Below are positions 1-64,000 of a stretch of DNA of 64,000 bases, piece by piece. The DNA comes from an uncultured Pseudomonadota bacterium (lineage in GTDB: Bacteria; Pseudomonadota; Alphaproteobacteria; Rs-D84). The notes beneath the pieces are model-generated. The model ran no database searches. It worked only from the letters and a program-made list of their open reading frames with translations, and was not told the DNA's origin. How positions within the stretch are numbered: position 1 is the stretch's first letter; each line of letters begins with the position of its first letter. The translations under genes were made by a program, and so were the position numbers. The stretch covers positions 400,958 through 464,957 of the forward strand of contig CACYHO010000001.1 of NCBI GenBank assembly GCA_902774285.1, given 5' to 3'.

Positions 1-125
1 GTCCAATGACAATTTTATCCCGTCTTGTTTATGCCATCATCGGTTTGGCGGCATTGATTTGGTTGTTTGTTTGGATTTTTGGCGATAAACCAACATGCGA
101 ATATGAACATAGACGCCGCGATTAA
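1..125 (+). CDS. DUF378-like small membrane protein, 5' truncated by window edge
   Basis: Frame from position 3 reads PMTILSRLVYAIIGLAALIWLFVWIFGDKPTCEYEHRRRD*; the SRxVYxIIGLAA helix resembles DUF378. Confidence 0.55.
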   Translation, partial: PMTILSRLVYAIIGLAALIWLFVWIFGDKPTCEYEHRRRD

Positions 126-177
126 AGGCTTTTTTATCTTGTATCTTTAAAAAGGGTGCCAACAAGGCATTCTTTTT

Positions 178-205
178 TTGCAAAATATTTTTTTTGTGAT
201 ACAAT
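178..205 (+). promoter_or_regulatory. sigma70-type promoter
   Basis: TTGCAA-N16-TACAAT with extended TGn -10. Confidence 0.55.
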
Positions 206-345
206 GAACTTATGCGAAAGCAGAGAAGAGAGAGAATAATAATGGGATGGTGGCTTTCGCAACGAATCTTTCAATTTTTTGTTTGGGTCGTCCCATCATC
301 CCATTTTTTTATTTATTTTTAGTTTTTCTTGATTTATAATATATC

Positions 346-371
346 TTGAAGTCAATAATTATTGATTTCAA
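346..371. promoter_or_regulatory. 26-bp near-perfect palindrome upstream of metK, candidate operator
   Basis: TTGAA-g-TCAATAATTATTGA-t-TTCAA; 12 of 13 pairs complementary. Confidence 0.45.
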
Positions 372-424
372 TGTGGATTTAACCTGACTTGTCCTGCATT
401 AACGGACTAAAAAAGGAGTATTTT

Positions 425-1435
425 ATGAAAAAAACTGCAGAAGCGGTGTCTTTGGGGCACCCAGATAAAACAGCCGACTTTATTTCTTCGTACATTTTGG
501 ATAAAATTATCGCACAAGATGCGCATGCTAGATATGCTGTCGAAGTTATGATCAAAGATAATACAGTTGTCCTTGGCGGAGAAATATCAGCAAATGCAAA
601 TACCAAATACATGTATGTTTGGGCAAAGAAAGCTTTGAATGAAATAGGGTACAATGAAGTTTATTCAAAAATATGGGGTGATTGCGCCATAAACACGAAA
701 AAATTGAAGGTTATAAACCTTGTTGGAAAACAATCTGGTGATATATATCGTGGCATAAAACAAAACGGTTGGGGCGACCAGGGTGTTTTTGTTGGATATG
801 CTTGCCGTGGTGCGAATAACATAAATCCAGAATTGTATTATGCGCGCAAATTAAATGCCGAATTGTATAATCTGGCAAAATCTGATCCGAATATGAAATT
901 AGGGTTGGATATAAAAACCCAGGTGACAATTGATGATGACGGCGGTATAGAAACTGTTATAGTCGCGATTCCTATGTTAGAAGACATAGATTTACAAGAT
1001 TTTGTGTTAAAAACATTGGGAATTGATGTAAAAAACATCATTATAAATGGAACAGGACGCTATACATCGCATGGTTCAATTGCAGATTGTGGTATTACCG
1101 GGCGAAAATTGGCGTGTGATTTTTATTCAACTGCATCGCCAATTGGTGGTGGCAGTCCATGGACTAAAGATGCCAGCAAAGCAGATTTGACGCTGAATCT
1201 GTATGCGCGGCAATTGGCATTACAATATCTGGACGATAATGACGAATGTTTTGTATATTTGTCTTCGTGTATCGGGCGTGCAGATTTGCCGAGTGCAACA
1301 GTAAAAACGATCAAAAATGGTATTGTGCATATGAAAAACATATCAATTGACAAAAAACCAGACGAAATAATCAATATTTTGGGGTTAAATAAACCTGTTT
1401 TTGCACAACTTTGCAGACATTCTGTGGGGTTGTGA
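425..1435 (+). CDS. metK: S-adenosylmethionine synthetase (short, divergent)
   Basis: EAVSLGHPDK, GWGDQG, GITGRKL and GGGSPWTKD motifs; ATG at 425. Confidence 0.9.
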   Translation: MKKTAEAVSLGHPDKTADFISSYILDKIIAQDAHARYAVEVMIKDNTVVLGGEISANANTKYMYVWAKKALNEIGYNEVYSKIWGDCAINTKKLKVINLVGKQSGDIYRGIKQNGWGDQGVFVGYACRGANNINPELYYARKLNAELYNLAKSDPNMKLGLDIKTQVTIDDDGGIETVIVAIPMLEDIDLQDFVLKTLGIDVKNIIINGTGRYTSHGSIADCGITGRKLACDFYSTASPIGGGSPWTKDASKADLTLNLYARQLALQYLDDNDECFVYLSSCIGRADLPSATVKTIKNGIVHMKNISIDKKPDEIINILGLNKPVFAQLCRHSVGL

Positions 1436-1712
1436 AAATAAAATCGGCTCTTTTCAATACGATATATTATAAAAATCAATATCTTGATTCGAATCGGTAA
1501 AATTTTATCTATATTTTGATTTTTTATCGATTCCGAATCGTTTTTTTATGCTTTTTTTTTACTAAAATATATACAAAAGAGTGTTTTGTGTGTAAAAACA
1601 CACCGAATCGATAATAAAAAAACAGCCGCAAAGCCGCATCCGATGGGCAATACAAAAAATCAAGCGCAAAATGCAAAAAAAAAATTTTTTTTATAATGAG
1701 AATTTACACCAA

Positions 1713-1728
1713 ATACTGTATATTGTGT
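1713..1728. promoter_or_regulatory. NrdR box 1
   Basis: ATACTGTATATTGTGT matches the acaCwAtATaTwGtgt consensus, upstream of nrdD. Confidence 0.7.
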
Positions 1729-1745
1729 TAAAAGGATCACAACAA

Positions 1746-1761
1746 ACACTATATATAGTAT
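1746..1761. promoter_or_regulatory. NrdR box 2
   Basis: ACACTATATATAGTAT; tandem with box 1 (33 bp start to start). Confidence 0.8.
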
Positions 1762-1786
1762 TTTTTGTCAAATTAAGGGGTAAAAA

Positions 1787-3841
1787 ATGGCAGGGGATAA
1801 AAACGAAACAAAGATTCAGGTAGTATCAACGCTGACATGCGAATTAGAATCTATTAAAAAGCGTTCGGGGGAAACTGTTCCGTTTGATGCTAAAAAGATT
1901 TTTGAAGCAATCAAAAAGGCGGTTGCAGTTACTCATGAAATATCCGATGCTGATATTGTAAAAATAACCCAAGATGTTTTGAAAAGATTGGACAAGAAAT
2001 ATGCTGGTCAAATTCCATCTGTCGAAGATATACAAGAAATCGTTATTCAAACATTGATGGATTCGCGCGCGTATAAAACAGCTGAATCTTATATAGTATA
2101 TCGTCAAAAAAGAACAGAAATAAGAAATTCATTGGTTGATGCTGTTGAAATTATTGATGGATATGTAAGTGAAGCAGACTGGCGCGTCAAAGAAAATGCG
2201 AACATCGGTTATTCTATCGGTGGTTTGATTTTGCGTTCTTCTGAACGTATGACAGCTGAATATTGGTTGAATTTATATCCAAAAGATATTGCAGATGCAC
2301 ACAAGGCTGCCGCATTCCATATTCATGATTTGGGTTGGTTGACTGGATATTGTGCCGGTTGGTCACTTCGTGAATTGTTATACGAAGGATTCAATGGTGT
2401 CCCTGGCTATTTGCAATGTGCACCGGCTAAACATATGGCCACTGCGATTTCTCATATGGTGAATTTCTTGGGCACTTTGCAAAATGAATTTGCAGGCGCG
2501 CAAGCATTTTCATCTGTTGATACTTATCTTGCTCCATATGTTCGTATTGATAATTTGACATATGCAGATGTTAAAAACGCTATGCAAACATTGGTATTCA
2601 ATTGTTCTGTACCATGTCGTTGGGGAACACAAACACCATTTATTAACTTTACTTTCGATTGGACATGTCCAAAAGATTTGCGTGAACAACGTCCTTTTGT
2701 TGGTAAAAAGATGGTGGATTTCACATATGGTGATTTACAGGGTGAAATGGATATGATTAACAAGGCTTTCTTGGAAGTCATGACCGAAGGTGATGCCCAG
2801 GGTCGTCCATTTACTTTCCCAATTCCAACATATAACATCACAGACGATTTCCCATGGGAACATCCAAATGTAAAACCTTTGTTTGATTTGGCTGCTAAAT
2901 ACGGTATACCAAACTTCCAGAATTTCTTGAATTCTGATTTGAACCCAACAGATGTGCGTTCTATGTGCTGCAGATTGCGTTTGGACGTTCGTGAATTATT
3001 AAAACGCGGTGGCGGTTTGTTTGGATCTGCTGAAAAGACAGGTTCTATTGGGGTTGTTACTATCAATTTAGCGCGTCTTGGTTATACTCACAAGGGGGAC
3101 CGCGAAGGTTTGTTCCGTGAATTAAAAAGATTATTAGATTTGGCACGTGATTCTTTGGAAATTAAACGTAAAATTATTTCCAAGAATTTGGAACGTGGAC
3201 TTTATCCATTTACTAAACGTTATTTGGGTAATTGGAACCATCACTTTTCAACAATTGGCGTTAATGGCGCAAATGAAATGGTTATGAATTTCACAAATGG
3301 TTCAGATAATATCGCAACAGTTTTTGGTAAGAACTTGGTTTTGGAAGTGATGGATTTCATCAGAACTAACCTTGCTGATTATCAAGAAACAACAGGAAAC
3401 TTGTATAATTTGGAAGCAACCCCAGCAGAAGGTTGTGCATATCGTTTTGCGAAAACTGACAAAAAGAATTTCCCAGATATCATAACTGCTGGAACACCTG
3501 ACGCACCTTATTATACAAATTCAACACAATTACCTGTGTATTTCACAGACGATCCATTTGTTGCCTTGGAACACCAGGAAGAATTACAACGCAAATATAC
3601 AGGCGGAACAATGTTGCACCTTTATATGGGCGAACCAGTTTCATCTGGTGAAGCAGCTGAAAAAATCGTTCGGACAATATTTGAAAACTATAAAGTGCCA
3701 TATATGACTTTGACACCTACATTCTCGATCTGTCCAAAACACGGCTATTTACCAGGACGCCACGAATTCTGTCCAAAATGCGATGCAGAAATTGCGGCAA
3801 ACAATAACGATTGCCAATGCAAATGTGGTGACCACGAATAA
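1787..3841 (+). CDS. nrdD: Class III anaerobic ribonucleoside-triphosphate reductase, large part (ATP-cone plus catalytic core; lacks glycyl-radical C-terminus)
   Basis: N-terminal ATP cone (IKKRSGETVPFDAKKI), SMCCRL, EATPAEG, C-terminal CPKHG..CPKC. Confidence 0.95.
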   Translation: MAGDKNETKIQVVSTLTCELESIKKRSGETVPFDAKKIFEAIKKAVAVTHEISDADIVKITQDVLKRLDKKYAGQIPSVEDIQEIVIQTLMDSRAYKTAESYIVYRQKRTEIRNSLVDAVEIIDGYVSEADWRVKENANIGYSIGGLILRSSERMTAEYWLNLYPKDIADAHKAAAFHIHDLGWLTGYCAGWSLRELLYEGFNGVPGYLQCAPAKHMATAISHMVNFLGTLQNEFAGAQAFSSVDTYLAPYVRIDNLTYADVKNAMQTLVFNCSVPCRWGTQTPFINFTFDWTCPKDLREQRPFVGKKMVDFTYGDLQGEMDMINKAFLEVMTEGDAQGRPFTFPIPTYNITDDFPWEHPNVKPLFDLAAKYGIPNFQNFLNSDLNPTDVRSMCCRLRLDVRELLKRGGGLFGSAEKTGSIGVVTINLARLGYTHKGDREGLFRELKRLLDLARDSLEIKRKIISKNLERGLYPFTKRYLGNWNHHFSTIGVNGANEMVMNFTNGSDNIATVFGKNLVLEVMDFIRTNLADYQETTGNLYNLEATPAEGCAYRFAKTDKKNFPDIITAGTPDAPYYTNSTQLPVYFTDDPFVALEHQEELQRKYTGGTMLHLYMGEPVSSGEAAEKIVRTIFENYKVPYMTLTPTFSICPKHGYLPGRHEFCPKCDAEIAANNNDCQCKCGDHE

Positions 3842-3874
3842 AAAAATAAAAAATAAAAAGGAAAGGAGGAAATT

Positions 3875-4054
3875 ATGAACCCACAAACAAGAACACCATG
3901 CGAAACATTTTCACGCTCTATGGGATATATCAGACCAGTTAAGAACTTTAACATTGGTAAATATGCTGAATTCTGTGAAAGAAAAACATTTACAGAAGCA
4001 AATTCTTTAACAGCTGGTGCTCGTCATACTGAATTGATGAAAAAGGCAGCATAA
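3875..4054 (+). CDS. NrdD C-terminal glycyl-radical domain as a separate 59-aa protein
   Basis: Not in ORF track; MNPQTRTPCETFSRSMGYIRPVKNFNIGKYAEFCERKTF...; strong RBS AAGGAGGA; RxxGYxRP motif. Confidence 0.9.
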   Translation: MNPQTRTPCETFSRSMGYIRPVKNFNIGKYAEFCERKTFTEANSLTAGARHTELMKKAA

Positions 4055-4067
4055 GGGTTCATGATTT

Positions 4068-4772
4068 ATGAAAGAACTTCAAATCGGCGGCCTGGTTTCC
4101 TTTACGACTATTGATTATCCTGGGAAATTGGCCGCTGTATTATTTCTAAAAGGATGCCCATTACAATGCGAATATTGTTCTAATTCGCATTTGATTGCGG
4201 TGGAAGAGGGCGAATATGATCCAACCAAAGTATTTGATTGGTTGCGTGCGCGTGTTGGTAAATTGGAAGGTGTCGTTTTTTCCGGTGGCGAAGCATTGAT
4301 GCAGGCGGACACAACAATCGATTATATGAAACGGGTGAAAGAACTTGGTTTTTTAATCGGTTTACATACAAACGGTTTTTATCCAGATTTGTTAAAGAAA
4401 GTTGTTGATATTGTTGATTGGATCGGCCTTGATTTCAAAGCAACCAAAGAACATTACAAAGATTTAACAAAAATCGACATCGCATATGATCGTATGATTG
4501 AATCTTTGAAATATTGGGTGACAACTGGACGTGGATTGGAAGTGCGTACCACTTGCGATCCGCGTTTTGTTTCAAAAGAAGATTTGTTGGAAATCGCAAA
4601 AATATCTTCAGATATGAGTGTTAAACATTTTGCAGTGCAAAAATATACACCATATCACGAATGTGAATGTCACCAAACAACACCTGCGGAAAGAGAGCAG
4701 TTTTTCAACGATGATGAATTAAAGAAAAAAATAGAATCATTGTTTGAAAGTGTAATCTGGCGGAACAGTTAA
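4068..4772 (+). CDS. nrdG: Anaerobic RNR activating radical-SAM enzyme
   Basis: GCPLQCEYCSN CxxxCxxC, FSGGEA; follows nrdD. Confidence 0.92.
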   Translation: MKELQIGGLVSFTTIDYPGKLAAVLFLKGCPLQCEYCSNSHLIAVEEGEYDPTKVFDWLRARVGKLEGVVFSGGEALMQADTTIDYMKRVKELGFLIGLHTNGFYPDLLKKVVDIVDWIGLDFKATKEHYKDLTKIDIAYDRMIESLKYWVTTGRGLEVRTTCDPRFVSKEDLLEIAKISSDMSVKHFAVQKYTPYHECECHQTTPAEREQFFNDDELKKKIESLFESVIWRNS

Positions 4773-4796
4773 AAAACCACCCGAACGGGTGGTTTT
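4771..4796. terminator. Bidirectional intrinsic terminator
   Basis: AAAAAACCACCC-GAAC-GGGTGGTTTT between convergent genes. Confidence 0.8.
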
Positions 4797-4797
4797 C

Positions 4798-5172
4798 TTA
4801 TGATCTTATTCTTTCCATTAGTCTTGCGAAAAACGATTGTTTAATTTTTGGTGTATAGCCCAGATGTCTTTTTGAATCGCATAAATTAAATAAAGATTTT
4901 ACTTTGTCATATTCTGCATCTCCATAACGAACGTATTCATATATACCAAAGCCTTGCACTACATAATAATTATCTCCGTGGTATTGAAGATGGCGTTTTA
5001 TAGTGACTATCTCTTTGCCGGTTTGTTTAATAACAGCCCGTTCTTGTTCACCCATATGACCCCATTTTTCAAATTTCAGGTTATCATTGCTTTCGACTAT
5101 ACGCAAACACATACGAATTGCTTCGGAAACGGTCTTTGCTTCTTGTTGTTTTTCTTTTTTAAAAATAGACAT
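4798..5172 (-). CDS. Hypothetical protein (124 aa) with amphipathic basic C-terminus
   Basis: Likely start MSIFKKEK at 5172 (the longer ORF runs through a non-coding relic); ends KQSFFARLMERIRS. Confidence 0.6.
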   Translation of the reverse strand: MSIFKKEKQQEAKTVSEAIRMCLRIVESNDNLKFEKWGHMGEQERAVIKQTGKEIVTIKRHLQYHGDNYYVVQGFGIYEYVRYGDAEYDKVKSLFNLCDSKRHLGYTPKIKQSFFARLMERIRS

Positions 5173-5283
5173 ATTAAACCTTTTTTTGTGATGCCAGTAT
5201 AGCATTGTCTCTGTTAAAGTCAAATGTATGCTCAATTTTCTTAATCTCGCACACTCTGGTGTGTTAGATAACGAAAATTGGCA

Positions 5284-5369
5284 GGCCCTGATCGGAATGT
5301 AATTCCCACAACATAAATGTTGCGGGCCCCTTTCACTCCGCTTCGCTACGTTACGAACCGATCGGTTCG
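5284..5369 (-). repeat. Duplicated tRNA-Leu 3' end interrupted by a 55-nt insert in the T-loop (att-like relic)
   Basis: ggccctgatcggaat (5284-5298) + 55 nt + cgaaccgat (5354-5362) equals the contiguous tRNA sequence at 5441-5464. Confidence 0.75.
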
Positions 5370-5436
5370 ATTTAGAATCAATATTCACGATAAATAAAAA
5401 AATACACACCGCTTAGGGTGTGTATTTCTTTATTTC

Positions 5437-5522
5437 TGGTGGCCCTGATCGGAATCGAACCGATACTCTTATTCAGAACTTGATTTTGAGTCAAGCGCGT
5501 CTACCAGTTCCGCCACAGGGCC
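5437..5522 (-). tRNA. tRNA-Leu(CAA)
   Basis: GGCCCTG/CAGGGCC acceptor stem, cttga-CTCAAAA-tcaag anticodon arm, long variable arm, encoded CCA. Confidence 0.95.
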
Positions 5523-5540
5523 AAAACCATTTACAACCAA

Positions 5541-5915
5541 TTATTTTGCGGTTGCTTTTTTGGCTTCTACCTTTTTAACAAGGCGTGCACTGCGTGTTGG
5601 CTTGTGAACAGGCTTTTTAGCAGGTGCAGCAGCTTTGCCGTTTTTCTTTTCAATGGCTTTTTTAATAGCAGCCATTTCAGGTGTCAAACGGGATACAGGT
5701 TTAGCCATTACATAGGCATCCAATCCACCGTGTTTTGTTAATGTGCGCAATCCAGCAGTAGAAATACGAAGGCTGAAATCGCGTCCCAAAATATCACTGT
5801 GGAACGATAATTTTTGTAAATTTGGCAAGAATGTACGTTTTGTATGACGCATAGAATGCGATACATTCATTCCAACCATTGTCTTTTTTCCAGTTACTTT
5901 ACATACACGTGGCAT
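5541..5915 (-). CDS. rpmB: 50S ribosomal protein L28 with Lys/Ala-rich C-terminal extension
   Basis: MPRVCKVTGKKTMVGMNVSHSMRHTKRTFLPNLQ. Confidence 0.95.
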   Translation of the reverse strand: MPRVCKVTGKKTMVGMNVSHSMRHTKRTFLPNLQKLSFHSDILGRDFSLRISTAGLRTLTKHGGLDAYVMAKPVSRLTPEMAAIKKAIEKKNGKAAAPAKKPVHKPTRSARLVKKVEAKKATAK

Positions 5916-6024
5916 ATTTAAATCCTTTAATTACTGGGCAATAATTTATACTATAATTTGTGAAAAGTCAAGTAATGTTTTCATTTTTATATATCTTTTT
6001 TATATTGGGTTTATTGTCCGATGG

Positions 6025-6052
6025 CTTGAATTTTCAAAATATGCGACTATAT
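6025..6052 (+). promoter_or_regulatory. RpoH (sigma32)-like promoter of clpB
   Basis: CTTGAA-N16-CTATAT upstream of a heat-shock chaperone gene. Confidence 0.55.
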
Positions 6053-6084
6053 AAGCATTGACAAGAAAAACAAGAGGTAATTCT

Positions 6085-8142
6085 ATGAATCCAGATGAAG
6101 TTCAAGAAACACCACAACAGGCGATTGAAAAATACACCACCGATTTTACTAAATTGGCGGCAGAGGGCAAATTGGACCCAGTTATCGGACGTGAAGAAGA
6201 AGTTCGCAGAACTATTCAGGTTTTGTCGCGTCGAACAAAAAATAACCCCGTGTTAATCGGAAATCCGGGTGTCGGTAAAACCGCAATTGTCGAAGGTTTG
6301 GCACAACGTATCGTTTCCGGCGATATGCCTGAAAATTTATTGAATAAAAAATTATTATCATTGGATATGGGGGCGCTGATGGCGGGGGCTATGTTCCGTG
6401 GCCAATTCGAAGGACGCCTTAAAGCGATCCTTAAAGCAGTAAAAGAAGCCAATGGTGAAATTATTTTATTCATTGATGAATTGCATACTATGGTTGGTGC
6501 CGGCAAAGGCGAAGGCAGTATGGACGCTGGTAATTTATTGAAACCTATGTTGGCACGTGGTGAATTGCATTGTGTGGGGGCGACCACACTCGATGAATAC
6601 CGTCAGTATATTGAAAAAGATCCTGCGCTTGCGCGTCGTTTTCAACCGGTATATGTAGACGAACCAACCGTTGATGATACTATTTCAATTTTGCGTGGAT
6701 TAAAAGATAAATACGAAGGACATCATGGTGTGCGTATTTCTGATTCTGCGCTGGTTGCGGCGGTAAAATTATCCAACCGTTATATCACAGACAGATTTTT
6801 GCCGGATAAAGCGATTGATTTGATTGATGAAGCGGCTGCGCGTGTTCGTATAGAAATTGCATCTAAGCCTGAAAAACTTGATGAATTGGACAGACATTTA
6901 ATGCAATTGAAAATCGAACAACAGGCATTGAAAAAAGAAAAAGACGAAGAATCTAAAAAACGTTTGAAAGATTTGGATGCTTTGATTGAAAAAATGCAGA
7001 AAGAATCTGACGAAATGACTGCTAAATGGGTTGATGAACAAAAGAAGATGAAAGGTTTGTCTGATTCTATGGCTGCACTTGATGCCGCGCGTGCAGAGGT
7101 TGCAATCGCGATGCGTAATGGTGATTATGAAAAGGCTTCCGCATTGCAATATGGCAAGATTCCGCAACTCGAAGAAGAAATTAAGAAACAAAACACTGAA
7201 TCAAAAGAATATAAAACTGTATTACCAGAACATATTGCAGCCGTTGTTTCAAAGTGGACTGGCGTGCCGGCAGATAGATTAAGTGTCGAAGAACAATCTA
7301 AATTATTAAATATCGAAGATGAATTGCGTAAACGTGTTGTTGGGCAAGATCATGCGTTGTCTGTTGTTGCGCGTGCTATACGTCGTTCACGTGCTGGACT
7401 TTCTGATCCGCGCAGACCATCGGGTTCGTTTATGTTTTTGGGACCAACCGGTGTTGGTAAAACAGAGGTTGCAAAAGCATTGGCAGAATATCTGTTTAAT
7501 GATGATACTGCGATGACAAGAATTGATATGAGTGAATATATGGAACCACATTCTGTCGCGCGTTTAATCGGTGCGCCTCCGGGATATGTGGGGTATGAAC
7601 AGGGTGGTGAATTGACAGAATCTGTCCGTCGTCGTCCATATCAGGTATTGTTATTTGATGAAATTGAAAAGGCTAACCCAGATGTGTTCAATGTATTCTT
7701 GCAAATACTTGATGATGGAAGACTTACAGACGGGCAGGGACGAATAGTTAACTTTACAAATACCATTATAATCATGACAAGTAATTTGCCAAGTATGGAT
7801 GCGGTAAAGAAACAATTCAGACCTGAATTTATCAACCGTATTGATGAAATTGTGTTCTTTAATGCGCTGGGCAAAGATGTTATGGGCGATATAGTAAAGA
7901 TTCAATTAAAGATTCTTGAAAAGCGCCTTGGTGAACGTCAAATGTCTTTGCGTGTGACAGATAAAGCAATACAATGGTTGGCGGATAACGGATATGATGC
8001 TGTATTTGGTGCACGTCCATTAAAACGTCTTATAACCACAGCGGTAGAAGATAAAATTGCAGATTTGATTTTATCTGGCGCCGTTGGTGAAGGATCAACA
8101 GTCAATGTTGATGTCCATGGCAAAGAATTATTGATACAATAA
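6085..8142 (+). CDS. clpB: ClpB AAA+ disaggregase lacking the N-terminal Clp domain
   Basis: [10 protein letters not shown], two Walker A motifs ([16 protein letters not shown]), coiled-coil M domain; RBS GAGGT before ATG 6085. Confidence 0.92.
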
Positions 8143-8169
8143 AAACGCCCGTTTGGGCGTTTTTTTATT
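8141..8169. terminator. Intrinsic terminator, identical to 9047-9075
   Basis: AAAAACGCCC-GTTT-GGGCGTTTTTTTATT. Confidence 0.8.
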
Positions 8170-8221
8170 GCGTATTTTTGTGTTTTTTGTTAGATTTCAA
8201 ATAACAAGAAAGGAAGAAAAA

Positions 8222-9046
8222 ATGAATATGATTACATTAGATGCTTTGGTGGCAAAGCTGGGACAAATTGTCGCTGAATTTGGGACAAAATTATTGGCGG
8301 CAATTGCAATATGGGTTATCGGTTTTTGGGTTGTAAAAAAGGTTATTGCTTCCATTGGTTTTGCAATGAAAGCGCACAAAGTAGAACCATCGCTGGCAAC
8401 ATTTTCATTGTCTTTTTTAAGTATCACGATGAAAGTTTTTGTATTCATCATTATTTTGACAACGATGGGTGTTCAAATGACATCTATTGTGGCTGTTTTG
8501 GGTGCTGCTTCATTGGCAATTGGTATGGCGTTATCTGGAATGTTGCAAAATGTAGCCGGGGGCATAGTTATATTATTGTTTAAACCATTTCGTGTTGGTG
8601 ATGCAATTGAAACAGCCACTGGTAATATTGGTATCGTAAAAAGAATAATGATATTCACAACGCAAATAAATACTTTTGATAACCAGGTTTTATTCTTGCC
8701 AAATGGTGCATTGGCAAATGGTGTTATAACTAATTTAACCATGGGTGAAAAACGCAGAACAGATTTGACGGTTGCAATATCATATGGTGATGATGTTGAA
8801 AAGGCACGTGAATTGGCTTTGAAAATATTAAAGAAAGATAAACGTGTTTTAAAAGATCCAACACCTGTTGTGTTTTTGTCTTCGTTGGATGACAGTTCTG
8901 TCACAATAAATGTTCGCTATTGGACAACGTTTGATGATTTGTTATCAACAAAAGCAGATGTTTTGGAAACAATATATAAAGAATTTCCAAAGAACAAATT
9001 GAATTTTCCATTTCCACAAATGGATGTGCATGTTAAAAAGAAATAA
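8222..9046 (+). CDS. mscS: Small-conductance mechanosensitive channel
   Basis: Three TM helices, LGAASLAIGMALSG, KPFRVGD, NFPFPQMDVH. Confidence 0.9.
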   Translation: MNMITLDALVAKLGQIVAEFGTKLLAAIAIWVIGFWVVKKVIASIGFAMKAHKVEPSLATFSLSFLSITMKVFVFIIILTTMGVQMTSIVAVLGAASLAIGMALSGMLQNVAGGIVILLFKPFRVGDAIETATGNIGIVKRIMIFTTQINTFDNQVLFLPNGALANGVITNLTMGEKRRTDLTVAISYGDDVEKARELALKILKKDKRVLKDPTPVVFLSSLDDSSVTINVRYWTTFDDLLSTKADVLETIYKEFPKNKLNFPFPQMDVHVKKK

Positions 9047-9075
9047 AAAAACGCCCGTTTGGGCGTTTTTTTATT
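9047..9075. terminator. Intrinsic terminator, identical to 8141-8169
   Basis: Same 29-nt sequence. Confidence 0.8.
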
Positions 9076-9643
9076 TTTGTTTTACAAATCTTTGTTTTAT
9101 ACGTTGCAAGAAATTTGTTTTTTGTATTTCTTTGATTTTTTTGCTTCGTATCATACTCAATACTTTTTCACAAAAATCATCTAAGTTTATGAAATACGTA
9201 TGTATTAATCTGATATCAAATTTTGTTTCGGCCCAAGCAATAAGTTCTGAACGATCAAAATCTGTAAAATGTAAATCGATAAACAAATTATCACTTGGTC
9301 GTGCGTTCATTATGTTATATTTATCCAATAAATATTCATTGACATATTTGAATACATCTTCTTTTGTTTCTGTGATCATAGGTGATTCTTGATTTGTTTG
9401 TTTATGTAACAGATAACAAAATTCACCAAGAGAATAAGCTTTTAGTAAACGCGATGTATCTTTAATGGAAATATTACATTTTTCTTCAAAAGCTATAACA
9501 AGTTCTAAGAGATCCAAACTGTCAAATTTAAAGTCATGTTTCAAAGAAACCCCTGTGTTGATTTCTTTTGGATCGATACCATCATATTTTTCCATAATGA
9601 TGGATTTAACAATATTAAAAATATCCTGTTTTGTGTATTGCAT
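9071..9643 (-). CDS. Tandem two-domain acyl-carrier-like protein
   Basis: Start MQYTKQD at 9643; domain 1 FDSLDLLELVIAFEE (Ser present); domain 2 FTDFDRSEL (Ser lost). Confidence 0.75.
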   Translation of the reverse strand: MQYTKQDIFNIVKSIIMEKYDGIDPKEINTGVSLKHDFKFDSLDLLELVIAFEEKCNISIKDTSRLLKAYSLGEFCYLLHKQTNQESPMITETKEDVFKYVNEYLLDKYNIMNARPSDNLFIDLHFTDFDRSELIAWAETKFDIRLIHTYFINLDDFCEKVLSMIRSKKIKEIQKTNFLQRIKQRFVKQK

Positions 9644-9654
9644 AATTTCCTGCC

Positions 9655-9981
9655 TTATTTTTGATGTTGAAAAAAATGTTTTATTTTTTGAGCCAGTGAA
9701 ACAGGTTGTTTTTTCGTGTTTATAAGTAAACAAATATAACCGCAGAATTCATCAAAAGTTTTGTCGATATATTTTGTAACTTCTTCATCTGGGATATTTA
9801 TTCCATAATGTTTTTCCAATTTCATAACAGTTTCAATTTCGTCCAAAGAATCCATATACATACCATAATAAATTTCCCTGATGGAAGAATTAAGATTCAC
9901 ATATTTTGGTATGTCTGTGCCGGTTATATCGTGTGCGATATTCAAAATTGTTTTTAAAATGTCTTGTTTTGTGTATGACAT
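9655..9981 (-). CDS. Acyl-carrier-like protein
   Basis: MDSLDEIETVMKLEKHYGINIPDEE. Confidence 0.8.
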   Translation of the reverse strand: MSYTKQDILKTILNIAHDITGTDIPKYVNLNSSIREIYYGMYMDSLDEIETVMKLEKHYGINIPDEEVTKYIDKTFDEFCGYICLLINTKKQPVSLAQKIKHFFQHQK

Positions 9982-9992
9982 GATTCGTAACC

Positions 9993-10622
9993 TTATTTTT
10001 GTTTTTGTAATAATGTCTTGTTTGTTTGTGCTTTTGTATTTAAATAATTGCAGAATTTATCACATATGACATCTAAGTTTGTTGTTAAAATGCGGCTGAA
10101 ATTATCAAAATCTTGTGATTCTATAACGATATTATAATGTTCTTCCATTTTTGTTATAAATTCTACTGCATCAACAGAATCAAAATTTAGATCGGAAACA
10201 AAATATGCTTTATCTGCAATTTGATTTGGTTTTAATCCTTGTGTTCTGGCAATAATAGTTTTTGCTGTGGACACAACATCTTGTTTTGTGTATTTCATGT
10301 GTGCGTTCCTATTTTGTTTTTGTATTGTATTCAATGTCGTTGTTGATTTGCGTGTTTTACCGATACTTGTTATAAAAGCATCGTAAACATCGTTCAAAGT
10401 ATCTATGTTGCCTGTATCTGCCCATTCCATGTTCACATTGTATTTTTCTTCCAATGCAACAAGCAATTCTGCTATGTCCAAAGATGTAAAATCCAAAGTT
10501 TCACGCAAAGATGCATTTGGTGATAATTTATCAGCATCAGGAATACCAATGAATGTATCATTTTTAATGATATCTTTTGCTACTGCTATGATTTCTTCTT
10601 TTGAAAAGTGTTTTATGCTCAT
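9993..10622 (-). CDS. Tandem two-domain acyl-carrier-like protein
   Basis: FTSLDIAELLVALEEKY and FDSVDAVEFITKMEEHY. Confidence 0.8.
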   Translation of the reverse strand: MSIKHFSKEEIIAVAKDIIKNDTFIGIPDADKLSPNASLRETLDFTSLDIAELLVALEEKYNVNMEWADTGNIDTLNDVYDAFITSIGKTRKSTTTLNTIQKQNRNAHMKYTKQDVVSTAKTIIARTQGLKPNQIADKAYFVSDLNFDSVDAVEFITKMEEHYNIVIESQDFDNFSRILTTNLDVICDKFCNYLNTKAQTNKTLLQKQK

Positions 10623-10636
10623 TTTTTTATCCTGTG

Positions 10637-11761
10637 TTATCTTATCTGACCCAACAAATTTGAAATCACGATTTGACCAAAATTTTCACGTTGTTCTTCT
10701 GACATTTTTGACATGTCTATATCTTGTTGTAAATGCAATATATCCTTTACAGATTTTTTTGGCATTTTTTCAACCATTTGTGAATATGCAGGTTGTAAAT
10801 ATTCTGGGCATTGTGCAAAATCAACGATGTTACCTTTTACCTGGGCAAATATTGGGATATAAGGTTTATTACCAGAATTATCCATAACAATACCGATGTC
10901 TACATCTGACAATATTTGTGGCAGATTTTTTAAGCTTCTGTCATATCGCATTAAAATTTTGTCTTTTGGAACATCGTGACCACCGTTTGCAACGCGTTTT
11001 TGGACACGTGCTACACTTAATTCAGGACGCAAAACATATGGATGAAAACTGCAAACATTATATCCGTATAATTGTCTTGCTTCTTTAACCAATGTTAAAA
11101 TTCTGTGTGCGCCACCTGTTGTTTCCAATATAAAACTTTTGCCGGATTCCAATGAAGATTTAATTTTTTTTGCCACCACTTTTTCAGCATCAATTTGCAA
11201 ATTCCACGAAAGGTTATCAATTTGTTTTTGCAAAGGTTGTATTCTGATCGCCTGTTGTACTTCCAATGTGAAAAACAATTTATTATATAATTTGTACCAA
11301 TTATTTTTACCTTGTTTTGCATTTATACGGGCGTGTATATTGCCACCACCAACGCGCCACATTAAGTCTTTGAAAGATGTCAAACCTTCCAAGATTGGTT
11401 CTTGGTCGGGTGTGATATGAATAGCCATTGAATATTGTTCTTTCCAATATTCTTTGTTTTCTTCATTGCGTTTTTCCATGCGTTCAGTCACTGGACCGCT
11501 GACATTTTCCATGGTTTTGCCGAATTTTTTCAATAATCTTTTGCGAATGTCTTCGGTTCCTTGTTTGATTTCAGATTGTAGATCTTGTACAAATTTTTGA
11601 TTTTCAGGCAAAGCCATCAGTCGTGCAAATTCAATGTCAGAGTTTGCAAAAATCGCACTTTGGAAAAACGGATTTTGTTCCAAAATTCTGTCGTGAAAAG
11701 TGGTTTTGCCGGCACCATTAGGTCCGGAAATAATGATTAACCACGGTTTGTTATTTGCCAT
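10637..11761 (-). CDS. Zeta-toxin-like P-loop kinase with about 150-aa helical insertion
   Basis: SGPNGAGKTT, NSD, FILETT, RVQKRVANGGHDVP. Confidence 0.75.
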   Translation of the reverse strand: MANNKPWLIIISGPNGAGKTTFHDRILEQNPFFQSAIFANSDIEFARLMALPENQKFVQDLQSEIKQGTEDIRKRLLKKFGKTMENVSGPVTERMEKRNEENKEYWKEQYSMAIHITPDQEPILEGLTSFKDLMWRVGGGNIHARINAKQGKNNWYKLYNKLFFTLEVQQAIRIQPLQKQIDNLSWNLQIDAEKVVAKKIKSSLESGKSFILETTGGAHRILTLVKEARQLYGYNVCSFHPYVLRPELSVARVQKRVANGGHDVPKDKILMRYDRSLKNLPQILSDVDIGIVMDNSGNKPYIPIFAQVKGNIVDFAQCPEYLQPAYSQMVEKMPKKSVKDILHLQQDIDMSKMSEEQRENFGQIVISNLLGQIR

Positions 11762-11793
11762 TTTTTTGCCTGTTATTTATTATTTATGTGTTT

Positions 11794-11821
11794 ATTATAG
11801 ACATTTATTTTGATTTGTCAA
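11794..11821 (-). promoter_or_regulatory. sigma70 promoter of kinase-ACP operon
   Basis: TTGACA-N16-TATAAT on the minus strand. Confidence 0.7.
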
Positions 11822-11921
11822 CTTTTAATATAAAATAATTTATGGTTTTTATTTTTAATTTGACTTTCAGTAAATAAATGTATAAAATGTGTGGGCTTTC
11901 AAAAGAAAGTCGCAAAGTTCT

Positions 11922-11993
11922 GGGGTTGTAGCTCAGTTGGTAGAGGTAAGTTGCTTTACAGTGCAGCGGGTCTGTCAAAAGGGAACAATCCTT
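11922..11993 (+). pseudogene. Degenerate tRNA-like copy upstream of tRNA-Ala
   Basis: 34-bp perfect direct repeat 11912-11945 = 11998-12031; GGGGTTG/CAATCCT acceptor stem, intact D arm, gttgc-TTTACAGT-gcagc arm, no TTCGA loop, no CCA. Confidence 0.65.
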
Positions 11994-12007
11994 AAATGCA
12001 AAGTTCT

Positions 12008-12083
12008 GGGGTTGTAGCTCAGTTGGTAGAGCACCTGCTTTGCAAGCAGGGGGTCGTCAGTTCGAGCCTGATCAGCTCCACCA
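12008..12083 (+). tRNA. tRNA-Ala(TGC)
   Basis: 76-nt cloverleaf, G3:U70, cctgc-TTTGCAA-gcagg, CCA. Confidence 0.97.
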
Positions 12084-12159
12084 GAATAAATGGAAGGGGA
12101 ATTTAATTCCCCTTTTTCAAAAAAACAGATACAAATTCGCCAAAGGGGGTGAATACATA

Positions 12160-12366
12160 ATGGTTAAAGTTTTGGTCCGTGATAACAACGTTGAACAAGC
12201 ATTGCGTGTTGCAAAACGTAAATCTCAAAAAGAAGGCCTTTATCGCGAAATGAAAGAACGTCAACGTTACGAAAAACCAACTACTAAACGTAAACGTTTG
12301 AAAGAAGAAGCGGTTCGTAACGAAAAGAAACGTCAATCAAAACAACGTATGGTCTTTGGATTCTAA
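12160..12366 (+). CDS. rpsU: 30S ribosomal protein S21
   Basis: [21 protein letters not shown]...[10 protein letters not shown]; RBS GGGGGTG. Confidence 0.95.
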
Positions 12367-12466
12367 TTGCAAAGATTTTGATAAAAACCGTCCAATTGGG
12401 CGGTTTTTTTCTTGTTTTATTTTTTGAAATGTTTTATTCTTTGCGTGATAAAAACGGAAAGAAAAT

Positions 12467-14704
12467 ATGAGAAAAGTCGAAAATACAGTTGAAAATATAT
12501 CTGGACAACAATTATCAGACGCATTGTCTGAACGTTATTTGTCTTACGCGGTAAGTACCATTGTGGCACGTGCTTTGCCTGATGTAAGGGATGGTTTAAA
12601 GCCTGTGCATCGCCGTATTTTGTATTCTATGTTGCGTCAAAAATTATCCCCGTCTGCTGCTTTTCGTAAGTGTGCAACTGTTGTTGGTGATGTGTTGGGT
12701 CATTATCACCCACACGGAGATTCTTCGGTTTATGATGCTATGGTGCGCCTTGCGCAAGACTTTTCTGTTCGTTATCCATTAATTGATGGCCAGGGTAACT
12801 TTGGTAATATTGACGGTGATCTCCAGGCTGCATATCGTTACACAGAATCAAAAATGACCCAGGCCGCAATGCTGATTATGGAAGGTATTGATGAAGACAG
12901 TGTCGATATGATGCCAAATTTTGATGGAACAACGGTTGAACCAACTGTTATGCCGGGGGCATTTCCTAATTTATTGGCAAATGGTGGTATGGGAATTGCT
13001 GTGGGTATGGCAACAAATATCCCAACACATAATGTATCTGAAATTATGGATGCTTTGAATTTGGTTGTTGATAAACCAGATTCTACAACAGCACAAATTA
13101 TGAAGAAATTGATTGGACCTGATTTCCCAACCGGTGGTGTTTTAATTGATGATTTTGCAACTATTTGCAAGAATTATGATACAGGTCGTGGTGCATTCCG
13201 TATTCGTGCAAAATGGGAAATTGAAAAACTGGATCGTGGGGCAGAGCAGGTTGTTATCACAGAAATTCCATACGGCATAATTAAATCTAAATTGGTCGAA
13301 CAAATTGCTGATTTGATTGATTCTAAAAAATTGCCTTTGGTCGAAGATATTGTTGATGAATCTACAACTGATGTGCGTATTGTTATCACACCGAAAAGCC
13401 GTAATATTCCAATTGATAAAATGATGGCGCATTTATTTGCAACAACAGACCTTGAATACAAATTCAATATGAATTTTAATGTTGTTGATTCCAAAGGTGC
13501 ACCACGTGTAATGCCTATTGGTGATGTGTTGCGTGAATTCATTGCGCACCAGAAAAATGTATTATTACGTCGCACACATTGGCGTTTGAATAATATTGAA
13601 CGCAGATTGGAAATCTTGGGCGGTTTATTGGTCGTATATTTGAATTTGGATCGTGTGATTGAAATTATCCGCAACGAAGATGATCCAAAGGCTGTCTTGA
13701 TGGACGAATTCAAACTGACTGAAATTCAGGTTGAATCTATATTAAATACACGTTTGCGTTCACTTCGTAAATTGGAAGAAATGGAAATCAAACGCGAAGA
13801 TAAAGAATTGCGTGCTGAAAAAGAAAAATTACAGGCATTATTGAATGATGAAGAAATTCAAAATGCACAATTACACGCTTGGTTTGATGATATTAAAAAA
13901 CAATACGCAAAAAATACTGCATTAGGTCGTCGTCGCACACAATGGGAAGCAGTTGGTGAAGAAATCGTTGTTAATGCAGATGATTTTATCGAAAAAGAAC
14001 CAATTACTGTCGTGTTATCTACAATGGGTTGGATACGTGCAGCCAAAGGTCACCTGGATTTGAATAATATCGATATGAAATTCAAAGAAGGTGACGAATT
14101 GCAATTCGCATTCCATGCACAAACAACAGATAAAATCAATTTGTTTGCAAGTGGTGGAAAAATGTTCACGTTGTCTGGCAATGATTTGCCATCCGCACGT
14201 GGCTTTGGTGAATCAGTGCGTATGATGGCGGACATCAGTGCCGAAGAAACAATTGTAAAAGCATTTGTTTTGGATACAAACGCGAAATATTTGGTTGTTG
14301 GCAGACATGGAACAGGATTTATAGTTGCCGGGGAAAATTGTGTTGCACAAACAAAATCTGGTAAACAGATTATGAATGTTGACGATAAAAATCCGGCGGT
14401 ATTATGTGTGCGTGCAGATGGCGATATGGTCGCATTATCTGGCTCTAATGATAAATTGTTAATATTTGAAGCAAATCAAATTCCAGAAATGTCAAGGGGC
14501 AAGGGGGTAATCTTGCAGAAATATAATGCAGAACGCACCTATACAATTGACGCTATGTTCTTCAATATGGCGGATGGATTTGGTTGGACAACTGGTCGTG
14601 GAACAACCAAATTGGATGATATTAAACCATGGTTGGCCAAACGTGCATCCCAGGGACATACGATACCTGTTGGTTTCCCACGCAGTGGTAAATTTGGAAA
14701 ATAG
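12467..14704 (+). CDS. parC: DNA topoisomerase IV subunit A
   Basis: RALPDVRDGLKPVHRRIL, HPHGD, AAYRYTES; 745 aa, alphaproteobacterial ParC pattern. Confidence 0.9.
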   Translation: MRKVENTVENISGQQLSDALSERYLSYAVSTIVARALPDVRDGLKPVHRRILYSMLRQKLSPSAAFRKCATVVGDVLGHYHPHGDSSVYDAMVRLAQDFSVRYPLIDGQGNFGNIDGDLQAAYRYTESKMTQAAMLIMEGIDEDSVDMMPNFDGTTVEPTVMPGAFPNLLANGGMGIAVGMATNIPTHNVSEIMDALNLVVDKPDSTTAQIMKKLIGPDFPTGGVLIDDFATICKNYDTGRGAFRIRAKWEIEKLDRGAEQVVITEIPYGIIKSKLVEQIADLIDSKKLPLVEDIVDESTTDVRIVITPKSRNIPIDKMMAHLFATTDLEYKFNMNFNVVDSKGAPRVMPIGDVLREFIAHQKNVLLRRTHWRLNNIERRLEILGGLLVVYLNLDRVIEIIRNEDDPKAVLMDEFKLTEIQVESILNTRLRSLRKLEEMEIKREDKELRAEKEKLQALLNDEEIQNAQLHAWFDDIKKQYAKNTALGRRRTQWEAVGEEIVVNADDFIEKEPITVVLSTMGWIRAAKGHLDLNNIDMKFKEGDELQFAFHAQTTDKINLFASGGKMFTLSGNDLPSARGFGESVRMMADISAEETIVKAFVLDTNAKYLVVGRHGTGFIVAGENCVAQTKSGKQIMNVDDKNPAVLCVRADGDMVALSGSNDKLLIFEANQIPEMSRGKGVILQKYNAERTYTIDAMFFNMADGFGWTTGRGTTKLDDIKPWLAKRASQGHTIPVGFPRSGKFGK

Positions 14705-14713
14705 GGGAAATTT

Positions 14714-15913
14714 TTGTTAAAAACGTATTTGCCTGATAATATTGTATTACCAAAAATATCGAAGCAACATCATGATTTAACTGTTGATGATGTGGTAGAA
14801 ATTCCAAACGGAACAATTATTCTAGATTATAATTTTAACAAAAGAGGCGTTTATGATGCCTGTGGACAGCTTTGTCCTGAAAGTGTTTTATTGCGTTGGT
14901 GTGAAAAACCTGTGCCAGCTATCAAGCGTAATATGCCTAGATGTGATTTTATAAATGAAGAAGTTATATACATTGGTACTGCTCATATGTTTTTGCATTT
15001 CGGACATTTTTTAATAGAAGGAATCAGTCGTATTTGGCCTTTGTTATACAAATGTTATAAAAACAAGAAAGTCGTTATTGCATTAGGTGGTAAACGTAAT
15101 ATACCTTTGTTTGTTCGTAAAACACTGAATGCTATCGGGGTAAAAGACCAAGACATAATAGTCATTCATAAAAATACAAGATTTGCTTCCGTCTTGGTTC
15201 CAAAACAATCTACAAACATAGGTGTAAATATACTACCTATAACAAGCAAAGTTTTTGATAAAATATCGAATGTATTAGGAAATGCGAAAATAAAAACGTA
15301 TGACAAGATATATTTATCAAGATCTGCAATGAAAGATGGACGAACATTTGGTGAAAAAAATATAGAAAAAATATTTACAAAAAATGGTTATAAAGTTATA
15401 TATCCAGAAACTTTACAATATGAACACCAGATTACTTTGGCAAAGAATTGCAAGGTTTTGGCGGGTACTGCTGGCAGTGCTTTACATTTAGCTTTATTTA
15501 TGAAACCAAAAAATCGTGTTGTGCAGATTAAAAGAAATTCTATGAATTCAGATAATGTTGATGTTCAACAAATGGTTTGTGATTTACGGGGGCTTGATAT
15601 GGATCTTGTTGCGGGTTCAATAGAAACTTTTCCTACATCGCATTATACAAAGTATCCTCAAATTTTGGGTGTGACACCACAAATGATAAAATTTTTTGAT
15701 GATAATGGTTTTGTTTATTCTGCTGACGATATAAATCCAGATGAAATTGCCCAGCAAGAATACGAACACCAACTGAAAAAGTATAAAACTCATGTGGCGT
15801 ATGCAAAGATATTAAACCCTTTTATAAGAATTATTTCTTTGTTTGGTATAACAAAAAAGGGCAGGGGCAAAACAGGTGACTTTTTGCGCCAGATTTTTAA
15901 CGCAGAATATTAA
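14714..15913 (+). CDS. Glycosyltransferase family 61 (DUF563)-like protein
   Basis: HFGHFLIE, KIYLSR, PETLQYEHQITL, GTAGSALH. Confidence 0.75.
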   Translation: MLKTYLPDNIVLPKISKQHHDLTVDDVVEIPNGTIILDYNFNKRGVYDACGQLCPESVLLRWCEKPVPAIKRNMPRCDFINEEVIYIGTAHMFLHFGHFLIEGISRIWPLLYKCYKNKKVVIALGGKRNIPLFVRKTLNAIGVKDQDIIVIHKNTRFASVLVPKQSTNIGVNILPITSKVFDKISNVLGNAKIKTYDKIYLSRSAMKDGRTFGEKNIEKIFTKNGYKVIYPETLQYEHQITLAKNCKVLAGTAGSALHLALFMKPKNRVVQIKRNSMNSDNVDVQQMVCDLRGLDMDLVAGSIETFPTSHYTKYPQILGVTPQMIKFFDDNGFVYSADDINPDEIAQQEYEHQLKKYKTHVAYAKILNPFIRIISLFGITKKGRGKTGDFLRQIFNAEY

Positions 15914-15968
15914 AAACAAAAAAACCCCGCGATTGCGGGGTTTGTTAAAACTTGACATAACAAAAATC

Positions 15969-16148
15969 TTAGTGGGACATTTTTGCTTCTGTAAATACTA
16001 CGTGTTTGCGTAATTTTGGATCGTATTTACGGAATTTCATTTTACCCTGAGTGTTTTCAGATTTTGTATTTTTAGTAGTTGTGTAATAGAAACCGGTTTC
16101 TTTGTTTTCCAGTTTTACAACTTCTTTGCTGCCTTTTTTAGATGCCAT
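15969..16148 (-). CDS. rpmG: 50S ribosomal protein L33
   Basis: Not in ORF track; MASKKGSKEVVKLENKETGFYYTTTKN...KFRKYDPKLRKHVVFTEAKMSH*. Confidence 0.95.
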   Translation of the reverse strand: MASKKGSKEVVKLENKETGFYYTTTKNTKSENTQGKMKFRKYDPKLRKHVVFTEAKMSH

Positions 16149-16224
16149 TTTTAATAACCTTTTTTAATTACTTCGCGTATTCTATGTCATATTTTACGCA
16201 AAATCAAGTTTTTTTTATCTTTTT

Positions 16225-16309
16225 TGGTGCGGGTAAAGAGACTTGAACTCTTACGGGTTGCCCCACTGGAACCTAAATCCAGCGCGTCTACCAGTTCCGC
16301 CATACCCGC
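16225..16309 (-). tRNA. tRNA-Leu(TAG)
   Basis: GCGGGTA/TACCCGC, ctgga-TTTAGGT-tccag, long variable arm, CCA. Confidence 0.95.
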
Positions 16310-16315
16310 ATTGAT

Positions 16316-16438
16316 TTAATATACTGGATAATTACGTGGATAATCAGGGTCGTGTCGCAATGGTGATTTCACACCGCATCCGCCCAGCATTAACGCACAT
16401 AATAAACATATACAAATTGCCAATATAATCTTTTTCAT
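16316..16438 (-). CDS. Small lipoprotein, LptM/YifL-like
   Basis: MKKIILAICICLLCALMLGG-CGVKSPL: lipobox plus CGxKxPL motif. Confidence 0.65.
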   Translation of the reverse strand: MKKIILAICICLLCALMLGGCGVKSPLRHDPDYPRNYPVY

Positions 16439-16521
16439 GATGTTTATTATAAGGGACTTTGCAAAGATTGTCAATTTATCTGATATTAAAAACCCCGACA
16501 TGTGCCGGGGTCTTTTTATTT

Positions 16522-17016
16522 TTATCGTGTGTATTCTTTTAATACGCTTACGATTGTGCGATTAAGTTCGGGTGTAACATTAAACGCGACAGTCTTTTCA
16601 AATGATATCCATGGATTTTTTGGGTGTTTAAGGCATGGATAAATATACATTTTTTCGCCATTGTTTAATTTAATTTCATAAACAATGCGGTTTGCTGGGT
16701 TCGCAGCAACTTCGTTTGGTGCCTTGGTTAATTCTCTAAGTTGTGGCAAGAAATCTTTGGTTGGTAATTGAATTGTGTCACAAATACCAGTCAAAGCGGC
16801 AGATGCTGATTCAACAGCCACAGGAATTTTTTCGCACAAAGAAAACAATTCATAATTTACAAATGCGCATTTTGGGTTTACCAATACGTGCTTTTTTACA
16901 TTTGGTTGTGCGTGCGCCACCGGGGCAGCCACAGCAGGTGCCAAAGCAGTATCTGGCACAACGTGTTCGGTTTGTGGTTGTTTAAAACCTTTGATAGCTT
17001 TTTCAAAAAAGTTCAT
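16522..17016 (-). CDS. Hypothetical protein
   Basis: Start MNFFEKAIKG at 17016 with AAAGG RBS; own upstream TTGACA. Confidence 0.6.
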   Translation of the reverse strand: MNFFEKAIKGFKQPQTEHVVPDTALAPAVAAPVAHAQPNVKKHVLVNPKCAFVNYELFSLCEKIPVAVESASAALTGICDTIQLPTKDFLPQLRELTKAPNEVAANPANRIVYEIKLNNGEKMYIYPCLKHPKNPWISFEKTVAFNVTPELNRTIVSVLKEYTR

Positions 17017-17151
17017 TTTTTTACCTTTTGTTTTGTTGTTGCTGATAATATAATACAAAAATAAAAATTGTCAACATGTTTTTAACAAAATATATTTATG
17101 AAAAAAATACTTGATTTTTGTGCCAAGGTATTATAGTATATGCGTTGCTCT

Positions 17152-17229
17152 GGGGTGTTAGCTCAGCTGGTTTAGAGCGTCTGCCTGTCACGCAGAAGGT
17201 CGAGGGTTCGAGCCCCTTACATCCCGCCA
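17152..17229 (+). tRNA. tRNA-Asp(GTC)
   Basis: GGGGTGT/ACATCCC, tctgc-CTGTCAC-gcaga, CCA. Confidence 0.95.
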
Positions 17230-17270
17230 GAGATTTTACCGCCGACAAAACGGCGGTTTTAAGAGTCACT

Positions 17271-17345
17271 GGCCCCATCGTCTAATGGTTAGGACACCGC
17301 CCTTTCAAGGCGAGAATCCCGGTTCAAATCCGAGTGGGGCTGCCA
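17271..17345 (+). tRNA. tRNA-Glu(TTC)
   Basis: GGCCCCA/TGGGGCT, CTTTCAA anticodon loop, CCA. Confidence 0.93.
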
Positions 17346-17384
17346 AGATTGATAAAACCGCATTTTTGCGGTTTTTTTGTTAGA

Positions 17385-17453
17385 TTTCCAATACTTTCAC
17401 AAGTTCGTAAGTTGGGCGGTAAAATCTATACCTATTTTACACATTTACGAACT
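17385..17453 (+). repeat. 69-bp palindromic element, copy A
   Basis: 52/69 ungapped identity to 18403-18471; AGTTCGTAA...TTACGAACT inverted repeat. Confidence 0.7.
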
Positions 17454-17563
17454 TTTAAAAAGAAAAGGTTAGAAATCTAACCTTTTTTTGTATGTATTGT
17501 TTTGTGCTTGAATTTTTCTGGTTTTTATTTCAATATTTTGTTTGTTGAAAAAGGGGATATTTA

Positions 17564-18274
17564 ATGAAAATCATAGATAATATCAATGTGTTTGGTGATT
17601 CTTTGTCAAAAGGAATTGTTTTAGATGATGACTCTAAAAAATATAAAATATCAGATAACAATGCCGTAGATGTGTTTAGTCGTAATATGCCTGTTTCTGT
17701 AAAAAATTATTCCAGATTTGGTTGTACAACAGATAAAGCTGTAAAAATAGCAGATGGTGTATTTAATAACGGATTAGAAAACGATTTGTTTTTGGTTGAA
17801 TTTGGTGGAAACGATTGCGATTTTAATTGGGATATTGTTGCAGAAAATCCGACCAACAAAGATATTAAACCAAGTGTTTCATTAGAACAGTTTAAGGTAA
17901 ATACTCAAACTATCATTGATAAATTACGCAAATTAGGAAAACGTATTGCTATAATGTCTTTGCCACCAATTGATGCAAATAAATATTTTAAATGGATTTC
18001 CAAGGGTGATAAGCAACGTGCCGCAAATATTTTGCAATTCTTGGGGGATGTGAATTTTATATACAGACATCAAGAATTATATGCAGTTGCATTTAAACAA
18101 ATTGCCATAGATAACAATATTCCTGTGGTGCCTGTTCGTGAAACCTTATTAGACATTCATAAATTAAGTGATTACATTTGTGAAGATGGAATACATCTAA
18201 ATGAACAAGGGCAAGCGGTTGTAGAGAGTGTTTTTGAAAATACATATTTACAATATCACCCTGAAACAAAGTAA
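17564..18274 (+). CDS. SGNH/GDSL hydrolase
   Basis: FGDSLS, EFGGND, DGIH motifs. Confidence 0.9.
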   Translation: MKIIDNINVFGDSLSKGIVLDDDSKKYKISDNNAVDVFSRNMPVSVKNYSRFGCTTDKAVKIADGVFNNGLENDLFLVEFGGNDCDFNWDIVAENPTNKDIKPSVSLEQFKVNTQTIIDKLRKLGKRIAIMSLPPIDANKYFKWISKGDKQRAANILQFLGDVNFIYRHQELYAVAFKQIAIDNNIPVVPVRETLLDIHKLSDYICEDGIHLNEQGQAVVESVFENTYLQYHPETK

Positions 18275-18292
18275 TGTGTATTCAAAAACACC

Positions 18293-18351
18293 TTAATTTC
18301 TTTCCCGAATAACAACAAATCACGCATAAACTCAGTTCGTGAATTGCACAG
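18293..18351. repeat. 59-bp dispersed element, copy C1
   Basis: 53/59 identity to 19851-19909. Confidence 0.75.
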
Positions 18352-18402
18352 ATGGCCCTGCCAAAATAAAAAGACCGCCGTTTGGGTGTTTTTTTGATTG
18401 GT

Positions 18403-18471
18403 TTTTCAACACTTTCACGAGTTCGAAAGTTAGGTGTTGAAAACACCCACCATTTTACCAATTTACGAACT
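18403..18471 (+). repeat. 69-bp palindromic element, copy B
   Basis: TTTTCAACAC/GTGTTGAAAA 10-bp stem; homologous to copy A. Confidence 0.7.
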
Positions 18472-18479
18472 GTTTATTG

Positions 18480-19022
18480 TTATTTACTGGTATTTACCCA
18501 TACACGGTGTTCTTTATGTCCGTCAACAACACTATCTTCTATCTGTTTGCCACCGTACATATTCATCAAGCCTATTATTGCACGATATGAAGCAGAATTC
18601 TTTTCATCGCAAGTCATAAGGACACGATCCAAACCAAGTTTATGGGCTTCTTCTAAACACAATTTTATACCAATGAAACTTGAATAGTTGCTACGATATT
18701 TTGGCGATATATTAGCTGCAATATGTCCACCAATTTGTTCTAGATGTGGTGTCAAAGCATGACGAATAGAAAAAGAACCAACAAAATTATCATCATCCAG
18801 CAACCAAAATCTAGTTTCTGGAACCCAGCCTTCTGGTAAATTTTTTGCGTTTTCATAATCCGATAATTGTTTTAAATATTCATCGGCTTTGTTTTCGTCT
18901 ATAGCTTTTATCAATGGGTCAATACCACCACGTCCAAAATGATTAGTGTCGAACTTGTAATCGTTAATAATTTGCAAGAATGAATTCAGATATTCTTTTG
19001 AAGGTTTTACCAATTTCAGCAT
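18480..19022 (-). CDS. GNAT N-acetyltransferase (COG3981-like)
   Basis: GWVPETRFWL, GSFSIRHAL, GGHIAANISPKYR, VLMTCDEKNSAS. Confidence 0.85.
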   Translation of the reverse strand: MLKLVKPSKEYLNSFLQIINDYKFDTNHFGRGGIDPLIKAIDENKADEYLKQLSDYENAKNLPEGWVPETRFWLLDDDNFVGSFSIRHALTPHLEQIGGHIAANISPKYRSNYSSFIGIKLCLEEAHKLGLDRVLMTCDEKNSASYRAIIGLMNMYGGKQIEDSVVDGHKEHRVWVNTSK

Positions 19023-19030
19023 TTGTATAC

Positions 19031-19795
19031 CTACCTTTTTTCAATCTTTCGTTTTCCGCGGAATTGCCCAATATCAAATCCACCGCCAGATTTTATAACA
19101 TATTTGTATAATTTATCTATGGCAGACATTTTTTCTTTTGATTTGGCATTAAAGCATCCCTGCAATAAATTTATAAATTTCTTATCTGGCAAATTATCCG
19201 CATGATATTTTTTCGCATATTTTGGATCTAACAACATTTTTTGTATCTTGGACATTGGGTATTTGGGCAAACAATTGAAATCACAGTATGCTGTAATCAA
19301 TCGGCCAACCAAAGCCCAATATACTAAATCTATTGGGTATCCGTCTTGTTTTAACGAAATCATATCATCGTAATTGCACCACAGACCATATTTTGTGAAA
19401 TCATTTGCGTATTTAGAAAACGGTTTTATCTTCTTTTTCAAATCACGAACAGATTGCTGGCAAAGTTTTTTCATTACACCACGTTTATCGTGCAATATAA
19501 CCCCATATGCAAACATATTCTGGTCAATCAAACTGTGTCTTTCTATACCAGATTGCATATATTCTTGGATTTTATATACTGGATTTATTGTGTATTCCAT
19601 CAAAAAACCATCAACATAGCAGTTTGATTTTTCCTGCCAGCCCATATCGTTTTTACCAATAATAACAACATCTATATCGGAAAATTTATTTTGATTGCCG
19701 GCGGCATACGAACCACACAACAAAGCACCTTCGAACCAAGGTTCATTTATGTATTGTTGCAAGAATTTATCAAGTGCTTTTTCCCATTTTTGCAT
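19031..19795 (-). CDS. Nucleotidyltransferase domain protein
   Basis: LCGSYAAG...SDIDV pol-beta-type motif. Confidence 0.8.
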   Translation of the reverse strand: MQKWEKALDKFLQQYINEPWFEGALLCGSYAAGNQNKFSDIDVVIIGKNDMGWQEKSNCYVDGFLMEYTINPVYKIQEYMQSGIERHSLIDQNMFAYGVILHDKRGVMKKLCQQSVRDLKKKIKPFSKYANDFTKYGLWCNYDDMISLKQDGYPIDLVYWALVGRLITAYCDFNCLPKYPMSKIQKMLLDPKYAKKYHADNLPDKKFINLLQGCFNAKSKEKMSAIDKLYKYVIKSGGGFDIGQFRGKRKIEKR

Positions 19796-19822
19796 TTTTA
19801 ATCCTTTCATTATTCAGAAATC

Positions 19823-19909
19823 ATTATATCACAAAATCTGCAAAAATGTTTTAATATCTTTCCCGAACAACAACAATTCATGAATAAAATCAGTTCGTGA
19901 ATTGCACAG
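19823..19909. repeat. Promoter-bearing repeat module (C2 plus TGnTATAAT on the minus strand)
   Basis: 19823-19873 is 47/51 identical to 21568-21618; 19851-19909 matches C1. Confidence 0.75.
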
Positions 19910-19925
19910 TATGTCATGCCATAAA

Positions 19926-21560
19926 TCACATTTCATGTTGTGGTTTTGATGGTTTAGTTTTGTCTTTCTGGGCCAGTGCAGTGACGACTTTTGTGCCATC
20001 TTGTAATCTTTTAATTTTTTGTTCTGATTTATATTGTTTGAACCATTCACGTAATTCTTCTTCAGTACGAAATATTTTGCCACCTGTAAAATAACGTGTT
20101 GCTTTTGGAAGACCGTCTAATGATTCTAATGTTTCAGAACTAAAACGGAATTCCCCACCAATCTCTGTTTCACCACAATTTAACGACTTTAATTGAAAGG
20201 ACACAGTAACAAAATCCCCAACTATTTTTCGAGGTGCCCCTTCCAAGGTGGTTAAAGGAACTCCCCAACCACAATAAAAAGATTTACCAACGTATATAGG
20301 TCCACCTTTTAAAGATGTTAAGTTATTAGCATCGTGCAACATAACATCACCTTGTACAAAATACGGTGCCCCTTCTAAAGATGTTACATCTACTTTATAC
20401 AGCCTAAAATCTCCAACAACTCTTGTTTGAGATATATTTGGTAAATGTTGTATAGGTTCGTTTTCAAAGCATATCGTTGGTATTGTCGTATCTTTCGGGA
20501 TATTTGAAATATTTTGTATCATACCATCGTTATCAACTATATAAAACTGCCCGTTGCGGTAAAATACAATACCTTTATCAAAAGATCCGAAACTTTTATT
20601 TTCTTCAAACCTTTTTTGGCTCATAAGGGATAGTTTTTTTTGACGAACTAGATAGTTTGGTGGTAACCCCAATTGGTCAACATTTGGTAATGTTGGTATA
20701 TAATTTTGATATATATTACTTACCATGCCAGATTTTCCCAGCGTCCACGGTATTCCTCTCTTATCGATAGGTATATAATTTGGCCACCCATCCCAAAATT
20801 TGGTTTTACACCAATTAAAATGATTATCTATTAGTTTTATAAACAGCGAATCATCTGTTCCATAGTTATTTGTGCCTATGATTGGCGAAACGCCTAAATC
20901 TGTTGCCCTGTACATTTCTGCTGCGTAATCATCAAAAAAAGATATTTCTATGTTATTTATAACTATGTTAGAAGAGTATTTGCCTAATTCACCATAGACA
21001 CTTTCATGTAGCCCCCAAAAAAGTCCAGCAGAAGAATCAACATTTCTGATTCTTATAACAAAATTTTTATAAAAATTCAAACCACGTAAAAGTTCAAGAT
21101 TTTCTGTTAAAAAGATTTTTTCTGTGTCGTAACAAAACGGTTCTTTGTTATCTTCCCACATAAAAAGATATCTTAAAAATATATTTACTTTTATACAGAA
21201 ATTAAACAACGCGATCACGTCAGCTTGCATTAAATGGACGTGTGGTTTGTTAACATTGGCAATGATTCTGCTAATCTGTCTTTCCAATTCTAGAGAGCAT
21301 CTGTCATTACAATCTTTGTGGACACCCACCATAAATTCTGATTCAATTCTGGAAAATACTTTTTGTTCATCAATGGCTTTTTTAACAGCAAATCTTGGAA
21401 ATATATGTTCGAAATTTACTGTGCCATTTTTTACATCTTCTTCTGTATATGATTTGCCGCAAAAAGGACATGTGCCGTATACACCCTTGAATATGCCGAC
21501 TTTGTATCCTTTTGGGTTGCCTTTTTCGTCATAATATAATTTTGGTTTAACACTTTTCAT
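19926..21560 (-). CDS. HNH-like nuclease domain protein with C-terminal SLEGAP-type short repeats
   Basis: CPFCGK...NFEHIFPR...HKDCN; repeats TSLEGAP, TSLKGGP, TTLEGAP, SLNCGE, SLDGLP; ATG 21560. Confidence 0.6.
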   Translation of the reverse strand: MKSVKPKLYYDEKGNPKGYKVGIFKGVYGTCPFCGKSYTEEDVKNGTVNFEHIFPRFAVKKAIDEQKVFSRIESEFMVGVHKDCNDRCSLELERQISRIIANVNKPHVHLMQADVIALFNFCIKVNIFLRYLFMWEDNKEPFCYDTEKIFLTENLELLRGLNFYKNFVIRIRNVDSSAGLFWGLHESVYGELGKYSSNIVINNIEISFFDDYAAEMYRATDLGVSPIIGTNNYGTDDSLFIKLIDNHFNWCKTKFWDGWPNYIPIDKRGIPWTLGKSGMVSNIYQNYIPTLPNVDQLGLPPNYLVRQKKLSLMSQKRFEENKSFGSFDKGIVFYRNGQFYIVDNDGMIQNISNIPKDTTIPTICFENEPIQHLPNISQTRVVGDFRLYKVDVTSLEGAPYFVQGDVMLHDANNLTSLKGGPIYVGKSFYCGWGVPLTTLEGAPRKIVGDFVTVSFQLKSLNCGETEIGGEFRFSSETLESLDGLPKATRYFTGGKIFRTEEELREWFKQYKSEQKIKRLQDGTKVVTALAQKDKTKPSKPQHEM

Positions 21561-21567
21561 GATAGAA

Positions 21568-21618
21568 ATTATATCACAAAATCTGCAAAAATTCTTTAAT
21601 ATCTTTCCCAAATAACAA
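21568..21618. repeat. Promoter-bearing repeat module, third copy
   Basis: Same module directly upstream of the HNH gene. Confidence 0.75.
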
Positions 21619-21672
21619 ATCGTGCATATAAGATATTTTATGGTATAATAAATAAAAAAGGATAGGGGCAAG

Positions 21673-21993
21673 ATGGCTTTTTATAAACTTGAAATATTTA
21701 TACCAAAATCTCATTTTCGCAAATTGCAAATTGCTTTGCAGAATGTTGATGCGGGACATATCGGCAACTATGATTCTTGTTTGTCATACAGTGATGTTAT
21801 CGGTGTTTGGCGACCAATAAATAATGCAAAACCTTTTAATGGCGAATTGAATAAAATATGTGAAGCCCCAGAAGTAAAAGTAGAAGTTACAATATTGTCT
21901 GACAATTTGGAAAAAACTTTGTCTGCAATCAAAGAAATACATCCATACGAAGTTCCGGTTATAAATATTATTCCGTTGTTAAATACTTTTTGA
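21673..21993 (+). CDS. YqfO/NIF3 middle-domain (GlnB-like fold) protein
   Basis: KLEIFIP, AGHIGNYDSC, EVKVEV, IKEIHPYEVP. Confidence 0.8.
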   Translation: MAFYKLEIFIPKSHFRKLQIALQNVDAGHIGNYDSCLSYSDVIGVWRPINNAKPFNGELNKICEAPEVKVEVTILSDNLEKTLSAIKEIHPYEVPVINIIPLLNTF

Positions 21994-22008
21994 TGTTTTT
22001 GGTATATG

Positions 22009-22037
22009 TTGATTTTTTAGTGATTTTATGATATAAT
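22009..22037 (+). promoter_or_regulatory. Promoter of MuF-GH108 gene
   Basis: TTGATT-N17-TATAAT with TGn. Confidence 0.75.
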
Positions 22038-22050
22038 AGTTCACATATTC

Positions 22051-22076
22051 AGACGGCATTTTGCCGTCTTTTTTTT
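22051..22076 (+). terminator. Terminator-like hairpin inside the 5' leader
   Basis: AGACGGC-ATTTT-GCCGTCT followed by a T run, before ATG 22097. Confidence 0.7.
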
Positions 22077-22096
22077 ATTTAACAAAAGGATATTTT

Positions 22097-23263
22097 ATGC
22101 AAACACCAAAGTTTTTACGCAATCTGTTGCAATCAAATGATTACTGGAATAAAAATTCCACAGAATTTGCAAAAGCAAATGAATATCTGGAAACTTTGTT
22201 TCCAGGACAATTACAGCAAGATGCAACAGGTCAATATATTGAACCAAAATACGATATGACATATGAACAGTTTGTAAACGCGCAAAAGAAATTAGATGAA
22301 GCTATTCAAGATGCAATACAGGATGCCGAAGCGGAAGCAGAAGAAAAAGGGATGTCGGTCGATTATTCACAATTTGTGGAAGTCGAAGAAGAAATAGATG
22401 TTCGTATTTTAATGCCTTGGGGCGATATAGAAAATGAAAAATTGATTGTTTATACATTGAACATCCCAGATGACGATGAAGAACCAGAAAAAACAAAAAA
22501 GATTTGGATCTGGCACAGCGAAGATGACGAACGTATTTGCGATGATTGTGCATCACATGATGGTGAAGTATTCGAAGATAAAGGCGATATTCCAGATATC
22601 CCTGTGCATCCTAATTGTCGTTGCTGGGTTGAAGAAGTAAAGTTAGATAATAACGGCAAACCAATTTCTAGCAAAGTCTATAAAGGTCAAAAGCCAGAGA
22701 ATAAAACAGATAAAAATGAGACACAAGATATGAAAATGAGCGATGATACTAAAAAATTCGACCAAGCATATAATAATTTGAAAGAACGCGAAGGCGGATA
22801 TACAACCGGCAAAAATCAGAAAAAAGATGAACCAACTAACATGGGTATAAAACAAAGTACTTTGGATAAATATTCTGCGAAATACCCAGATAAAAATTTT
22901 CCGCAGGATGTAAAAGATTTAGAAGAATACCAAGCAAAAGAGATATATAAGAGCGAATACTGGGATAATACAAGAATACCGCAAATAGAAAATGATAGAA
23001 TACGTAACGCGGTATTTGATATGAACGTTATGGGTGGCGCAGGAAAAGTTGTACAAAAAGCGATAAACTCTTTTTCTGATACAAATTTAAAGGTTGATGG
23101 TGTTATAGGCAAAGAAACAATCAAAGCTATAAATGCAATTCCAGATACAAAGATTGAAGAATTTATGTCAACAATAAAGTCTGAGAGAATCAATTATTTG
23201 CAAAATACACAAAATTGGGAAACTGCGAAAAACGGATGGATAAAAAGGACTAATGCGTATTGA
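22097..23263 (+). CDS. Phage MuF (head morphogenesis) domain fused to glycoside hydrolase 108 lysozyme and PG-binding domain
   Basis: WIWH...CDDC..HDG...PVHPNCRC; EREGGY...TNMGI (GH108 EGGY); LKVDGVIGKET; GWIKR. Confidence 0.8.
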   Translation: MQTPKFLRNLLQSNDYWNKNSTEFAKANEYLETLFPGQLQQDATGQYIEPKYDMTYEQFVNAQKKLDEAIQDAIQDAEAEAEEKGMSVDYSQFVEVEEEIDVRILMPWGDIENEKLIVYTLNIPDDDEEPEKTKKIWIWHSEDDERICDDCASHDGEVFEDKGDIPDIPVHPNCRCWVEEVKLDNNGKPISSKVYKGQKPENKTDKNETQDMKMSDDTKKFDQAYNNLKEREGGYTTGKNQKKDEPTNMGIKQSTLDKYSAKYPDKNFPQDVKDLEEYQAKEIYKSEYWDNTRIPQIENDRIRNAVFDMNVMGGAGKVVQKAINSFSDTNLKVDGVIGKETIKAINAIPDTKIEEFMSTIKSERINYLQNTQNWETAKNGWIKRTNAY

Positions 23264-23692
23264 TTATTGCTTTGTCCAAAGACCTTCCACTGTCGCATTC
23301 ATACCACAAAAAGCATTATCTGAATCTGCGTTAATATAACGCAGATTCAATTCATTTTTAGATAATATTTGAAACCTTATACCGACAGGAATATTATATT
23401 CCGTATCTGTTTGATTATCGTATACATATTTTGTGGTTTTATATTCTGCAAAATTATTGTGTATTGTTAATTTTCCACTTACATCACATATATGTAAATC
23501 GTACCACGATTGAATAGTGAAACTGCAAGTTGAATCTGTACAATTAGAAATTATCATTTCGCCAGCCAAAGATGCGTCTGTATCATTTAATTGCCATTTC
23601 CCAGAAAAATACTCAGAATCAGATTGTTCACCAAGAGCATAAACTGGTAAAAGCAAAATACAAAAAAACAAACAGAAAACCAACTTTCTCAT
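23264..23692 (-). CDS. Secreted Cys-containing protein, candidate lysozyme inhibitor/immunity
   Basis: Signal peptide; stop codon abuts that of the MuF-GH108 gene. Confidence 0.55.
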   Translation of the reverse strand: MRKLVFCLFFCILLLPVYALGEQSDSEYFSGKWQLNDTDASLAGEMIISNCTDSTCSFTIQSWYDLHICDVSGKLTIHNNFAEYKTTKYVYDNQTDTEYNIPVGIRFQILSKNELNLRYINADSDNAFCGMNATVEGLWTKQ

Positions 23693-23770
23693 GGTATGTA
23701 TTTTATATCATGTCTTTATTTGATGTCAACACAATTGATTTCTGTTATTATATGATTTACAATAAAATAT

Positions 23771-24160
23771 ATGAAAAAAATTATCGTGTTTTTTGCGTTC
23801 TTAGTCGGCTGTAGTTCTGCTAACAGTCAATCATGTGATTTATGTGGCAACTGGTCTTTTGACCGATTTGAATATGCCGGACACATAACCACAGACTGTG
23901 AAGGTATAGCACAACAAATTTTTAAGGATACGAACATCACAATCTCAGATAACTATTTTGCAAAAACATATATAACAGATAACAGTGCAAATACGTTCAA
24001 CAATGTGAATATTATTTACGGGGAATTTGATTCAGGTAAAAACGCCCAGGTAATTTTTATTACATCTGGGGATAAGCTGATTGAAAAATTATATAAATCA
24101 ACAAAAAATACAGTCTATTTATCTTTGGATGGTTGTGATTTTTATTTTAAAAGGGATTAA
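23771..24160 (+). CDS. Lipoprotein, hypothetical
   Basis: MKKIIVFFAFLVG-C lipobox. Confidence 0.65.
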   Translation: MKKIIVFFAFLVGCSSANSQSCDLCGNWSFDRFEYAGHITTDCEGIAQQIFKDTNITISDNYFAKTYITDNSANTFNNVNIIYGEFDSGKNAQVIFITSGDKLIEKLYKSTKNTVYLSLDGCDFYFKRD

Positions 24161-24230
24161 CTATTTAAATGCCTGGATGATTGTTTTGAATCCTTGTTTC
24201 TAAAGTTGTCATATTGAGGTTGCCAGAAGA

Positions 24231-24779
24231 TTATCTTTTTGGTTTATAAACCGTGTGTCCACCGGCTACATAATCTTTTAAAACTTTTTCACCGGCTTCT
24301 GTTTCTATTTGACCGTAAACTGTTATACCACGTTTTTTAAATTCTTTAAACCAGTCAGGTTTAAAACCTTCATCAAAGCCTGTTATTTTGGTAACACGTT
24401 CAGAAGGAACACCGTAATAAACCGCTTTGATACCAGACCACATAATTCCACCCAAACACATCATACAAGGTTCAGATGTCACATATATGCTTAAATTGTA
24501 TGGTGACAAATCATAAGTCCCTAGTTTCTTTTCTGCCAGTTTTATCGCGTTCATTTCGGCGTGATTATGGCTGCAAGATTTGTTTACAACACTGTTTGCT
24601 GTTTTTGCAATCAAATTGCCTTTGGAATCATAAATAGCGGCCAGAAATGGACCATGGCCTTTGGCGATATATTTTTTTAATTCTTGTTGTAAATCCAATA
24701 TGATTTTACTGGCCTTGATAAGTTTTGCATTATCGATTTTTTCGTTAGCAATTACAGCTGTTTTTGTTTTTTCTGACAT
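24231..24779 (-). CDS. Nucleoside/guanine deaminase (CDA family)
   Basis: GPFLAAI, HAEMNAI, EPCMMC. Confidence 0.88.
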   Translation of the reverse strand: MSEKTKTAVIANEKIDNAKLIKASKIILDLQQELKKYIAKGHGPFLAAIYDSKGNLIAKTANSVVNKSCSHNHAEMNAIKLAEKKLGTYDLSPYNLSIYVTSEPCMMCLGGIMWSGIKAVYYGVPSERVTKITGFDEGFKPDWFKEFKKRGITVYGQIETEAGEKVLKDYVAGGHTVYKPKR

Positions 24780-24889
24780 ATATTTTCCTTTTGTAAGATT
24801 ATGGCATAAATTGTGTTAAATTGCAAAGAATCAAAAACATTAGTTTATAGCATACCAGAAATAAAAACCACCCAAACGGGTGGTTTTTA

Positions 24890-25390
24890 TTATTTTAATA
24901 AATATCTGACATCGCAAATTTTTCGATACTTTTTGTTGGATATAGATTCTATTTTATTGTTTTTAATTTCTGATACTTCCACATTTGCTTTTGTTGGTTT
25001 CATATAATCTTTGCCGGGTTTTCTGTATGCGCTTGTTATTGCGAACGGTTGCATTTGAAATTTATAAGCACGCAAGACACAGTCTGCGCCTTCTTGTGTT
25101 GTTAAACGTGTAAGCTTTGTACCGTTGTTTAGGTATATATCATAGAAAGTATAAGCGTGTGCTGTGCCAGTCACGAACCGACCACGTTTTATAGTATCTT
25201 TTTTGCCATCGTTGTTTATGTCTATGAAAAAAGTGTCCATTCTTTTGATTCCGTAATTATCAGGTAAATCAAATTCTTCGGTTTTGTCTGGTACTGGTAG
25301 ACCATCAGAAAAATCTGCAGTATATTCAAGTTGCCTTGAACATGCCGCACATAACAATAAAACAAAACATCTATTCAACACTTTCAGCAT
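24890..25390 (-). CDS. Lipoprotein, candidate immunity protein of upstream hydrolase
   Basis: Start MLKVLNRCFVLLLCAA-C at 25390 overlapping the upstream stop; paralog of 30280-30876. Confidence 0.65.
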   Translation of the reverse strand: MLKVLNRCFVLLLCAACSRQLEYTADFSDGLPVPDKTEEFDLPDNYGIKRMDTFFIDINNDGKKDTIKRGRFVTGTAHAYTFYDIYLNNGTKLTRLTTQEGADCVLRAYKFQMQPFAITSAYRKPGKDYMKPTKANVEVSEIKNNKIESISNKKYRKICDVRYLLK

Positions 25391-25976
25391 GACATCTGCA
25401 TCCGTATTCTTCCCCCGGATGTGGAGAATCATACCATGTTCTGATTTCGCCGTCCAGTATTTCGTGTTCTGGTCTAACTTTATCATCACCAACGGTTACC
25501 CAAACATATTTTTCATGTTTAGAGACTAAACGTTTTTTACCTGTTATGTTTCCTTCGTGTCTGGCCATTGCTTTTGCTAACATAAGCAGATTATCTTTAG
25601 AAAGATTATTCATTGGTGTTGAACGTGGAAAACCTGTTTGTTTTTCTATAGATTTTAAATAATTGTCGACATTGTTTTCATTTGATGGTGCATACCTGTT
25701 TATTGCGCCTTCAATAGTTAAGTTTTGATATGCATTTGTTGATAACAAACCTGCCATAGCATTAAAACCAGTAGTTGTGTCAGGAAATATGGCGAATCTG
25801 CCGTCTGAACCAATAGCGCCATTATTGCGTGCAAATTTTCCATATTCTAAATTACCAGGGTTGTTATTGCGCCATGCTCTGCTACCACCACTGGCTTCAT
25901 AGATATTACCGTCGTTTCCAACGAACATTCTGTTGGTCCCGATTCCTGGAAATGCTGATATATAAGTTGGCTCCAT
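25371..25976 (-). CDS. Lysozyme-like (RNNNPGN) domain fused to C-terminal MuF domain
   Basis: GGSRAWRNNNPGNL...GRFAIF...RYAPSNENN; YVWVTVGDDKVRPEH..LDG...HPGEEYGCRC. Confidence 0.78.
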   Translation of the reverse strand: MEPTYISAFPGIGTNRMFVGNDGNIYEASGGSRAWRNNNPGNLEYGKFARNNGAIGSDGRFAIFPDTTTGFNAMAGLLSTNAYQNLTIEGAINRYAPSNENNVDNYLKSIEKQTGFPRSTPMNNLSKDNLLMLAKAMARHEGNITGKKRLVSKHEKYVWVTVGDDKVRPEHEILDGEIRTWYDSPHPGEEYGCRCHAESVE

Positions 25977-26002
25977 TTATAACTCCTTTAGATTTTTTAT
26001 AT

Positions 26003-26070
26003 AAAAAAAAGACGGCAAAACGCCGTCTGAACATGGTAAATATTATACCATAAAAGCATAAAAAAATCAA
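26003..26070 (-). promoter_or_regulatory. Promoter plus leader terminator, homologous to 22009-22076
   Basis: TTGATT-N17-TATAAT (TGn), then AGACGGC-GTTTT-GCCGTCT and T8. Confidence 0.75.
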
Positions 26071-26081
26071 TCTAAATACGC

Positions 26082-27323
26082 TTATTTACAAATAGCAGTG
26101 TAAGGCGATATTGATTTTTGTTTATCTATTTCGCCATCGCCACAATCCATACAATTAAACATCCTGTTTTGGCTGTGATTGCGATCCAAGAATATAGTTG
26201 CGTTTTCCAGTTGTCTTATACCATCAATGCGTGATTTAGCAGAAAAACCAAAATACAATCCGCGGTTAATACCACTGCATTCAGATATGTCGCCATTATA
26301 ACATTTTGGATCATTTAATTTGCTTATATCTGGGATACAATATGTTTCACATGTTTCTTCATCAATAACAGCCGTTTCGCAATCTGTACAAGATATAGAA
26401 CGAACGCGTAATGTTGCGCCAACACCACCACGCGGCGCAGGTGGTAATGCAATATTATCACATTTTTTCACGTTTCTTGTTGAATTTGGGTCATCAACAC
26501 ATTCCCATGTAAGCGTTGAATAATTAAGACGTGCAACCATATTGTTTGGACAAGTTTGATCTGAAAATGGGTCAACGCATTCCCATATGTCGTCGACCAT
26601 AACTGCCGTTTGATTGTTAGAACATAATGGTTTGCGTGTTTCGTCTTCTATACATTCCATTAAATCTGGATCCCAAATAGTATCACCAGTACAAGATATT
26701 TTATAATTGTATTCGATGCATTGCCAACGCCCAAATCTGAAAGTTTTCATTGTGCCACTTGGGCAAACAATATCAGAACCATCAACCAATGGATAATCGA
26801 TAGTTTGTTCAGGAATTGTGTACTGCATAAGATACATCAACTGTCCATCTTTTAAATTAGCCGCATCTATAATTTTTTGCGGTATCGTACGTCGAGATAC
26901 AGAACCAGCCGCCATCAAATCTGGGTTAATGAATACACCAAAAGTCCCTGCGTCTGGATAATATTTTTCTAATATTTCCAGCATGCTGTTATATTCTGCC
27001 TCTGGTAATACAAAACTTGTTGTGATGATAAAATTGAAATCTGGTGCTTTGGAGGTTTCCGAATCGCAAGAAACAATATTGTACTTATCATTCATACATA
27101 TATATTGGCTGACGATTTCATACCTTTCTGCACATGGGTCAGTGAATTTTTCGCCGTACATAGAAGCATTTTGTGCAGCCACAACACATTCTGCAATTGA
27201 ACGCAAATCAGCTCTTTTTATCGCATATTCTGTTTCGTGCTGGATTATACGCTGGGAAGGGGAAGATATGACATAATACCCCGCCATAATTATCACGGAT
27301 AAAAGAATTAAAAAAATATTCAA
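26082..27323 (-). CDS. Membrane-anchored Cys-rich protein, pilin/adhesin-like
   Basis: TTG start with GGGGG RBS; N-terminal hydrophobic helix then helix; many Cys repeats (CPSG, CTG, WxC). Confidence 0.5.
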   Translation of the reverse strand: MNIFLILLSVIIMAGYYVISSPSQRIIQHETEYAIKRADLRSIAECVVAAQNASMYGEKFTDPCAERYEIVSQYICMNDKYNIVSCDSETSKAPDFNFIITTSFVLPEAEYNSMLEILEKYYPDAGTFGVFINPDLMAAGSVSRRTIPQKIIDAANLKDGQLMYLMQYTIPEQTIDYPLVDGSDIVCPSGTMKTFRFGRWQCIEYNYKISCTGDTIWDPDLMECIEDETRKPLCSNNQTAVMVDDIWECVDPFSDQTCPNNMVARLNYSTLTWECVDDPNSTRNVKKCDNIALPPAPRGGVGATLRVRSISCTDCETAVIDEETCETYCIPDISKLNDPKCYNGDISECSGINRGLYFGFSAKSRIDGIRQLENATIFLDRNHSQNRMFNCMDCGDGEIDKQKSISPYTAICK

Positions 27324-27388
27324 GATTCCCCCTTGCGATTTATTAAAACTGTAGCTAATATTAATGTAAAGTTCAACAGGAAAAAGAC

Positions 27389-27847
27389 ATGAAAAAATTG
27401 ATTTTACTTTTAATGGTGGCAGCGTGCAGTTTTAAACCCGTATTTTCTGGTGATAATACAGATGTTTATGTTGCACCGATAAGCGGTATTAATGGTATTG
27501 AATTACGTAATTCATTGAATGCCCAATTTGGTGGTATTCATGAACAGAACGCAAAATATACTTTAACTGTTAATTTAAGTGAACCTGTGACGCAATACAA
27601 AGCATTTGAACGTGCGGGTGATGCTGTGTGGCAAGAAGTCAAATTAAATGCATATTATGTATTAAAACAAGGCGATAAAGAAATTGCATCTGCTTCTGAA
27701 TCCGCTGCAGAAAGTTACACTTTCGTTCGTTACTTGGTTGCATCAAATGCTTCATATAATAACGCGGTTATGAACACTATTCACCAATTATCAGAAAAAA
27801 TCAGTATGCGTGTTATAACTGAAATTCAAAAGCAAGAAAATCAATAA
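27389..27847 (+). CDS. lptE: LPS assembly lipoprotein LptE-like
   Basis: Lipobox VAA-CSFKPVF; directly upstream of holA as in alphaproteobacteria. Confidence 0.75.
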   Translation: MKKLILLLMVAACSFKPVFSGDNTDVYVAPISGINGIELRNSLNAQFGGIHEQNAKYTLTVNLSEPVTQYKAFERAGDAVWQEVKLNAYYVLKQGDKEIASASESAAESYTFVRYLVASNASYNNAVMNTIHQLSEKISMRVITEIQKQENQ

Positions 27848-28836
27848 TGAAGTGGAAAGATGCAGATTTTAATTCTGGAATTGCAAATATCAATGCTGTG
27901 TTGATATATGGCCCGGATGCAGGTCTGGTTGATGAATTGTGTGATAAAGCCATCGAAAAACTGGAAATAGAAAAAGATAATTTGTTGGTTTTAGATGCGA
28001 ATGAATTACGCGATAAACAAGATGCTGTGTTCGCAGAAAGTTGCAGTCCATCAATGTTTGGCGGTCGCAAGGCTGTTATAATTTCTGGTGCGGGCGACAG
28101 CGACAGCAAAATAATATCTGATTTGGTTACATCGTCATCGCTTTGCGCAACGGTTATCGTGACGGCCGGCGATTTGCGTCCTGCATCACTTCGTAAATTG
28201 TTTGAAGAAGGTTCAAATATTGCGGCAATCGCATGTTATTCAGATGATACTAAAACGTTGGAAGCTTTGATTCACAAAGAACTTTCTGCTGCTTCTGGAA
28301 TACGTCAGGTCACACCAGATGCTATGTCTTATATGTTATCTCATATGGGTGGTGATCGTGGTATCACACGCAGTTTCTTGCAAAAAATCGCAATATATGT
28401 TTCTGATAAACATGTTGTTGATTTGGAAGATGTCGAAAAATGTTTACCAGATACTTCCGCGACAAGTGCGGATGATTATATGTATTCCTTAACAGCGGGT
28501 CATATCAATCAAACTATGATTGCGCTGGATCGTTTGCTTTATGGTGGTGCAGATGCGAATATGTTGATACGTATGCTGTACAATCATTTTACGCGTTTAT
28601 TAGATGCTGTTGTTAATGGACAATTACCAAGACAATTGTTTTGGAAGGTTGCTGATAAATTTAATATGGCTATGAAGATATGGCCAGAAAATGAAATTGT
28701 AAATGTCTTGGCTAAATTAAACGATTTAGAAAAAATGTGCAGAACCAGTGGTATGCAACCAGAAATTTTAATACGCGATTTTTCGTTAAAACTTTCTGTG
28801 CGCGCCGCTAAATTGGCTTTAAAAAGAAGGAAATAA
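27847..28836 (+). CDS. holA: DNA polymerase III delta subunit
   Basis: LIYGPDAGL, SMFGGRK, GDLRPASLRKLFE, ACYSD. Confidence 0.88.
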   Translation: MKWKDADFNSGIANINAVLIYGPDAGLVDELCDKAIEKLEIEKDNLLVLDANELRDKQDAVFAESCSPSMFGGRKAVIISGAGDSDSKIISDLVTSSSLCATVIVTAGDLRPASLRKLFEEGSNIAAIACYSDDTKTLEALIHKELSAASGIRQVTPDAMSYMLSHMGGDRGITRSFLQKIAIYVSDKHVVDLEDVEKCLPDTSATSADDYMYSLTAGHINQTMIALDRLLYGGADANMLIRMLYNHFTRLLDAVVNGQLPRQLFWKVADKFNMAMKIWPENEIVNVLAKLNDLEKMCRTSGMQPEILIRDFSLKLSVRAAKLALKRRK

Positions 28837-28838
28837 AA

Positions 28839-29609
28839 ATGTTATCGTCTGTGTATGCACCAAAAGATTTTAAAAGATTACGCGCATCTGGTGATTTGGT
28901 GGCGCGTTGTTTTGATTTTATTACTCCACACATTGTTGCTGGAATTTCTACTGGTGAAATAGACAGATTGGTTGCACAATTTTTGAAAGAAAACGGTGCC
29001 CGTTCATCTGATTTGGGATATATGGGATACCCAAAAAGTATTTGTACATCAATTAATGATGTTGTTTGTCATGGTATTCCAAATGATAATGTTATATTGA
29101 AAGATGGCGATATTATAAATGTTGATTTGACTGCTGAATATCATGGTTTTCATGGTGATGCTTCGCGTATGTTTATGATTGGTAATGTGTCAAACAAAGC
29201 GCGTGAATTGGTTCAAACTTGCCAAGATGCTTTGAATGCTGCTATTTCTATTTGTGCACCAGGCGTTCCTCTTTCTGAAATTGGTAAAACAATAGAAAGT
29301 GTTGTTAAACCACATGGTTTTTCAATTGTGCGTGATTATTGTGGACATGGAATTGGCAAAGTAATGCATGATAATCCAAATATTTTGCATTTTTATGACA
29401 AAGCATATGATAAATTAATCATGCAACCTGGTTTTGTGTTTACTATTGAACCAATGATAAACACTGGTACTTACAGATGTACAACAGATGAAAAAGATGG
29501 GTGGACTGTCCGGACAGAAGACGGTGGTTTATCTGCACAATGGGAACACACATTGGGTATAACAGAAGATGGTGTGATTATATTCACAGAAAAAATGACA
29601 CATGATTAA
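28839..29609 (+). CDS. map: Methionine aminopeptidase type I
   Basis: CTSINDVVCHGIP, HGDASR, GHGIG, TIEPMIN, SAQWEHT. Confidence 0.95.
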   Translation: MLSSVYAPKDFKRLRASGDLVARCFDFITPHIVAGISTGEIDRLVAQFLKENGARSSDLGYMGYPKSICTSINDVVCHGIPNDNVILKDGDIINVDLTAEYHGFHGDASRMFMIGNVSNKARELVQTCQDALNAAISICAPGVPLSEIGKTIESVVKPHGFSIVRDYCGHGIGKVMHDNPNILHFYDKAYDKLIMQPGFVFTIEPMINTGTYRCTTDEKDGWTVRTEDGGLSAQWEHTLGITEDGVIIFTEKMTHD

Positions 29610-30288
29610 ACAAGAAGATTTGCAATCTTTACAGTCTGGTCACAGAGCGCGCTTGCGTAAAAAGTTTCTTGATGGTCAATTAACGGAATATGAAATTTTA
29701 GAATTGTTATTAACCTATGCAATTCCACGTCGTGATGTGAGAACTTTATCAAGACAACTTTATAAGAAATATGGAAGTTTACATCATTTATTGGCTGCAC
29801 CAATAGAATCTTTGATGGAAAACGAAGGTATCAAAGAAAACACGGCTACTTTTTTCAAAGTTATACATAAATTAATGGAATTAGAATATAAAACCGTATT
29901 AGATACGGCACCAATATTTCATAATTTCGAAAAATTAGAAAATTATTGCAAAATATTATTATCAGGTAAAGCAATTGAAGAATTTCATGTGCTTTATTTA
30001 GATTCGCAATATAAATTAATCAAAGATGAATTACACAGCAGTGGAACAATTGATTGGGCGGCAGTATATATTCGCGAAATTGTTAAGAAAGCATTAGATT
30101 TAAATGCGAGCAGTATAGTTATGTTGCATAATCACCCAAGTTCTTATACTTCTTTTTCATCGCAAGATATTGCCATCACGCAAGAATTAGAAAATGCGTT
30201 AGAAAAGCTGGGAATAGGCTTATATGACCATTTATTAGTTTCTGGTGATGTAATTTATTCTGCACGTAATATGCATTTATTAAAATAA
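29602..30288 (+). CDS. radC: RadC-family JAB domain protein
   Basis: GHRARLR, ELLLTYAIPRRD, HNHPS, DH. Confidence 0.9.
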   Translation: MIKQEDLQSLQSGHRARLRKKFLDGQLTEYEILELLLTYAIPRRDVRTLSRQLYKKYGSLHHLLAAPIESLMENEGIKENTATFFKVIHKLMELEYKTVLDTAPIFHNFEKLENYCKILLSGKAIEEFHVLYLDSQYKLIKDELHSSGTIDWAAVYIREIVKKALDLNASSIVMLHNHPSSYTSFSSQDIAITQELENALEKLGIGLYDHLLVSGDVIYSARNMHLLK

Positions 30289-30876
30289 TTCTTTGATATC
30301 ACAAACACTGCGTAATGATTGTGTACCGTCAGATTTTAATTTGTTCCCAGAAATTTTGAATACTTGTTTGCGTGCCACCGTTGGTGTATCCCATGTTTCT
30401 GCCAATTCACGATATATCAAAATCACTTTGAAAGTTGGTTTAAAAACGAATTGTATTTGTTGTAAATCGCATACATCACCATTGGTTGTTCTAAAATTAT
30501 TTGGGGTTATATCAACAAATTTACCATCAATATTTAATTCTATTTTATATTGGTAATACGAATGAGCATTTCCTGTTTCAACAAATGTTTTTGTTATTCT
30601 GTCGTTTATTTTGTCGCGGTTAATATCAATATAGAAAATACTTTTTTCTGATATGCCAGTGCCATATTTATCTAATTGGTATTTCGTTACAGAATCAGGA
30701 TCTTTTAATCCATCAGAAAATGTGTTTTTTTGATACACGAATTCATCGCTGAATACAGGAGTGCTTGATTCAGCACCAGAATCCATTTTATTGTGTGTTT
30801 TATTATAAAGAAAGAAAACCAAAACACATAAAACAGCGATTGCTATAATTAATATCAAATTTCTATGTTTATTCAT
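30280..30876 (-). CDS. Membrane-anchored exported protein, candidate immunity; paralog of 24890-25390
   Basis: Shared FSDGL..PD, IDIN.D...D, TG.AH.Y..Y.I.LN, C.L, CD...L. Confidence 0.65.
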   Translation of the reverse strand: MNKHRNLILIIAIAVLCVLVFFLYNKTHNKMDSGAESSTPVFSDEFVYQKNTFSDGLKDPDSVTKYQLDKYGTGISEKSIFYIDINRDKINDRITKTFVETGNAHSYYQYKIELNIDGKFVDITPNNFRTTNGDVCDLQQIQFVFKPTFKVILIYRELAETWDTPTVARKQVFKISGNKLKSDGTQSLRSVCDIKELF

Positions 30877-30886
30877 ATTTTATACC

Positions 30887-31852
30887 TTACATTTTTTGTT
30901 CCGTTCCAACACCCCATCCTTCGACTGTTTGAATAGCACGTGCAATTTTAAACAAATCGTTATCACTTAAATTACTGATTTTGGCATCAGCAGCAAGGCC
31001 AGTCATATTTGATACGCGTCTTGAATAATTTTCAGGATTATTTCCATCACTAAAAGGCGCCCATTTATGAATCGCGTCTTTGACAGATAAATGATTATAA
31101 CTGTTGCTGCGTAATAATTTGGTTATCGCACGTAAACCAGTTTCTTCGTCTGGGAAAACAGCCCATTTGTCTGTTTCGCCAATGGCACCGTTTTCATAAG
31201 CGAATTTAGATTTTCTTATGTTTCCAGGGTTATTGTTGCGCCATGCAGCAGTTCCGCCGATTCTTTTGATCTTGGTACCGTCGTTTGTTATATACACTGT
31301 CGTCTTGTTTTCGTATTCAACCCTGGCAATATCAGAAACATGAAAACCAGAAGAAGTCGATTGTTGATTCAGACTTTCTATTAACATATTGTCAGTGTTA
31401 TCTGTGAAAACTGGTCCTGAATCAATCATATTAAAATTTTCATAAAGTAAATTTTCATCAGATTTACCAAGTTTCTTATTACGTATTTCTAATAATTCAT
31501 CAACGGCTGCACGTGATATCTGTTTGACTTCACATTGTTGTGCAAATAAATCTTTGCCGTATATGATAGTAACGATAGGTTTTACTGCGCCAAGTATGCA
31601 CAATATTAACAGCAATGTTTTTGCGTTATTAAAAACAGTGTTTATTTTTATTCCATTTTTAATGTATAAAACGCCCCAACCAAAAATTATAACAGCGGTC
31701 AGAATTAAAATAACCATCCATGCATATTCAAGCAAAGTATCGAATGCCGGAAAAATACATGAAGGATCTTGGAAATAAATAAAATCAGATTCTACACGGA
31801 CTTTTTCAAGTCCAGAATTGATAAGTAAATTAAGAATGGTTGTTTCGTCCAT
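30887..31852 (-). CDS. Two-TM protein with C-terminal lysozyme-like RNNNPGN domain
   Basis: GGTAAWRNNNPGNI...KWAVF...KWAPFSDGNNPENY; homologous to the N-terminal domain of 25371-25976. Confidence 0.75.
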   Translation of the reverse strand: MDETTILNLLINSGLEKVRVESDFIYFQDPSCIFPAFDTLLEYAWMVILILTAVIIFGWGVLYIKNGIKINTVFNNAKTLLLILCILGAVKPIVTIIYGKDLFAQQCEVKQISRAAVDELLEIRNKKLGKSDENLLYENFNMIDSGPVFTDNTDNMLIESLNQQSTSSGFHVSDIARVEYENKTTVYITNDGTKIKRIGGTAAWRNNNPGNIRKSKFAYENGAIGETDKWAVFPDEETGLRAITKLLRSNSYNHLSVKDAIHKWAPFSDGNNPENYSRRVSNMTGLAADAKISNLSDNDLFKIARAIQTVEGWGVGTEQKM

Positions 31853-31854
31853 TT

Positions 31855-32781
31855 TTATTTTTTAGATACTGCACTTGTAAAGAATCCAGGAACAGAAAAA
31901 TCTTCATCGTTTGCAGCAATTCCGGCCCATCCAAACAAATCGCCCAGACCTTGATCTTTGTGTTTAGATTGTTTGAATGGCAAAATGTTGCGTAATTTTC
32001 CGATTTTGCTGCGTGTGGAAGATTTATTTTCTGTTGCGATTTTATCTTGTGTTTCTGCGAATTCTGTTGCCAATTGTTCCAATGTTGCATCCACAGAAAG
32101 ATCTTCTGGTTCTTCTATCGGTTCTTCGATTGGTGCATGTTGAACATTGTCTTCAACAATATCTTCTTGCAAAGGTGTCATTGCAGATAATAATTTTTCC
32201 AAATCTGCTTCATCGTCTTCTTCTGGTTCGTCGACGACATCTTCAATCGGTTCTTCTGCAACAGCTTCTGGTTCAGATTTTTCGTCAGATATTTCAGAAA
32301 TTATTTCGACTTCTTCAGATACTGTTTCTTCTGGTTCGTCATCTTTTGTAGAAAGAACGGATAAGATCGGAACAATTTTTTCTTCTGTTACTTCTTCTGT
32401 TGTTTCAGCATTTTCTTCTTGTTCTGCAGCTTGTTCTTCTTCTGTTTCAACAATTTGTTCAACCACAGGTTCTTTGCGTGGACGACCACGTTTCTTTGGT
32501 TTTTCAACAATGGGTTCTTCGATTATTTCTTGTGGGATTTCTTCAATAACTTCGTTAACAGGGGTTGGAATTGTTTCTTCGGATATTATTTCTGTAACGG
32601 TTTCAATTGTTTCTGGCTTTGATTCGTTCATTAATCCGGCATCATCTTCGTCCACAGGAACACCAAACAATACGGTTGATTTATCAAGATTTAATGCAGC
32701 GCGAACTTCTTCAAAAGCGGCACGAATATCGTTCATATCAAAAATTTCGTTGCCAGAAATATAGATAATTTTGGTTTTCAT
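31855..32781 (-). CDS. Highly acidic, largely disordered hypothetical protein
   Basis: Start MKTKIIYISG at 32781; E/P-rich middle region. Confidence 0.7.
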   Translation of the reverse strand: MKTKIIYISGNEIFDMNDIRAAFEEVRAALNLDKSTVLFGVPVDEDDAGLMNESKPETIETVTEIISEETIPTPVNEVIEEIPQEIIEEPIVEKPKKRGRPRKEPVVEQIVETEEEQAAEQEENAETTEEVTEEKIVPILSVLSTKDDEPEETVSEEVEIISEISDEKSEPEAVAEEPIEDVVDEPEEDDEADLEKLLSAMTPLQEDIVEDNVQHAPIEEPIEEPEDLSVDATLEQLATEFAETQDKIATENKSSTRSKIGKLRNILPFKQSKHKDQGLGDLFGWAGIAANDEDFSVPGFFTSAVSKK

Positions 32782-32863
32782 AAAACAATTCCCCCATTTG
32801 ATAAGGTATATTATATCACATTTTAAGGTTGAACGCATATAAAAAATGTCTTAAAATGCAAAT

Positions 32864-33076
32864 ATGGCAAACATCAAAGATCAAATTTTTCAAGAATTGG
32901 ATTCATTGGAAGCAATGACGATGAATTTGCGTGCTGACGCTAATGATGCCAGCAAACAAACAGACCTGGAGGTAGCCATTTTGACAAAACAGGTCAAAAC
33001 ATTGCGCGAAAAAAACGAAAATGCAAAACAATTGATTGATAAATCTGTATCTATATTGGAAAAATTGAAAAAATGA
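32864..33076 (+). CDS. Small coiled-coil protein upstream of zapA
   Basis: Heptad pattern; conserved position before zapA in alphaproteobacteria. Confidence 0.6.
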   Translation: MANIKDQIFQELDSLEAMTMNLRADANDASKQTDLEVAILTKQVKTLREKNENAKQLIDKSVSILEKLKK

Positions 33077-33351
33077 GCATAGTGTCGATACCTATTGTTA
33101 ACCGCAATTACCCAATGGGCTGTGAAGATGGCCAGGAAGGGCGCCTGATTGAATTGGGACGTATTGTCGATGCGCGTGCGCGTCAAATTTTGGATAAAAT
33201 CGGTCCATTACAGGAAAACGCGTTGTTGGCCACATTGTGCATAGTATTGGTTGATGAAATACAAAACAAAAATCAAACACCAACCGTAAGCGATGAAGAT
33301 TTGCGTGAAATATTGGCACGAATTCGTGAAATCAAACACAAAATTGCTTAA
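33073..33351 (+). CDS. zapA: Cell division protein ZapA
   Basis: RNYPMGCEDGQEGRLIELGRIVDARA...LLATLCIVLVDE. Confidence 0.85.
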   Translation: MSIVSIPIVNRNYPMGCEDGQEGRLIELGRIVDARARQILDKIGPLQENALLATLCIVLVDEIQNKNQTPTVSDEDLREILARIREIKHKIA

Positions 33352-33357
33352 ATTGTC

Positions 33358-33948
33358 TTAATTATTCCGTAAATATTTATATAAAGTACTTTTGTTAACA
33401 TGCATAATGCGTGCGATTTCATTTTTGCTGATACCTTTGTCAACAAGGCGGTTTATGCGTTTTTTATTTTTGCTTAATTTTAAAGTTTTTGATTTTGCAC
33501 CGATTGGACGCCCCAGTTTTTTCCCAGATGCTTTTAATCGTGCTAAACTTTCTCGAACACGTTCTTGTAATAAAGATTTTGATAATTCTGCAGACAAACC
33601 AAAGGCAAAAGCCAATACTTTTGATTGTATATCAGACCCCAGTCGAAAGTTTTCTTTCAATGTCCAAACTTGACAGTCTTTTTCAAGGCACGTTTGCAAA
33701 ATTCCCATGACTTCCAATAAACTGCGTCCCAATCTGGAAATTTCAGTTGTTATTAAAATATCACCAGATTTCAGTTTGTTTAATAAAAGACCAAGTTTTC
33801 GGTCTTGTAATTTTTTACTGCTGGAAATTTTTTCTTCGACCCAAGCATCAATTTGTAAATTATTTTGTTTTGCGAAATTTTCAATGACAAAGTGTTGATT
33901 TTCTTCGTGTTGATGTGCAGTAGAAACACGACAATATCCATAAATCAT
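33358..33948 (-). CDS. Serine recombinase, Hin/Pin-like DNA invertase
   Basis: YGYCRVST (catalytic Ser), EISRLGRS, GKKLGRP, C-terminal HTH. Confidence 0.92.
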   Translation of the reverse strand: MIYGYCRVSTAHQHEENQHFVIENFAKQNNLQIDAWVEEKISSSKKLQDRKLGLLLNKLKSGDILITTEISRLGRSLLEVMGILQTCLEKDCQVWTLKENFRLGSDIQSKVLAFAFGLSAELSKSLLQERVRESLARLKASGKKLGRPIGAKSKTLKLSKNKKRINRLVDKGISKNEIARIMHVNKSTLYKYLRNN

Positions 33949-34045
33949 AAAATCTCCTTTTTCTTTTTTTTACAATAAAAAAACAGGCACAATGCCTGTC
34001 GATTATGTCAATGATATAATTTGTTTTTTTCATATTTCAAGTGGT

Positions 34046-34071
34046 TCAATTTAAACCAAGGTTTTTTAACC
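34046..34071 (+). promoter_or_regulatory. hix-like recombination site (left)
   Basis: TCAATTTAAACC-AA-GGTTTTTTAACC versus hixL TTCTTGAAAACC-AA-GGTTTTTGATAA. Confidence 0.75.
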
Positions 34072-34155
34072 GCCCTCCAAAACACACAGTTACAAAACGT
34101 TAAAATCATTGCTTTTCAGCCAAAAATTATATTTTTTATTCTTTACAAAAAATGG

Positions 34156-34184
34156 TTGACTTTTAACCTTGGTTTTTGTACCAT
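34156..34184 (+). promoter_or_regulatory. Adhesin promoter straddling the right crossover site
   Basis: TTGACT-N17-TACCAT; the crossover dinucleotide 34169-34170 lies in the spacer. Confidence 0.7.
34157..34182 (-). promoter_or_regulatory. hix-like recombination site (right, inverted)
   Basis: Minus strand GGTACAAAAACC-AA-GGTTAAAAGTCA. Confidence 0.75.
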
Positions 34185-34250
34185 CTGATTACGTAATCCC
34201 AAAGATTACAGTTTTTAATATTAAAAATAACTAAAAAAAGGGAAAACAAA

Positions 34251-35831
34251 ATGAAAAAACATTTGATTTTGACTTCTTTGGCTGCAATTGTAGCAACTAC
34301 TGGTGCTGCTAGTGCGGTTACAATTGAAGAAGTTGTGGCTAATGCAAAAATGGATGCAGCAGTAATGCCAGAAACATCTGCTGAACCACAATATAGTTCT
34401 TATAGCTATGATTCTAATGGAGATGGTACAGCTGACGCTTACTTGACAAATGGAAGCGGAACAGATGTAATCGATACAAATTTAGAAGCTTTTACTTATC
34501 AAAACCGTAAAGGCAACTGGGCAGATTTGACCTTGGATACAGCAACAGGAACAGCCCAGGCCGATCAAGCAATAGACGCTGCTGATTATTACTATTACAG
34601 TGCTGTCGCTGATACAACATATCATGGTGACGATGAACACATTAATAAATCTTTGTATAAATACAATGTAACAGATAACAACGGTACAGTATCTGAAACA
34701 AATTTGGCTGATACAACAGCAATATCCAAAGGTTCTTATACATATGGCGTTAGTGCAGAATTTACACAAAGAACAACACCACAAACTATTGAACATGAAC
34801 CAGTATTTTCTGACTATGTAGGATTGGATGCTACATTGGCAGGTAAAACATTGGCTGATTATATGTTGGCAGATGGTTCTGGTATTGACAGCACAAAAAT
34901 TGCTGGTTTAGATTCTGCTGCTCAAACAAGTATACAAAATGCCTTTGCTGCATACACAACTGATCACAATGCATATGAAACAGCAAAAGGTTATTATGAT
35001 GCTTCTGTTGTTGAATTTAATACAATTTCAGGTAAAGCAGATGCTGATGAAGCTGTTGTTGCAGGTATGAACAGTGTATTTGTAGCAGATAGTGCAGATT
35101 ATACAGCAAAATCAGGTGCTTTGACTGCTGCACAAACATCTTTATCAGAAGCACAAGGTGCTTATACAACAGCTACAGCAAATTATAATACTGCTGTTGC
35201 TAATGCTAATGATTATAATGCTTCTTTGAGTAAAGTTATCAAAGATGCTGATCAAGTCACATTAGGTTCTGCAAAACAATATACTGACGGTGCTGTGGCT
35301 GGTAAAGCAGATGCAGAAGCTGTTGACACAGCTTTGTCTTTGAAAGCAAACACAGCAGATGTTAATAGTGCTTTGGATGGTAAAGCAGATAAAGCAACAA
35401 CTTTGGCTGGTTATGGTATCACAGATGCTTATACAATTGGCGAAGTTGATAATTTGGTCAATGGCGCAAAAGATTATACAGATGGTATTGCAAATGGTTT
35501 GCGTAATGAATTTGCTGCGGCTGACGCTTTGACATTGCGCAGTGCAAATTCTTACACAGATGCAAAAGTTAACTCTTTGGAAAAGAATATGTCTGGTGGT
35601 GTAGCAGCCGCTACTGCATTGTCCGCAGTTTCTGTGGGTAATGTTGATCGTGGTGAAGTTTCTGTTGGTGGTGGTTATGGCTATTACAACGGACAATCTG
35701 CGATGGCATTTGGTGCAGCAATGGGATTGTCAGACAGATGGTCTGTTAATGCCGGTGCAGGTATCGCAAGCGGAGATTCTACTCAATTCTCTATCCGCGC
35801 TGGAACAAATTATAAATTTAAATTGTTCTAA
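34251..35831 (+). CDS. Trimeric autotransporter adhesin (YadA-like anchor)
   Basis: Signal peptide, Ala-rich coiled stalk, ANSYTD neck, GVAAATAL...GGGYGYYNGQSAMAFG...NYKFKLF. Confidence 0.9.
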   Translation: MKKHLILTSLAAIVATTGAASAVTIEEVVANAKMDAAVMPETSAEPQYSSYSYDSNGDGTADAYLTNGSGTDVIDTNLEAFTYQNRKGNWADLTLDTATGTAQADQAIDAADYYYYSAVADTTYHGDDEHINKSLYKYNVTDNNGTVSETNLADTTAISKGSYTYGVSAEFTQRTTPQTIEHEPVFSDYVGLDATLAGKTLADYMLADGSGIDSTKIAGLDSAAQTSIQNAFAAYTTDHNAYETAKGYYDASVVEFNTISGKADADEAVVAGMNSVFVADSADYTAKSGALTAAQTSLSEAQGAYTTATANYNTAVANANDYNASLSKVIKDADQVTLGSAKQYTDGAVAGKADAEAVDTALSLKANTADVNSALDGKADKATTLAGYGITDAYTIGEVDNLVNGAKDYTDGIANGLRNEFAAADALTLRSANSYTDAKVNSLEKNMSGGVAAATALSAVSVGNVDRGEVSVGGGYGYYNGQSAMAFGAAMGLSDRWSVNAGAGIASGDSTQFSIRAGTNYKFKLF

Positions 35832-35885
35832 TAATATTTTGCTTTCGGTTAAACAAAAAACACCGCGTTTGCGGTGTTTTTTTTA

Positions 35886-36884
35886 TTACAATGTTTTTCC
35901 AATTGCGACGGCGGTGTCACACATACGGTTTGAAAAGCCCCATTCGTTATCATACCATGCGGTCACGTGTATTAAATGGTCATCTATAACACGTGTTTGT
36001 GATGCATCAAAAATGGAACTGTGTTTATCGTGTGTGAAATCTATCGATACCAAAGGTTTGTCGTTGTATCCCAATATTTCCGATACAGATGCCAACATTG
36101 CTTTGTTCACAGATTCTGCGGTTGCGCGTTTGTTGACATTTAATGTTAATTCCACAACAGAAACATCTGGGGTTGGAACACGAATCGCAATACCGTCCAT
36201 TTTACCCGCCAATTTAGGTAATACTAAACCGATTGCTTTTGCCGCGCCGGTGCTGGTTGGAATCATTGATAAATTTGCAGCGCGCGCACGACGGAAATCT
36301 TTGTGGTTTTTATCCAATAACATTTGGTCGCCAGTATAGGCATGAACAGTTGTCATCCAACCATTTATAATTCCAAATTTTTTATCCAATACATTTAATA
36401 CTGGGGCTAAACAATTCGTTGTGCACGAAGCATTAGATATAATCAAATCTTTTTTTGTTAATTTATTATCGTTAACACCAAAAACTATTGTTTTATCTGC
36501 GCCCGCAGATGGTGCAGATACCAATACACGTTTTGCACCGTTTTCCAAATGAATGCGTGCTTTGTCCGCCGCAGTAAAAAGGCCTGTGCATTCCATAACG
36601 ACATCTATTTTCATTTTTTTCCATGGCAATTTACTTGGATCACGTTCAGACAAACATTTAATCTTTTGATTGCCAACAATTATATATTCGCCATCTAATT
36701 TAACACCCATTGGCAATTTGCCGTGAACAGAATCATATTCTAATAAATAAGCATTTTCTGCCGCCGGTGCCAAATCATTTACCGCGACAAATTCTATATC
36801 TTTGCGTCCTGATTCCAATGCAGCACGCAGAACCAGACGACCAATTCGTCCAAAGCCATTTATTGCAACACGAATTTTTTTCAT
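35886..36884 (-). CDS. gap: Glyceraldehyde-3-phosphate dehydrogenase type I
   Basis: INGFGRIGR, SNASCTTNCL, WYDNEWGF. Confidence 0.96.
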   Translation of the reverse strand: MKKIRVAINGFGRIGRLVLRAALESGRKDIEFVAVNDLAPAAENAYLLEYDSVHGKLPMGVKLDGEYIIVGNQKIKCLSERDPSKLPWKKMKIDVVMECTGLFTAADKARIHLENGAKRVLVSAPSAGADKTIVFGVNDNKLTKKDLIISNASCTTNCLAPVLNVLDKKFGIINGWMTTVHAYTGDQMLLDKNHKDFRRARAANLSMIPTSTGAAKAIGLVLPKLAGKMDGIAIRVPTPDVSVVELTLNVNKRATAESVNKAMLASVSEILGYNDKPLVSIDFTHDKHSSIFDASQTRVIDDHLIHVTAWYDNEWGFSNRMCDTAVAIGKTL

Positions 36885-36999
36885 ATCTTTTTCCTTTCGT
36901 TATATCTGTATTTATTCTATCACAAAATGCGCATAAATATATACAGATTTTTTCGGATAGTTTTCTTGCAAATGGGGTGGGGCGTTTTATAATAGCAAT

Positions 37000-37902
37000 A
37001 TGAAATATGATTCAATTATTATCGCAGGTCCAACCGCATCGGGAAAATCTGATTTTGCACATAAATTGGCAAGGGCCATTAATGGTGCAATTATAAACGC
37101 AGATAGTGTTCAGATTTATCGTGGTATTGAAAATATCTCTGCATCACCGTTCGCGGGTATGTCGGGCGGTTTTGATGAAATAGAAGGCGTGCCGTATAAA
37201 CTGTTTTCGATTTTACCTTTGAATGAACATATAAGTGTGGCCGATTATTTAACATTGGCAAAAAAAGCATATGATGAAGTTATTGCGATGGGCAAAACAC
37301 CAATCTTTGTTGGTGGAACAGGATATTATATAAATGTTTTAATAAATGGTATTTCAAATATTCCAGAAGTCAGCGCTGAAAACAGAAATCGTGCGCGTGA
37401 AATGGTTGAAAAAGATATTGTTGGTGCGAAAAATTTATTGCCGTCTGATTTTTCTGCAAACGATCCACAACGTGTGGCGCGTGCGCTGGAAGTGTTTTTT
37501 GAAACTGGAACACATTTAACAGATTGGCAAAAAATTCCACGTGTTGGCGCGCTGGTTCCAAATGCCATGCGTATTTTAATTATGCCAGAACGTGAAGTTT
37601 TATTGAAACGCATTGCGGCACGTATTCCAGAAATGATTCGTGGTGGTGCGATGGAGGAAGCAAAATATATAATCGAAAATAATCTTGATCCAGAACGTGC
37701 AATTGGGGCAGTGCAAATATGTGATATGTTGCGCGGAAAAATTTCACAAGATGAAGCAATTCAAAACTGGACAACAAAAACAAATCAATATGCTAAACGT
37801 CAGCGGACGTGGTTTAACGGTCAATATAATGCAGACATCGAAATAAAAAACGTTCCAAATGCAGATGATTTGGAACGTGTGATTAGTGTTTTAAATAATT
37901 AA
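37000..37902 (+). CDS. miaA: tRNA dimethylallyltransferase
   Basis: GPTASGKS, NADSVQIY, VGGTGYY, YAKRQRTWF. Confidence 0.95.
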   Translation: MKYDSIIIAGPTASGKSDFAHKLARAINGAIINADSVQIYRGIENISASPFAGMSGGFDEIEGVPYKLFSILPLNEHISVADYLTLAKKAYDEVIAMGKTPIFVGGTGYYINVLINGISNIPEVSAENRNRAREMVEKDIVGAKNLLPSDFSANDPQRVARALEVFFETGTHLTDWQKIPRVGALVPNAMRILIMPEREVLLKRIAARIPEMIRGGAMEEAKYIIENNLDPERAIGAVQICDMLRGKISQDEAIQNWTTKTNQYAKRQRTWFNGQYNADIEIKNVPNADDLERVISVLNN

Positions 37903-38561
37903 CGACAATCTTTACCAAGAGAAATTGTAACATTAATGTCAATGTTATGCTTTATAATTTTGTGTATTTGCGCCATTTTTTTTACTGCTTTTGCTTCTTC
38001 TTCTGGTGTTAAAAATGGTTTTTTTACTTTTTTCGATTTTTGTAGTTCTTCTTGTTGAATAACGGTATTACTTATGCGCGGACGTTTTCTTTTTGATTCT
38101 TGTTCGCGTCTTTTCTTTTGTTGTAAACCAAATGCACGTTCGTTTTCTTTTGTGTAACGTCTGGTTTCCAATTGAACGTGTGGATTTTTATTGAACAAAA
38201 TTTCTTTTAAATATTTTGTGCAAGTATTGCGATCCCAACCTTTCTTTGCAACATATACAGACAAATATTCACTGATCAAACTTGTCAAGTTTTTAAGGAA
38301 TACAGGGCTTTGGTAAATGCGACCTGTGGATGGATATGCATGAATAAATGTTTTTGTTTTATCAATTAAAAATTCTTCGCATTCTGGTTTGTATGCATAG
38401 TAAGTGCGCCAATCTTGTGGTAAATTATAAGTGGTTTCGTAACTGCCACCAAATGCCAGAATAAATTCTTCTGCGATAAATGTTTTATAGGCTTTAAACA
38501 TTTTCTGTGCCGCAGCAACTTGTTCTGCGTGCATTTGTTTAAGTTTTTCAGATTGTGCCAT
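37899..38561 (-). CDS. Hypothetical protein with basic C-terminal half
   Basis: 220-aa ORF with its own TTGACA-N16-TACAAT promoter upstream. Confidence 0.65.
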   Translation of the reverse strand: MAQSEKLKQMHAEQVAAAQKMFKAYKTFIAEEFILAFGGSYETTYNLPQDWRTYYAYKPECEEFLIDKTKTFIHAYPSTGRIYQSPVFLKNLTSLISEYLSVYVAKKGWDRNTCTKYLKEILFNKNPHVQLETRRYTKENERAFGLQQKKRREQESKRKRPRISNTVIQQEELQKSKKVKKPFLTPEEEAKAVKKMAQIHKIIKHNIDINVTISLGKDCR

Positions 38562-38666
38562 TTAAAATCCTTTGGTTTTATCGATAATATTGTAATACAA
38601 AAACACAAATTGTCAACTTTTAATTTGTCTGTTGAAAAAAATAAAAAAAATGGCTAATTTAAGGAT

Positions 38667-40862
38667 ATGTTTAAGTCTGGCGATATTGTAAAGGTTTTGA
38701 TACCCAATGTTATAAATCGGGGGTATGATTATCGCCTTATGGAACCTGCTGATGTTGGGGATTTTGTGCGTGTATCGGTAATGAATCGCCAATATATTGG
38801 TGTGATTATTGGTTCTGGCGATAGTGGTCTGGATGAATCAAAAATCAAATCTGTTACAGAAATATGTAATATCGGCAAAATGTCAAAATCTGATATAGAT
38901 TGGGTGTTCAAAATGTCTGAATGGACATTGATGGCGCCTGGTGCTGTGTTGCGATTAATTTTGAATGTTCCGGATGCATTTGATTCGATAAAAACAGAAC
39001 AATTATATACTTTTAATTTTGATTCAAATGCTAAAATGACGCAACAGCGACAAAGTGTTTCTGATGCTTTTGAATCGAATGATAATGAAGCAATGTCTGT
39101 TAATGATATTGTTAATATTGCGCATGTAAGCAATTCTGTTGTAAAAACAATGATAAAAAAGGGGACGCTGGTTCCATCAGATGCACGTGAAATCAAAGAC
39201 ACCAGATTTTTATATAACTATTTTGATACTGGCTCTGTTAAATTAAATGATGAACAACAAGTTGCAGCAGGTACAATCGCAACAGCATTAACAAAAAATG
39301 AATTTTCTGTGCATTTGTTAGACGGTATAACAGGGTCTGGGAAAACACAGGTTTATTTTGATGCTGTATTGCGCGCATATAATGCGGGAAAATCTGTTCT
39401 GTTGATGATGCCAGAAATTGCGTTAACTGCGCAGTTTATAGATCGGTTTAAAAAACGTTTTGGTGCACCACCTGTTGTATGGCACAGTAATTTAACATCT
39501 GCGCGTCGTCGTGATATTTGGCGTGATGTGGCGCGTGGTGATATTCGTATAGTTGTTGGGACACGCAGTGCATTGTTTTTACCATGGCAAAATTTGGGAT
39601 TGATTGTTGTAGACGAAGAACATGACACTTCATATAAGCAAGAAGATATGGGTAATTATCATGCGCGCGATATGGCTATTTTGCGTGCGAAAATTTCTGG
39701 TTTCCCAATTGTTTTGGCGTCTGCCACACCATCCGTCGAAACATTGCATAATGTTGCGCTGGGAAAATATAACAGATTACGTTTAACATCGCGCTTTGGT
39801 GGCGCACAATTACCAACCATTGAAACTATAGATATGCGTTGCGCGCACCCTGAATCTTACAAGATGGGCGAAGAAGAAAAGTCTGGAAATCTTTCGCCAC
39901 AATTGTGTGAAGTTATAAAAGACACTTTGGACAAACATCAACAAGTGATGTTGTTTATAAATCGTCGTGGCTTTGCACCAATCGTGCAATGTAAAAAATG
40001 CGGTTGGGTTGCCGGCTGTCCTGATTGTTCAACGTCTTATAACTATCATAAACATATAAATAAATTAGTGTGCCATATGTGCGGTCGTACGGAAAGTGTG
40101 CCGACTGTTTGTCCACAATGTGGTAATAATGTTTCTATGCGAGGTGCAGGCCTTGAAAGGATAGAAGAAGAAGTTATAAATAAATTCCCAAATGCACGCA
40201 CAGCTTTAGTTTCTAGTGATACAATTATGTCACGTGAAGCATTGGAAAGATTGGTTCACAAAATGGAAAACGGCGAAATCGATATAATTATTGGAACGCA
40301 AATTTTGGCCAAAGGTCATCATTTTCCAAACCTGACACTGGTTGGTGTGGTTGATGCAGATATGGGATTGTTTGGAACAGATTTTCGTGCTGGGGAACAT
40401 ACTTTTCAACAATTATTCCAAGTCGCTGGTCGTGCAGGTCGCGGTGAGTTTCCAGGGCGTGTGTTATTACAAACTTATCAACCAGAACATCCGGTGATTC
40501 GTGCAATATGCGCTGGTGATAGGGATGAATTTATGGCATCTGATATGGAATCAAGACGCGCAGCACAAATGCCACCGTTTGGTCAATTAATAGCTGTTAT
40601 AGTGGAAGCGGATAAAGAAACAACACTTAAAAAATATTGTGATGAATTATCGCGTAATACGCCGACATTGAACGGCGGAAAAATAATGGGACCCATTGCG
40701 GCGCAAATATATCAAATAAGAAACTGGTATCGTATGCGTTTCTTGGTGTCTGGTAATGCGCGTGCAAATTTACAACCAATAGTTCGTACCTGGCTGGACA
40801 AGGTGAAACAGCCAGCAAATGTGCGAATTAAAATTGATGTGAACCCACAAAACTTTATGTGA
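38667..40862 (+). CDS. priA: Primosomal protein N'
   Basis: GITGSGKT, DEEH, CxxC zinc motifs, QVAGRAGR. Confidence 0.96.
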   Translation: MFKSGDIVKVLIPNVINRGYDYRLMEPADVGDFVRVSVMNRQYIGVIIGSGDSGLDESKIKSVTEICNIGKMSKSDIDWVFKMSEWTLMAPGAVLRLILNVPDAFDSIKTEQLYTFNFDSNAKMTQQRQSVSDAFESNDNEAMSVNDIVNIAHVSNSVVKTMIKKGTLVPSDAREIKDTRFLYNYFDTGSVKLNDEQQVAAGTIATALTKNEFSVHLLDGITGSGKTQVYFDAVLRAYNAGKSVLLMMPEIALTAQFIDRFKKRFGAPPVVWHSNLTSARRRDIWRDVARGDIRIVVGTRSALFLPWQNLGLIVVDEEHDTSYKQEDMGNYHARDMAILRAKISGFPIVLASATPSVETLHNVALGKYNRLRLTSRFGGAQLPTIETIDMRCAHPESYKMGEEEKSGNLSPQLCEVIKDTLDKHQQVMLFINRRGFAPIVQCKKCGWVAGCPDCSTSYNYHKHINKLVCHMCGRTESVPTVCPQCGNNVSMRGAGLERIEEEVINKFPNARTALVSSDTIMSREALERLVHKMENGEIDIIIGTQILAKGHHFPNLTLVGVVDADMGLFGTDFRAGEHTFQQLFQVAGRAGRGEFPGRVLLQTYQPEHPVIRAICAGDRDEFMASDMESRRAAQMPPFGQLIAVIVEADKETTLKKYCDELSRNTPTLNGGKIMGPIAAQIYQIRNWYRMRFLVSGNARANLQPIVRTWLDKVKQPANVRIKIDVNPQNFM

Positions 40863-41858
40863 TTAAACAACTTCCGTTACGGCACGCAAAGTCCCATCGC
40901 GAGATAATTGAACGACACGAATCTTCTTTTTCATTTCAGCAATTAAATCTGTGCGATCATATGCTGGTTGTGTGTGTAAAATTCTGTCTGCAAATGCAGC
41001 ATATGCTGCTTCTGCGCTTTCTGCGTGAATTGTGGTATAAAAATGATCGTGGCCGGTTCCTAACATTTCCCAAAGAACAGCAGCATTATCTGTAGATATT
41101 TCGCCACCAATAATTACATCGGGGGTCATACGAACGACTAAATCAAGCAATCGTGCATAATTGAAATCGTTCGTTTGTTCTGTACGTGATAATACAAAAT
41201 GAACACGATTTTTTTGCGGAACGCGAATTTCGCGCGCATCTTCAACGGTTATAACACGACTGTTTTGATCAATCAGTGTTAACATATGATTTAAAAACGT
41301 CGTTTTACCAGTAGATGTTGCACCTGATATCAATATAGGACTGCCGTCATTAATCGCAGACATCAATCTTTCATATGGGTCATCAGGTCTTACATTTTTA
41401 CGTGGTTTAACTTTTAATAATTTTTCACCGCGTTTAAGATGATAATTTTCAAAACTTGTTTCATTGACTCCGCCACCACGAATGTTTAAAGCAACGCCAC
41501 CAGTAACATCGCGTTCGTCATATTGCACATTTGGACCAGCAATAGCAGAAAAACGATGATTCCCAGGCAATGTCGCATATACCACAGGCATACCATGAAT
41601 CGGATCAAAAGGGCGTTCGTATATATTTGCAACCGTGTGAATTAAATCTATTAAATATTGTTTTGATAAAACTTCTGCATTATAAGAAACCCATGGAACG
41701 CGTCCACCATTAAGGCGCATCCACACTTCACCGGCGTGATTTATCGCGATTTCTTCAACAAAAGAAGGGCGATAAAATTCTTCCAATGGTTTCAATAAAG
41801 ATTCAAGAACTACATTACTCATATTTTTTATTTTATCATAAATCGTGGCTTGAATCAA
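40863..41858 (-). CDS. virB11: VirB11-family type IV secretion ATPase
   Basis: EEIAINHAGEVW, SGATSTGKTT, TVEDAREI, RMTPDVIIGGE, TTIHAES; start may be 41822. Confidence 0.8.
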   Translation of the reverse strand: MIQATIYDKIKNMSNVVLESLLKPLEEFYRPSFVEEIAINHAGEVWMRLNGGRVPWVSYNAEVLSKQYLIDLIHTVANIYERPFDPIHGMPVVYATLPGNHRFSAIAGPNVQYDERDVTGGVALNIRGGGVNETSFENYHLKRGEKLLKVKPRKNVRPDDPYERLMSAINDGSPILISGATSTGKTTFLNHMLTLIDQNSRVITVEDAREIRVPQKNRVHFVLSRTEQTNDFNYARLLDLVVRMTPDVIIGGEISTDNAAVLWEMLGTGHDHFYTTIHAESAEAAYAAFADRILHTQPAYDRTDLIAEMKKKIRVVQLSRDGTLRAVTEVV

Positions 41859-41904
41859 AACTGTTTATTTGGTAAAATAAAAAAAAGTAAAAAGAGAGAA
41901 AGAA

Positions 41905-42441
41905 ATGAAAAAATCTATTTTATTTACTATGGGTTTGGCTTTGATTGTCGGCGCTTGTTCGAATAACGGCCATTATTACGATAACGACGAAGAACGTTAT
42001 GATGAACGCAGCAGCGAATACATAACGGATGAAAATGAATTTGCAAACATCGATTCGTATCAACCACGTACAATGAAGGAACGTGAAGAAGTTGCATCTC
42101 GTTGGAATACTTCACGTAAAGAAACAAGATGGCAAGAATACAAAGGAACAATGGTACGTATTGAAATTTTGTTGGGTGACAGCAGTACACGTGAAATGCG
42201 TCTTCGTTTGATGCAAAATGCGGATGGGGCAGATGTTGATGCTGATGCCAGAACTGTTTTGGCACGCGTTGCTGATTTTGAAATGAAGAAAGTTTGTGGA
42301 CGTAATGCAGAAAGCATAGTTGTTGTTTATGACAAACCATCTTTTGAAGTTATGCGTCCAACGTCTTTCTTTGATTATCGCATTGAAGCCGAAGGTGAAT
42401 CAATGCGCGAATATGGATTCAGATGTGTTTACAACAAATAA
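41905..42441 (+). CDS. Lipoprotein, hypothetical
   Basis: LIVGA-C lipobox. Confidence 0.7.
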
Positions 42442-42452
42442 AGGAAAATATT

Positions 42453-42767
42453 ATGAAAAAAGTCATAGGAGCATTAGCTATGTGTGCAGCACTTTGTGCA
42501 TGTGAAAAAACAGCGAAGAACGGTGATACTGTTATAATTGATTTTGCTGGATTCTTGGGTGAAGAACAATTCCAAGGTGGAACAGCATTTGATTATCCTT
42601 TGAAATTAGGTAGTCACACTTTTATCCCAGGGTTTGAAGAACAACTGGTTGGTGCAAAAGTGGGTGAAGCACGTGATGTCAACGTTAGTTTCCCAGAAGA
42701 TTATTTTGCGCCTAACTTGGCTGGAAAGCCTGTTGTGTTCAAAGTCACAGTAAAAGATATCAAATAA
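42453..42767 (+). CDS. FKBP-type PPIase lipoprotein (trigger-factor-like FKBP domain)
   Basis: Start MKKVIG; LCA-C lipobox; IDFAG...[16 protein letters not shown]. Confidence 0.85.
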
Positions 42768-42795
42768 AAAAAGACCGCCATTTCGGCGGTTTTTT

Positions 42796-43611
42796 TTATA
42801 TTGCTTTGATAAATATCTTTGCCTTGTTTGCGGCGGCAATAACGGCCGGCTTGTCAATCACGAAACAAGTTTTTGCGTTTACGATTATTCCATGTAATTT
42901 TGCGGCAGCAACAGCCTTTACTGTATCAACACCAATGGCAGGAATATCGATTCGTAAATCTTGACCCGGTTTTGTCATTTTTGCAAATACACCACTACTT
43001 CTTTTTTTGTTTTTGCGCATTTCAACAACGCGTTCTAACATACGCGCAGTGCCTTCGGCTGCTTCAACTGCGAAAACTTGTTTGTCAACAACGACGGAAG
43101 CCCCAATATCTTCGGTGCCAATAGTATGAGATACTTGAATCGCACGTTCTATATCGTGCAAATCAGATTTCGCAGGCTTTACTTTTGTTTGAATGCCTGG
43201 TTTTTCAAATGTTAATTCTGGTGCCAAATCTTGCGCGGCAACAATTTCGTAACCACGTTTTTCCAATGCTTTGTTAAATGCGACAGCCATAGAATCATAC
43301 CCCCGTTGATGTTTTAATACGCTTAATAAAACGCCAATAGACCAAAAGTCTGGTCGAATGTCTGATAAATTTATGTGTCCCAGTGCGCCAACGAATACCA
43401 ATTTGTGTATGTTGCGTTTTTTGCATTCGCGTGCCGCACGTCCACCATTCCCCAGGCGTATAACTAAATCAGGTTTAAGTGCAGGATCATAAAAATTTTT
43501 CAGACCGACAACATATACTTCCCATCCATTTTTACGCAACGCATCGCGTGTTTGAAATGGTAATGATAATGCGCCGGCGAAAAGAGCTACTTTTTTATCT
43601 TGTTTTTTCAT
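42796..43611 (-). CDS. lpxI: UDP-2,3-diacylglucosamine diphosphatase LpxI
   Basis: ALFAGALSLP, DIGASVVV, AVEAAEGT, KPGQDLRIDIPAIG. Confidence 0.85.
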   Translation of the reverse strand: MKKQDKKVALFAGALSLPFQTRDALRKNGWEVYVVGLKNFYDPALKPDLVIRLGNGGRAARECKKRNIHKLVFVGALGHINLSDIRPDFWSIGVLLSVLKHQRGYDSMAVAFNKALEKRGYEIVAAQDLAPELTFEKPGIQTKVKPAKSDLHDIERAIQVSHTIGTEDIGASVVVDKQVFAVEAAEGTARMLERVVEMRKNKKRSSGVFAKMTKPGQDLRIDIPAIGVDTVKAVAAAKLHGIIVNAKTCFVIDKPAVIAAANKAKIFIKAI

Positions 43612-43675
43612 AACATTATTATTTTAGTTTCAAAACACACTGGAATCAAGACAGAAATTATATTATGATTCAGAC

Positions 43676-44611
43676 ATGGAAACAAAAAAGTGTCCTTTCT
43701 TTGGCATATGTGGCGGATGCAAATATGATTTTGCAGACAGTGGGTATAAAACACAAAAACTGTCTGTTTTGCCAAAAATTCAATTTACAGATGATGCAAT
43801 ATGGGGAACACCGGGATGTCGTCGTCGGGCAGATTTTGCGTTTGTTGACGGACATTTTGGCTTCTTTAAATCACAATCAAAAGACATGGTAGATATTAAT
43901 AATTGTCCAAATGTAGTTCCAGAAATAAATGCGATATTGAAAAATATAGCAAATTTACCATGGCGTGGCACTGGTTCAGTATTAATTACAAAATGTGAAA
44001 ACGGTATAGATGTTTGTGTTAATTCTGATGTCCCGTATTTTAGTGCTGATTTTCGAAAAGCGGTTGAAAAATTACCACCACAGATAATACGTTTCACATG
44101 GAATGATTCTGTTGTTCGTAAATATATTGATCCAGAAATAAAGTTTAATGACAAGATTATAAAATATCCATCCAATGCGTTTTTGCAACCAACAACCGAA
44201 ACAGAACAAATCTTGCGTGATTTGGTTGTAAAATATACAGATGGTGAAAAACGCGTTGTAGATCTGTTTTGCGGATTGGGTAATTTTACTTTCGCAACAA
44301 ACGCGACAGGTTTTGATATTGTTGGAAATGGCATAAAACGTGATTTGTTTAAAAAACCGTTAACAGTGGCAAATCTTAAACAATATGATGTTGTTATAAT
44401 GGATCCCCCACGTGCGGGTGCTGAAAAACAAAGCAAAGAAATAGCAAAATCAAACATAAAACGAATCATATATGTTTCTTGTAATCCAAATACTTTTGTG
44501 CGTGATTCAAAAATTTTAGAAAGTGGTGGTTATAAAATGACTGTCGCGATACCAGTTGATCAATTTGTAGGATCGGCACATTGGGAAATATTTTCTGTAT
44601 TTGAAAAATGA
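43676..44611 (+). CDS. RNA (uracil-5)-methyltransferase, TrmA/RlmD family, compact
   Basis: CPFFGICGGC, FLQP, DLFCGLG, MDPPRAG, YVSCNP, HWE. Confidence 0.85.
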   Translation: METKKCPFFGICGGCKYDFADSGYKTQKLSVLPKIQFTDDAIWGTPGCRRRADFAFVDGHFGFFKSQSKDMVDINNCPNVVPEINAILKNIANLPWRGTGSVLITKCENGIDVCVNSDVPYFSADFRKAVEKLPPQIIRFTWNDSVVRKYIDPEIKFNDKIIKYPSNAFLQPTTETEQILRDLVVKYTDGEKRVVDLFCGLGNFTFATNATGFDIVGNGIKRDLFKKPLTVANLKQYDVVIMDPPRAGAEKQSKEIAKSNIKRIIYVSCNPNTFVRDSKILESGGYKMTVAIPVDQFVGSAHWEIFSVFEK

Positions 44612-46109
44612 AACATGCTATACTTTGCATAAGAAAGGTTCGAGAATGTATAAAATCCGTAGAAATTTGCACGATCTGGTGTTTTATGTCGGGATTTTTT
44701 CTGCCTTTAATCTTATGTTTTTCACAAATGTTTTTGCAGAAATATATGTTTCAAAACGATCAATGAAAAATTGCTTTGATGTGTACGGTTCGGATGATTT
44801 TTTATTTACAAGATGTTGTTTAGATGCGGCAACGGATAAACTTGTTAAAGAACAGGTGAAATGCACACCTGGGCAATATGTGCCACAAGATTCTACGACG
44901 TGCGCGGTTTGTGATGCGGAACCTTTTAAAAATCGTTATTTTTGTCCTGGCGGAACTTTTGAAGTACCAAAAAGTATAATCCAAGGTGCAATAGCGTGCA
45001 ATGATGGTATGGTCACCAACAAGACACGTGATGGGTGCGTAAAAGAATCAGCAGGAAATGGAAATAAGAAGGGTGACAATAGTAACGACAGAAGAGAACA
45101 ATCACTTAAGGAAGAAAATAAAATAGAAAACATTATTAAAGAACAAGTTAATCAAAATACATCAAAAGAAGAAAAGAAGATTATAAATTCACCACAAGTT
45201 ATATATCCTGCAGATGTTTTATATGGATACAAAAAAGGGAATAACAGGGGTGACAATAGTAACGACAGAAGAGAACAATCACTTAAGGAAGAAAATAAAA
45301 TAGAAAACATTATTACAGAACAAGTTGGTCAAAATACATCGACAGAAGAAAACAAAATTATAAATTTGACACAAATTATATATAACACAGATGTTTTAGA
45401 TTACAGAAATGTTGATATATCAAAAATGTCTGAACAAGAAGCATGCGAATATTGGGCTTTAATGAATAACGGTGAAAAGAGTGGTGCGTATTGGCATGAA
45501 GAAACCCAGATTTGCGTTCCTGTGGGCGGAAATTTATGGGTGGCACATTGGAACAAAACACAAAAAAAGTTTGAATGTCTTAACATATTTGATGCCGCTG
45601 AAAAGTGGCATGATGCCCAATGGCGAGAAGAACAAAAAAGCTGGTTAGAATCCTATAGAAAACATATTTATGATGATAAAGGAAATTTGAAGCCAGCAGT
45701 TATAGGGCTTCAATGGGATAGAAACTTTGGAAAGTGTACAAGTGAAATAGAAAGACAATGCCTTGCGAAAGGTGACACATATGATTGGTTTGGAACATGT
45801 TATAGACATGAAAATAACAAAAAAACATGTATAGATATTATTGGTGGTAAATGGAAAGATGAAAATGGTCAAGAAAGTTGTGAATGCAATATTGGTCAGT
45901 ATGATATGTTGTCGTGGACACCACAAAAATGTCAGTATAAGATTTTATTAAAACAAGAAAATTCCAGTACAAATTATATAGATCAACAAAATACAGGGCC
46001 AAATAAGTATTCTGACACAATACCACTGGAATATTGCTTTGAAAAATACAAAGACGGTTTTTTGAATAATCAGTTATCAGAACCAAAATCGAAACTTAAT
46101 TGTAAATAA
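44601..46109 (+). CDS. Exported Cys-rich protein with an internal 59-aa tandem duplication
   Basis: Hydrophobic N-terminal segment; CTPGQY, CPGG; start codon uncertain (44601 or later). Confidence 0.65.
   Translation: MKNETCYTLHKKGSRMYKIRRNLHDLVFYVGIFSAFNLMFFTNVFAEIYVSKRSMKNCFDVYGSDDFLFTRCCLDAATDKLVKEQVKCTPGQYVPQDSTTCAVCDAEPFKNRYFCPGGTFEVPKSIIQGAIACNDGMVTNKTRDGCVKESAGNGNKKGDNSNDRREQSLKEENKIENIIKEQVNQNTSKEEKKIINSPQVIYPADVLYGYKKGNNRGDNSNDRREQSLKEENKIENIITEQVGQNTSTEENKIINLTQIIYNTDVLDYRNVDISKMSEQEACEYWALMNNGEKSGAYWHEETQICVPVGGNLWVAHWNKTQKKFECLNIFDAAEKWHDAQWREEQKSWLESYRKHIYDDKGNLKPAVIGLQWDRNFGKCTSEIERQCLAKGDTYDWFGTCYRHENNKKTCIDIIGGKWKDENGQESCECNIGQYDMLSWTPQKCQYKILLKQENSSTNYIDQQNTGPNKYSDTIPLEYCFEKYKDGFLNNQLSEPKSKLNCK
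45060..45413 (+). repeat. Two tandem 177-bp in-frame repeats
   Basis: gggtgacaatagtaacgacagaagagaacaatcacttaaggaag... at 45071 and 45248. Confidence 0.9.
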
Positions 46110-46284
46110 AAAAAACCACCCGTTTGGGTGGTTTTTTCCGGATGCCCTGAAAGGAAGGAAAGGAGAAAAAGAAATGGGCATCCTAAACTTTTGTTTGGGC
46201 CCAAAGTCCAGAGGAGAGAGAATGTAGGAGGGAGTCTGAAAACTCTGGGCCCGCTATGGTAAAAAGATTATTCATCCTTTTACG
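46108..46284 (-). ncRNA. Candidate sRNA with two pyrimidine-rich anti-SD loops
   Basis: TTGACA-N17-TACATT promoter (46291-46319, minus), hairpins 46197-46252 and 46140-46183, terminator 46108-46137. Confidence 0.6.
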
Positions 46285-46455
46285 AATCGAAATGTAATAC
46301 ACAAAATGCGATTTGTCAAGTATTTTGTCAAAAAATTTTTTTAGTATATTTTTTTAGCCCTTTTTTATAGGAAAACAAACTGACTGAATTTATTCTGTGT
46401 ATCAATTATTATTAGATTGTTTGATTGGAAAAACACGAAGGATAGGAGAAATATC

Positions 46456-46698
46456 ATGACACACGAAGATGTATGGCGTGCAATAGAAAAATTTGCCACG
46501 GAACATCATATGTCTTGTTCTGGGCTGGCAAAATGCAGCGGTTTGGATCCAACAACCTTTAATAAAAGCAAACGTTGGTCAAAAGAAGGGCAACCAAGAT
46601 GGCCTTCGACCAACAGTATTTCCAAGATATTGGCATCAACAGGCGCTTCTTTGGAAGATTTTACTAAATTTATCCCGTCCAATGAACATACAATGTAA
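46456..46698 (+). CDS. Alphaproteobacterial XRE-type HTH regulator without S24 domain
   Basis: MTHEDVWRAIEK...SGLAK.SGLDPTTFNKSKR...RWPSTNSISKIL; RBS AGGAG. Confidence 0.85.
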   Translation: MTHEDVWRAIEKFATEHHMSCSGLAKCSGLDPTTFNKSKRWSKEGQPRWPSTNSISKILASTGASLEDFTKFIPSNEHTM

Positions 46699-46743
46699 GA
46701 ATAAACTGTTGCACAATATTTCTTAATTCGGTATTGTGTATAT

Positions 46744-47163
46744 ATGTTGGAAAATATAAAGATTTATGCGTCGGATAAATACTGGAATCATATCTTAGCC
46801 GATTTGGGTGCAAATCTTGTCGAAACACCAGATGTTGCAGATGTGATATTTGATGATATTTCAATAAATTCGCCCATTTCGGTTGAGTGTTTGCAAAATT
46901 TGATTCTGGCCCAATTCAATAACAATGACATTATTGCTGATATTTTTGGGCATGATGAGGTGTTGCCTGCGTTACAACGTAAAATATTGGTTGCGTTATA
47001 TAAAAAACCAAATATGCAAATGAATGAATTAAAATTGGCCGTTGGTTTATCGCCAGATATAACAACACACAGTGTTGAAAATGCAATATATCAATTACGC
47101 AAAACTTTTGGACACGATTTTATTCTTAATGAAAATGGGGGGTATAAAATTGGACGCATATAA
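46744..47163 (+). CDS. OmpR-type winged-helix domain protein
   Basis: THSVENAIYQLRKTFG..ILNENGGYKI. Confidence 0.65.
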   Translation: MLENIKIYASDKYWNHILADLGANLVETPDVADVIFDDISINSPISVECLQNLILAQFNNNDIIADIFGHDEVLPALQRKILVALYKKPNMQMNELKLAVGLSPDITTHSVENAIYQLRKTFGHDFILNENGGYKIGRI

Positions 47164-47815
47164 ATTGCTATCTTTTGATAAAATACCTTCGACCCAAGAT
47201 TACGCACATGATTTAATCGCAGACGGAAAAGCATCTAATAAAACAGTCATAGTTGCTCAGGCGCAAAGTGCAGGCCGTGGCCGATACAAAAGAACATGGG
47301 TTTCTCATCATGGAAATCTTTACGCATCATTTATTTATAAAGTATATGAACGTGATCCAAAGTTATCTTATGCAGTTGCTGTGGCGATCGCAGAAACTTT
47401 GATTTCTTTTGGTTTGAATCCGCAAATTAAATGGCCAAACGATGTTTTAATAGATGGTAAAAAGATAAGTGGTGTATTAATTGAATATGCGCGCAACTTC
47501 GTAATTGTCGGAATTGGTATAAATATCAAAACTTGTCCGACCGTGAAAGAATATAAAACAACCAAAGTAAATGATTATGCAGATGTGTCTGTTGAAGATG
47601 TATTGGGTGTGTTGATGAAAAAATTAGACAAGTGGCGCAATGCTGATTTTGCGATTGTTCGTGAAAGATGGACCGAAATGGCAATATGCATAAATCAAAT
47701 GATTCGTTATCAAGGCAAAGATGCAGAATTAATAGGTCTTAACGAAGATGGTGCGCTGGTGTTGCGTTTCGATTCGCGCTATGTTTTAACATATGGTGAT
47801 GAAATCAGCATTTAA
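47150..47815 (+). CDS. birA: Biotin--[acetyl-CoA-carboxylase] ligase
   Basis: TTG start; QSAGRGRYKRTW, KWPNDVLIDGKKISGVL. Confidence 0.93.
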   Translation: MDAYKLLSFDKIPSTQDYAHDLIADGKASNKTVIVAQAQSAGRGRYKRTWVSHHGNLYASFIYKVYERDPKLSYAVAVAIAETLISFGLNPQIKWPNDVLIDGKKISGVLIEYARNFVIVGIGINIKTCPTVKEYKTTKVNDYADVSVEDVLGVLMKKLDKWRNADFAIVRERWTEMAICINQMIRYQGKDAELIGLNEDGALVLRFDSRYVLTYGDEISI

Positions 47816-47817
47816 TA

Positions 47818-48576
47818 TTATTCCGCATTGCCACACGTTGTATCATCACACACATAATAATCAGTATTGTTATATTTGATTTTTAAATGTTGGACAGAAT
47901 CTTTGTTCATCACCGTTTCGATTGTTGTCATATTTGCATAAAATATATCATTCCCAACACGTATGTTTAACGAAGGTGTCGTTTGTTTGGTTTGTTTTAA
48001 ATAAATATTATCATTTCCAACGTGTAATATATGCGGATAACAAACCGCAGAACCGGTTGGGGCAAATGTGTTATTGGCGCATTGTTCAATACCCTGTGGT
48101 GTTATTTCATTAAAAGTCAAATTTCCACCTGGACAATAATGGTCGTTCAAACATTTCCTGCATTCATCAATATTTGCCGGTAAATAATATCCCGGATTAC
48201 AATTATGAATATTTGGGGTAAAAGTTGCCGTAATATTTGAAACGTTATTATATGCTCTCAAAAAATTTTCTTTACAACCGTTTCTTATATTTTCTGTGAC
48301 TTGTATCTTGAATTTATTTCCTTGGTCATATTCTTCATTAAAGGTAAAGTTTCCCCCATTACAATCATAAACATCGGGACACACCACACAACCATCATTA
48401 TTTGCCGGAACATAATATCCGGAATTACATTGGTATTGGTTCGGGGTAAATGTAGCAAATAAATACGTATCAGTATTCAAACCAGACGAACAACCATTTG
48501 GAATGTTTGACATAATCAAATCGTCCGCAAATGCGGGTATTGGTATTATTAAAAATAATAACCATTTGTGTTTCAT
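47818..48576 (-). CDS. Secreted Cys-rich repeat protein
   Basis: Signal peptide; CNSGYY..C..CP..C.GG repeated twice; C-terminal LHVG..TTPSL..RVG domain. Confidence 0.7.
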   Translation of the reverse strand: MKHKWLLFLIIPIPAFADDLIMSNIPNGCSSGLNTDTYLFATFTPNQYQCNSGYYVPANNDGCVVCPDVYDCNGGNFTFNEEYDQGNKFKIQVTENIRNGCKENFLRAYNNVSNITATFTPNIHNCNPGYYLPANIDECRKCLNDHYCPGGNLTFNEITPQGIEQCANNTFAPTGSAVCYPHILHVGNDNIYLKQTKQTTPSLNIRVGNDIFYANMTTIETVMNKDSVQHLKIKYNNTDYYVCDDTTCGNAE

Positions 48577-49355
48577 TATTCAGTAATTACAGGTCCGGCA
48601 ATAAATTGACCAGTACCGGCGTTGTAATAAAATTTAGCTTCAACTCTATCAAATAGACAAGGAACTCCATTCGTATCAAGAACAGGGATAAAATCACGAA
48701 CAAGAGTATTATTTTCATATATTTTTGTGTAATATATTCGTGCTTTTGCTTTTTGTGTGTAATTACCGTTTCCATAATTATCTGCAAACAATGCGAAAGA
48801 ATTGAGGGTATAATATGGTATATTGTTTTTAGAATAAGATACCCCATTAATTGTTTTTGTGAACACACCGTCTGTTTGGGACATTTCTAATACGTACGTA
48901 TTGCTTGTATTGACTGCGGTACAAAAAGAATTTTGAGTTGTATTTTGTGCATGCCAAATACATGTTTCTGTGTTTTTTAATGTAGCGATAAAAGTCCATG
49001 GTCTACCAGCACTTGCTTCTGTTTCGGCACCAGACAAACAAGAGTTTTCATAGGATGTCGGTTGAAATTTGATAATGACTTTTGAATTTGGGTGAGAAAA
49101 AACCACTCCTGTGTCTATAGCTTGTGTTCCTGTGGATTCTAAATATTCAACTGGTATATAATTTGATATTTTCCATCCTGTAAAGGTATATCCATATCTT
49201 GTCGGGGGTGTGGACGGTAAAATTAAATCACTGTTAATTTCACATGTTGAATCTTGGTATGTTGTTCCGTCATAATTTAACCAGTGCAGGTTTATTGTAT
49301 CGGCAAATGCAAAACCGATAAACATTAATGATAATAATACAACAAACCGTTTCAT
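48576..49355 (-). CDS. Secreted protein with InlB B-repeat-like segment and lectin/LamG-like domain
   Basis: Start MKRFVVLL at 49355; TPPTRYGYTFTGW; EYLESTGTQAIDTG...LVRDFIPV...FYYNAGTGQF. Confidence 0.7.
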   Translation of the reverse strand: MKRFVVLLSLMFIGFAFADTINLHWLNYDGTTYQDSTCEINSDLILPSTPPTRYGYTFTGWKISNYIPVEYLESTGTQAIDTGVVFSHPNSKVIIKFQPTSYENSCLSGAETEASAGRPWTFIATLKNTETCIWHAQNTTQNSFCTAVNTSNTYVLEMSQTDGVFTKTINGVSYSKNNIPYYTLNSFALFADNYGNGNYTQKAKARIYYTKIYENNTLVRDFIPVLDTNGVPCLFDRVEAKFYYNAGTGQFIAGPVITE

Positions 49356-49380
49356 TTGATTTTTCCCCCAACACAAACCA

Positions 49381-49555
49381 AAAAGAACCGCCAGAGAAAA
49401 ATCAAAGGCGGTTGGAGGCTAGAAGCAATTCAGTACGAAATTGCGCGCTTATTCAATATATTCGCGACCCTCCAACCACGGGTTGGAGGCATTTTACGTC
49501 TGCTTTCGACGCGTACTCAATGGGCTTCTAGTCCCATCAGCAAAACTCTTGCTGA
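49381..49555 (-). promoter_or_regulatory. Structured leader with attenuator (1:2, 2:3, 3:4) architecture
   Basis: CCTCCAACC/GGTTGGAGG hairpin, second CCTCCAACC forming the 5' arm of terminator AACCGCC/GGCGGTT plus U tract. Confidence 0.6.
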
Positions 49556-49622
49556 CAATGTGATTTTGGCACATTTATATAGAAAAATAAAGTAATAAAT
49601 TTAAAAGTGCCGTAATATGCCC

Positions 49623-49700
49623 TTGACTTTTATGTCAATTTGTGATATTATATAACACATCAAGAATAGAAATTTTGCCCGCAATATTGCGGCTTTTTTT
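49623..49700 (+). promoter_or_regulatory. Promoter of phage-like cluster followed by a leader terminator
   Basis: TTGACT-N17-TATTAT (TGn); CCGCA-ATAT-TGCGG plus T7 at 49677-49700. Confidence 0.65.
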
Positions 49701-49763
49701 ATTCAATATTTTTGCCTGCACTTTTTGTGCGGGCTTTTTTTAACAAAAAAACAGGTCTTGAAC

Positions 49764-50174
49764 ATGCAGTTAAATTTAATAACAAATAACGATGATACAC
49801 AAATCGTATCATATAAATTGGCACGTATAATATTTGCAGAAACAGATGCTTTGTCTTTGCAAATAGTGGAAGCAATGGCTTCGATGATTAACAATATTCA
49901 TATTAAATATGATAAATCATTTGAATCTATTGCAAAAGATAATGATTTATTTGAATGTTTAAATTCAAAATCATCACGTAATAAAAATTTAAATGTTGCT
50001 GCAAATGACAGAAAATTCCAAATGTGTTTGCGTGTTGTTCAAACAATGATGCGTGGTAATTTACAAGATACTGTATTCGGTGCAACAAAATTTCATCATG
50101 CAAATATTATTCCACAATGGGCAATGTCACGTGGATATATATCGGAATGTGAAGATATTTTGTTTTATTTGTAA
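49764..50174 (+). CDS. SleB/Hydrolase_2-like cell wall hydrolase (endolysin-like)
   Basis: LARIIFAE, FECLN, GATKFHH...PQWA...ILFY. Confidence 0.75.
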   Translation: MQLNLITNNDDTQIVSYKLARIIFAETDALSLQIVEAMASMINNIHIKYDKSFESIAKDNDLFECLNSKSSRNKNLNVAANDRKFQMCLRVVQTMMRGNLQDTVFGATKFHHANIIPQWAMSRGYISECEDILFYL

Positions 50175-50188
50175 ATAAAGGATAAACG

Positions 50189-50407
50189 ATGAATAAAATA
50201 ATAAAAGGTGGATATTTACAAGACAAAAAAACTTATGTTGTATCAAGTGTCGGAATAATATCTGCCGTTGGTGCTTATTTAATCGGCGATGAAGATATTT
50301 TTACAATGATGCAAACAATATTTACATTAGGCGGTATTTATTTTCTTAAACAAGAATCTTCAACCAAAGGAAAAAACAATGGAAAACGTTCCAGAAAAAT
50401 TTCTTGA
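50189..50407 (+). CDS. Holin-like small membrane protein
   Basis: KKTY then two hydrophobic segments and a basic tail; follows the hydrolase. Confidence 0.55.
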   Translation: MNKIIKGGYLQDKKTYVVSSVGIISAVGAYLIGDEDIFTMMQTIFTLGGIYFLKQESSTKGKNNGKRSRKIS

Positions 50408-51035
50408 TGACAAAGGTGAATTAAACACATCGGCGTTAGTAAAATCATATTGTGAATTAGAAAAAAAGATGAGCAATATGATTTCTGTTCCAAATGATGA
50501 CAGTGATGAAAATGTAAAACAAAAATTTAATCATGCAATTGGTGTTCCAGAAAATGCTTCTGAATATCCAACGAACGATTTGTTCGATGACGAATCGGTT
50601 CGTAATAAATTTCATGAAATTGGTTTAACAAAAAAACAAGTTGAACAAATTTATTCTATCGCTGAAGAATTTTTACAACCAACATTAAAAAATTTATTTG
50701 AATTACAAAATCAAACAAATGCGATTAATGAATTAAAAAATTTTTTTGGTGGAACAGAAAAAATGAATGATGCATTGCGTGAAATAAAAGCATTCGGTGA
50801 AAAATATTTACCAGCATCTGCGTTTGAAGAGCTGTGTGCTACACCCCAGGGAATACAAGGCGTGTACAAAATGATGCAATCTTTTGAACCGACAGTTTTA
50901 ACAGATAAAAATGTATCAGAAAATTTAACTGATGATATGTTGCGTAACATGATGCGTGATCCAAAATATTGGCGTGATCAAGATCCAGAATATGTTCGTA
51001 AAATTGAAAATGGTTTTAAGAAATTATATTCATAA
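50379..51035 (+). CDS. Capsid scaffolding/assembly protein (podovirus-type)
   Basis: VPEKF...LVKSY.ELEKK...GVPE; C-terminal MRDPKYWRDQDPEYVRKIENGFKKLY. Confidence 0.78.
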   Translation: MENVPEKFLDDKGELNTSALVKSYCELEKKMSNMISVPNDDSDENVKQKFNHAIGVPENASEYPTNDLFDDESVRNKFHEIGLTKKQVEQIYSIAEEFLQPTLKNLFELQNQTNAINELKNFFGGTEKMNDALREIKAFGEKYLPASAFEELCATPQGIQGVYKMMQSFEPTVLTDKNVSENLTDDMLRNMMRDPKYWRDQDPEYVRKIENGFKKLYS

Positions 51036-51132
51036 ATAATTTTTATTCTTTACTATTTGTTTTGATTCATATAAAATATGATTAAGAACAAAATAAATTT
51101 TGTTCTATCCAAAACATAATAAGGAGAGAATC

Positions 51133-51426
51133 ATGTTCTTTAGTTCAAAGAAAAAATGTGCATGTGCAAAAGCTGCTGCTAAACCAGCTGCAAAAAAAGC
51201 ACCTGCAAAAAAAGTTGCTGCTAAAAAACCAGCTGCAAAAAAACCAGTTGCTAAAAAACCTGTAGCAAAAAAACCAGTTGCAAAAAAAGTAGTTGCAAAA
51301 AAAGCTCCTGCTAAAAAACCAGCTGCAAAAAAAGTAGTTGCTAAAAAAGCTCCTGCTAAAAAACCAGCTGCAAAAAAAGCACCTGCTAAAAAACCAGCTG
51401 CAAAAAAAGTAGTTAAGAAAAAATAA
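51133..51426 (+). CDS. Histone H1-like Lys/Ala/Pro-rich DNA-binding protein
   Basis: Repeats of [15 protein letters not shown]; RBS AAGGAG. Confidence 0.8.
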
Positions 51427-51669
51427 GAATTTGCGCAAATATTTTGCGTGATTTTTTATATGTCATCCCCAAAGCGTTTGTTTTGGGGATTTTTTTGATA
51501 AATTTTTCAGTTAGATATTATATGTCTAACTGAATTTTTTATTGGATAATCCATTTTTGGACCCTTTTTTGTGTTTTGTATTTATGGCGCGATATTTTTC
51601 GCACAACCATTAATCAAAATTTTTCAAATGCGCGTAAGCGTTTTTTAATTTAAACAAAAAGGATTTCTT

Positions 51670-52491
51670 ATGTCTATGTCTGTAGATCAAGTGTTTATAA
51701 AACAATTTGAAGCAGATGTTCATTTGGCTTATCAGCAAATGGGCACAAAATTACGCTCTACAATTCGTAGTAAATCTGGGGTTGTGGGGACTTCTACTAC
51801 TTTCCAAAAAGTTGGCAAAGGTATTGCCAGCACAAAATCACGTCATGGGATTGTTCCTGTGATGAATTTGAATCACACACCTGTTGAATGCACATTGCAA
51901 GATTATTATGCAGGCGATTGGGTTGATGCATTGGATGAATTGAAAACTAATGTTGATGAACGTCGTGTAGTCGCTTCTGCTGGTGCTTATGCTTTGGGTC
52001 GCAAAACAGATGAATTAATCATCAATGCTATGAATTCTGCAACACAATATGTTGGTGATTATTCAACAGGTTTAACAAAAGCTATGATCATGGCTGCTTT
52101 GGAAAAATTGAACGCAAACGATGTTCCAGATGATGGTCGCAGATTTGCTGTTGTTGGTGTTCACCAATGGAACGAATTGTTGAAATTAGACGAATTCGTT
52201 TCTTCTGATTATGTTGGCGGTTCTACACCTTTGGTAGATGGTTGCGAATCACGTAAATGGTTGGGTGTTAATTGGATTTTATGCAATGCATTGCCATTAA
52301 GCAGCGACGATCGTGATTGCTTTATGTATCACGCATCCAGTATCGGTCATGCTTGTGGTCAAGAAGTTAAAACAGATATCACATGGCATGGTGAACGTGC
52401 CGCTCACTTTATCAGCAACAGCATGTCTCAAGGCGCTGTTTTGATTGATAACGATGGTATCGTTCGTTTGAAATGTGATGATGACGCATAA
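51670..52491 (+). CDS. Major capsid protein (BPP-1-like podoviral family)
   Basis: SVDQVFIKQFEADVHLAYQQMGTKLR, DWVDALDELK, ALGRKTDELII, WLGVNW. Confidence 0.88.
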   Translation: MSMSVDQVFIKQFEADVHLAYQQMGTKLRSTIRSKSGVVGTSTTFQKVGKGIASTKSRHGIVPVMNLNHTPVECTLQDYYAGDWVDALDELKTNVDERRVVASAGAYALGRKTDELIINAMNSATQYVGDYSTGLTKAMIMAALEKLNANDVPDDGRRFAVVGVHQWNELLKLDEFVSSDYVGGSTPLVDGCESRKWLGVNWILCNALPLSSDDRDCFMYHASSIGHACGQEVKTDITWHGERAAHFISNSMSQGAVLIDNDGIVRLKCDDDA

Positions 52492-52516
52492 TAACTTGTA
52501 ACCAAAAGGAAAAAAG

Positions 52517-52747
52517 ATGGCTTTTCAAAATAAAAACTTGTCCGTGATTGCATACGCAAACGGTTTTACTTTGTGGCATTATAAAGAAAACGCAACATTG
52601 GCAACAATAACTGCATCTGGATATTTTTCCAGTTTGAAAAATCTTATGAACACAGGCGATATCATTTTAATCAATGGTTCAAATGGTTCTTCGATTAAAG
52701 TTATTACAGTTGCAGAAGGTGTTGTAACTGTTGGTGCGTTATCATAA
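52517..52747 (+). CDS. Small capsid-associated (decoration-like) protein
   Basis: LWHY...ATITASGYF...GDIILI; position directly after the capsid gene. Confidence 0.6.
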   Translation: MAFQNKNLSVIAYANGFTLWHYKENATLATITASGYFSSLKNLMNTGDIILINGSNGSSIKVITVAEGVVTVGALS

Positions 52748-52810
52748 TAATTTCTTCGTTGAATAGTGTTGGGGGATATTTATCCCCCATTTTTTATTTA
52801 ATAAATAGGT

Positions 52811-53335
52811 GTGAATATGTTTACAAAAATAGATTTATGTTCAATGGCATTATTAAAATTGGGCGAAAAACCAATTCAATCGTGGCGTGAAGACAGTGCC
52901 AGTGCACAATTGGCCAGAACGTTGTTTGATCCAACGGTTGATACTTTGTTATCAATGTTTCCATGGCGTTTTGCCACAAAAACTTTAGTTTTAAATAAAA
53001 CACAAGATGGCGATTTTGTAATTCCAAGTGAAGTATTAAGAATTTTAAAATGTAATGGTCAAATTATAGGCAACAGAATCAAAGCCGCAGAAAATACAAT
53101 AACAATATTGGCTGTTGTTAAAACAGAACCAGAAATGTTCCCTGGGTATTTTGCAACATTGGTCGCCACGAAATTGGCAATGGAATTCTGTATTCCGCTT
53201 ATTGGCGATGCAAATGTATTTAAAATGATGACCGCATTATACGAATCAGAATATCAATCTGCAAAATTCATAGACAGTACAACATCAAAACAATCAAATA
53301 TTGGAAGTTTTTCTTTGATAGATTCCAGATTTTAA
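52811..53335 (+). CDS. Tail adaptor / tubular protein A-like
   Basis: IDLCSMALLKLGE..I...LL..PWRFA...LA.E. Confidence 0.75.
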   Translation: MNMFTKIDLCSMALLKLGEKPIQSWREDSASAQLARTLFDPTVDTLLSMFPWRFATKTLVLNKTQDGDFVIPSEVLRILKCNGQIIGNRIKAAENTITILAVVKTEPEMFPGYFATLVATKLAMEFCIPLIGDANVFKMMTALYESEYQSAKFIDSTTSKQSNIGSFSLIDSRF

Positions 53336-53353
53336 ATAACAAGGAGTTTTTAT

Positions 53354-55066
53354 ATGGGGAATTTTCTTAAAACACAAAATTCTTTTTCAAACGGAGAAGT
53401 TGCGCCTGAATTTTATGCGTTAAATAATGTTCATGGACTTTCTGTGCTTGAAAATATGGATGTTTTGCAATCTGGTGGATTAAAACGTAGACCCGGGTTG
53501 AAACAAATAGCACAAATACCACAAGATGCTATATTGGTGCCTTTTAAAATAAGCGAAACAGAAAAATATTTGTTGGTGATGTATGGCCAAACCATAGATG
53601 TATATGAAAATGATATAAAAATAACAACGATTACAACTTCATGGACCGATATCAATCTAAAGCAAATGCAATATGCACAAAGATTTAATACTATATTTTT
53701 TGTATTTAATAATCTTAAACCACAGATGCTTACAAAAGATGCCGATGGTTTTCATATAAAACAATTCAGTTTTTATGTTAACCAAAATATGAGTATAAAT
53801 ATTCCATTTATGCGTTTTGATGATATGGATGGGGTGTCGATTACTATTTCAAACAGTGATATTGATAATAATCATGCAGTTTTTACTACTAATAAAGATT
53901 TATGGTCGGCAGATTGGGTTGGTGAACGTTTGTTGGTTAATGACATTCAATGGATTGTACAATCTGTTCAAAGTGCCCGTTCTGTAACAGTTTATACAAA
54001 CAGCGGTTTTTCATTTCCTGGGACGCCGCTGTATGATTGGTATGTTGCAGCATTCAGTGCTAAACGCGGTTGGCCAATGTCTGTGTCTTTTCATCAGAAC
54101 AGACTTGTTTTTGGTGGAACAAAGTCGGCACCGAATAACTTATGGATGTCAAAAGTTGGCGATTATACTAATTTTGATACAGGTACTGGGTTAGATGATG
54201 ATGCAATTTTCTTGACTTTATTATCTTCACAACATCACCAAATATCTACGATAGTCAGCAGTGATAATTTACAAATATTAACTTCTGTTGGTGAATGGGC
54301 AATTTCAAATGCACCGTTAACGCCATCAAATGTTAATGTTAAACAACACACGTCTGTGGGCAGTACAACAAGTACATATTTGCCACCACAACAGATAGAA
54401 GGTGCAACTGTTTTTATATCTCAATCAGGCAAAGATGTACGAGAATTAGATTTAGATGATTTAAGCCAACATTATAATGCAAACGATTTGTGTTTGTTTT
54501 CTAAACACTTGATGAACAATCCATCAAGTATAGCTTTCAATCAATCAACACATCAATTGTTTGTTGTGATGGAAGACGGCTATATGGCTGTTTTGAATAA
54601 ACATCCAAACACAGAAATTAATGCGTGGGGAAAATATATAACAGATGGACACTTTAAATATGTGTCTGTGTTTGATAATAACACATACGTTGTTGTTAAA
54701 CGCCAAGATAAATTTTATTTAGAAAAATTTGATTCAGATTGCCTGGCAGATTGTCAAACATACAATTTTACATACAGAATATCTGCTTTCCCGATGATTG
54801 TTAATAATCATAACCCAAAGAAAATTCGGGCACGTAAAGTATCTGTGCGTGTAATAGATACAAAAACATTATTCATCAATAGTTACCGTGTTGAAATTCC
54901 AAATTATGTTTATGAAACAGGTAGTTCTGGATATAACGGTGATTTAACCATTAATTTATTAGGTGGTCAAATTAACACGATAGAACCTTTGTGGACGTTG
55001 TCCAGCAGTGAACAATTAAATGCAACGATATTATCTGTCACTGTGGATGGATGGTATTCAATTTAA
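53354..55066 (+). CDS. Tail nozzle / tubular protein B-like
   Basis: QNSFSNGEVAP, GGLKRRPG, GWP.SVSFHQNRLVFGG, LWMSKVGDY.NF. Confidence 0.85.
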   Translation: MGNFLKTQNSFSNGEVAPEFYALNNVHGLSVLENMDVLQSGGLKRRPGLKQIAQIPQDAILVPFKISETEKYLLVMYGQTIDVYENDIKITTITTSWTDINLKQMQYAQRFNTIFFVFNNLKPQMLTKDADGFHIKQFSFYVNQNMSINIPFMRFDDMDGVSITISNSDIDNNHAVFTTNKDLWSADWVGERLLVNDIQWIVQSVQSARSVTVYTNSGFSFPGTPLYDWYVAAFSAKRGWPMSVSFHQNRLVFGGTKSAPNNLWMSKVGDYTNFDTGTGLDDDAIFLTLLSSQHHQISTIVSSDNLQILTSVGEWAISNAPLTPSNVNVKQHTSVGSTTSTYLPPQQIEGATVFISQSGKDVRELDLDDLSQHYNANDLCLFSKHLMNNPSSIAFNQSTHQLFVVMEDGYMAVLNKHPNTEINAWGKYITDGHFKYVSVFDNNTYVVVKRQDKFYLEKFDSDCLADCQTYNFTYRISAFPMIVNNHNPKKIRARKVSVRVIDTKTLFINSYRVEIPNYVYETGSSGYNGDLTINLLGGQINTIEPLWTLSSSEQLNATILSVTVDGWYSI

Positions 55067-55081
55067 CAAGGAGATTAAAAT

Positions 55082-55429
55082 ATGGGACAATTAGTATCAG
55101 ATGTAACAAAAGTTTTAGATTATAAAGAATCTAAAAAATCAGCAGAAAATCAAAGACAACAAATACTTGCGCAAATGGCGGCAGACGAAGCTACAAAAAC
55201 AAATTTGATAAAAAAAGCATTGTCTGCGCAACGCGCAAAATATGGTGCGTCGGGTAATACTGGTTCTGGTTTGTCAGAAAGTGCAGTGTTAAAACGTTTG
55301 CGCGAAGAAACTGCAAAACCGTACGACGAAAAATATCAAGAAAATATAGAAAAAATTAAAAAGTTAAAAGTAAAAAAACCAAACATACTTAAAACATGGT
55401 TGTCTAACATAGATAAAATAGCAGGATAG
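55082..55429 (+). CDS. Internal virion protein-like
   Basis: QRAKYGASG..GSG..AVL motif typical of small podoviral core proteins; synteny. Confidence 0.55.
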   Translation: MGQLVSDVTKVLDYKESKKSAENQRQQILAQMAADEATKTNLIKKALSAQRAKYGASGNTGSGLSESAVLKRLREETAKPYDEKYQENIEKIKKLKVKKPNILKTWLSNIDKIAG

Positions 55430-55438
55430 GGGGCGTAA

Positions 55439-55975
55439 ATGTATAAAATCTCTTATGTTGGGGACGGAGAAACAACAGAATTCACGTTTTCTTTTCCGTT
55501 CTTTCAAGAATCTGATATCAAGGTAAGCATTGATAATGAAATATTAAATAATACCCAATATGATGTTAATCCAAATGATGATTTTACCGGTGGTATAGTT
55601 GTGTTCGCAAATGCCCCGACAAGTAATCAAAACATAGATATATTTCGTCAGGTAGATTTATCACGTGTGATTGATTATCAACCAACATCAAAAATAGATC
55701 CAGAAGATTTAAATTCTGACTTTAATTTTTTATTGGCTGCATTGCAGGATATAAGAACAATAGATATCGATTTAGCACAATGGTCAAATGTTCATGATAA
55801 TCTTTTGAATAAAATAGATTATGTCATAGACACCATAGAAGATAAAATGTCAGGCGGCGCGATATTGGGTTTATATTATAATCTGGTATCTGTATTGGAA
55901 GATTTAATAAATGATTATGGTTCTGTTGATGAAGATGCAGACGATGAAAACAATGACGATTACGGAAGCATTTAG
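55439..55975 (+). CDS. Tail-fibre N-terminal adaptor domain only (T7 gp17 N-like)
   Basis: YVGDGETTEFTFSFPFF...IKV...R; EDLNSDF; no distal fibre domain. Confidence 0.7.
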   Translation: MYKISYVGDGETTEFTFSFPFFQESDIKVSIDNEILNNTQYDVNPNDDFTGGIVVFANAPTSNQNIDIFRQVDLSRVIDYQPTSKIDPEDLNSDFNFLLAALQDIRTIDIDLAQWSNVHDNLLNKIDYVIDTIEDKMSGGAILGLYYNLVSVLEDLINDYGSVDEDADDENNDDYGSI

Positions 55976-56552
55976 TTTTTTAGACGCTTGGAATAAAATT
56001 TTAGGCTTTAAAACACCAGAGCATCATAAACAGATAATAAGTTTTCTGGTTGATGTGTTTAACAATGAACCGCGTCGCGGTCTGTTAAACGCTTTCCGAC
56101 ATTCTGGTAAATCGACAGTTGTGGGTGTTTTTGCAGCTTGTGTTTTATATCATAAGCCAGAAAGCAGAATTTTGATATTATCTGCAGAATCAGGGTTGGC
56201 ATCACGTATGGTTGCCCATATAAAAAATATACTTGAAAATCATCCGTGGTGTGAAGGTGTTGTACCAGAAGTAAAAAAAGAATGGGGTTCGCATAAAATA
56301 ACAATTAACAGACCTGTTGGAATTCGCGAACCTTCTGTTATTTGTCAGGGTATTTCTGGAAATATAACTGGTATGCGTGCAGATTTGATAATATGTGATG
56401 ACGTCGAAGTTCCGAATACGTGTAATACGGCACAAAAAAGGGTGAACCTGCGTGAAAGATTGCGCGAACTTGATTTTATACTATCGCCAAAGGGAACAAT
56501 GATTTTCATTGGAACCCCACATACACAAGACACAATATATAAAGTCGAATAA
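55953..56552 (+). CDS. Large terminase, N-terminal ATPase half
   Basis: AFRHSGKST (Walker A), ITGMRADLIICDDVE (Walker B), IGTPHT, then stop; start 55944 or 55953. Confidence 0.85.
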   Translation: MTITEAFSFLDAWNKILGFKTPEHHKQIISFLVDVFNNEPRRGLLNAFRHSGKSTVVGVFAACVLYHKPESRILILSAESGLASRMVAHIKNILENHPWCEGVVPEVKKEWGSHKITINRPVGIREPSVICQGISGNITGMRADLIICDDVEVPNTCNTAQKRVNLRERLRELDFILSPKGTMIFIGTPHTQDTIYKVE

Positions 56553-56553
56553 T

Positions 56554-57195
56554 TTATGAAAGAGATGACATAAATGTGCGAAGCTTTGCAAGCATTTCAT
56601 TACCCGCATCACCAAACATAGGAAGATATGTTTCGAACTCTGGCATGTCTGCTTGAATTTGTGCGCGGTTACGTTCGGATAATGTTTCTGATAATAATTC
56701 TTTGGCACTGTCCCAAATGCGATAAGCTTTATCTGTTTGTGCAACAACTTTCCATTTAGAAATCATGTCTTTGTCATGTGCGATTGCAGATTTAATATCT
56801 TCAACCCAATCATTACCAAATTTCTGAATGAATGTTAATTGTCTGATAGTATTCAAACCATCAATTGTTGGCTGGAATTCTTCCAGTGCATGTTTCAATT
56901 GATTGATTTCATCTTCGGTCAACGAAATATTTGCTTTTCGGTCAGACATCAAACCACCATATGGCAACAAATCTTTGTCTATAGTATCCATAGGTGTTTT
57001 ACCACTGCGCAGATTATTTATATGTGTAACGAGTTTTTTGCCTGTTGGCATAGATTCTAATTCGGCTATAACCTGGTCATCATTAGATTCTGTGATAAAA
57101 ACTTTGTTAACAGCAGCCCATCCGCCATCAATAACGTGAGCTTGACGATAAAGGTTCAATAAACGCTGTGCGATTGTATGTGCTTGTTGTTGCAT
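56554..57195 (-). CDS. Hypothetical protein
   Basis: 213-aa ORF, RBS GGGGAG; co-oriented with the HTH gene and dnaB. Confidence 0.7.
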   Translation of the reverse strand: MQQQAHTIAQRLLNLYRQAHVIDGGWAAVNKVFITESNDDQVIAELESMPTGKKLVTHINNLRSGKTPMDTIDKDLLPYGGLMSDRKANISLTEDEINQLKHALEEFQPTIDGLNTIRQLTFIQKFGNDWVEDIKSAIAHDKDMISKWKVVAQTDKAYRIWDSAKELLSETLSERNRAQIQADMPEFETYLPMFGDAGNEMLAKLRTFMSSLS

Positions 57196-57223
57196 TTTAT
57201 CTCTCCCCAGGTTATAAAGTGCT

Positions 57224-58231
57224 TTATTGCATAACTATCATGACAACTTTATGGAATGTTTTTCCTGTTATCTTTTCTTCAGGATTTGATACATGACCAA
57301 AAGTTTTGCCATGGCTATCTTGACGTACAACCACAATTTGTGCATCAACGATATCATCAGATGATAATTTTGTAAAATCTTCGTTTATGCATACAGCCAA
57401 ATCACCAACCTTTGGTTTTGTTGTAGCGTCTACGAAAACATAAGAAGATTCTGGTATGAAACCACCCAGTCTTTTTGAATTAGGAATAACAGCATATATT
57501 CCATTGCGGCCTTCTAATGTAGTAGGTGCAACAATCATTGTTTCGTCAGATTTCTTCAATTTGATGTTTTTGCCGGCAGGCTTACCGAAAACAGGAACCA
57601 ATTTTTTGCGTGCATTATCATACAATTGTGCACCGTAAAGACCACCATGAATATCCAAACCTGATATTGGGTTGACAGGTTCCAAAACAGATTTAACGCG
57701 TTCTTTGACTTTGTTAATTTGTTTTGTTAATTCACCAGCCTTATACAGTTTTGCGATTTCATCAAACAATTCAGATGCACTGTATCCAAAAGCATGAGCC
57801 AAAGTATCGATTTCGTTTTCATAAACTTCGCGTTGACCAACTTCGATTTTATGATAAACAGACAATGTCATTTTTGCATCTTTGGCGGCCTGAGCAATAG
57901 TTTTTTCTTTGCGTTGACGGATTTTGCGAAGTCCGGAACCGAATATTTTCAATCCGCTGTCTTCGTTGTCATTTAAACGGCGCTTGATTTCATTTTGCCA
58001 ATTTTGCGCGACAGAATCAGATTCGTGAATAAATATATCTGACAATTTGCAGCCCAATATTGTGCATACATTTAACAACTGTTTTTGATTAAGACGACGA
58101 ACGCCTTTTTCAATCTTTGATACAGCAGAAAGTGATAAATTAGCACGACGTGCCAATTCTGTCATTTTCATACCTTTGCTTGCACGAATATTGCGAATAT
58201 TATTTGGAAAAATGATTTCTTCTTGTGCCAT
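57224..58231 (-). CDS. Repressor-like protein with two XRE HTH domains and an S24-like C-terminal domain
   Basis: NNIRNIR...LARRANLSLSAVSKIEKG; LRKIR...AKMTLSVYHKIEVG; VPVFG...YVFVD..KPKVGD; RBS AAGGAG; TTGCCA-N17-TAATAT promoter. Confidence 0.75.
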   Translation of the reverse strand: MAQEEIIFPNNIRNIRASKGMKMTELARRANLSLSAVSKIEKGVRRLNQKQLLNVCTILGCKLSDIFIHESDSVAQNWQNEIKRRLNDNEDSGLKIFGSGLRKIRQRKEKTIAQAAKDAKMTLSVYHKIEVGQREVYENEIDTLAHAFGYSASELFDEIAKLYKAGELTKQINKVKERVKSVLEPVNPISGLDIHGGLYGAQLYDNARKKLVPVFGKPAGKNIKLKKSDETMIVAPTTLEGRNGIYAVIPNSKRLGGFIPESSYVFVDATTKPKVGDLAVCINEDFTKLSSDDIVDAQIVVVRQDSHGKTFGHVSNPEEKITGKTFHKVVMIVMQ

Positions 58232-58297
58232 GACCGGACTCCTTGATATCATGTTGACAAAATATTAGTCAATTTTTAAGGGCTTGGCAAGTAAAAA

Positions 58298-59845
58298 TTA
58301 AATCATATCATCAGGAATATCGTTAATGTCAGCAACTGTTTGGACATTTGTATCTGATACGGTCGCATACTGTTGATCATTATTGGCATCTGCGAAAGGT
58401 TGAACACCGTATTGATTAAGGTTATCAAACAAGTAATATTCACCAGTGAAGCTCAGGTGAACTGTTTCTGGTTTACCGTGACGGTTCTTTGCTATGATGA
58501 TGTCTGCTTTGTTGCGAACACTGTCTAAACGTTTTTGCCAATTCTGCATAGAGGTTTCTGATGCGGTGCCAGATAATTTTTTATCAGGGGAACGACCTTC
58601 AAGATAGTATTCTTCACGATATGTGAACATAACAATATCGGCATCTTGTTCGATAGATCCGGATTCACGCAAATCTGACAACACAGGTCTTTTATCATCA
58701 CGTTGTTCGACGCTTCGTGATAATTGGGACAGTGCGATAACAGGTACATCTAATTCTTTGGCCAATATCTTTAATCCACGGGTGATTTCTGATAATTCTT
58801 GCACGCGGTTATCATTGTGTTTACCACCAGGAGAAGTCATCAACTGTAAATAGTCGATAACAATCAAAGCCAAACCGCCGAATTGACGTGCGATACGACG
58901 TGCACGTGTTTTTATCGCGGCCACAGACATATTTGCAGTATCGTCAATAACAACAGGTACTTTCGAAAGGGCATCGCTGTATTGCGACATCTTTGTAAAA
59001 TCTTCATCTGTTAAATTACCATCACGCATGTGTGATGCAGGTATTTTTGATTGTGAAGATAATACACGTGCCGCCAATTGAGAATATGACATTTCAAGAC
59101 TGAAGAAAGCAACTGCGCCTTTGTATTGATTGTTTGCGCGGCCGTTTAAAATAGCATTTGCAGCATTGAAAGCGATATTCATTGCCAATGTTGTTTTACC
59201 CATACCTGGACGTCCAGCAATAATAATCAAATCAGAATGGTGCAGGCCGCTGATTGATTTATCTAAATCGTCTAACCCTGTGGTAAGACCAGACAATTTA
59301 CCATCGGCTTTGTATGCAACAGCTGCTTCTTGTAAAGCGCTTTGTAATGCATCTGCCAAAGATACTATATTGCGTTCGCTTTGACCCGTAGAAGCCAAAT
59401 TAAACAGTTTCTGTTCGGCAGATTCTATTTGATTATTTACGGTTTTATCCAAATCTTCGGTGTATGCATCATCGATAATGCTTTGACCCAATTGAATCAA
59501 ATCACGACGGCGCGCATTATCAAAAACAATACGTCCATAATGTTCAACATTGACAACAGTAGATCCCGCTGATGCTAATTTGGATAAATATTCAACACCG
59601 CCGACACTTTCCAATGTGCCTTGTTGTTCAAGGTATGTTTTTGCAGTGATTATATCAAAAGGGACCCCGACAGCAAACTGACGCATAGCCAAACGATAAA
59701 TTTCTTGGTGTGCTGGATGCGAAAAATGTTCTGGTAACAAAAAGTCTGATACAGATTCCAATGCGCGGTTGTTCATCAATACCGCGGCCAGCACAGCCTG
59801 TTCGGCTTCTAAATTAGTAGGTAAAGTTTTCGGAGTAAAGTCCAT
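58298..59845 (-). CDS. dnaB: Replicative DNA helicase
   Basis: EAEQAVL, AGRPGMGKT, IDYLQL, LSQLSR, DLRESGSIEQDAD; start 59845 or 59851. Confidence 0.96.
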   Translation of the reverse strand: MDFTPKTLPTNLEAEQAVLAAVLMNNRALESVSDFLLPEHFSHPAHQEIYRLAMRQFAVGVPFDIITAKTYLEQQGTLESVGGVEYLSKLASAGSTVVNVEHYGRIVFDNARRRDLIQLGQSIIDDAYTEDLDKTVNNQIESAEQKLFNLASTGQSERNIVSLADALQSALQEAAVAYKADGKLSGLTTGLDDLDKSISGLHHSDLIIIAGRPGMGKTTLAMNIAFNAANAILNGRANNQYKGAVAFFSLEMSYSQLAARVLSSQSKIPASHMRDGNLTDEDFTKMSQYSDALSKVPVVIDDTANMSVAAIKTRARRIARQFGGLALIVIDYLQLMTSPGGKHNDNRVQELSEITRGLKILAKELDVPVIALSQLSRSVEQRDDKRPVLSDLRESGSIEQDADIVMFTYREEYYLEGRSPDKKLSGTASETSMQNWQKRLDSVRNKADIIIAKNRHGKPETVHLSFTGEYYLFDNLNQYGVQPFADANNDQQYATVSDTNVQTVADINDIPDDMI

Positions 59846-60692
59846 GTCCATTAGATTAAACGAAAATTTTCAGAATTCAATACCTTTTTTACGTGGGTAT
59901 AAACAATTAAAAATACCTATCTTGGACAGTGCTGGAAATCCGGCCTGGCCAGAGATGTTCCCAATAGAAAAAGTACATGAATTAGAAGACATTGTGGGGC
60001 CGCGACATTTTTCTGCACAAATGATGCTGGAATATGTCGCACAAGAGCGCATTCATTTGGATCCGGGGGCATTGCATTTTTATGCAAGCGATTTTGATGT
60101 TTATAATAATCGAATCGGTGATAATAACATTACAGGTGTTGCTTTTTATTGGGATCCTTCAACTGGACAAAGAAATTGTGATGGCAGTGTTTGTGCACTG
60201 ATATATCGTGATGATAAAAACAGAAATGTTTTTGTTCATGATGTTTTGTATATGGAAGTCAGCGATGACGATATGCATCCGTTAAGTAATCAATGTGATT
60301 GCGTTCTGGATTTTATGCAAAAACACCATTTAACAAGAATCGGTATAGAAATAAATGGTATTGGAAATGCGTTACCCGAAATTATGCGTAATATCGCACA
60401 AAATCGTAATGTTCAAATAAACATTGCCCAAATTTCAAATCATACAAAAAAAGAAACACGAATTGTGAATGCTTTGGAACCACTGTTGTCCACAGGTCAT
60501 CTTTATATGCACGAAAAGATAAAACAAACAATGTTGTTATCAGAAATGTTGGCTTGGACGCCCGCGGGTTCCAAAGAACACGATGATGGACTGGACGCTG
60601 TTGCAGGCGCGATATCTATGATGCCTTTGCCGGTAAGAGTATACGGAAAATCATCACAACAAATTCAAGCAAATACAGAATTTAAAGTATAA
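59844..60692 (+). CDS. Large terminase, C-terminal nuclease half
   Basis: PFLRGY..L.IPILD..G.PAWPE.F linker; YWDPS, IEING, KKETRI, HDDGLDA (RNase H fold). Confidence 0.85.
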   Translation: MSIRLNENFQNSIPFLRGYKQLKIPILDSAGNPAWPEMFPIEKVHELEDIVGPRHFSAQMMLEYVAQERIHLDPGALHFYASDFDVYNNRIGDNNITGVAFYWDPSTGQRNCDGSVCALIYRDDKNRNVFVHDVLYMEVSDDDMHPLSNQCDCVLDFMQKHHLTRIGIEINGIGNALPEIMRNIAQNRNVQINIAQISNHTKKETRIVNALEPLLSTGHLYMHEKIKQTMLLSEMLAWTPAGSKEHDDGLDAVAGAISMMPLPVRVYGKSSQQIQANTEFKV

Positions 60693-60713
60693 CCAAACAA
60701 AAGGAATATCAAA

Positions 60714-61937
60714 ATGCAAAAAAATCTTATGCAATTATATAAACGCGCGTTAGACGAAAGAGAAATATGGTTGCCTCGTTGGAAGAACGCGATGCGTTAT
60801 ACAATACCAACAGACGATACAGAATCTGCTACTTTGTTTGATGCAACTGCTGCAGATGCAGTGGATAATTTAGCTGCATCAATGTATTCGTTATTAACAC
60901 CACCAGAATCTTTGTGGATAAACCTGGTTCGTGAAAGCGATTTGTCGCCTGATGCAGAAATTGCAACAGCGATGTTACGTGCTCATTTAAACGATTCTAA
61001 TTTTTATACAACTGTGCATCAATGTTATATTGATTTAGTTGTATTGGGAACTGCGTGTTTGTTCATGGCAGAAAATCCAATCGGTGCAGATTCCGCATTT
61101 TCTTTCACTGCGATACCAATGAAAGATATTGCTATATTGCCAGGTATGGTTTTTCACACTACATCATTGCCAGTATCTGATTTGATGGAAAAATATCCAG
61201 ACTTTGTTTTTCCAGCAAATATGCGTGATACTATAAAAACAAATCCTCAAACACCGATAAGATTGGTTCAGTCTTTAATCGGTAAAGATTTTACAGCGTG
61301 GGTTGATGTTGGCGGAGATATTGAAAATAACATTGTTGCACGTGGAACATTTGAAACCAATCCATATATCATATTCCGTTGGTCTTTGGTAAGTGGTGAA
61401 TTATACGGCCGTGGTCCAGTGTTGCGTGCGCTGCCCGATATTAAAACAGCAAACAAAGTTGTTGAATTAGTGTTGAAAAATGCAACTATCGCCGTAAGCG
61501 GTATATGGCAGGCTGATGATGATGGTGTTATCAATTTATCCAACATAAATTTGACGCCAGGTGCGATTATTCCAAAGGCTGTGGGCAGTTCTGGTTTAAC
61601 CCCGTTGCAAAGTGGTTCTGATTTTGATGTGTCTCAAATTGTTTTGCGTGATTTGCGCGATCGTATTCGTCACACATTGTTGGCAGACAGACTTGGGTTG
61701 CTTTCTGATAAAGAAATGACGGCAACTGAAATATTGGCGCGGAACAGTGATATGGTGCGCATACTTGGTGCAACATATGGTCGTTTACTACATGAATTTA
61801 TCAGGCCGTTATGTGAACGCGGATTGCAAATATTATCGCGTCGTGGATTGATAGATAAAATATCTTTGCACAGTGATGCAGAATTAAAATATATTGCACC
61901 CATTGCGCAAATGGCACGTGAAGAAATGTCTATATAA
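60714..61937 (+). CDS. Portal / head-tail connector protein (podoviral type, compact)
   Basis: FDATA..A.DNLA, DLVVLGTA, RW...GE.YGRGP..ALPDIKT.N, MTATEI. Confidence 0.9.
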   Translation: MQKNLMQLYKRALDEREIWLPRWKNAMRYTIPTDDTESATLFDATAADAVDNLAASMYSLLTPPESLWINLVRESDLSPDAEIATAMLRAHLNDSNFYTTVHQCYIDLVVLGTACLFMAENPIGADSAFSFTAIPMKDIAILPGMVFHTTSLPVSDLMEKYPDFVFPANMRDTIKTNPQTPIRLVQSLIGKDFTAWVDVGGDIENNIVARGTFETNPYIIFRWSLVSGELYGRGPVLRALPDIKTANKVVELVLKNATIAVSGIWQADDDGVINLSNINLTPGAIIPKAVGSSGLTPLQSGSDFDVSQIVLRDLRDRIRHTLLADRLGLLSDKEMTATEILARNSDMVRILGATYGRLLHEFIRPLCERGLQILSRRGLIDKISLHSDAELKYIAPIAQMAREEMSI

Positions 61938-61949
61938 AAGGTTAATACA

Positions 61950-62150
61950 ATGAACGATATTGAAAAACACTATGCACGCATTTTTAATACACCTTCTGGC
62001 AAACAAGTTTTAAAGCATTTGCGAAATATAACGATAGAACGCAATGTTGGACAAAACATATCAGATAATGATTTGCGTTGGTGGGCAGGTCAAATTGCAT
62101 TGGTTCATCAAATAGAGAACATTGTAAAAAGAGGTAATAATCCAACATAA
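61950..62150 (+). CDS. Small conserved phage protein following the portal (Bbp19-like)
   Basis: YARIFNTPSGKQVLKHL...GQ..LV..I. Confidence 0.7.
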   Translation: MNDIEKHYARIFNTPSGKQVLKHLRNITIERNVGQNISDNDLRWWAGQIALVHQIENIVKRGNNPT

Positions 62151-62181
62151 TATAGATTGTGGTAAATTATTAATAAACATT

Positions 62182-62442
62182 ATGACAAAACAGCAAAATA
62201 TATTTACATTTTTGGATGCGTTGCGAGACAGTTGGTTTTTGATAGTTTTTATTGCTGGCTTAATTTATTGGGTTGCGCGTCAAGATTCATCTTTGGCAGA
62301 AATAGAACGACAAGATCAACGTATAACATCTTTGGAAAACAGAACAACAATACTGGAATCTGGTATTGGTCAATTACAATTAAAAATTGACGGCATAAAA
62401 GAAGATGTGACTTTGATTAAAAGTGCAGTTATAAAAAATTAA
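62182..62442 (+). CDS. Single-TM coiled-coil protein
   Basis: WFLIVFIAGLIYWV then heptads. Confidence 0.55.
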   Translation: MTKQQNIFTFLDALRDSWFLIVFIAGLIYWVARQDSSLAEIERQDQRITSLENRTTILESGIGQLQLKIDGIKEDVTLIKSAVIKN

Positions 62443-62792
62443 ATGGCGTTTTTTGCCCAATATATTTTATGACCACAAACAACTATTACATCAAAACGCG
62501 CATCCCCCATCCAATGTTTGTTTATTAAGTAAGTTTCTGCGGCACGGCGCAAACGTGCAGATTGGTTTGATGTTATGGCTTCCCATGCCGCAGAAATATT
62601 TTTTCGTGCCTTAACTTCTACAAAAACAATAGTATTTTTATGTTGTGCAATAATATCAATTTCTGCGCGATTTGTATTTTTTCCAGTTATATATCTGCTT
62701 TTTAAAATACGGTACCCATGAAATCGCAAATACATACGTGCCAGAAATTCAGAATATAATCCAGTTGTATAAGATGTTTTATTAAAAAGCAT
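62439..62792 (-). CDS. yraN: YraN family (PD-D/ExK) protein
   Basis: GLYSE..A..YL, EIDIIA, VFVEVKAR, RFDVI. Confidence 0.9.
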   Translation of the reverse strand: MLFNKTSYTTGLYSEFLARMYLRFHGYRILKSRYITGKNTNRAEIDIIAQHKNTIVFVEVKARKNISAAWEAITSNQSARLRRAAETYLINKHWMGDARFDVIVVCGHKIYWAKNAI

Positions 62793-63558
62793 ATGGTTTT
62801 GCCTGGAAGTTTTCACGAGCTTTTTGAATGTTTTCAGAAGAATCTATCGCATTTAAACCGTTATCAACAAGAATCAATTGACCGTATAATGCCTGCATCA
62901 TTGGATCGTAAGCAAGTTCTGATGAAATCCATTTATCTTCGCCTGAATTTGGTGTGCCGTATTTATCAATAACACCTTGCCAGAAAGCCAACATTTTCTT
63001 TTCTCGTTGATTTTCGAATTTTTCACTTTCTCCTTCCATGGTGTCAACATCATTGTTATATACAACTTTCCATACAACATTATCTGTCGCGTTACTTGTA
63101 AAATAAATATCAACAGTTTCGCCTGTAAATGTGCGCTCAAGATGTATTTCAGACACATATAACAAACCACGACTTTGTGCCAATGAATTTATACATTTTT
63201 CCAATTGGTCTGGAACAAAAACATTATTCTGACGACATTCATAATCAAGATTATATTTCCATTCTTTGTTAATTGTGTAAATAACACTGTTTTTTTGACG
63301 TGGTGCGTAAAGACCGTTTCCATCTAAAAATAAATTGCTTACTTGATCATAATTCATTCCCAACATTACACCGGCAATATCAAACTGTTTTACATCAAGA
63401 GCGCCAGCACCAGGATTGAAAGATACTTGTTCTACATTCATATCACTGTCGATATCATCAACAATTGCAAACGCACCAAATGATAAATCATCGGCAAAAG
63501 ATATATCTGATGCAAACATTAATCCAAACAAAGATAATAAATATAATATTTTTTTCAT
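62782..63558 (-). CDS. Secreted hypothetical protein
   Basis: Signal peptide; FDIAGVMLGM motif. Confidence 0.65.
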   Translation of the reverse strand: MKKILYLLSLFGLMFASDISFADDLSFGAFAIVDDIDSDMNVEQVSFNPGAGALDVKQFDIAGVMLGMNYDQVSNLFLDGNGLYAPRQKNSVIYTINKEWKYNLDYECRQNNVFVPDQLEKCINSLAQSRGLLYVSEIHLERTFTGETVDIYFTSNATDNVVWKVVYNNDVDTMEGESEKFENQREKKMLAFWQGVIDKYGTPNSGEDKWISSELAYDPMMQALYGQLILVDNGLNAIDSSENIQKARENFQAKPYAF

Positions 63559-63559
63559 T

Positions 63560-64000
63560 TTATATTTCCTTGTTTCCTATATTAGTAACCCAGAAATCGA
63601 ATAATTCTACTGGATTTTTTCCTTGTTGTAAATGTTGTTGAATATCAATATCGTCACGTACGCCACGTTTAAAAAAAGCTTCTATGTAAAGTGTACCTTG
63701 ATCTATTTCTGGTGTGCTGCCCATTTTATTTGGTTCTGTCCATGTTTTAGTATAATAGCGAACAGCATAATATAACTGTGTATAGTTCCCATCGTTATAA
63801 TTATATTCAACAGGTTTATTCAAAGTTGTTATACCATCATCTGGAACATAAACCATACGGAACATATTTCTTGAAGACATTTGTTCGATATTTTTTGCTT
63901 CACCATTTAACCATTGTTTATAGGCTTTTGTTGTTGATAACCCGTATAATACAGAATTTTGAACATTTGTTTCGCCTGGAATAACTTTGAAATATTCAGA
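63560..64000 (-). CDS. Hypothetical protein, 5' truncated by window edge
   Basis: The frame of the 63560-63880 ORF stays open to position 64000. Confidence 0.6.
   Translation of the reverse strand, partial: SEYFKVIPGETNVQNSVLYGLSTTKAYKQWLNGEAKNIEQMSSRNMFRMVYVPDDGITTLNKPVEYNYNDGNYTQLYYAVRYYTKTWTEPNKMGSTPEIDQGTLYIEAFFKRGVRDDIDIQQHLQQGKNPVELFDFWVTNIGNKEI

Follow-up and report, generated by a model that had tools for sequence, protein, structure and literature searches.

Two MuF genes lie 22-26 kb into the 64,000-nt stretch of DNA analysed here (the window). MuF1 (22097..23263, + strand) encodes a conserved N-terminal region, the MuF C-terminal motif (aa 127-178), a GH108 lysozyme and PG_binding_3; in its orthologues, aa 1-225 are conserved and the C-terminus is exchanged (GH108, lysozyme, Tlde1). 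MuF2 (25371..25976, - strand) combines the C-terminal MuF motif with an N-terminal RNNNPGN-type domain that is 42% identical to aa 184-319 of the protein encoded at 30887-31852. Its end overlaps a lipoprotein gene (24890..25390, - strand; start approximate, from the signal peptide) whose product is possibly an immunity protein, and the MuF2-lipoprotein operon ends at a hairpin at 24860-24891. Both MuF proteins match Pfam Phage_Mu_F (PF04233; E 4e-7 and 1.6e-9) over its C-terminal part alone (profile positions 57-111 of 112). Save for this motif, a common stretch of 45 residues at 27% identity, the two proteins have nothing in common; the original prediction had called their N-termini unrelated. 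The pattern recalls the MuF polymorphic toxins of temperate phages, reportedly described by Jamet et al. in 2017, in which a MuF head-morphogenesis module is joined to exchangeable toxin domains. Unlike those toxins, the genes here retain just the C-terminal quarter of the MuF domain, are dispersed in the chromosome and not beside a portal gene, and in MuF2 carry the motif at the C-terminal end.

A promoter-terminator cassette precedes both MuF genes

The two genes share a leader that reads as originally described: TTGATT-N17-TGnTATAAT, ~14 nt, a 7-8-bp GC hairpin, a T8 run, RBS and ATG. At MuF1 (+ strand) the promoter spans 22009..22037 (-35 TTGATT at 22009-22014, a 17-nt spacer, TG-extended -10 TATAAT at 22032-22037). 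The terminator spans 22051..22076, with the hairpin AGACGGC-ATTTT-GCCGTCT at 22051-22069, which begins ~7 nt past the likely start site, and a T-run to 22076. At MuF2 (- strand) the promoter TTGATT-N17-TGgTATAAT lies at 26042..26070 (-35 26070-26065, -10 26047-26042) and the terminator at 26003..26028 (hairpin AGACGGC-GTTTT-GCCGTCT at 26028-26010, T-run to 26003). Both sites scan as promoter-like (10/12 plus TG) and terminator-like (8 pairs, 5 GC), and the leaders fold at -12.4 kcal/mol (MuF1, z -4.5) and -11.9 kcal/mol (MuF2, z -2.0).

When the 855-kb genome was searched, this ~70-78-nt cassette appeared in just two copies, at 22009-22086 (+) and 26070-25993 (-), 87% identical. Blastn aligned 70 nt of the two leaders at 87% identity (E 3e-13) with no third match in the genome, and the 22-nt hairpin pattern matched twice against 0.00 expected. 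The genes upstream of both leaders, a CutA-like gene (stop at 21993) and a 413-aa Cys-rich gene (stop at 26082), are co-directional, stop 12-16 nt ahead of the MuF -35s and have no separate terminator. The MuF hairpins of this genome probably serve to terminate these upstream genes as well, a role that the original prediction overlooked.

The same layout marks phage-particle genes in this genome

Looser forms of the layout occur at three further loci: at 49623, with two hairpins, ahead of the T7-like head-tail cluster, and at two tail-fibre genes that lie elsewhere in the genome. In all, five loci have a promoter, one or two hairpin plus T-run units and an RBS. Among the genome's 45 non-coding extended -10 promoters, only six have a terminator within 70 nt downstream; five of these stand before phage-derived genes, and behind the sixth there is no ORF. 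The remaining 39 have plain leaders of 15-60 nt, and the restriction to phage genes is significant if all 39 are assumed to be non-phage-derived (Fisher p 5e-6). Same-strand tandem arrays among the 468 predicted terminators of the genome are found only in the fibre-1 leader, in the cluster leader and in an array before the capsid gene.

The particle-cluster promoter (49623..49651, + strand; TTGACT-N17-TGaTATTAT) is followed by a hairpin plus T7, as predicted, and we add a second. These tandem terminators (49679..49741, + strand; 49679-49692 plus T7 and 49714-49734 plus T7) end 23 nt ahead of the first cluster gene (ATG 49764, Hydrolase_2), and the leader folds at -29.6 kcal/mol (z -3.9). The promoter position is kept in 27/27 species; at least one leader hairpin is present in all 27 and two in 22, with unrelated stems. 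The terminator-like hairpins originally noticed inside the cluster are present as well. Around the first of these, three in tandem form the pre-capsid array (51431..51540, + strand; 51431-51451, 51465-51490, 51506-51534; fold -41.9 kcal/mol, z -8.1), which lies downstream of an HC2-like gene and upstream of the capsid gene (ATG 51670); we found no clear promoter between the array and the capsid gene. This position holds 1-3 hairpins in all 24 loci that extend there. A further terminator (52770..52795, + strand; hairpin 52770-52789) follows the capsid gene and a 76-aa ORF, 22 nt ahead of the tail gene start (52811), and was found in 9 of the 14 species sampled.

The leaders are conserved and their hairpins are selected as RNA

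The covariance model R1, which scores 85.1 bits at the MuF1 leader (22009-22080) and 81.9 bits at the MuF2 leader, matches 59 of the 61 genomes of the genus (1-9 matches per genome) and, beyond the genus, two sister genera and a single MuF-toxin gene from a different family. The genes behind R1 leaders encode MuF-tagged cell-wall hydrolases, lysozymes, Tlde1, fibres and phage-type DNA methylases. Of the 72 distinct leaders of the genus, 71 have the layout, 48 with two hairpin plus T-run units and 23 with one. These counts are not independent events, since the leaders share descent and have probably also undergone gene conversion. The median dG is -9.3 kcal/mol for the leader hairpins and -8.3 kcal/mol when all the genome's predicted terminators are taken together. 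A T-run of 4-9 (median 6) stands behind each leader hairpin, and the terminators end 15-35 nt ahead of the RBS.

Within the stems, 97.3% of cells are paired, double (compensatory) changes occur at 6/6 pairs, and the covariation score is 0.495 versus 0.172 in shuffles (0/500). The non-Watson-Crick cells are G·U in 14 cases and A·C in 2, and selection therefore acts on RNA of the sense strand rather than on a palindrome in the DNA. MuF-type stems keep GACGNC/GNCGTC and an ATTTT loop across many species; the stems of fibre, cluster and methylase leaders are unrelated in sequence. Judged from sequence, the hairpins resemble intrinsic terminators, with a GC-rich stem under RNA-level selection and a U-tract directly after it. 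The layout is also independent of upstream context, as it follows a tRNA with its own terminator in one relative (G006) and a divergent gene at the cluster. The promoter-then-terminator leader as a shared, conserved mark of phage-particle genes is thus strongly supported.

No familiar read-through factor or cis switch is evident

The original prediction had pointed to Q-like proteins, and no credible one was found. In the assembly, which is 77% complete, Phage_AlpA (PF05930) has no match and the sole match to Q, searched as the family PF06530, is at chance level (E 0.025) and interrupted by stop codons. A second NusG is absent from the assembly, which has a single PF02357 match at C1:340527-340850.

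In the leaders, neither a conserved loading, pause or nut-like box nor a regulon-specific DNA or RNA box is evident. The stretch from -10 to hairpin is low in information (0.1-0.6 bits per column), hence the lack of an evident pause or nut-like box, and the conserved spacer features (a T-run after TTGA, TTT before TG) are similar to those of ordinary promoters of the genome. The terminator hairpins are the only conserved structure in the folds. With ~6-10 nt ahead of hairpin 1, no leader ORF or alternative antiterminator structure, and tRNAs as the sole Rfam matches within the window, there is no room for a cis switch.

Comparison with known terminator-gated systems

In the lambdoid PR'-qut-tR'/Q systems (lambda, 82, 21), as proposed here, transcription from a strong constitutive promoter soon terminates to give a short leader RNA, and the structural and lysis genes are expressed only when polymerase reads processively through a series of terminators. 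The lambdoid phages have a single late operon, in contrast to the dispersed regulon here, for which no Q homologue (PF06530) was found and no conserved -10-like pause element is evident in the initial transcribed region. Lambda 6S RNA is roughly 190 nt long, and the leader here is far shorter. NusG paralogues (RfaH/ops, Bacteroides UpxY, LoaP) likewise control horizontally acquired gene sets through the 5' leader, where RfaH, UpxY and LoaP are recruited for operon-specific processive antitermination. Here, however, the assembly has one NusG gene and the leaders no ops-like conserved box.

In Pseudomonas aeruginosa, the promoters of AlpA targets are separated from the ORF by one or two intrinsic terminators (PMC7969949), for example at PalpB-tB and at the PA0807 promoter with its two terminators (PMC7969949, PMC9371919). 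The likeness extends to a sigma-70 promoter with 1-2 intrinsic terminators ahead of the first ORF at two or more loci, to lysis and peptidoglycan-remodelling targets, expressed in a subset of cells in the AlpA regulon, and to an upstream LexA/CI-like repressor layer (AlpR there; a CI-like gene is present here). The differences are the lack of a Phage_AlpA homologue in this 77% complete assembly and of any evident GGGACG-N5-GGTA-like element or other specific box between -35 and -10, the far larger number of loci per genome, the T7-like particle genes they serve, and terminators that begin only ~7 nt into the transcript.

In Caulobacter, terminators within the GTA cluster are bypassed by GafZ, and GafY and IHF co-activate some 18 accessory loci (PMC11150451). 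CcGTA likewise belongs to its host and resembles a phage particle; the terminators in its main cluster have to be bypassed, and co-regulated accessory loci lie elsewhere on the chromosome. The conserved internal cluster terminators, and the leader layout common to the dispersed fibre and MuF loci, match this GafYZ-type arrangement. CcGTA promoters, however, have a degenerate -35 and depend on an activator, whereas those here are near consensus; the CcGTA terminator follows the first gene, in 150-bp repeats (PMC11150451), unlike the leader terminators here; and the CcGTA particle is of the RcGTA type and resembles a siphovirus, whereas the one here is T7-like.

A probable terminator-gated particle regulon

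The original prediction was of an antitermination regulon. Its regulon half stands, on five loci, 59 of 61 genomes, stem covariation and tandem terminators; its mechanism would be that the loci are silent by default and switched on by one antiterminator. A terminator-gated regulon is well supported because the layout is restricted to particle genes and conserved genus-wide, the stems covary and tandem terminators occur at these loci only. Antitermination by a trans-acting factor is the best and most economical reading, and one towards which we lean modestly. Working terminators, regulated read-through and one common factor are all inferred. The ~70-nt repeat would have a regulatory function, as a cassette in which 1-2 canonical intrinsic terminators follow a near-consensus sigma-70 promoter with extended -10, and would mark the dispersed regulon of a domesticated T7-like particle. 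The members of that regulon in this genome would be the head-tail cluster, both fibre genes and both MuF-tagged cell-wall hydrolases, and in relatives it would extend to lysozymes, Tlde1-type toxins and phage-type DNA methylases. The genes are probably kept off by default because strong promoters run straight into stop signals: most transcripts would end as ~30-80-nt RNAs, termination so near the start site being an assumption of the model, and the genes would be silent though their promoters are strong. Expression would require read-through, most likely through a trans-acting factor that makes RNA polymerase resistant to terminators in the manner of Q, AlpA and GafZ, and the same factor would take polymerase past the tandem terminators ahead of the capsid gene.

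It is possible, and we suggest it tentatively, that an undescribed antitermination system, with a factor unlike Q, AlpA, GafZ or the NusG paralogues, fires the whole T7-like particle regulon. Such a factor would override 1-3 canonical terminators at dispersed loci whose number per genome may reach nine or more, and would work at near-consensus sigma-70 promoters in reduced-genome gut Alphaproteobacteria. Candidates are a 213-aa all-helical protein (56554-57195), conserved order-wide and co-operonic with a CI-like repressor inside the cluster, an 81-aa Cro-type protein (46457-46698) and an unannotated 115-aa cluster ORF (55082-55429).

A serious but rather unlikely alternative dispenses with a dedicated factor: strong promoters and leaky terminators would act as fixed attenuators that set a low output, constant or globally modulated through NTP pools, NusA/NusG or growth rate, and would shield toxic or lytic genes from upstream read-through, with true on/off control elsewhere, e.g. 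by a repressor at the promoters. This fits the lack of a Q, AlpA or second NusG homologue in the assembly and of an evident specific loading box, and the cluster does encode a CI-like double-HTH repressor with an invariant operator, but the half-sites of that operator are not conserved in the regulon promoters. In T7, a terminator behind the capsid gene tunes stoichiometry, and the site at 52770 is similarly placed. Two or three strong tandem terminators, however, are odd for level-setting, for which a weaker promoter would suffice, and such arrays are confined to these loci among the 468 predicted terminators. Three of them stand just 5' of the gene for the most abundant particle protein, the capsid, with no clear promoter after them, which argues for switchable read-through.

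We consider it improbable that the hairpins are not gates at all and serve as mRNA-stabilising 5' stem-loops, as bodies of abundant small RNAs or as a DNA palindrome for a dimeric repressor. The start of hairpin 1 just ~7 nt into the transcript and the retained MuF-type stem and loop would suit such roles, but neither a stabiliser nor an operator needs the T-run behind every hairpin, the stems are unrelated across fibre, cluster and methylase leaders, the G·U excess speaks for RNA and not a DNA palindrome, and a second, unrelated hairpin plus T-run usually comes next. Very improbable is a reading of the MuF hairpins as merely the 3' terminators of the upstream genes, with a promoter squeezed in by compaction and the gene boundary duplicated. 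Both upstream genes are indeed co-directional, end just before the -35 and lack a terminator, but orthologues keep the promoter-hairpin order in other contexts, including the self-terminated tRNA, the cluster's upstream gene is divergent, and the layout stands ahead of unrelated gene families in 59 of 61 genomes; these varied contexts contradict it as the sole explanation and leave at most a secondary role in this genome. Inverted pairs of DNA uptake sequences form terminators in Neisseria, and GCCGTCTGAA, the Neisseria DUS 10-mer, occurs six times in the genome versus 0.6 expected from composition (three of the six in 22-26 kb), but a role of the hairpin arms in uptake has next to no probability and is refuted by the low frequency (six copies per 855 kb, far under the Neisseria-type density on the order of one copy per kb) and by non-conservation, as orthologous hairpins read GACGAC, GGCAAC, GGCGAC and others.

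Antitermination of the particle regulon, if true, would make the cassette a ready cis-marker for every gene of the domesticated T7-like particle of this uncultured gut lineage with its tiny genomes, whether fibre, cargo toxin, lysin or methylase, including members that homology alone would miss. It would widen promoter-proximal terminator gating from one operon or two loci to a genome-wide regulon and, in a lineage with no recognisable antiterminator, would indicate a new family of factors. Being short, strong and modular, the leaders lend themselves to direct tests in vitro or in reporter strains without culturing, and in gut metatranscriptomes the signature would be ~30-80-nt RNAs ending at U-tracts.

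Two MuF genes share a promoter-terminator leader

MuF1 (22097..23263, +) and MuF2 (25371..25976, -) had been described as carrying the same promoter-then-terminator leader, and this proved correct: aligned, the two leaders are 87% identical across 70 nt (E 3e-13). The MuF1 promoter (22009-22037, +; TTGATT, 17-nt spacer, TGaTATAAT) is followed, 14 nt past the -10, by a hairpin (22051-69, +; AGACGGC-ATTTT-GCCGTCT) and a T-run, after which AAAGGA precedes the ATG at 22097. The MuF2 leader (26070-26003, -) has the same layout and leads to the ATG at 25976. Consensus scans scored both sites as promoter-like (10/12 plus TG) and terminator-like (8 pairs, 5 GC). The similarity begins at the -35 and stops near the RBS; upstream of the -35, the regions compared have nothing in common. 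An Rfam scan of the window returned tRNAs only, with no family match for the leaders.

A 45-residue, 27%-identical stretch is all that the two proteins have in common. In MuF1 (388 aa), GH108 and PG_binding_3 come after a fragment from the C-terminal part of Phage_Mu_F, and MuF2 (201 aa) has an RNNNPGN-type N-domain with the MuF piece at its end. As a separate observation, the Neisseria DUS 10-mer GCCGTCTGAA has 6 copies in the genome against 0.6 expected. Three of them lie within one 4-kb stretch (22048-22057, 25800-25809 and 26022-26031), two as hairpin arms and one inside the MuF2 coding sequence. The excess probably reflects chance or a common origin of the cassette copies.

Promoters followed by putative terminators in the genome

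We collected every non-coding TTGNNN promoter with an extended -10 in the genome (n=45). Six of the 45 have a hairpin and T-run ≤70 nt downstream; the remaining 39 have plain leaders of 15-60 nt. The six, with C1 coordinates referring to the genome outside the window, are the promoters of MuF1, of MuF2 and of the T7-like particle cluster (window 49623; two hairpins); that of a fibre gene for 311 aa with a weak Phage_T7_tail N-domain match (C1:172448; two hairpins); that of a second fibre gene, for 193 aa with Mtd_N (C1:490594; E 5e-13); and a site without an ORF (C1:3895). The genome search suggested by the original prediction found the exact repeat at the MuF genes only, these being its two copies in an assembly of 855 kb and 4 contigs, and the layout at the cluster and the two fibre genes as well. 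The echo noted at the phage cluster was also recovered by R1, our covariance model of promoter, 6-bp hairpin and T-run, which picks out just three sites within the 64-kb window: MuF1 at 85 bits, MuF2 at 82 bits and the leader of the cluster at 33 bits. Among 468 predicted terminators, same-strand tandem arrays occur only in the leader of the first fibre gene, in the cluster leader and in a triple array before the capsid gene (51431..51540); terminators ending ≤35 nt from a start codon are likewise concentrated at phage-particle genes.

At the site without an ORF (C1:3895-3960, +), the extended -10 promoter is strong, and TGCGCGCG-AAAAAA-TGCGCGTA with a T6 run begins 10 nt beyond it; the unit may specify a small RNA or serve as a convergent terminator. 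At 33984-33998 (-), the hairpin CAGGCATTGTGCCTG and its T7 run stop 29 nt short of the start of a Hin-like invertase gene (33358-33948), whose start codon is too near the terminator for a promoter to fit between them.

The products of the particle cluster include Hydrolase_2, a T7 scaffold, an HC2-like basic protein, Phage_capsid_2, tail proteins, a split terminase and a T7-type portal. One or more terminator-like hairpins lie downstream of its promoter in 27/27 species, and two in 22 of the 27; from species to species the stems are unrelated. Behind the HC2-like gene there are one to three hairpins in every locus reaching that point (24/24), and a post-capsid terminator is present in 9/14 species. 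Three terminators stand directly before the capsid gene, with no clear promoter between array and gene. Upstream, between BirA-like genes and the cluster promoter, two minus-strand genes (47818-49376, -) lie in a ~1.8-kb insertion relative to other species. One encodes a Listeria-Bacteroides-repeat surface protein whose N-terminus is nearly identical to that of a paralogue at C1:339851; both paralogues have GC-rich, possibly structured 5' leaders (49377-49600 in the window).

The leader is conserved across the genus

R1 matches 59/61 genomes of the genus, with 1-9 sites per genome. Outside the genus it has hits in two sister genera and, in another family of the order, at a MuF-type toxin gene. 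Downstream of the ~70 matches inspected lie MuF1 and MuF2 orthologues, other MuF-fragment fusions (with GH108, phage lysozyme, or Tlde1/YkuD with PG_binding_1), free phage lysozymes, fibre genes, C5 and EcoRI-like DNA methylases, a DuOB protein and a phosphatase-like protein. MuF1 orthologues in seven other species keep the promoter, hairpin 1 with its T-run, the RBS and the ATG, and usually also have a second hairpin and T-run. In another species (G061), the leader of a free phage lysozyme (L024) is nearly identical to the MuF1 leader at 22009-22080, with few mismatches by eye. This near-identity suggests that recombination or gene conversion moves the cassette from one regulon gene to another.

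The hairpins have the features of RNA terminators

In a model-guided alignment of 73 matches, 97.3% of hairpin cells are paired, all six pairs show both-sided changes, and the covariation score is 0.495 versus 0.172 in shuffles (0/500), with slid controls collapsing; because the model shaped the alignment and its sequences share ancestry, these covariation numbers lean towards structure. The variety of stems seen by eye (GACGGC, GACGAC, GGCAAC, CACCGC, GGCCGC and others) supports the structure independently of that alignment. Non-Watson-Crick cells comprise 14 G·U versus 2 A·C, an excess of G·U expected under selection on sense-strand RNA, not on a DNA palindrome. Hairpin plus T-run units number two in 48, one in 23 and none in 1 of 72 distinct leaders. 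The median hairpin dG is -9.3 kcal/mol, versus -8.3 over the genome's predicted terminators as a whole, and the medians over leaders are 6 for the T-run and 14 nt from the -10 to hairpin 1. The leader hairpins lack a preceding A-run and so would work only in the sense direction.

Control of read-through

Only about 6-10 nt of RNA lies ahead of hairpin 1, which leaves no space for a leader peptide, a riboswitch or a RAT/ANTAR-type alternative structure. Since no cis element fits and Rfam gave no match, control of read-through comes in trans or is absent. Judging from sequence patterns, we lean slightly towards regulated antitermination at the leaders. Four features fit the logic of the known antiterminators lambda Q, AlpA and GafZ: the promoters are strong and near-consensus, tandem terminators are restricted to the phage-particle gene set, the pre-capsid array has three terminators and no clear promoter after it, and the products are lytic or toxic. 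Two of them, the tandem terminators and the pre-capsid array, speak against the main rival, fixed attenuation without a dedicated factor, which we consider rather improbable but which draws on the lack of an antiterminator homologue. The assembly has one NusG and no second copy, AlpA has no match, and the search for Q-like proteins proposed with the original prediction gave no credible one. Also on the side of fixed attenuation, no regulon-specific box is evident in the initial transcribed region and spacer, and a weighted column profile of 68 leaders held nothing specific by way of a conserved pause, nut or loading box.

A role of the hairpins solely as terminators of upstream genes was rejected. 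Co-directional genes upstream of the MuF leaders do stop 12-16 nt before the -35, and the MuF hairpins in this genome probably also terminate them, but orthologue contexts, the genus-wide distribution and the cluster leaders speak otherwise; one MuF1 orthologue has, upstream of its promoter, a tRNA with its own terminator. Hairpin arms as a DNA uptake sequence were dismissed as too infrequent and not conserved.

Candidate regulators

If read-through is controlled by regulated antitermination, three proteins are candidate regulators, as leads only. The CI-like protein (57224-58252, -; 342 aa) has two HTH_3 domains and, by eye, a LexA/CI-like C-terminal region. Its gene adjoins dnaB inside the cluster, between the terminase halves, where the dnaB-HTH-P0002 block is found throughout the genus; in its promoter (58254-58290), the palindrome AAATTGACTAWWATTTTGTCAAG overlaps the -10 and is invariant in 14/14 species. 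P0002 (56554-57195, -; 213 aa) is co-operonic with the CI-like gene. Its AlphaFold model is all helical (pLDDT 81) and has no PDB match below E 1, and every one of its 1250 homologues is hypothetical; the protein occurs in 39/41 genomes across the order, and another family has it as tandem paralogues. The third, an 81-aa Cro/CI-type HTH protein (46457-46698, +), is 79-95% identical across the genus. Upstream of its gene lie tandem boxes TTTGTCAAG-N5-TTTGTCAAA (46311-46456, +) with the half-site of the CI-like operator, both half-sites being conserved in about 20 species. The interval between boxes and gene contains a leader element, 'cctaggaaatggtacttgttg...ggaataaaatca', common to many species. 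A further candidate factor is a 115-aa ORF of the cluster (55082-55429).

The CI-like operator half-sites are not conserved in the regulon promoters, so any link of the CI-like and Cro-type sites to the leaders is indirect. The cluster promoter has half-sites TTGACT and TGTCAA in this genome and 4 close relatives, and the second is missing in 22 other species. A CI-like repressor acting on regulon promoters was dropped, the half-site spacing being unlike that of the true operator. A 139-aa winged-helix protein upstream of the cluster was dropped as an unlikely Q-like regulator, since by eye it resembles a split-BirA DNA-binding domain: it ends in a BirA-like winged helix (weak HTH_24 match, E 0.022), and its gene overlaps a 247-aa BPL_LplA_LipB gene by 92 nt (46744-47815, +). 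From sequence, the pair looks like a split or two-gene BirA; it lies ~660 nt upstream of the cluster promoter in nearly all species of the genus, probably through synteny only.

Two other loci were noted in passing. A 117-aa ORF (C1:333068-333418) without Pfam or PHROG match is preceded by three repeats of the CGATTCGA type, by a TTGTATAAT promoter and by a leader hairpin whose T6 run stops 34 nt short of the start codon (C1:333068-333620, -); a 112-128-aa ORF, also without match, follows it, and the two are a possible regulator pair. At C1:388276-388400 (+), the promoter of a 93-aa ORF contains a perfect inverted repeat (TTGACAA-N8-TTGTCAA); the ORF has four cysteines and matches no family.

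Comparison with known antitermination systems

The literature on Candidatus Enterousia, the genus to which this genome may belong, does not mention phage, phage-like or GTA elements. In Pseudomonas, the AlpA target alpB is preceded by a single terminator and PA0807 by two, and the AlpA-binding element sits between the -35 and -10 (PMC7969949). In Caulobacter, where GafY and IHF co-activate about 18 accessory promoters, GafZ bypasses terminators within the GTA cluster (PMC11150451). Membership of the Q and AlpA families fails here on the protein test. The regulon described here also differs from these systems in being dispersed over many loci, in its consensus promoters, in terminators that begin a few nucleotides into the transcript, in its T7-like particle and in lineage. 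By analogy, the leader system would, in function, be a switch of the Q/AlpA/GafZ kind.

Follow-up and report, generated by a model that had tools for sequence, protein, structure and literature searches.

A MuF-lysozyme gene with a scaffold-like N-terminus as candidate polymorphic cargo of a domesticated T7-like particle in gut Alphaproteobacteria

In the 64,000-nucleotide stretch of alphaproteobacterial DNA analysed here (the window), we found a gene that joins a MuF head-protein domain to a GH108 lysozyme and whose N-terminus resembles the C-terminus of a T7-type scaffold protein encoded in the same window. As far as sequence comparison can place it, this effector is a variant of the MuF polymorphic toxins that is tied to a domesticated podovirus-like particle. 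The explanation that we favour, and to which we give about an even chance, is that the effector would be a polymorphic, peptidoglycan-attacking cargo of a vertically inherited, podovirus-derived T7-like particle in an order of small-genome gut Alphaproteobacteria. Given a wall enzyme, a head-entry module and a promoter signature held in common with the particle, the effector is most likely carried in the particle as an exchangeable weapon or as a tool for opening walls. The effector gene and its parts were placed as follows.

22097..23263, + strand: coding sequence of the MuF-GH108 effector, 388 residues (reading frame, Pfam, alignment and AlphaFold2 model)
22106..22204, + strand: N-motif, residues 4-36 (KFLRNLLQSNDYWNKNSTEFAKANEYLETLFPG), forming the N-half of MuF and similar to the last ~34 scaffold residues
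22205..22498, + strand: clade-specific insert, residues 37-134 (alignment and AlphaFold2), missing from short-form relatives
22499..22639, + strand: C-half of the MuF domain (the "knuckle"), residues 135-181 (WIWH...CDDC...HPNCRC), matching PF04233 positions 57-111
22640..22741, + strand: post-knuckle strand and junction linker, residues 182-215, of which 202-214 are predicted to be disordered
22778..23251, + strand: GH108 lysozyme with intact EGGY, followed by a PG_binding_3-like region (Pfam, alignment, fold search)

Translation was taken to start at the ATG at 22097, which has an AAAGGA ribosome-binding site ahead of it and whose methionine is also used by the orthologues; the protein carries no signal peptide. 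It runs from the N-motif through the insert and the MuF zinc knuckle to the GH108 lysozyme, after which comes a PG_binding_3 match below threshold (22.6 bits, with a cut-off of 24.6; in one relative the same match reaches E 1e-10). The MuF CxxC/HPNCRC domain and GH108 lysozyme described in the preliminary description were both recovered by Pfam, with Phage_Mu_F at 31 bits, above its cut-off of 29.6, over profile positions 57-111 only (32.5 bits for PF04233 in the whole-genome search), and Glyco_hydro_108 (PF05838) at E 8.5e-15. CDDC and HPNCRC are invariant in the family alignment, and the GH108 motif EGGY is intact, with E232, G233, G234 and Y235 conserved. A fold search with the effector model returned lysozymes and weak MuF matches only, the predicted GH108 fold being that of phage lysozymes. 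PF05396, the scaffold family, gave no match on the effector protein, nor on ten N-terminal peptides at E values up to 10.

The particle is represented in the window by a T7-like gene cluster, of which three features bear on the effector N-terminus.

50379..51035, + strand: T7-type scaffold protein (PF05396, E 3.6e-9), assigned by Pfam and lying beside the capsid gene
50931..51032, + strand: C-terminal motif of the scaffold, residues 185-218 (DDMLRNMMRDPKYWRDQDPEYVRKIENGFKKLYS), homologous to the C-terminus of T7 gp9
51670..52491, + strand: major capsid protein (Phage_capsid_2, Pfam), the presumed docking partner

A likeness between the effector N-terminus and the scaffold C-terminus had been noticed in the preliminary description. 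For the window pair alone, effector residues 3-26 and scaffold residues 184-207 formed the best BLASTP pair, at an E value of only 0.067. Profile-profile comparison bore the likeness out with P about 1e-6 and with shuffled controls far below: when 27 N-motifs were compared with 48 scaffold C-termini in hhalign, the score was 29.0 (P 4.5e-7), against a mean of 8.1 and a maximum of 15.2 for 300 column-shuffled controls and 7.4 for the reversed scaffold. When the N-motif was aligned locally to a profile of the whole scaffold, its best match fell on the final 32-34 residues (P 9.4e-6), and an independent motif set gave P 8.3e-7. We also ran an HMM of 22 N-motifs from a representative library against 14,784 targets, comprising 14,688 ORFs of the genome, 48 scaffolds and 48 reversed scaffolds. 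The effector ranked first, scaffolds took ranks 2-15, 17 and 19-32 with a best E value of 9e-5, and reversed scaffolds came at rank 256 or lower. In a six-frame motif search of 61 genomes the top match outside the family was the scaffold C-terminus of relative G040, with which the motif of one relative shared 18 of 33 identities (E 2e-5). AlphaFold2 predicted a helix, a short helix and a long helix in aligned register for both elements, placed at residues 5-11, 14-17 and 22-34 of the effector. Judged by these profiles, the resemblance is statistically real.

Several searches from other starting points returned less. The preliminary description had put forward an HMM of scaffold C-termini, scanned against the proteome, as its check; this model, which was very narrow (effective sequence number 2.6), found the scaffold and left the MuF protein outside the top 13 (E >13), while HMMs in the reverse direction and profile-profile comparison did match. 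Short-form relatives of the effector alone matched the scaffold weakly (P 0.011), and the motif HMM did not recover gp9 from the T7 genome. Among 50,697 phage records, tblastn with the short trunk and the scaffold gave only weak MuF-knuckle matches and five distant scaffold matches, and the motif was found in no phage of this set. In the PDB, no T7 gp9 chain was found by sequence and no MuF structure by profile.

The preliminary description had further taken the motif for a loading tag standing before the MuF domain, and here the likeness held but the separate tag did not. In short-form relatives the motif runs directly into the knuckle, with 40 residues from the Tyr to the CxxC as against 41 in canonical MuF proteins. 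One short form is covered by the Pfam MuF model over positions 20-112, and hhalign of the N-motif with the canonical MuF N-half gave P 3.5e-5 to 5.8e-6. By these alignments the motif is not a free-standing tag; it is best described as the N-half of a MuF domain, with a match to the scaffold C-terminus in addition. An insert of ~100 residues divides this domain in the clade of the effector, and because of the split the Pfam model covers only the C-half in the effector. What had been called a very acidic linker (residues 37-134) turned out to be no plain linker, since it holds a conserved DATG..YDMT block, an acidic helix at 56-83, a predicted beta-hairpin at 94-121 and an acidic loop, and it interrupts the MuF domain.

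Conservation by entropy was similar for the N-motif (0.88 bits) and the knuckle (0.77 bits), compared with 1.56-1.81 bits for the linkers. As the motif is colinear with the canonical MuF N-half, the MuF fold or portal binding could by itself account for its conservation. The effector might then be packaged in the ordinary MuF way, the whole domain binding the portal like SPP1 gp7 and the scaffold likeness being a by-product of a helix-turn-helix with no common binding site. We consider this unlikely, though well worth weighing. It fits the finding that canonical MuF proteins can be aligned along the entire short trunk with equal spacing, and that much of the scaffold-match signal, indeed its strongest part, comes from helix 1, which is also common to canonical MuF domains; in the relative P0134, moreover, the motif is internal and not terminal. 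The scaffold match nevertheless extends beyond helix 1 through the turn ([DN]P.[YFH], same +6 spacing) and helix 2 (V..GF..LY) up to the last scaffold residue, where canonical MuF domains have R.A.TE, and it is scaffolds that occupy the top ranks in the independent HMM search. The scaffold and the canonical MuF N-half, compared directly, showed no similarity, which argues that the motif family has shifted towards the scaffold pattern. The likeness of the motif to the scaffold C-terminus, in sequence and predicted secondary structure, makes it a candidate capsid-binding element.

Host genes surround the effector, which is 27 kb away from the cluster, and its relatives occupy varied chromosomal contexts. 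Its connection with the particle is made by the region upstream of the gene, which is repeated elsewhere in the genome.

22009..22037, + strand: effector promoter TTGATT-N17-TATAAT with extended -10 (TTGATTTTTT...TTTATGATATAAT), one of five copies in the genome
22051..22077, + strand: terminator-like hairpin (AGACGGCATTTTGCCGTCT) with T-run, in the leader between promoter and ribosome-binding site
49623..49734, + strand: head of the T7-like cluster, with the signature followed by terminator-like hairpins at 49679-49692 and 49714-49734 (signature search)
25371..25976, - strand: second MuF gene, 201 residues, hydrolase-like (RNNNPGN) in its N-domain and with MuF at the C-terminus
26042..26070, - strand: promoter of the second MuF gene, with the same signature as the effector (converted from genome position C1:427027)
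24890-25390: exported protein following the second MuF gene

The specific promoter-leader signature occurs at exactly five sites in the genome, ahead of the effector, the second MuF gene, two tail-fibre genes and the cluster head; all five precede virion-type genes. A generic genome search for an extended -10 promoter, a hairpin and an ORF gave seven sites, four of which were the two MuF genes and the two tail-fibre genes. The hairpin layout of the effector leader is the same in its orthologues and at the cluster head, and the gene upstream of the cluster head is divergent, so the two hairpins there cannot be its terminators. The leader hairpin is predicted to be an antitermination checkpoint. 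In relatives, the same signature was found upstream of MuF genes and cluster heads. These results agree with the earlier proposal that the unlinked effector belongs to the T7-like particle system. In the relative G040, the RNNNPGN protein was searched for the motif and it was not found.

The enzyme part of the effector is exchangeable. The trunk has 166 homologues, which carry three alternative C-domains (PF05838, PF00959 or PF10908/PF03734), and one of them combines 94% trunk identity with a different enzyme. Overall, the peptidoglycan-directed types came to five (GH108, GH24, pesticin-like, Tlde1 and M23). Because all types have the junction linker in common, C-domains were clustered on the last 130 residues. 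The exchange point is the junction linker, past ...KGQKPE or ...DMKMSDD. Each type co-varies with its own exported partner gene, and one GH24 form adjoins a gene for an LprI lysozyme inhibitor. Two genes that follow the effector bear on this pairing.

23264..23692, - strand: exported 142-residue protein, a convergent gene whose stop abuts the effector stop; candidate cognate immunity
23771..24160, + strand: lipoprotein of a family found after GH24-type effectors in relatives, an orphan here

The 142-residue partner adjoins long GH108 effectors in two other genomic contexts, at 68-74% identity. The GH24-type lipoprotein, orphaned beside a GH108 effector, points to a past C-domain swap. Taken together, the comparisons support the view that the effector is one of a polymorphic set directed at peptidoglycan, in which the C-domain can be swapped and an exported partner co-varies with it, as in toxin-immunity pairs. 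The preliminary description had read the gene as packaged cargo, either an ejection hydrolase or an antibacterial toxin, and this putative role has gained independent support from the signature common to the cluster, the C-domain swapping and the co-varying partners.

The same enzyme domains could belong to a late lysozyme that opens the producer's own wall for particle release, with no loading role for the MuF part. GH108 and GH24 are typical endolysin folds, the late-type promoter is common to effector and cluster, the effector has no signal peptide, and in three relatives (G031, G008 and G018) the same promoter stands ahead of standalone lysozymes without a MuF part, a pattern that fits a lysis role. 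We nonetheless regard this as improbable, since a cell-wall hydrolase and a holin-like gene already stand at the start of the cluster, the C-domain gives way to pesticin-like, M23 and Tlde1 domains (Tlde1 being an effector of L,D-transpeptidase type), and an exported partner accompanies each type, one of them the LprI lysozyme inhibitor, which an endolysin would not need; it would also be left unexplained why an endolysin should have kept a head-protein domain. A polymorphic toxin leaving by another export route, or by lysis only, and unrelated to the particle, its promoter reflecting co-regulation under the same stress, would fit the occurrence of Tlde1 domains in type VI effectors, the label VgrG given to one relative by a source, and two genomes (G030 and G054) that hold such an effector with no detectable capsid or scaffold gene, yet we think it very improbable, because the type VI sheath gene TssC/VipB was not found in the genome (assembly 77% complete), MuF is a head-protein module, the particle promoter stands before both of the genome's MuF genes and all five signature sites lie ahead of virion-type genes.

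Under the cargo explanation, the steps that we infer for the effector, from read-through control and binding to capsid or portal, through packaging and ejection, to enzyme activity and immunity, would run as follows. The particle's own late-type promoter would drive the effector, and the leader terminator would be passed only while the particle programme is on. The protein would enter the assembling head through its MuF domain, the head-incorporation module of SPP1 gp7-type proteins, and its N-terminal helix-turn-helix, with the capsid-binding pattern of the scaffold, would probably dock where the scaffold does on the inside of the capsid. The enzyme, in contrast to the scaffold, would stay in the head and leave by portal and tail upon delivery; presence in the virion and ejection are indirectly suggested by the MuF domain and by the promoter held in common with structural genes. 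In the periplasm of the recipient, the C-terminal enzyme (GH108, or in relatives GH24, pesticin-like, Tlde1 or M23) would cut or remodel the wall, and the adjacent exported partner would protect kin. More tentatively, the motif may be a natural scaffold-mimic signal, in which the MuF N-half took on the sequence of the scaffold C-terminus, so that interchangeable wall enzymes are co-assembled and the capsid serves for kin-discriminating delivery (bacteriocin-like or wall-opening), with immunity genes marking the safe recipients.

Among known systems, the MuF polymorphic toxins come closest, with a MuF head domain followed by a variable C-terminal toxin and a small downstream gene proposed as immunity (PMC5576092); for these toxins, head loading and injection into the target cell have been proposed (Jamet et al. 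2017, PMC5576092). The known ones come from prophages, mostly in Firmicutes, where portal and terminase genes adjoin them, and they act in the cytoplasm (PMC5576092), whereas the effector is chromosomal, with a domesticated T7-like cluster at some distance and no portal or terminase neighbours, and its family has wall-acting C-domains throughout and exported partners; neither "lysozyme" nor "peptidoglycan" occurs in the main text of PMC5576092. The effector also starts directly with MuF, without the canonical N-terminal region of ~150 residues, and its MuF domain is split by the insert and has a scaffold-like N-half. SPP1 gp7, as cited in PMC5576092, likewise has a PF04233 domain and is procapsid-targeted, being portal-binding and present in 1-2 copies per capsid; it has no enzyme domain and belongs to a siphovirus and not to a T7-like head. 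Its N-half pattern is S.AY..R.A.TE, compared with LM.S.AY...NP.H in the effector family.

The C-terminus of T7 gp9/PF05396 is like the N-motif over ~34 residues (L..MM.DP.Y(W)...DP.[YF]..KV..GF..LY, a predicted helix-turn-helix), but the element is C-terminal in the scaffold and N-terminal in the effector, or internal in some relatives, and the rest of PF05396 is unmatched. The coat-binding helix-turn-helix at the C-terminus of P22 and 80alpha scaffolds can be likened to the motif by analogy, and cryo-EM of T7, SPP1 and 80alpha procapsids revealed inner-surface density consistent with the coat-binding domain of the scaffold (PMC12005531). The T4 capsid-targeting sequence and encapsulin cargo-loading peptides also bring proteins into an HK97-fold shell by a short terminal element, one unrelated in sequence to the N-motif. 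T7 gp16 is an internal core protein that is ejected and has a transglycosylase domain. The role proposed for the effector would be the same, that of a wall-cutting enzyme in a podovirus head that is ejected into the periplasm; the two have no sequence similarity, and the effector is much smaller, is encoded away from the cluster and varies among relatives together with immunity-like partners. A gp16-like core protein was not found. Caulobacter GafYZ (PMC11150451) and Bartonella BaGTA (bioRxiv 10.1101/2024.11.20.624540) offer a precedent for dispersed domesticated-phage loci controlled by common terminator read-through, which is predicted here; these gene transfer agent regulons differ from that of the T7-like particle in particle type and cis elements.

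In engineered P22 encapsulation by scaffold fusion, the C-terminal region of the scaffold loads the cargo (PMC9962691); the putative case of the effector would be natural and, if the loading model is true, a natural counterpart to such fusions for filling phage capsids. The model would equally illustrate a way of re-arming a domesticated phage particle by exchanging its enzymes, and would widen the range of MuF polymorphic toxins to enzymes acting in the periplasm, to Alphaproteobacteria and, from prophages, to a chromosomally fixed particle. The five-site promoter-terminator signature would then be a testable regulon of a so far undescribed T7-like particle. The presence of the effector did not track that of the capsid, since the latter is close to universal: the capsid gene was found in 53 of 61 relatives at 65-96% identity, across an order whose members are common in gut and rumen.

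The ORF at 22097-23263 starts with an ATG at 22097, 6 nt downstream of an AAAGGA ribosome-binding site, and encodes a protein of 388 residues (the effector). Its description as a MuF CxxC/HPNCRC domain joined to a GH108 lysozyme was borne out by Pfam, which matched Phage_Mu_F with 31 bits (cut-off 29.6) over profile positions 57-111, the C-terminal half with the CDDC...HPNCRC knuckle within, GH108 with an E-value of 8.5e-15, and PG_binding_3 below threshold. The PHROGs matches (endolysin and head-morphogenesis or minor-head-protein families) were in line with this. It had further been proposed that the effector's N-terminus resembles the C-terminus of the scaffold protein encoded at 50379-51035. 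For the window pair alone this likeness is weak, with a top BLASTP pair (residues 3-26 versus 184-207) at an E-value of only 0.067, but sequence comparison confirmed it at the family level. For profiles, effector and scaffold genes were gathered from 60 relatives, and the N-terminal motif of ~34 residues has the family consensus K.P..I..LM.S.AY.NS..P.H..V...V..YF. With hhalign, the motif profile scored 29.0 against the scaffold C-terminal profile (P 4.5e-7); over 300 column-shuffled scaffold profiles the mean score was 8.1 and the maximum 15.2, and a reversed profile reached 7.4. Against the full-length scaffold profile, the top local alignment fell on the last 32 scaffold residues. An independent set of 22 motifs, collected by searching 1.84 billion representative proteins, aligned over 34 columns up to the scaffold's final residue (P 8.3e-7).

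When an HMM of these 22 motifs was run on 14,688 six-frame ORFs of the window genome together with 48 scaffolds and 48 reversed scaffolds, the effector ranked first (E 6.7e-6), scaffolds occupied ranks 2-15, 17 and 19-32 (best E 9e-5), and reversed scaffolds came at rank 256 or lower; the top non-self ORF of the genome was its own scaffold. The search suggested in the preliminary description, of the proteome with a scaffold C-terminal HMM, did not find the effector, the model being very narrow. When 61 genomes were searched in six frames with the motif alignment, the top off-family match was the scaffold C-terminus of a relative (G040), to which the motif of the homologue P0134 was identical at 18 of 33 positions (E 2e-5). 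From separate alignments, AlphaFold2 predicted a helix, a short helix and a long helix in aligned register in both proteins (effector 5-11, 14-17 and 22-34; scaffold 185-192, 195-199 and 203-217, preceded by a disordered stretch). The effector was rejected as a scaffold protein in its own right.

The motif makes up the N-terminal half of MuF, a domain that an insert of ~100 residues splits in the window's clade. This follows from short forms in relatives of other genera, where the motif passes directly into the knuckle. A short-trunk profile (trunk, the protein without its C-terminal domain), run against the representative library, aligned over its full length to the C-terminal MuF domain of ordinary MuF proteins of ~260-300 residues, the spacing from motif Tyr to CxxC was 40 residues in one short form versus 41 in a canonical MuF protein, the Pfam MuF model spanned positions 20-112 on one short form, and hhalign matched the motif to canonical MuF N-terminal halves (P 3.5e-5 to 5.8e-6). 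The layout proposed earlier, with tag, acidic linker and MuF domain in that order, therefore had to be revised: the tag is itself MuF, and the supposed linker is an insert with invariant blocks (DATG..YDMT..F and I.V..LMP.G...L..Y.L..P), a predicted 28-residue acidic helix and a beta-hairpin. Canonical MuF N-terminal halves showed no significant likeness to scaffold C-termini, whereas the motif family matches both. Common to motif and scaffold, and absent from canonical MuF, are a turn [DN]P.[YFH] at +6 from the Tyr and a second helix ending V..GF..LY. In a split alignment, most of the long-form signal lay in helix 1 (P 4.6e-7), and helix 2 contributed in short forms (P 3.6e-4). We read the motif as a MuF N-terminal half that has probably drifted, or recombined, toward the scaffold pattern.

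The scaffold encoded by the ORF at 50379-51035 is of the T7 type (PF05396), and 51 of 61 genomes (the window genome and 60 relatives) have a single copy of it. Its C-terminus is near-invariant among relatives (L[RK].MM.DP[KR]YWRD.D.E[FY]..K[IV]..GFK.LY); the same element ends T7 gp9, ...MIKAMSDPRYRTDANYRRQVEQKVIDSNF. The T7-like cluster around it, in an 855-kb assembly that is 77% complete, further holds a cell-wall hydrolase, a holin-like gene, a Phage_capsid_2 capsid, tail tubular proteins A and B, a fibre adaptor, a portal and the following features.

51100-51534: lysine-rich, histone-like HC2 gene, between the scaffold and capsid genes
55911-56552 and 59769-60692, + strand: large terminase in two reading frames (ATPase part, nuclease part)
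56554-59851, - strand: block between the terminase pieces (unknown 213-residue gene, double-HTH gene, dnaB)

Of 61 genomes of the order, 53 have a single copy of the capsid protein (51670-52491), at 65-96% identity, while scaffold identity drops to ~30%; the capsid conservation reflects strong purifying selection on a phage-derived gene of the chromosome. Core proteins of the T7 gp15/gp16 type were not found in the cluster, a point for the mechanism proposed below, since this leaves space for other proteins to be ejected. Downstream of the HC2 gene and ahead of the capsid gene stand three terminator-like hairpins in a row (51431-51534), and there are more hairpins between cluster genes.

The effector gene lies 27 kb from the cluster. 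On its upstream side, a strong promoter with an extended -10 (TTGATTTTTT-N-TTTATGATATAAT) is followed first by a hairpin that is GC-rich and has a T-run, and then by the ribosome-binding site. When the whole genome was searched generically for an extended -10, a hairpin with T-run and then an ORF, only seven sites came up, four of them at the effector, the second MuF gene (25371-25976, -) and two unlinked tail-fibre-type genes. The signature TTGAYTTTT-N9-12-TRTGNTATWAT has exactly five sites in 855 kb, those four and the cluster head, a count that is circular on its own (the pattern was derived from the same sequences), while the generic search and the cluster promoter scan are not. Each site carries one or two terminator-like hairpins (C1, genome positions).

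C1:172448-173504, + strand: before a T7-fibre-N gene (T7 tail fibre N-domain, 311 residues)
C1:489911-490594, - strand: before an Mtd_N tail gene (193 residues)
22009-22099: before the effector gene
25976-26070, - strand: before the second MuF gene
49623-49766: cluster head

The two cluster-head hairpins are not terminators of the upstream gene, since that gene is divergent. MuF domains number exactly two in the genome, and each is encoded downstream of this promoter. In relatives, including other genera, and on an unrelated metagenome contig, the signature likewise stands ahead of MuF effector genes and of cluster heads. In Caulobacter and Bartonella, scattered gene transfer agent loci are joined by antitermination (PMC11150451; bioRxiv 10.1101/2024.11.20.624540), and by analogy we infer that a similar control may operate here. 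In G031 (L013), G008 (L016) and G018 (L026), the particle-type promoter stands before standalone lysozymes (GH108 or GH24, ~170 residues) that lack MuF.

A search with residues 1-200 returned 166 proteins with trunks 47-94% identical and C-terminal domains of the GH108, GH24 phage lysozyme or Tlde1/YkuD type. In P0003 (94% trunk identity), the change to GH24 comes directly after ...DMKMSDD, within a stretch predicted by AlphaFold2 to be disordered. Across the order, pesticin-like lysozymes and M23 peptidases also occur as C-terminal domains, and all C-terminal domain types are predicted to act on peptidoglycan. The adjacent gene varies with the domain: one of two small membrane protein families for Tlde1 (6/6), one lipoprotein family for GH24 within the genus (4/4), a secreted GH108-like paralogue without EGGY for short GH108 (5/5), and an LprI lysozyme inhibitor for one GH24 form. 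The EGGY-less partner may be a dead-enzyme decoy serving as immunity; it lies directly downstream of short GH108 effectors at L081, L082, L018, L021 and L084 and matches PF05838 in its second half only (E 5e-4). The window effector faces, stop against stop, a convergent gene for an exported 142-residue protein, and this pair recurs in two other genomic contexts at 68-74% identity. Behind the partner gene, an orphan lipoprotein of the GH24-type partner family (23771-24160, +) appears to be an immunity-like gene remaining from a past domain swap. The arrangement is the classic polymorphic toxin-immunity layout.

In the mechanism we propose, the particle programme would read through the leader terminator, and the MuF module would bring the effector into procapsids as they assemble, with the N-terminal half of the module docking at the site of the scaffold C-terminus. 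Retained in the head, the effector would then be ejected into the recipient periplasm, where its C-terminal enzyme would open or damage the wall, and the exported partner would protect kin. We give this model as a whole about an even chance. In its favour, conservation of the motif equals that of the knuckle; against it, the MuF fold alone could cause that conservation, two relatives (G030 and G054, ~94% complete) have a MuF effector with the motif and no detected capsid or scaffold homologue, and three genomes have standalone lysozymes on the same promoter. The foremost alternative, at perhaps half that probability, is that the effector is packaged as an ordinary MuF protein, through the portal and with no mimicry of the scaffold. 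That the effector is a lysis enzyme we consider improbable. A toxin-immunity layout would not be expected for an enzyme serving only producer lysis or DNA entry. Particle-independent export is more improbable still, and the lack of a type VI sheath gene in the 77% complete assembly was counted for the full model.

The nearest known family is that of the MuF polymorphic toxins of temperate phages (PMC5576092), with which the effector shares a MuF domain, polymorphism and an adjacent ORF. Those toxins sit in the prophage packaging module, whereas the effector does not; it also differs in its predicted target (the cell wall), its exported partners, its host clade, and a MuF domain that is N-terminal, split and scaffold-like in its N-terminal half. 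T7 gp16 is alike in proposed role, without homology. For the loading idea there is an engineered precedent in P22 scaffold fusions (PMC9962691), and no natural one was found in the literature searched; the main interest is that a natural capsid-loading signal becomes directly testable.

The second MuF protein combines an RNNNPGN domain with MuF and has an exported neighbour (24890-25976, -). Both the domain and the neighbour have paralogues, at 30887-31852 and 30280-30876 (-), respectively: the former has 321 residues and 42% identity to the N-domain of the second MuF protein, and the two exported proteins belong to a single family (35% identity, E 1e-22). Together they appear to form a second type of hydrolase-immunity pair. 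Decayed copies show that turnover of the effector family is fast: a frameshifted or stop-interrupted gene in G002 (L002/L088, G002:C4), a 37-residue remnant in G017 (L087, G017:C16) and a split gene in G029 (L083, G029:C7).

Follow-up and report, generated by a model that had tools for sequence, protein, structure and literature searches.

A probable promoter-inversion switch beside an Mpi-family invertase gene, predicted to control a trimeric autotransporter adhesin in Candidatus Enterousia

A short DNA segment lying between an invertase gene and an adhesin gene occurs in both orientations among natural alleles, and the locus is very probably a site-specific inversion switch (inverton) that underlies phase variation of a surface adhesin. 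The locus lies in the window, a 64,000-nucleotide stretch of contig CACYHO010000001.1 from an uncultured alphaproteobacterium, and its features are collected in Table 1. Since both orientations are present in wild populations, the segment most likely turns the surface adhesin on and off. The initial annotation had proposed an ON/OFF switch that moves the −35 box only, with the window in the ON state, and this proposal is supported by the recovery of both orientations with the predicted breakpoints and by a split promoter layout in 65 of 70 related switches.

Table 1 Features of the switch locus, with positions numbered from the first letter of the window
Feature	Position	Strand	Basis
Small serine DNA invertase of the Mpi family (196 aa); catalytic Ser (Ser9) in MIYGYCRVST, GRP minor-groove arm, C-terminal HTH	33358–33948	−	
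Terminator-like GC hairpin (ACAGGCAC/GUGCCUGU) and U-run in the invertase 5′ leader	33972–34000	−	Terminator scan; RNA fold −10.7 kcal/mol
Invertase's own promoter, TTGAAA-N18-TATCAT; −35 directly adjoins the left site on its outer side	34011–34040	−	Scan, 10/12 matches
Left recombination site: outer decoy half-site GTGGTTCAATTTAAACC, crossover AA (34058–59), inner half-site GGTTTTTTAACCGCCCT	34041–34076		Natural flipped alleles confirm the breakpoint
Invertible segment between the crossover dinucleotides, here in the ON orientation	34060–34168		Comparison with G210 and 10 assemblies
Central motif AATCATTGCTTTTCAG at the segment midpoint, conserved in the family as TTGnTTTTA	34103–34118		Alignment of 13 divergent switch families
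UP-like A-tract (34147–34152) and −35 box TTGACT (34156–34161), inside the segment	34147–34161	+	Consensus aAAAAAatgGTTGAC conserved across families
Right recombination site: inner half-site ATGGTTGACTTTTAACC, crossover TT (34169–70), outer half-site GGTTTTTGTACCATCT	34152–34186		
−10 box TACCAT, fixed outside the segment	34179–34184	+	Promoter scan; TAnnnT pairing in 65/70 related switches
Adhesin 5′ leader: hairpin GTAATC/GATTAC (34193–34209), then AT palindrome GTTTTTAATATTAAAAAT (34211–34228)	34193–34228	+	
Trimeric-autotransporter-type adhesin, 526 aa: signal peptide MKKHLILTSLAAIVATTGAASA, Ala/Thr-rich passenger, YadA anchor at residues 467–523	34251–35831	+	

The orientation evidence comes from a comparison of independent assemblies. 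In the related genome G210 the flanks are 99.4–99.8% identical to those of the window, whereas the segment is only 52–60% identical when aligned directly and 97% identical after an in-silico flip. Ten independent assemblies encode an identical invertase within the same flanks, and of these 8 are flipped (OFF) and 2 are oriented as in the window (ON); the breakpoints of the natural flipped alleles coincide with the predicted crossover dinucleotides. Assemblies ERZ27280187 and ERZ1045785 show the ON state, ERZ1048159 and ERZ27280571 the OFF state. Orthologous loci beside the invertase gene in other species are ON in 4 cases and OFF in 15. Each assembly is a population consensus, so these ON/OFF counts do not measure how often the segment switches. 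An inverton is characterized by a segment that bears a promoter, is bounded by inverted repeats and is present in both orientations in natural DNA. The locus shows these features, and the inversion of its segment in wild populations is real.

Both recombination sites are situated between the two genes, and every feature of the hix-like inverted pair described in the initial annotation was recovered, including the distance of 111 bp between the site centres. The left site (AAACCAAGGTTTTTT, 34053–34067) has the core AAACC-AA-GGTTT, and the right site (AACCTTGGTTTTT, 34165–34177) reads AACC-TT-GGTTT on the plus strand and AAAAACC-AA-GGTT on the minus strand; the inverted arms are 11 nt long and 100% complementary (repeat search, pair I21). 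The two are imperfect palindromes in inverted orientation with a 2-bp crossover core, as in sites of the Hin/Gin/Cin/Pin type, and natural breakpoints fall at the cores. The four half-sites form two spacing classes, TGGT being separated from the crossover by 13–16 nt on one side and by 10–13 nt on the other. The pairing of the sites is far beyond chance, since AACC[AA/TT]GGTT has just 7 copies in the 855-kb genome, a single pair of sites lies 95–135 bp apart in that genome when 1 mismatch is allowed (106 bp from the sole resolvase-family gene), and the paired-site pattern is present in 30 of 257 genomes of the genus while a reversed-pattern control is present in 0 of 257. A search of the window's genome (77% complete) for additional switches found none, even with 1 mismatch allowed, and its one switch is the copy that adjoins the invertase gene.

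The promoter assigned to the ON state consists of TTGACT, a 17-nt spacer and TACCAT, and its −35 box was found inside the segment and its −10 box outside it, as had been claimed. It matches the consensus at 9 of 12 positions in a promoter scan, with TACCAT agreeing at only 4 of 6 positions of the −10 consensus. The scan returned 10 promoter-like sites against 8.5 expected in shuffled sequence and, for this reason, the promoter call rests on conservation and not on the scan. An in-silico flip reproduced the predicted replacement of the −35 box by CGGTTA, and naturally flipped relatives have ...GGGCGGTTAAAA-AACCTTGGTTTTTGTACCAT at that place.

Conservation of the layout was assessed across 70 non-redundant switches of the genus, whose segments measure 106–121 bp from centre to centre and fall into two length classes, 106–111 and 117–121 bp. 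The arrangement TTGnnn-N16–18-TAnnnT is formed in exactly one orientation in 65 of the 70, in both orientations in none and in neither orientation in 5, against a chance expectation for exactly one orientation of ~18% (a rough estimate from ~0.1 per flank). Eleven of the 65 are ON and 54 are OFF. The flank that carries the −10 box always faces a signal-peptide gene, mostly 38–83 nt and at most 213 nt upstream of the start, and in the copies adjacent to an invertase gene the protein encoded there has a YadA anchor. On the decoy flank the GGT half-site motif is retained, yet TAnnnT occurs there at the right spacing in 0 of 65 cases, whereas the gene-facing flank always has TAnnnT so placed. In most families a UP-like A-tract stands directly 5′ of the −35 box, and the spacer is constant at 16–18 nt although half-site sequences vary between species. 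Such a layout suggests that orientation would set transcription of the adhesin. A leftward promoter directed at the invertase gene in the OFF state was considered and rejected, since TTGACT-N17 there meets TTGAAC, which is not a −10 box, and the decoy flanks likewise offer none.

A single orthologous invertase accompanies 24 switches in genome G212, 14 in G209, 11 in G007, 8 in each of G148 and G191, and 7 in G213. In sister species, even switches remote from every invertase gene occur as ON and as OFF copies, and in multi-copy genomes the switches often stand at contig ends. One invertase may act in trans on the dispersed switches of these sister species, and from the distant copies in both states it follows that any accessory element in cis must lie within the ~110-bp switch or its immediate flanks.

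The predicted catalyst of the inversion is the adjacent invertase, which is the sole homologue in the genome and has an intact open reading frame in all orthologues. The gene call made in the initial annotation stands, as the product matches Pfam Resolvase at residues 2–144 (E 2.6e-29) and HTH_7 at residues 159–194; with RVST at residues 7–10 in a resolvase catalytic domain and a C-terminal HTH, it has the make-up of a small serine recombinase. NCBIfam NF009949 (Mpi) matches it with 265.1 bits (E 3.9e-79) over profile positions 1–195 of 203, which is 7 bits short of the equivalog cut-off of 272 bits, while the next-best NCBIfam family scores 36 bits and all other models remain below 40 bits. 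We read the protein as a divergent member of a wider Mpi-like clade. Close kinship with Hin or Gin was not found: Gin (4m6f) scores 46 bits (E 4.5e-11) and, in the tree, falls outside the family on a very long branch of its own, and the Tn3 and gamma-delta resolvases score 35–37 bits. The nearest homologues outside the clade come from Bacteroidota, with 52–56% identity, and the finding of no inverted repeats adjoining those homologues is consistent with action in trans.

The initial annotation had also noted an unusually short segment with the invertase gene outside it. A length of ~110 bp is indeed short for a serine invertase, but the outside position is normal, as for Gin, Cin, Pin and Mpi, and the size is within the range that invertons generally show. 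In the DeepInverton core set, >75% of 10,983 PhaseFinder invertons are shorter than 300 bases (PMC11602134).

Upstream of the invertase gene, the leaders of orthologues keep a hairpin and T-run with differing stem sequences (single-sequence folds); RNAalifold returned no consensus structure for these leaders because the hairpins vary in length. The invertase promoter is likewise represented in orthologues, with TTGACA or TTGAAA at the same place. On the other side of the switch, the gene called as a trimeric autotransporter adhesin proved to encode a YadA_anchor domain (Pfam, E 2.3e-9) and, in translation, a signal-peptide-like N-terminus, and adhesin orthologues beside orthologous invertases have YadA_anchor as well. 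Signal peptide, extended passenger and C-terminal YadA-like anchor together make this a predicted trimeric autotransporter. The AT palindrome of its leader is conserved in orthologous adhesin leaders, and the leader fold is weak (z = −1.45).

How would a recombinase turn this segment into a switch? In the mechanism that we favor, dimers of the Mpi-family recombinase would bind the two hix-like sites, and the invertase would synapse them, cut the central AA/TT, rotate the strands and so invert the intervening 109–110 bp. Of a sigma-70-type promoter, the segment would bring the upstream half alone, consisting of the A-tract and TTGACT, which ends 7 nt from the crossover, and TACCAT would stay fixed 8 nt beyond it. 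ON would then be the state in which the halves are 17 nt apart, as assembled here; after a flip to OFF, CGGTTA would occupy the −35 position and TTGACT would face the decoy flank, which is without a −10 box. Closure of so short a loop would depend on a host bending protein (HU/IHF-like) at the central motif and not on a Fis-bound enhancer, and invertase levels would be limited by the terminator-like leader and possibly by autorepression at the adjoining promoter.

Genes for HU and for IHF-alpha-like and IHF-beta-like proteins are present, and the central motif, which lies at relative position 0.45–0.50 in 7 of 13 switch families, is a candidate site for such an architectural protein. The motif of the window has at least 2 mismatches to the IHF consensus WATCAANNNNTTR, and enrichment over shuffles is modest; some paralogous families have a perfect IHF consensus at their central motif (AATCAACGACTTA, AATCAACCACTTA). 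An IHF-like reading is thus tentative. Helically phased A-tracts were sought as a bending device, and the analysis gave no specific peak at 10–11 bp, with power broadly raised relative to shuffles.

One alternative hypothesis is that the segment inverts and that its output does not run through loss of the −35 box, either because a complete promoter lies in another place or because expression is set by the way a hairpin, terminator or protein-binding site in the segment points, so that TTGACT and TACCAT would be a by-product of the half-sites. Because the crossover sits in the promoter spacer, the half-sites overlap the promoter hexamers: TGGTTGAC contains the −35 box, and the −10 box read in reverse complement is ATGGTA. 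Conservation of the hexamers could therefore partly reflect recombinase binding, and the promoter scan by itself does not rise above background. However, recombinase binding would not account for the asymmetry of the flanks, of which the decoy retains the half-site motif and the gene-facing one alone has TAnnnT at the right spacing, nor for the A-tract or a spacer held at 16–18 nt between species with differing half-sites, and we consider this hypothesis improbable. Even less probable is a scenario in which the orientations became fixed through past rearrangements, or arose by general recombination across short inverted repeats, and are not the states of an active reversible switch. In its favor, the comparison of orientations covered assembled consensus sequences. 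Yet both states occur among near-identical alleles (invertase 100%, flanks >99%) and are seen again across many species and paralogous loci, the invertase reading frame has been kept intact, the frequent position of multi-copy switches at contig ends fits repeated or heterogeneous DNA, and RecA-type recombination needs arms longer than 11 bp.

Could the locus instead follow a strict Hin-type mechanism, in which inversion is activated in an invertasome by a Fis-bound enhancer, located, for instance, in the 5′ part of the invertase gene like those of gin and cin? The hix core resembles the AAACC-AA-GGTTT found here, and the invertase gene adjoins the segment as it does for Gin, Cin and Pin. Hin-type inversion requires a remote Fis-bound recombinational enhancer (PMC4513852), however, and a Fis-type HTH_8 domain above the Pfam cut-off was found in 0 of 26 genomes of the order (the window's genome and 25 relatives, 24 of the 26 at least 90% complete). 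Moreover, the invertase is as distant from Gin as from the resolvases, and the switches of sister species that lie far from invertase genes in both states argue against an enhancer in or near such a gene. The strict Hin-type reading was rejected on sequence distance and the absence of Fis and is extremely unlikely; on the same grounds, the label "Hin-like" used in the initial annotation is imprecise for an enzyme that scores 265 bits against Mpi.

Within the favored inversion mechanism, we tentatively suggest, as a possibility that we rather doubt, that the ~110-bp module is a self-contained, Fis-independent substrate in which an IHF/HU U-turn at the midpoint would close a loop shorter than the DNA persistence length, and that one Mpi-like enzyme acting in trans would set up to ~25 half-promoters in a 0.9-Mb genome. 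If true, this would be among the densest combinatorial systems of surface variation known and among the smallest natural substrates of a serine invertase.

We know of nothing published on surface variation in Candidatus Enterousia, and no such switch was found described for this lineage in the literature. The genus belongs to the order Rs-D84 and comprises uncultured Alphaproteobacteria from gut and rumen, whose genomes stay below 1 Mb and whose lifestyle is presumed to be dependent (PMC12306168). The locus suggests that they use Bacteroides-type (Mpi-family) promoter inversion on a trimeric autotransporter adhesin, and the predicted switching of dozens of exported proteins in sister species points to strong pressure from phage, immunity or partner attachment. 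The minimal design, with a crossover in the promoter spacer, a ~110-bp segment and no Fis, could reveal how serine invertases achieve synapsis on very short loops, and could become a very compact recombinase-addressable promoter part. For metagenome-assembled genomes of the group, the switches would explain contig breaks and orientation differences.

In Bacteroides fragilis, the "master" serine DNA invertase Mpi acts on invertible polysaccharide and surface promoters (Coyne et al. 2003, as cited in PMC4747536; PMC10403206). The present system is like it in protein family (the full-length NF009949 match), in the flipping of short promoter-bearing segments that switch surface structures, in the pairing of one invertase with many dispersed promoters in sister species, and in doing without Fis. 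It differs in that it resides in an alphaproteobacterium whose genome is <1 Mb, the window's genome has only the one switch beside the invertase gene, the segments are held to 106–121 bp, the crossover falls inside the promoter spacer and the −35 half alone moves, and the target is a sigma-70-type promoter in place of the −7/−33 type of Bacteroides; the core of the switch sites is the hix-like AACC-WW-GGTT. With Hin, Gin, Cin and Pin it has in common a small serine recombinase with a C-terminal HTH and imperfectly palindromic inverted sites with a 2-bp crossover core. It is set apart from these systems by the distant sequence relation (46 bits to Gin), a lineage without Fis, a gene-free segment of ~110 bp where theirs span ~1–4 kb, and a site that splits the promoter where theirs leaves it wholly inside the segment. 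Hybrid promoters of insertion sequences, in which the −35 box lies in the IS end and the −10 box in flanking DNA or the opposite end, similarly activate a gene when a mobile −35 box comes to stand at the correct distance from a −10 box already in place, but they arise by transposition or circle-junction formation and not by reversible site-specific inversion. In Mycoplasma penetrans, Horino et al. reportedly described multiple promoter inversions at the mpl lipoprotein genes, involving elements of ~135 bp. That system is similar in its very small genome, in the many surface-protein genes that each have their own short invertible promoter and in its combinatorial variation, and differs in its attribution to tyrosine recombinases, its type of site and a promoter wholly inside the element. 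Beside these systems, the switch described here represents a compact version of an established type.

Re-reading of the window sequence bears out the recombination sites, positions, spacing and promoter boxes proposed in the initial annotation, and the two genes that it named carry resolvase catalytic and HTH_7 domains to the left of the segment and a YadA anchor to the right. The right site is the left site inverted, and the crossover falls within the promoter spacer, 7 nt beyond the -35 box, which belongs to the segment, and 8 nt short of the -10 box, which does not. Could such a pairing arise by chance? The core AACC[AA/TT]GGTT has only 7 copies in the 855-kb genome, and a whole-genome search for site pairs 95-135 bp apart, with one mismatch tolerated, returns a single pair, 106 bp from the sole resolvase-family gene of the genome. 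Moreover, the paired pattern occurs in 30 of 257 genomes of the genus and the reversed-pattern control in none (0/257); the site pairing is not explicable by chance.

Features of the switch and its neighbouring genes in window coordinates
Feature	Position	Strand	Detail	Basis
Invertase ORF	33358-33948	minus	resolvase catalytic domain, HTH_7	Pfam domains
GC hairpin and U-run	34000-33972	minus	between promoter and start codon	fold, -10.7 kcal/mol
Invertase promoter	34040-34011	minus	TTGAAA-N18-TATCAT	promoter scan
Left site	34058-59 (central AA)		AAACC-AA-GGTTTTTT	window sequence
Invertible segment	34060-34168		between crossover dinucleotides
Central motif	34103-34118		segment midpoint 34114
-35 box	34156-61		TTGACT, 17 nt from -10 box	promoter scan
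Right site	34169-70 (central TT)		AACC-TT-GGTTTTT, 111 bp from left site	repeat search, pair I21
-10 box	34179-84		TACCAT	promoter scan
AT palindrome	34211-34228		GTTTTTAATATTAAAAAT, perfect
Adhesin ORF	34251-35831		right of segment; signal-peptide-like N-terminus, YadA anchor	domain search

Comparison of assemblies indicates that the segment inverts in nature. In the sister genome G210 the flanks are 99.4-99.8% identical to those of the window, and the segment between the crossover dinucleotides shows 52-60% identity as read and 97% once flipped in silico. The exact invertase protein was found in public assemblies at ten independent places from different samples, all with the gene order ZapA gene, invertase, switch and YadA-anchor gene; their flanks are identical, and as population consensuses eight are flipped (OFF) and two are oriented as in the window (ON). 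At the orthologous invertase-adjacent locus of other species, the assembly consensuses are 4 ON and 15 OFF. General recombination would need arms longer than the 11 bp present, and the natural breakpoints fall at the 2-bp cores, where a serine recombinase is expected to cut; the adjacent invertase would be the catalyst, and orientation would set transcription ON or OFF. At two related loci (L023 in G069 and L034 in G009) the invertase is 99.5-100% identical to that of the window while the adhesin gene DNA is only ~63-69% identical, which argues that the passenger domain is either hypervariable or swapped from strain to strain; phage or immune pressure on a surface protein would be expected to have this effect.

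A fundamental question is which kind of invertase this is. The initial annotation called it Hin-like, yet the enzyme scores best against the NCBIfam model "master DNA invertase Mpi family" (full-length match, 265.1 bits; cut-off 272), Mpi being the master invertase of Bacteroides fragilis, all other NCBIfam families stay below 40 bits, and Gin gives 46 bits, similar to gamma-delta/Tn3 resolvases; the enzyme falls outside the Hin/Gin type. Its closest homologues beyond its own clade are from Bacteroidota (52-56% identity). A quick maximum-likelihood tree gathers 27 of 39 Pseudomonadota rows, comprising most Rs-D84 enzymes, in one expanded 30-row cluster (SH-aLRT 87) that nests in the Mpi-like family, with Gin on a very long branch. 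The host, Candidatus Enterousia of order Rs-D84, is an uncultured gut/rumen alphaproteobacterium whose group has genomes <1 Mb (PMC12306168). Two invertases nested inside the Rs-D84 clade come from contigs assigned to unrelated phyla and titled Gastranaerophilaceae (L059, JAZTXF010000097.1, which also bears an AACC-AA-GGTT switch) and Limosilactobacillus gorillae (L076, CAVCSV010000013.1); these contigs are probably mis-binned rather than products of horizontal transfer.

The design is conserved across the genus. Among 70 switches analysed (71 non-redundant site pairs were gathered, of which L030 was removed as a chance match), TTGnnn-N16-18-TAnnnT can be formed in exactly one orientation in 65, in both in none and in neither in 5; the promoter-forming switches are assembled as 11 ON and 54 OFF, states that are population consensuses. 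In every case the -35 box stops 6-7 nt short of the crossover, and an A-tract precedes it (consensus aAAAAAatgGTTGAC in the switch alignment). The -10-bearing flank always faces a gene, usually at 38-83 nt, whose product begins with a signal peptide: a YadA-anchor adhesin at invertase-adjacent switches, and elsewhere an exported protein with no Pfam match or, in one case, with a Listeria-Bacteroides repeat. No -10 box was found on the opposite, decoy flank in the genus switch set, and this flank retains the recombinase half-site GTGGTYnAA...AACC.

Two classes can be told apart among the four half-sites. In class A, seen at the outer decoy flank and at the inner end with the -35 box, TGGT is 13-16 nt away from the crossover; in class B, seen at the inner end that carries no promoter half and at the outer flank with the -10 box, (C/T)GGT is 10-13 nt away, and the ATGGTA of that flank reads TACCAT on the complementary strand. 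It follows that both sites are A-core-B when ON, and that one is A-core-A and the other B-core-B when OFF, a difference that might bias the two switching rates. Since the sequences bound by the recombinase extend over the -35 and -10 hexamers alike, bound invertase should compete with RNA polymerase. The core dinucleotide is asymmetric AA/TT in some species, including the window, and palindromic TA in others (at both sites in G020, G007, G065, G209 and G018, e.g. L005, L007, L021, L044 and L043). A TA core does not by itself distinguish inversion from deletion, and directionality then has to be supplied by the geometry of the synapse or by the asymmetric half-sites.

How, then, would a loop of 110 bp be closed? 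A remote, Fis-bound enhancer is the defining requirement of Hin-type invertases (PMC4513852), and a profile search of 26 Rs-D84 genomes found no Fis-type HTH_8 domain above cut-off. Because both states are found at switches remote from any invertase gene, any accessory element must lie within the module or its immediate flanks. Thirteen switch families with mutual identity <75% share the motif TTGnTTTTA(C), which in 7 of them, including the window, lies at relative position 0.45-0.50. In some families the opposite strand there is a perfect IHF consensus (AATCAACGACTTA); the window motif lacks one, and enrichment over shuffles is modest across the families. The window genome encodes HU, IHF-alpha-like and IHF-beta-like proteins. 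Centre-to-centre spacing is 106-111 bp in 61 of the 70 switches and 117-121 bp in 9, bands about one helical turn apart, with no spacing of 95-105, 112-116 or 122-125 bp in the searched range; this fits a helical-phase requirement, although the copies are not independent. A 10.5-bp A-tract periodicity was not found in the switch set. We therefore suggest, very tentatively, that the loop may be closed via a protein-induced bend at the segment centre.

The invertase promoter adjoins the left recombination site on the side of its outer half-site, which makes autorepression plausible. It is followed after ~10 nt by the GC hairpin with its U-run and then by the RBS, and orthologues keep a hairpin and T-run at the same position with differing stem sequences. 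Such a leader may be an attenuator holding the invertase low, and a low level would be in keeping with infrequent switching. The AT palindrome in the 5' leader of the adhesin gene lies directly 5' of the RBS; it is kept in orthologous leaders, the small hairpin preceding it varies, and a second orthologue group has TTTAACGTTAAA in its place. The palindrome may act as an operator or at the RNA level.

The window genome (77% complete) holds one invertase and one switch, and in sister species switches built in the same way are scattered in large numbers over the genome. A single invertase orthologue accompanies 24 switches in G212, 14 in G209, 11 in G007, 8 each in G148 and G191, and 7 in G213, which would match the Mpi pattern. 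Others of these genomes have 25 switches with a best homologue only 60% identical (G065), 14 with two close homologues (76% and 75%; G205), or 12 with one orthologue (84%) and two paralogues (56%; G106). Paralogous switches within a genome occur in both states (3 ON and 5 OFF among eight examined in G148). Mpi-like paralogues of other Rs-D84 MAGs (L064, L071, L075, L084 and L113) adjoin their own inverted-repeat pairs, with arms of 14-21 nt, 104-170 bp apart, and cores such as AAACCACCGTTT and ATAAACCACCATTTAT, which argues that the invertase-plus-mini-switch module has diversified in site specificity. In many-switch genomes, several switches lie within ~200 bp of a contig end (G065:C7:122, G065:C11:19, G106:C3:171, G106:C10:104, G172:C3:45 and G018:C14:141), which suggests that repeated, possibly heterogeneous switches break short-read assemblies of this group.

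Neither Enterousia nor Rs-D84 was linked to invertases or phase variation in full-text literature searches. The system is of a known kind, an invertible promoter with an Mpi-family serine invertase controlling surface structures. The initial annotation's "unusually short" segment is indeed very small, but short length in itself is not exceptional, since the DeepInverton core set includes 10,983 PhaseFinder invertons, of which >75% are <300 bases (PMC11602134). It is set apart from known systems by the lineage, by the very small and length-constrained segment, by the hix-like core that serves a non-Hin enzyme, by the dense copies in sister genomes, and by a crossover positioned in the promoter spacer such that only the -35 half moves.
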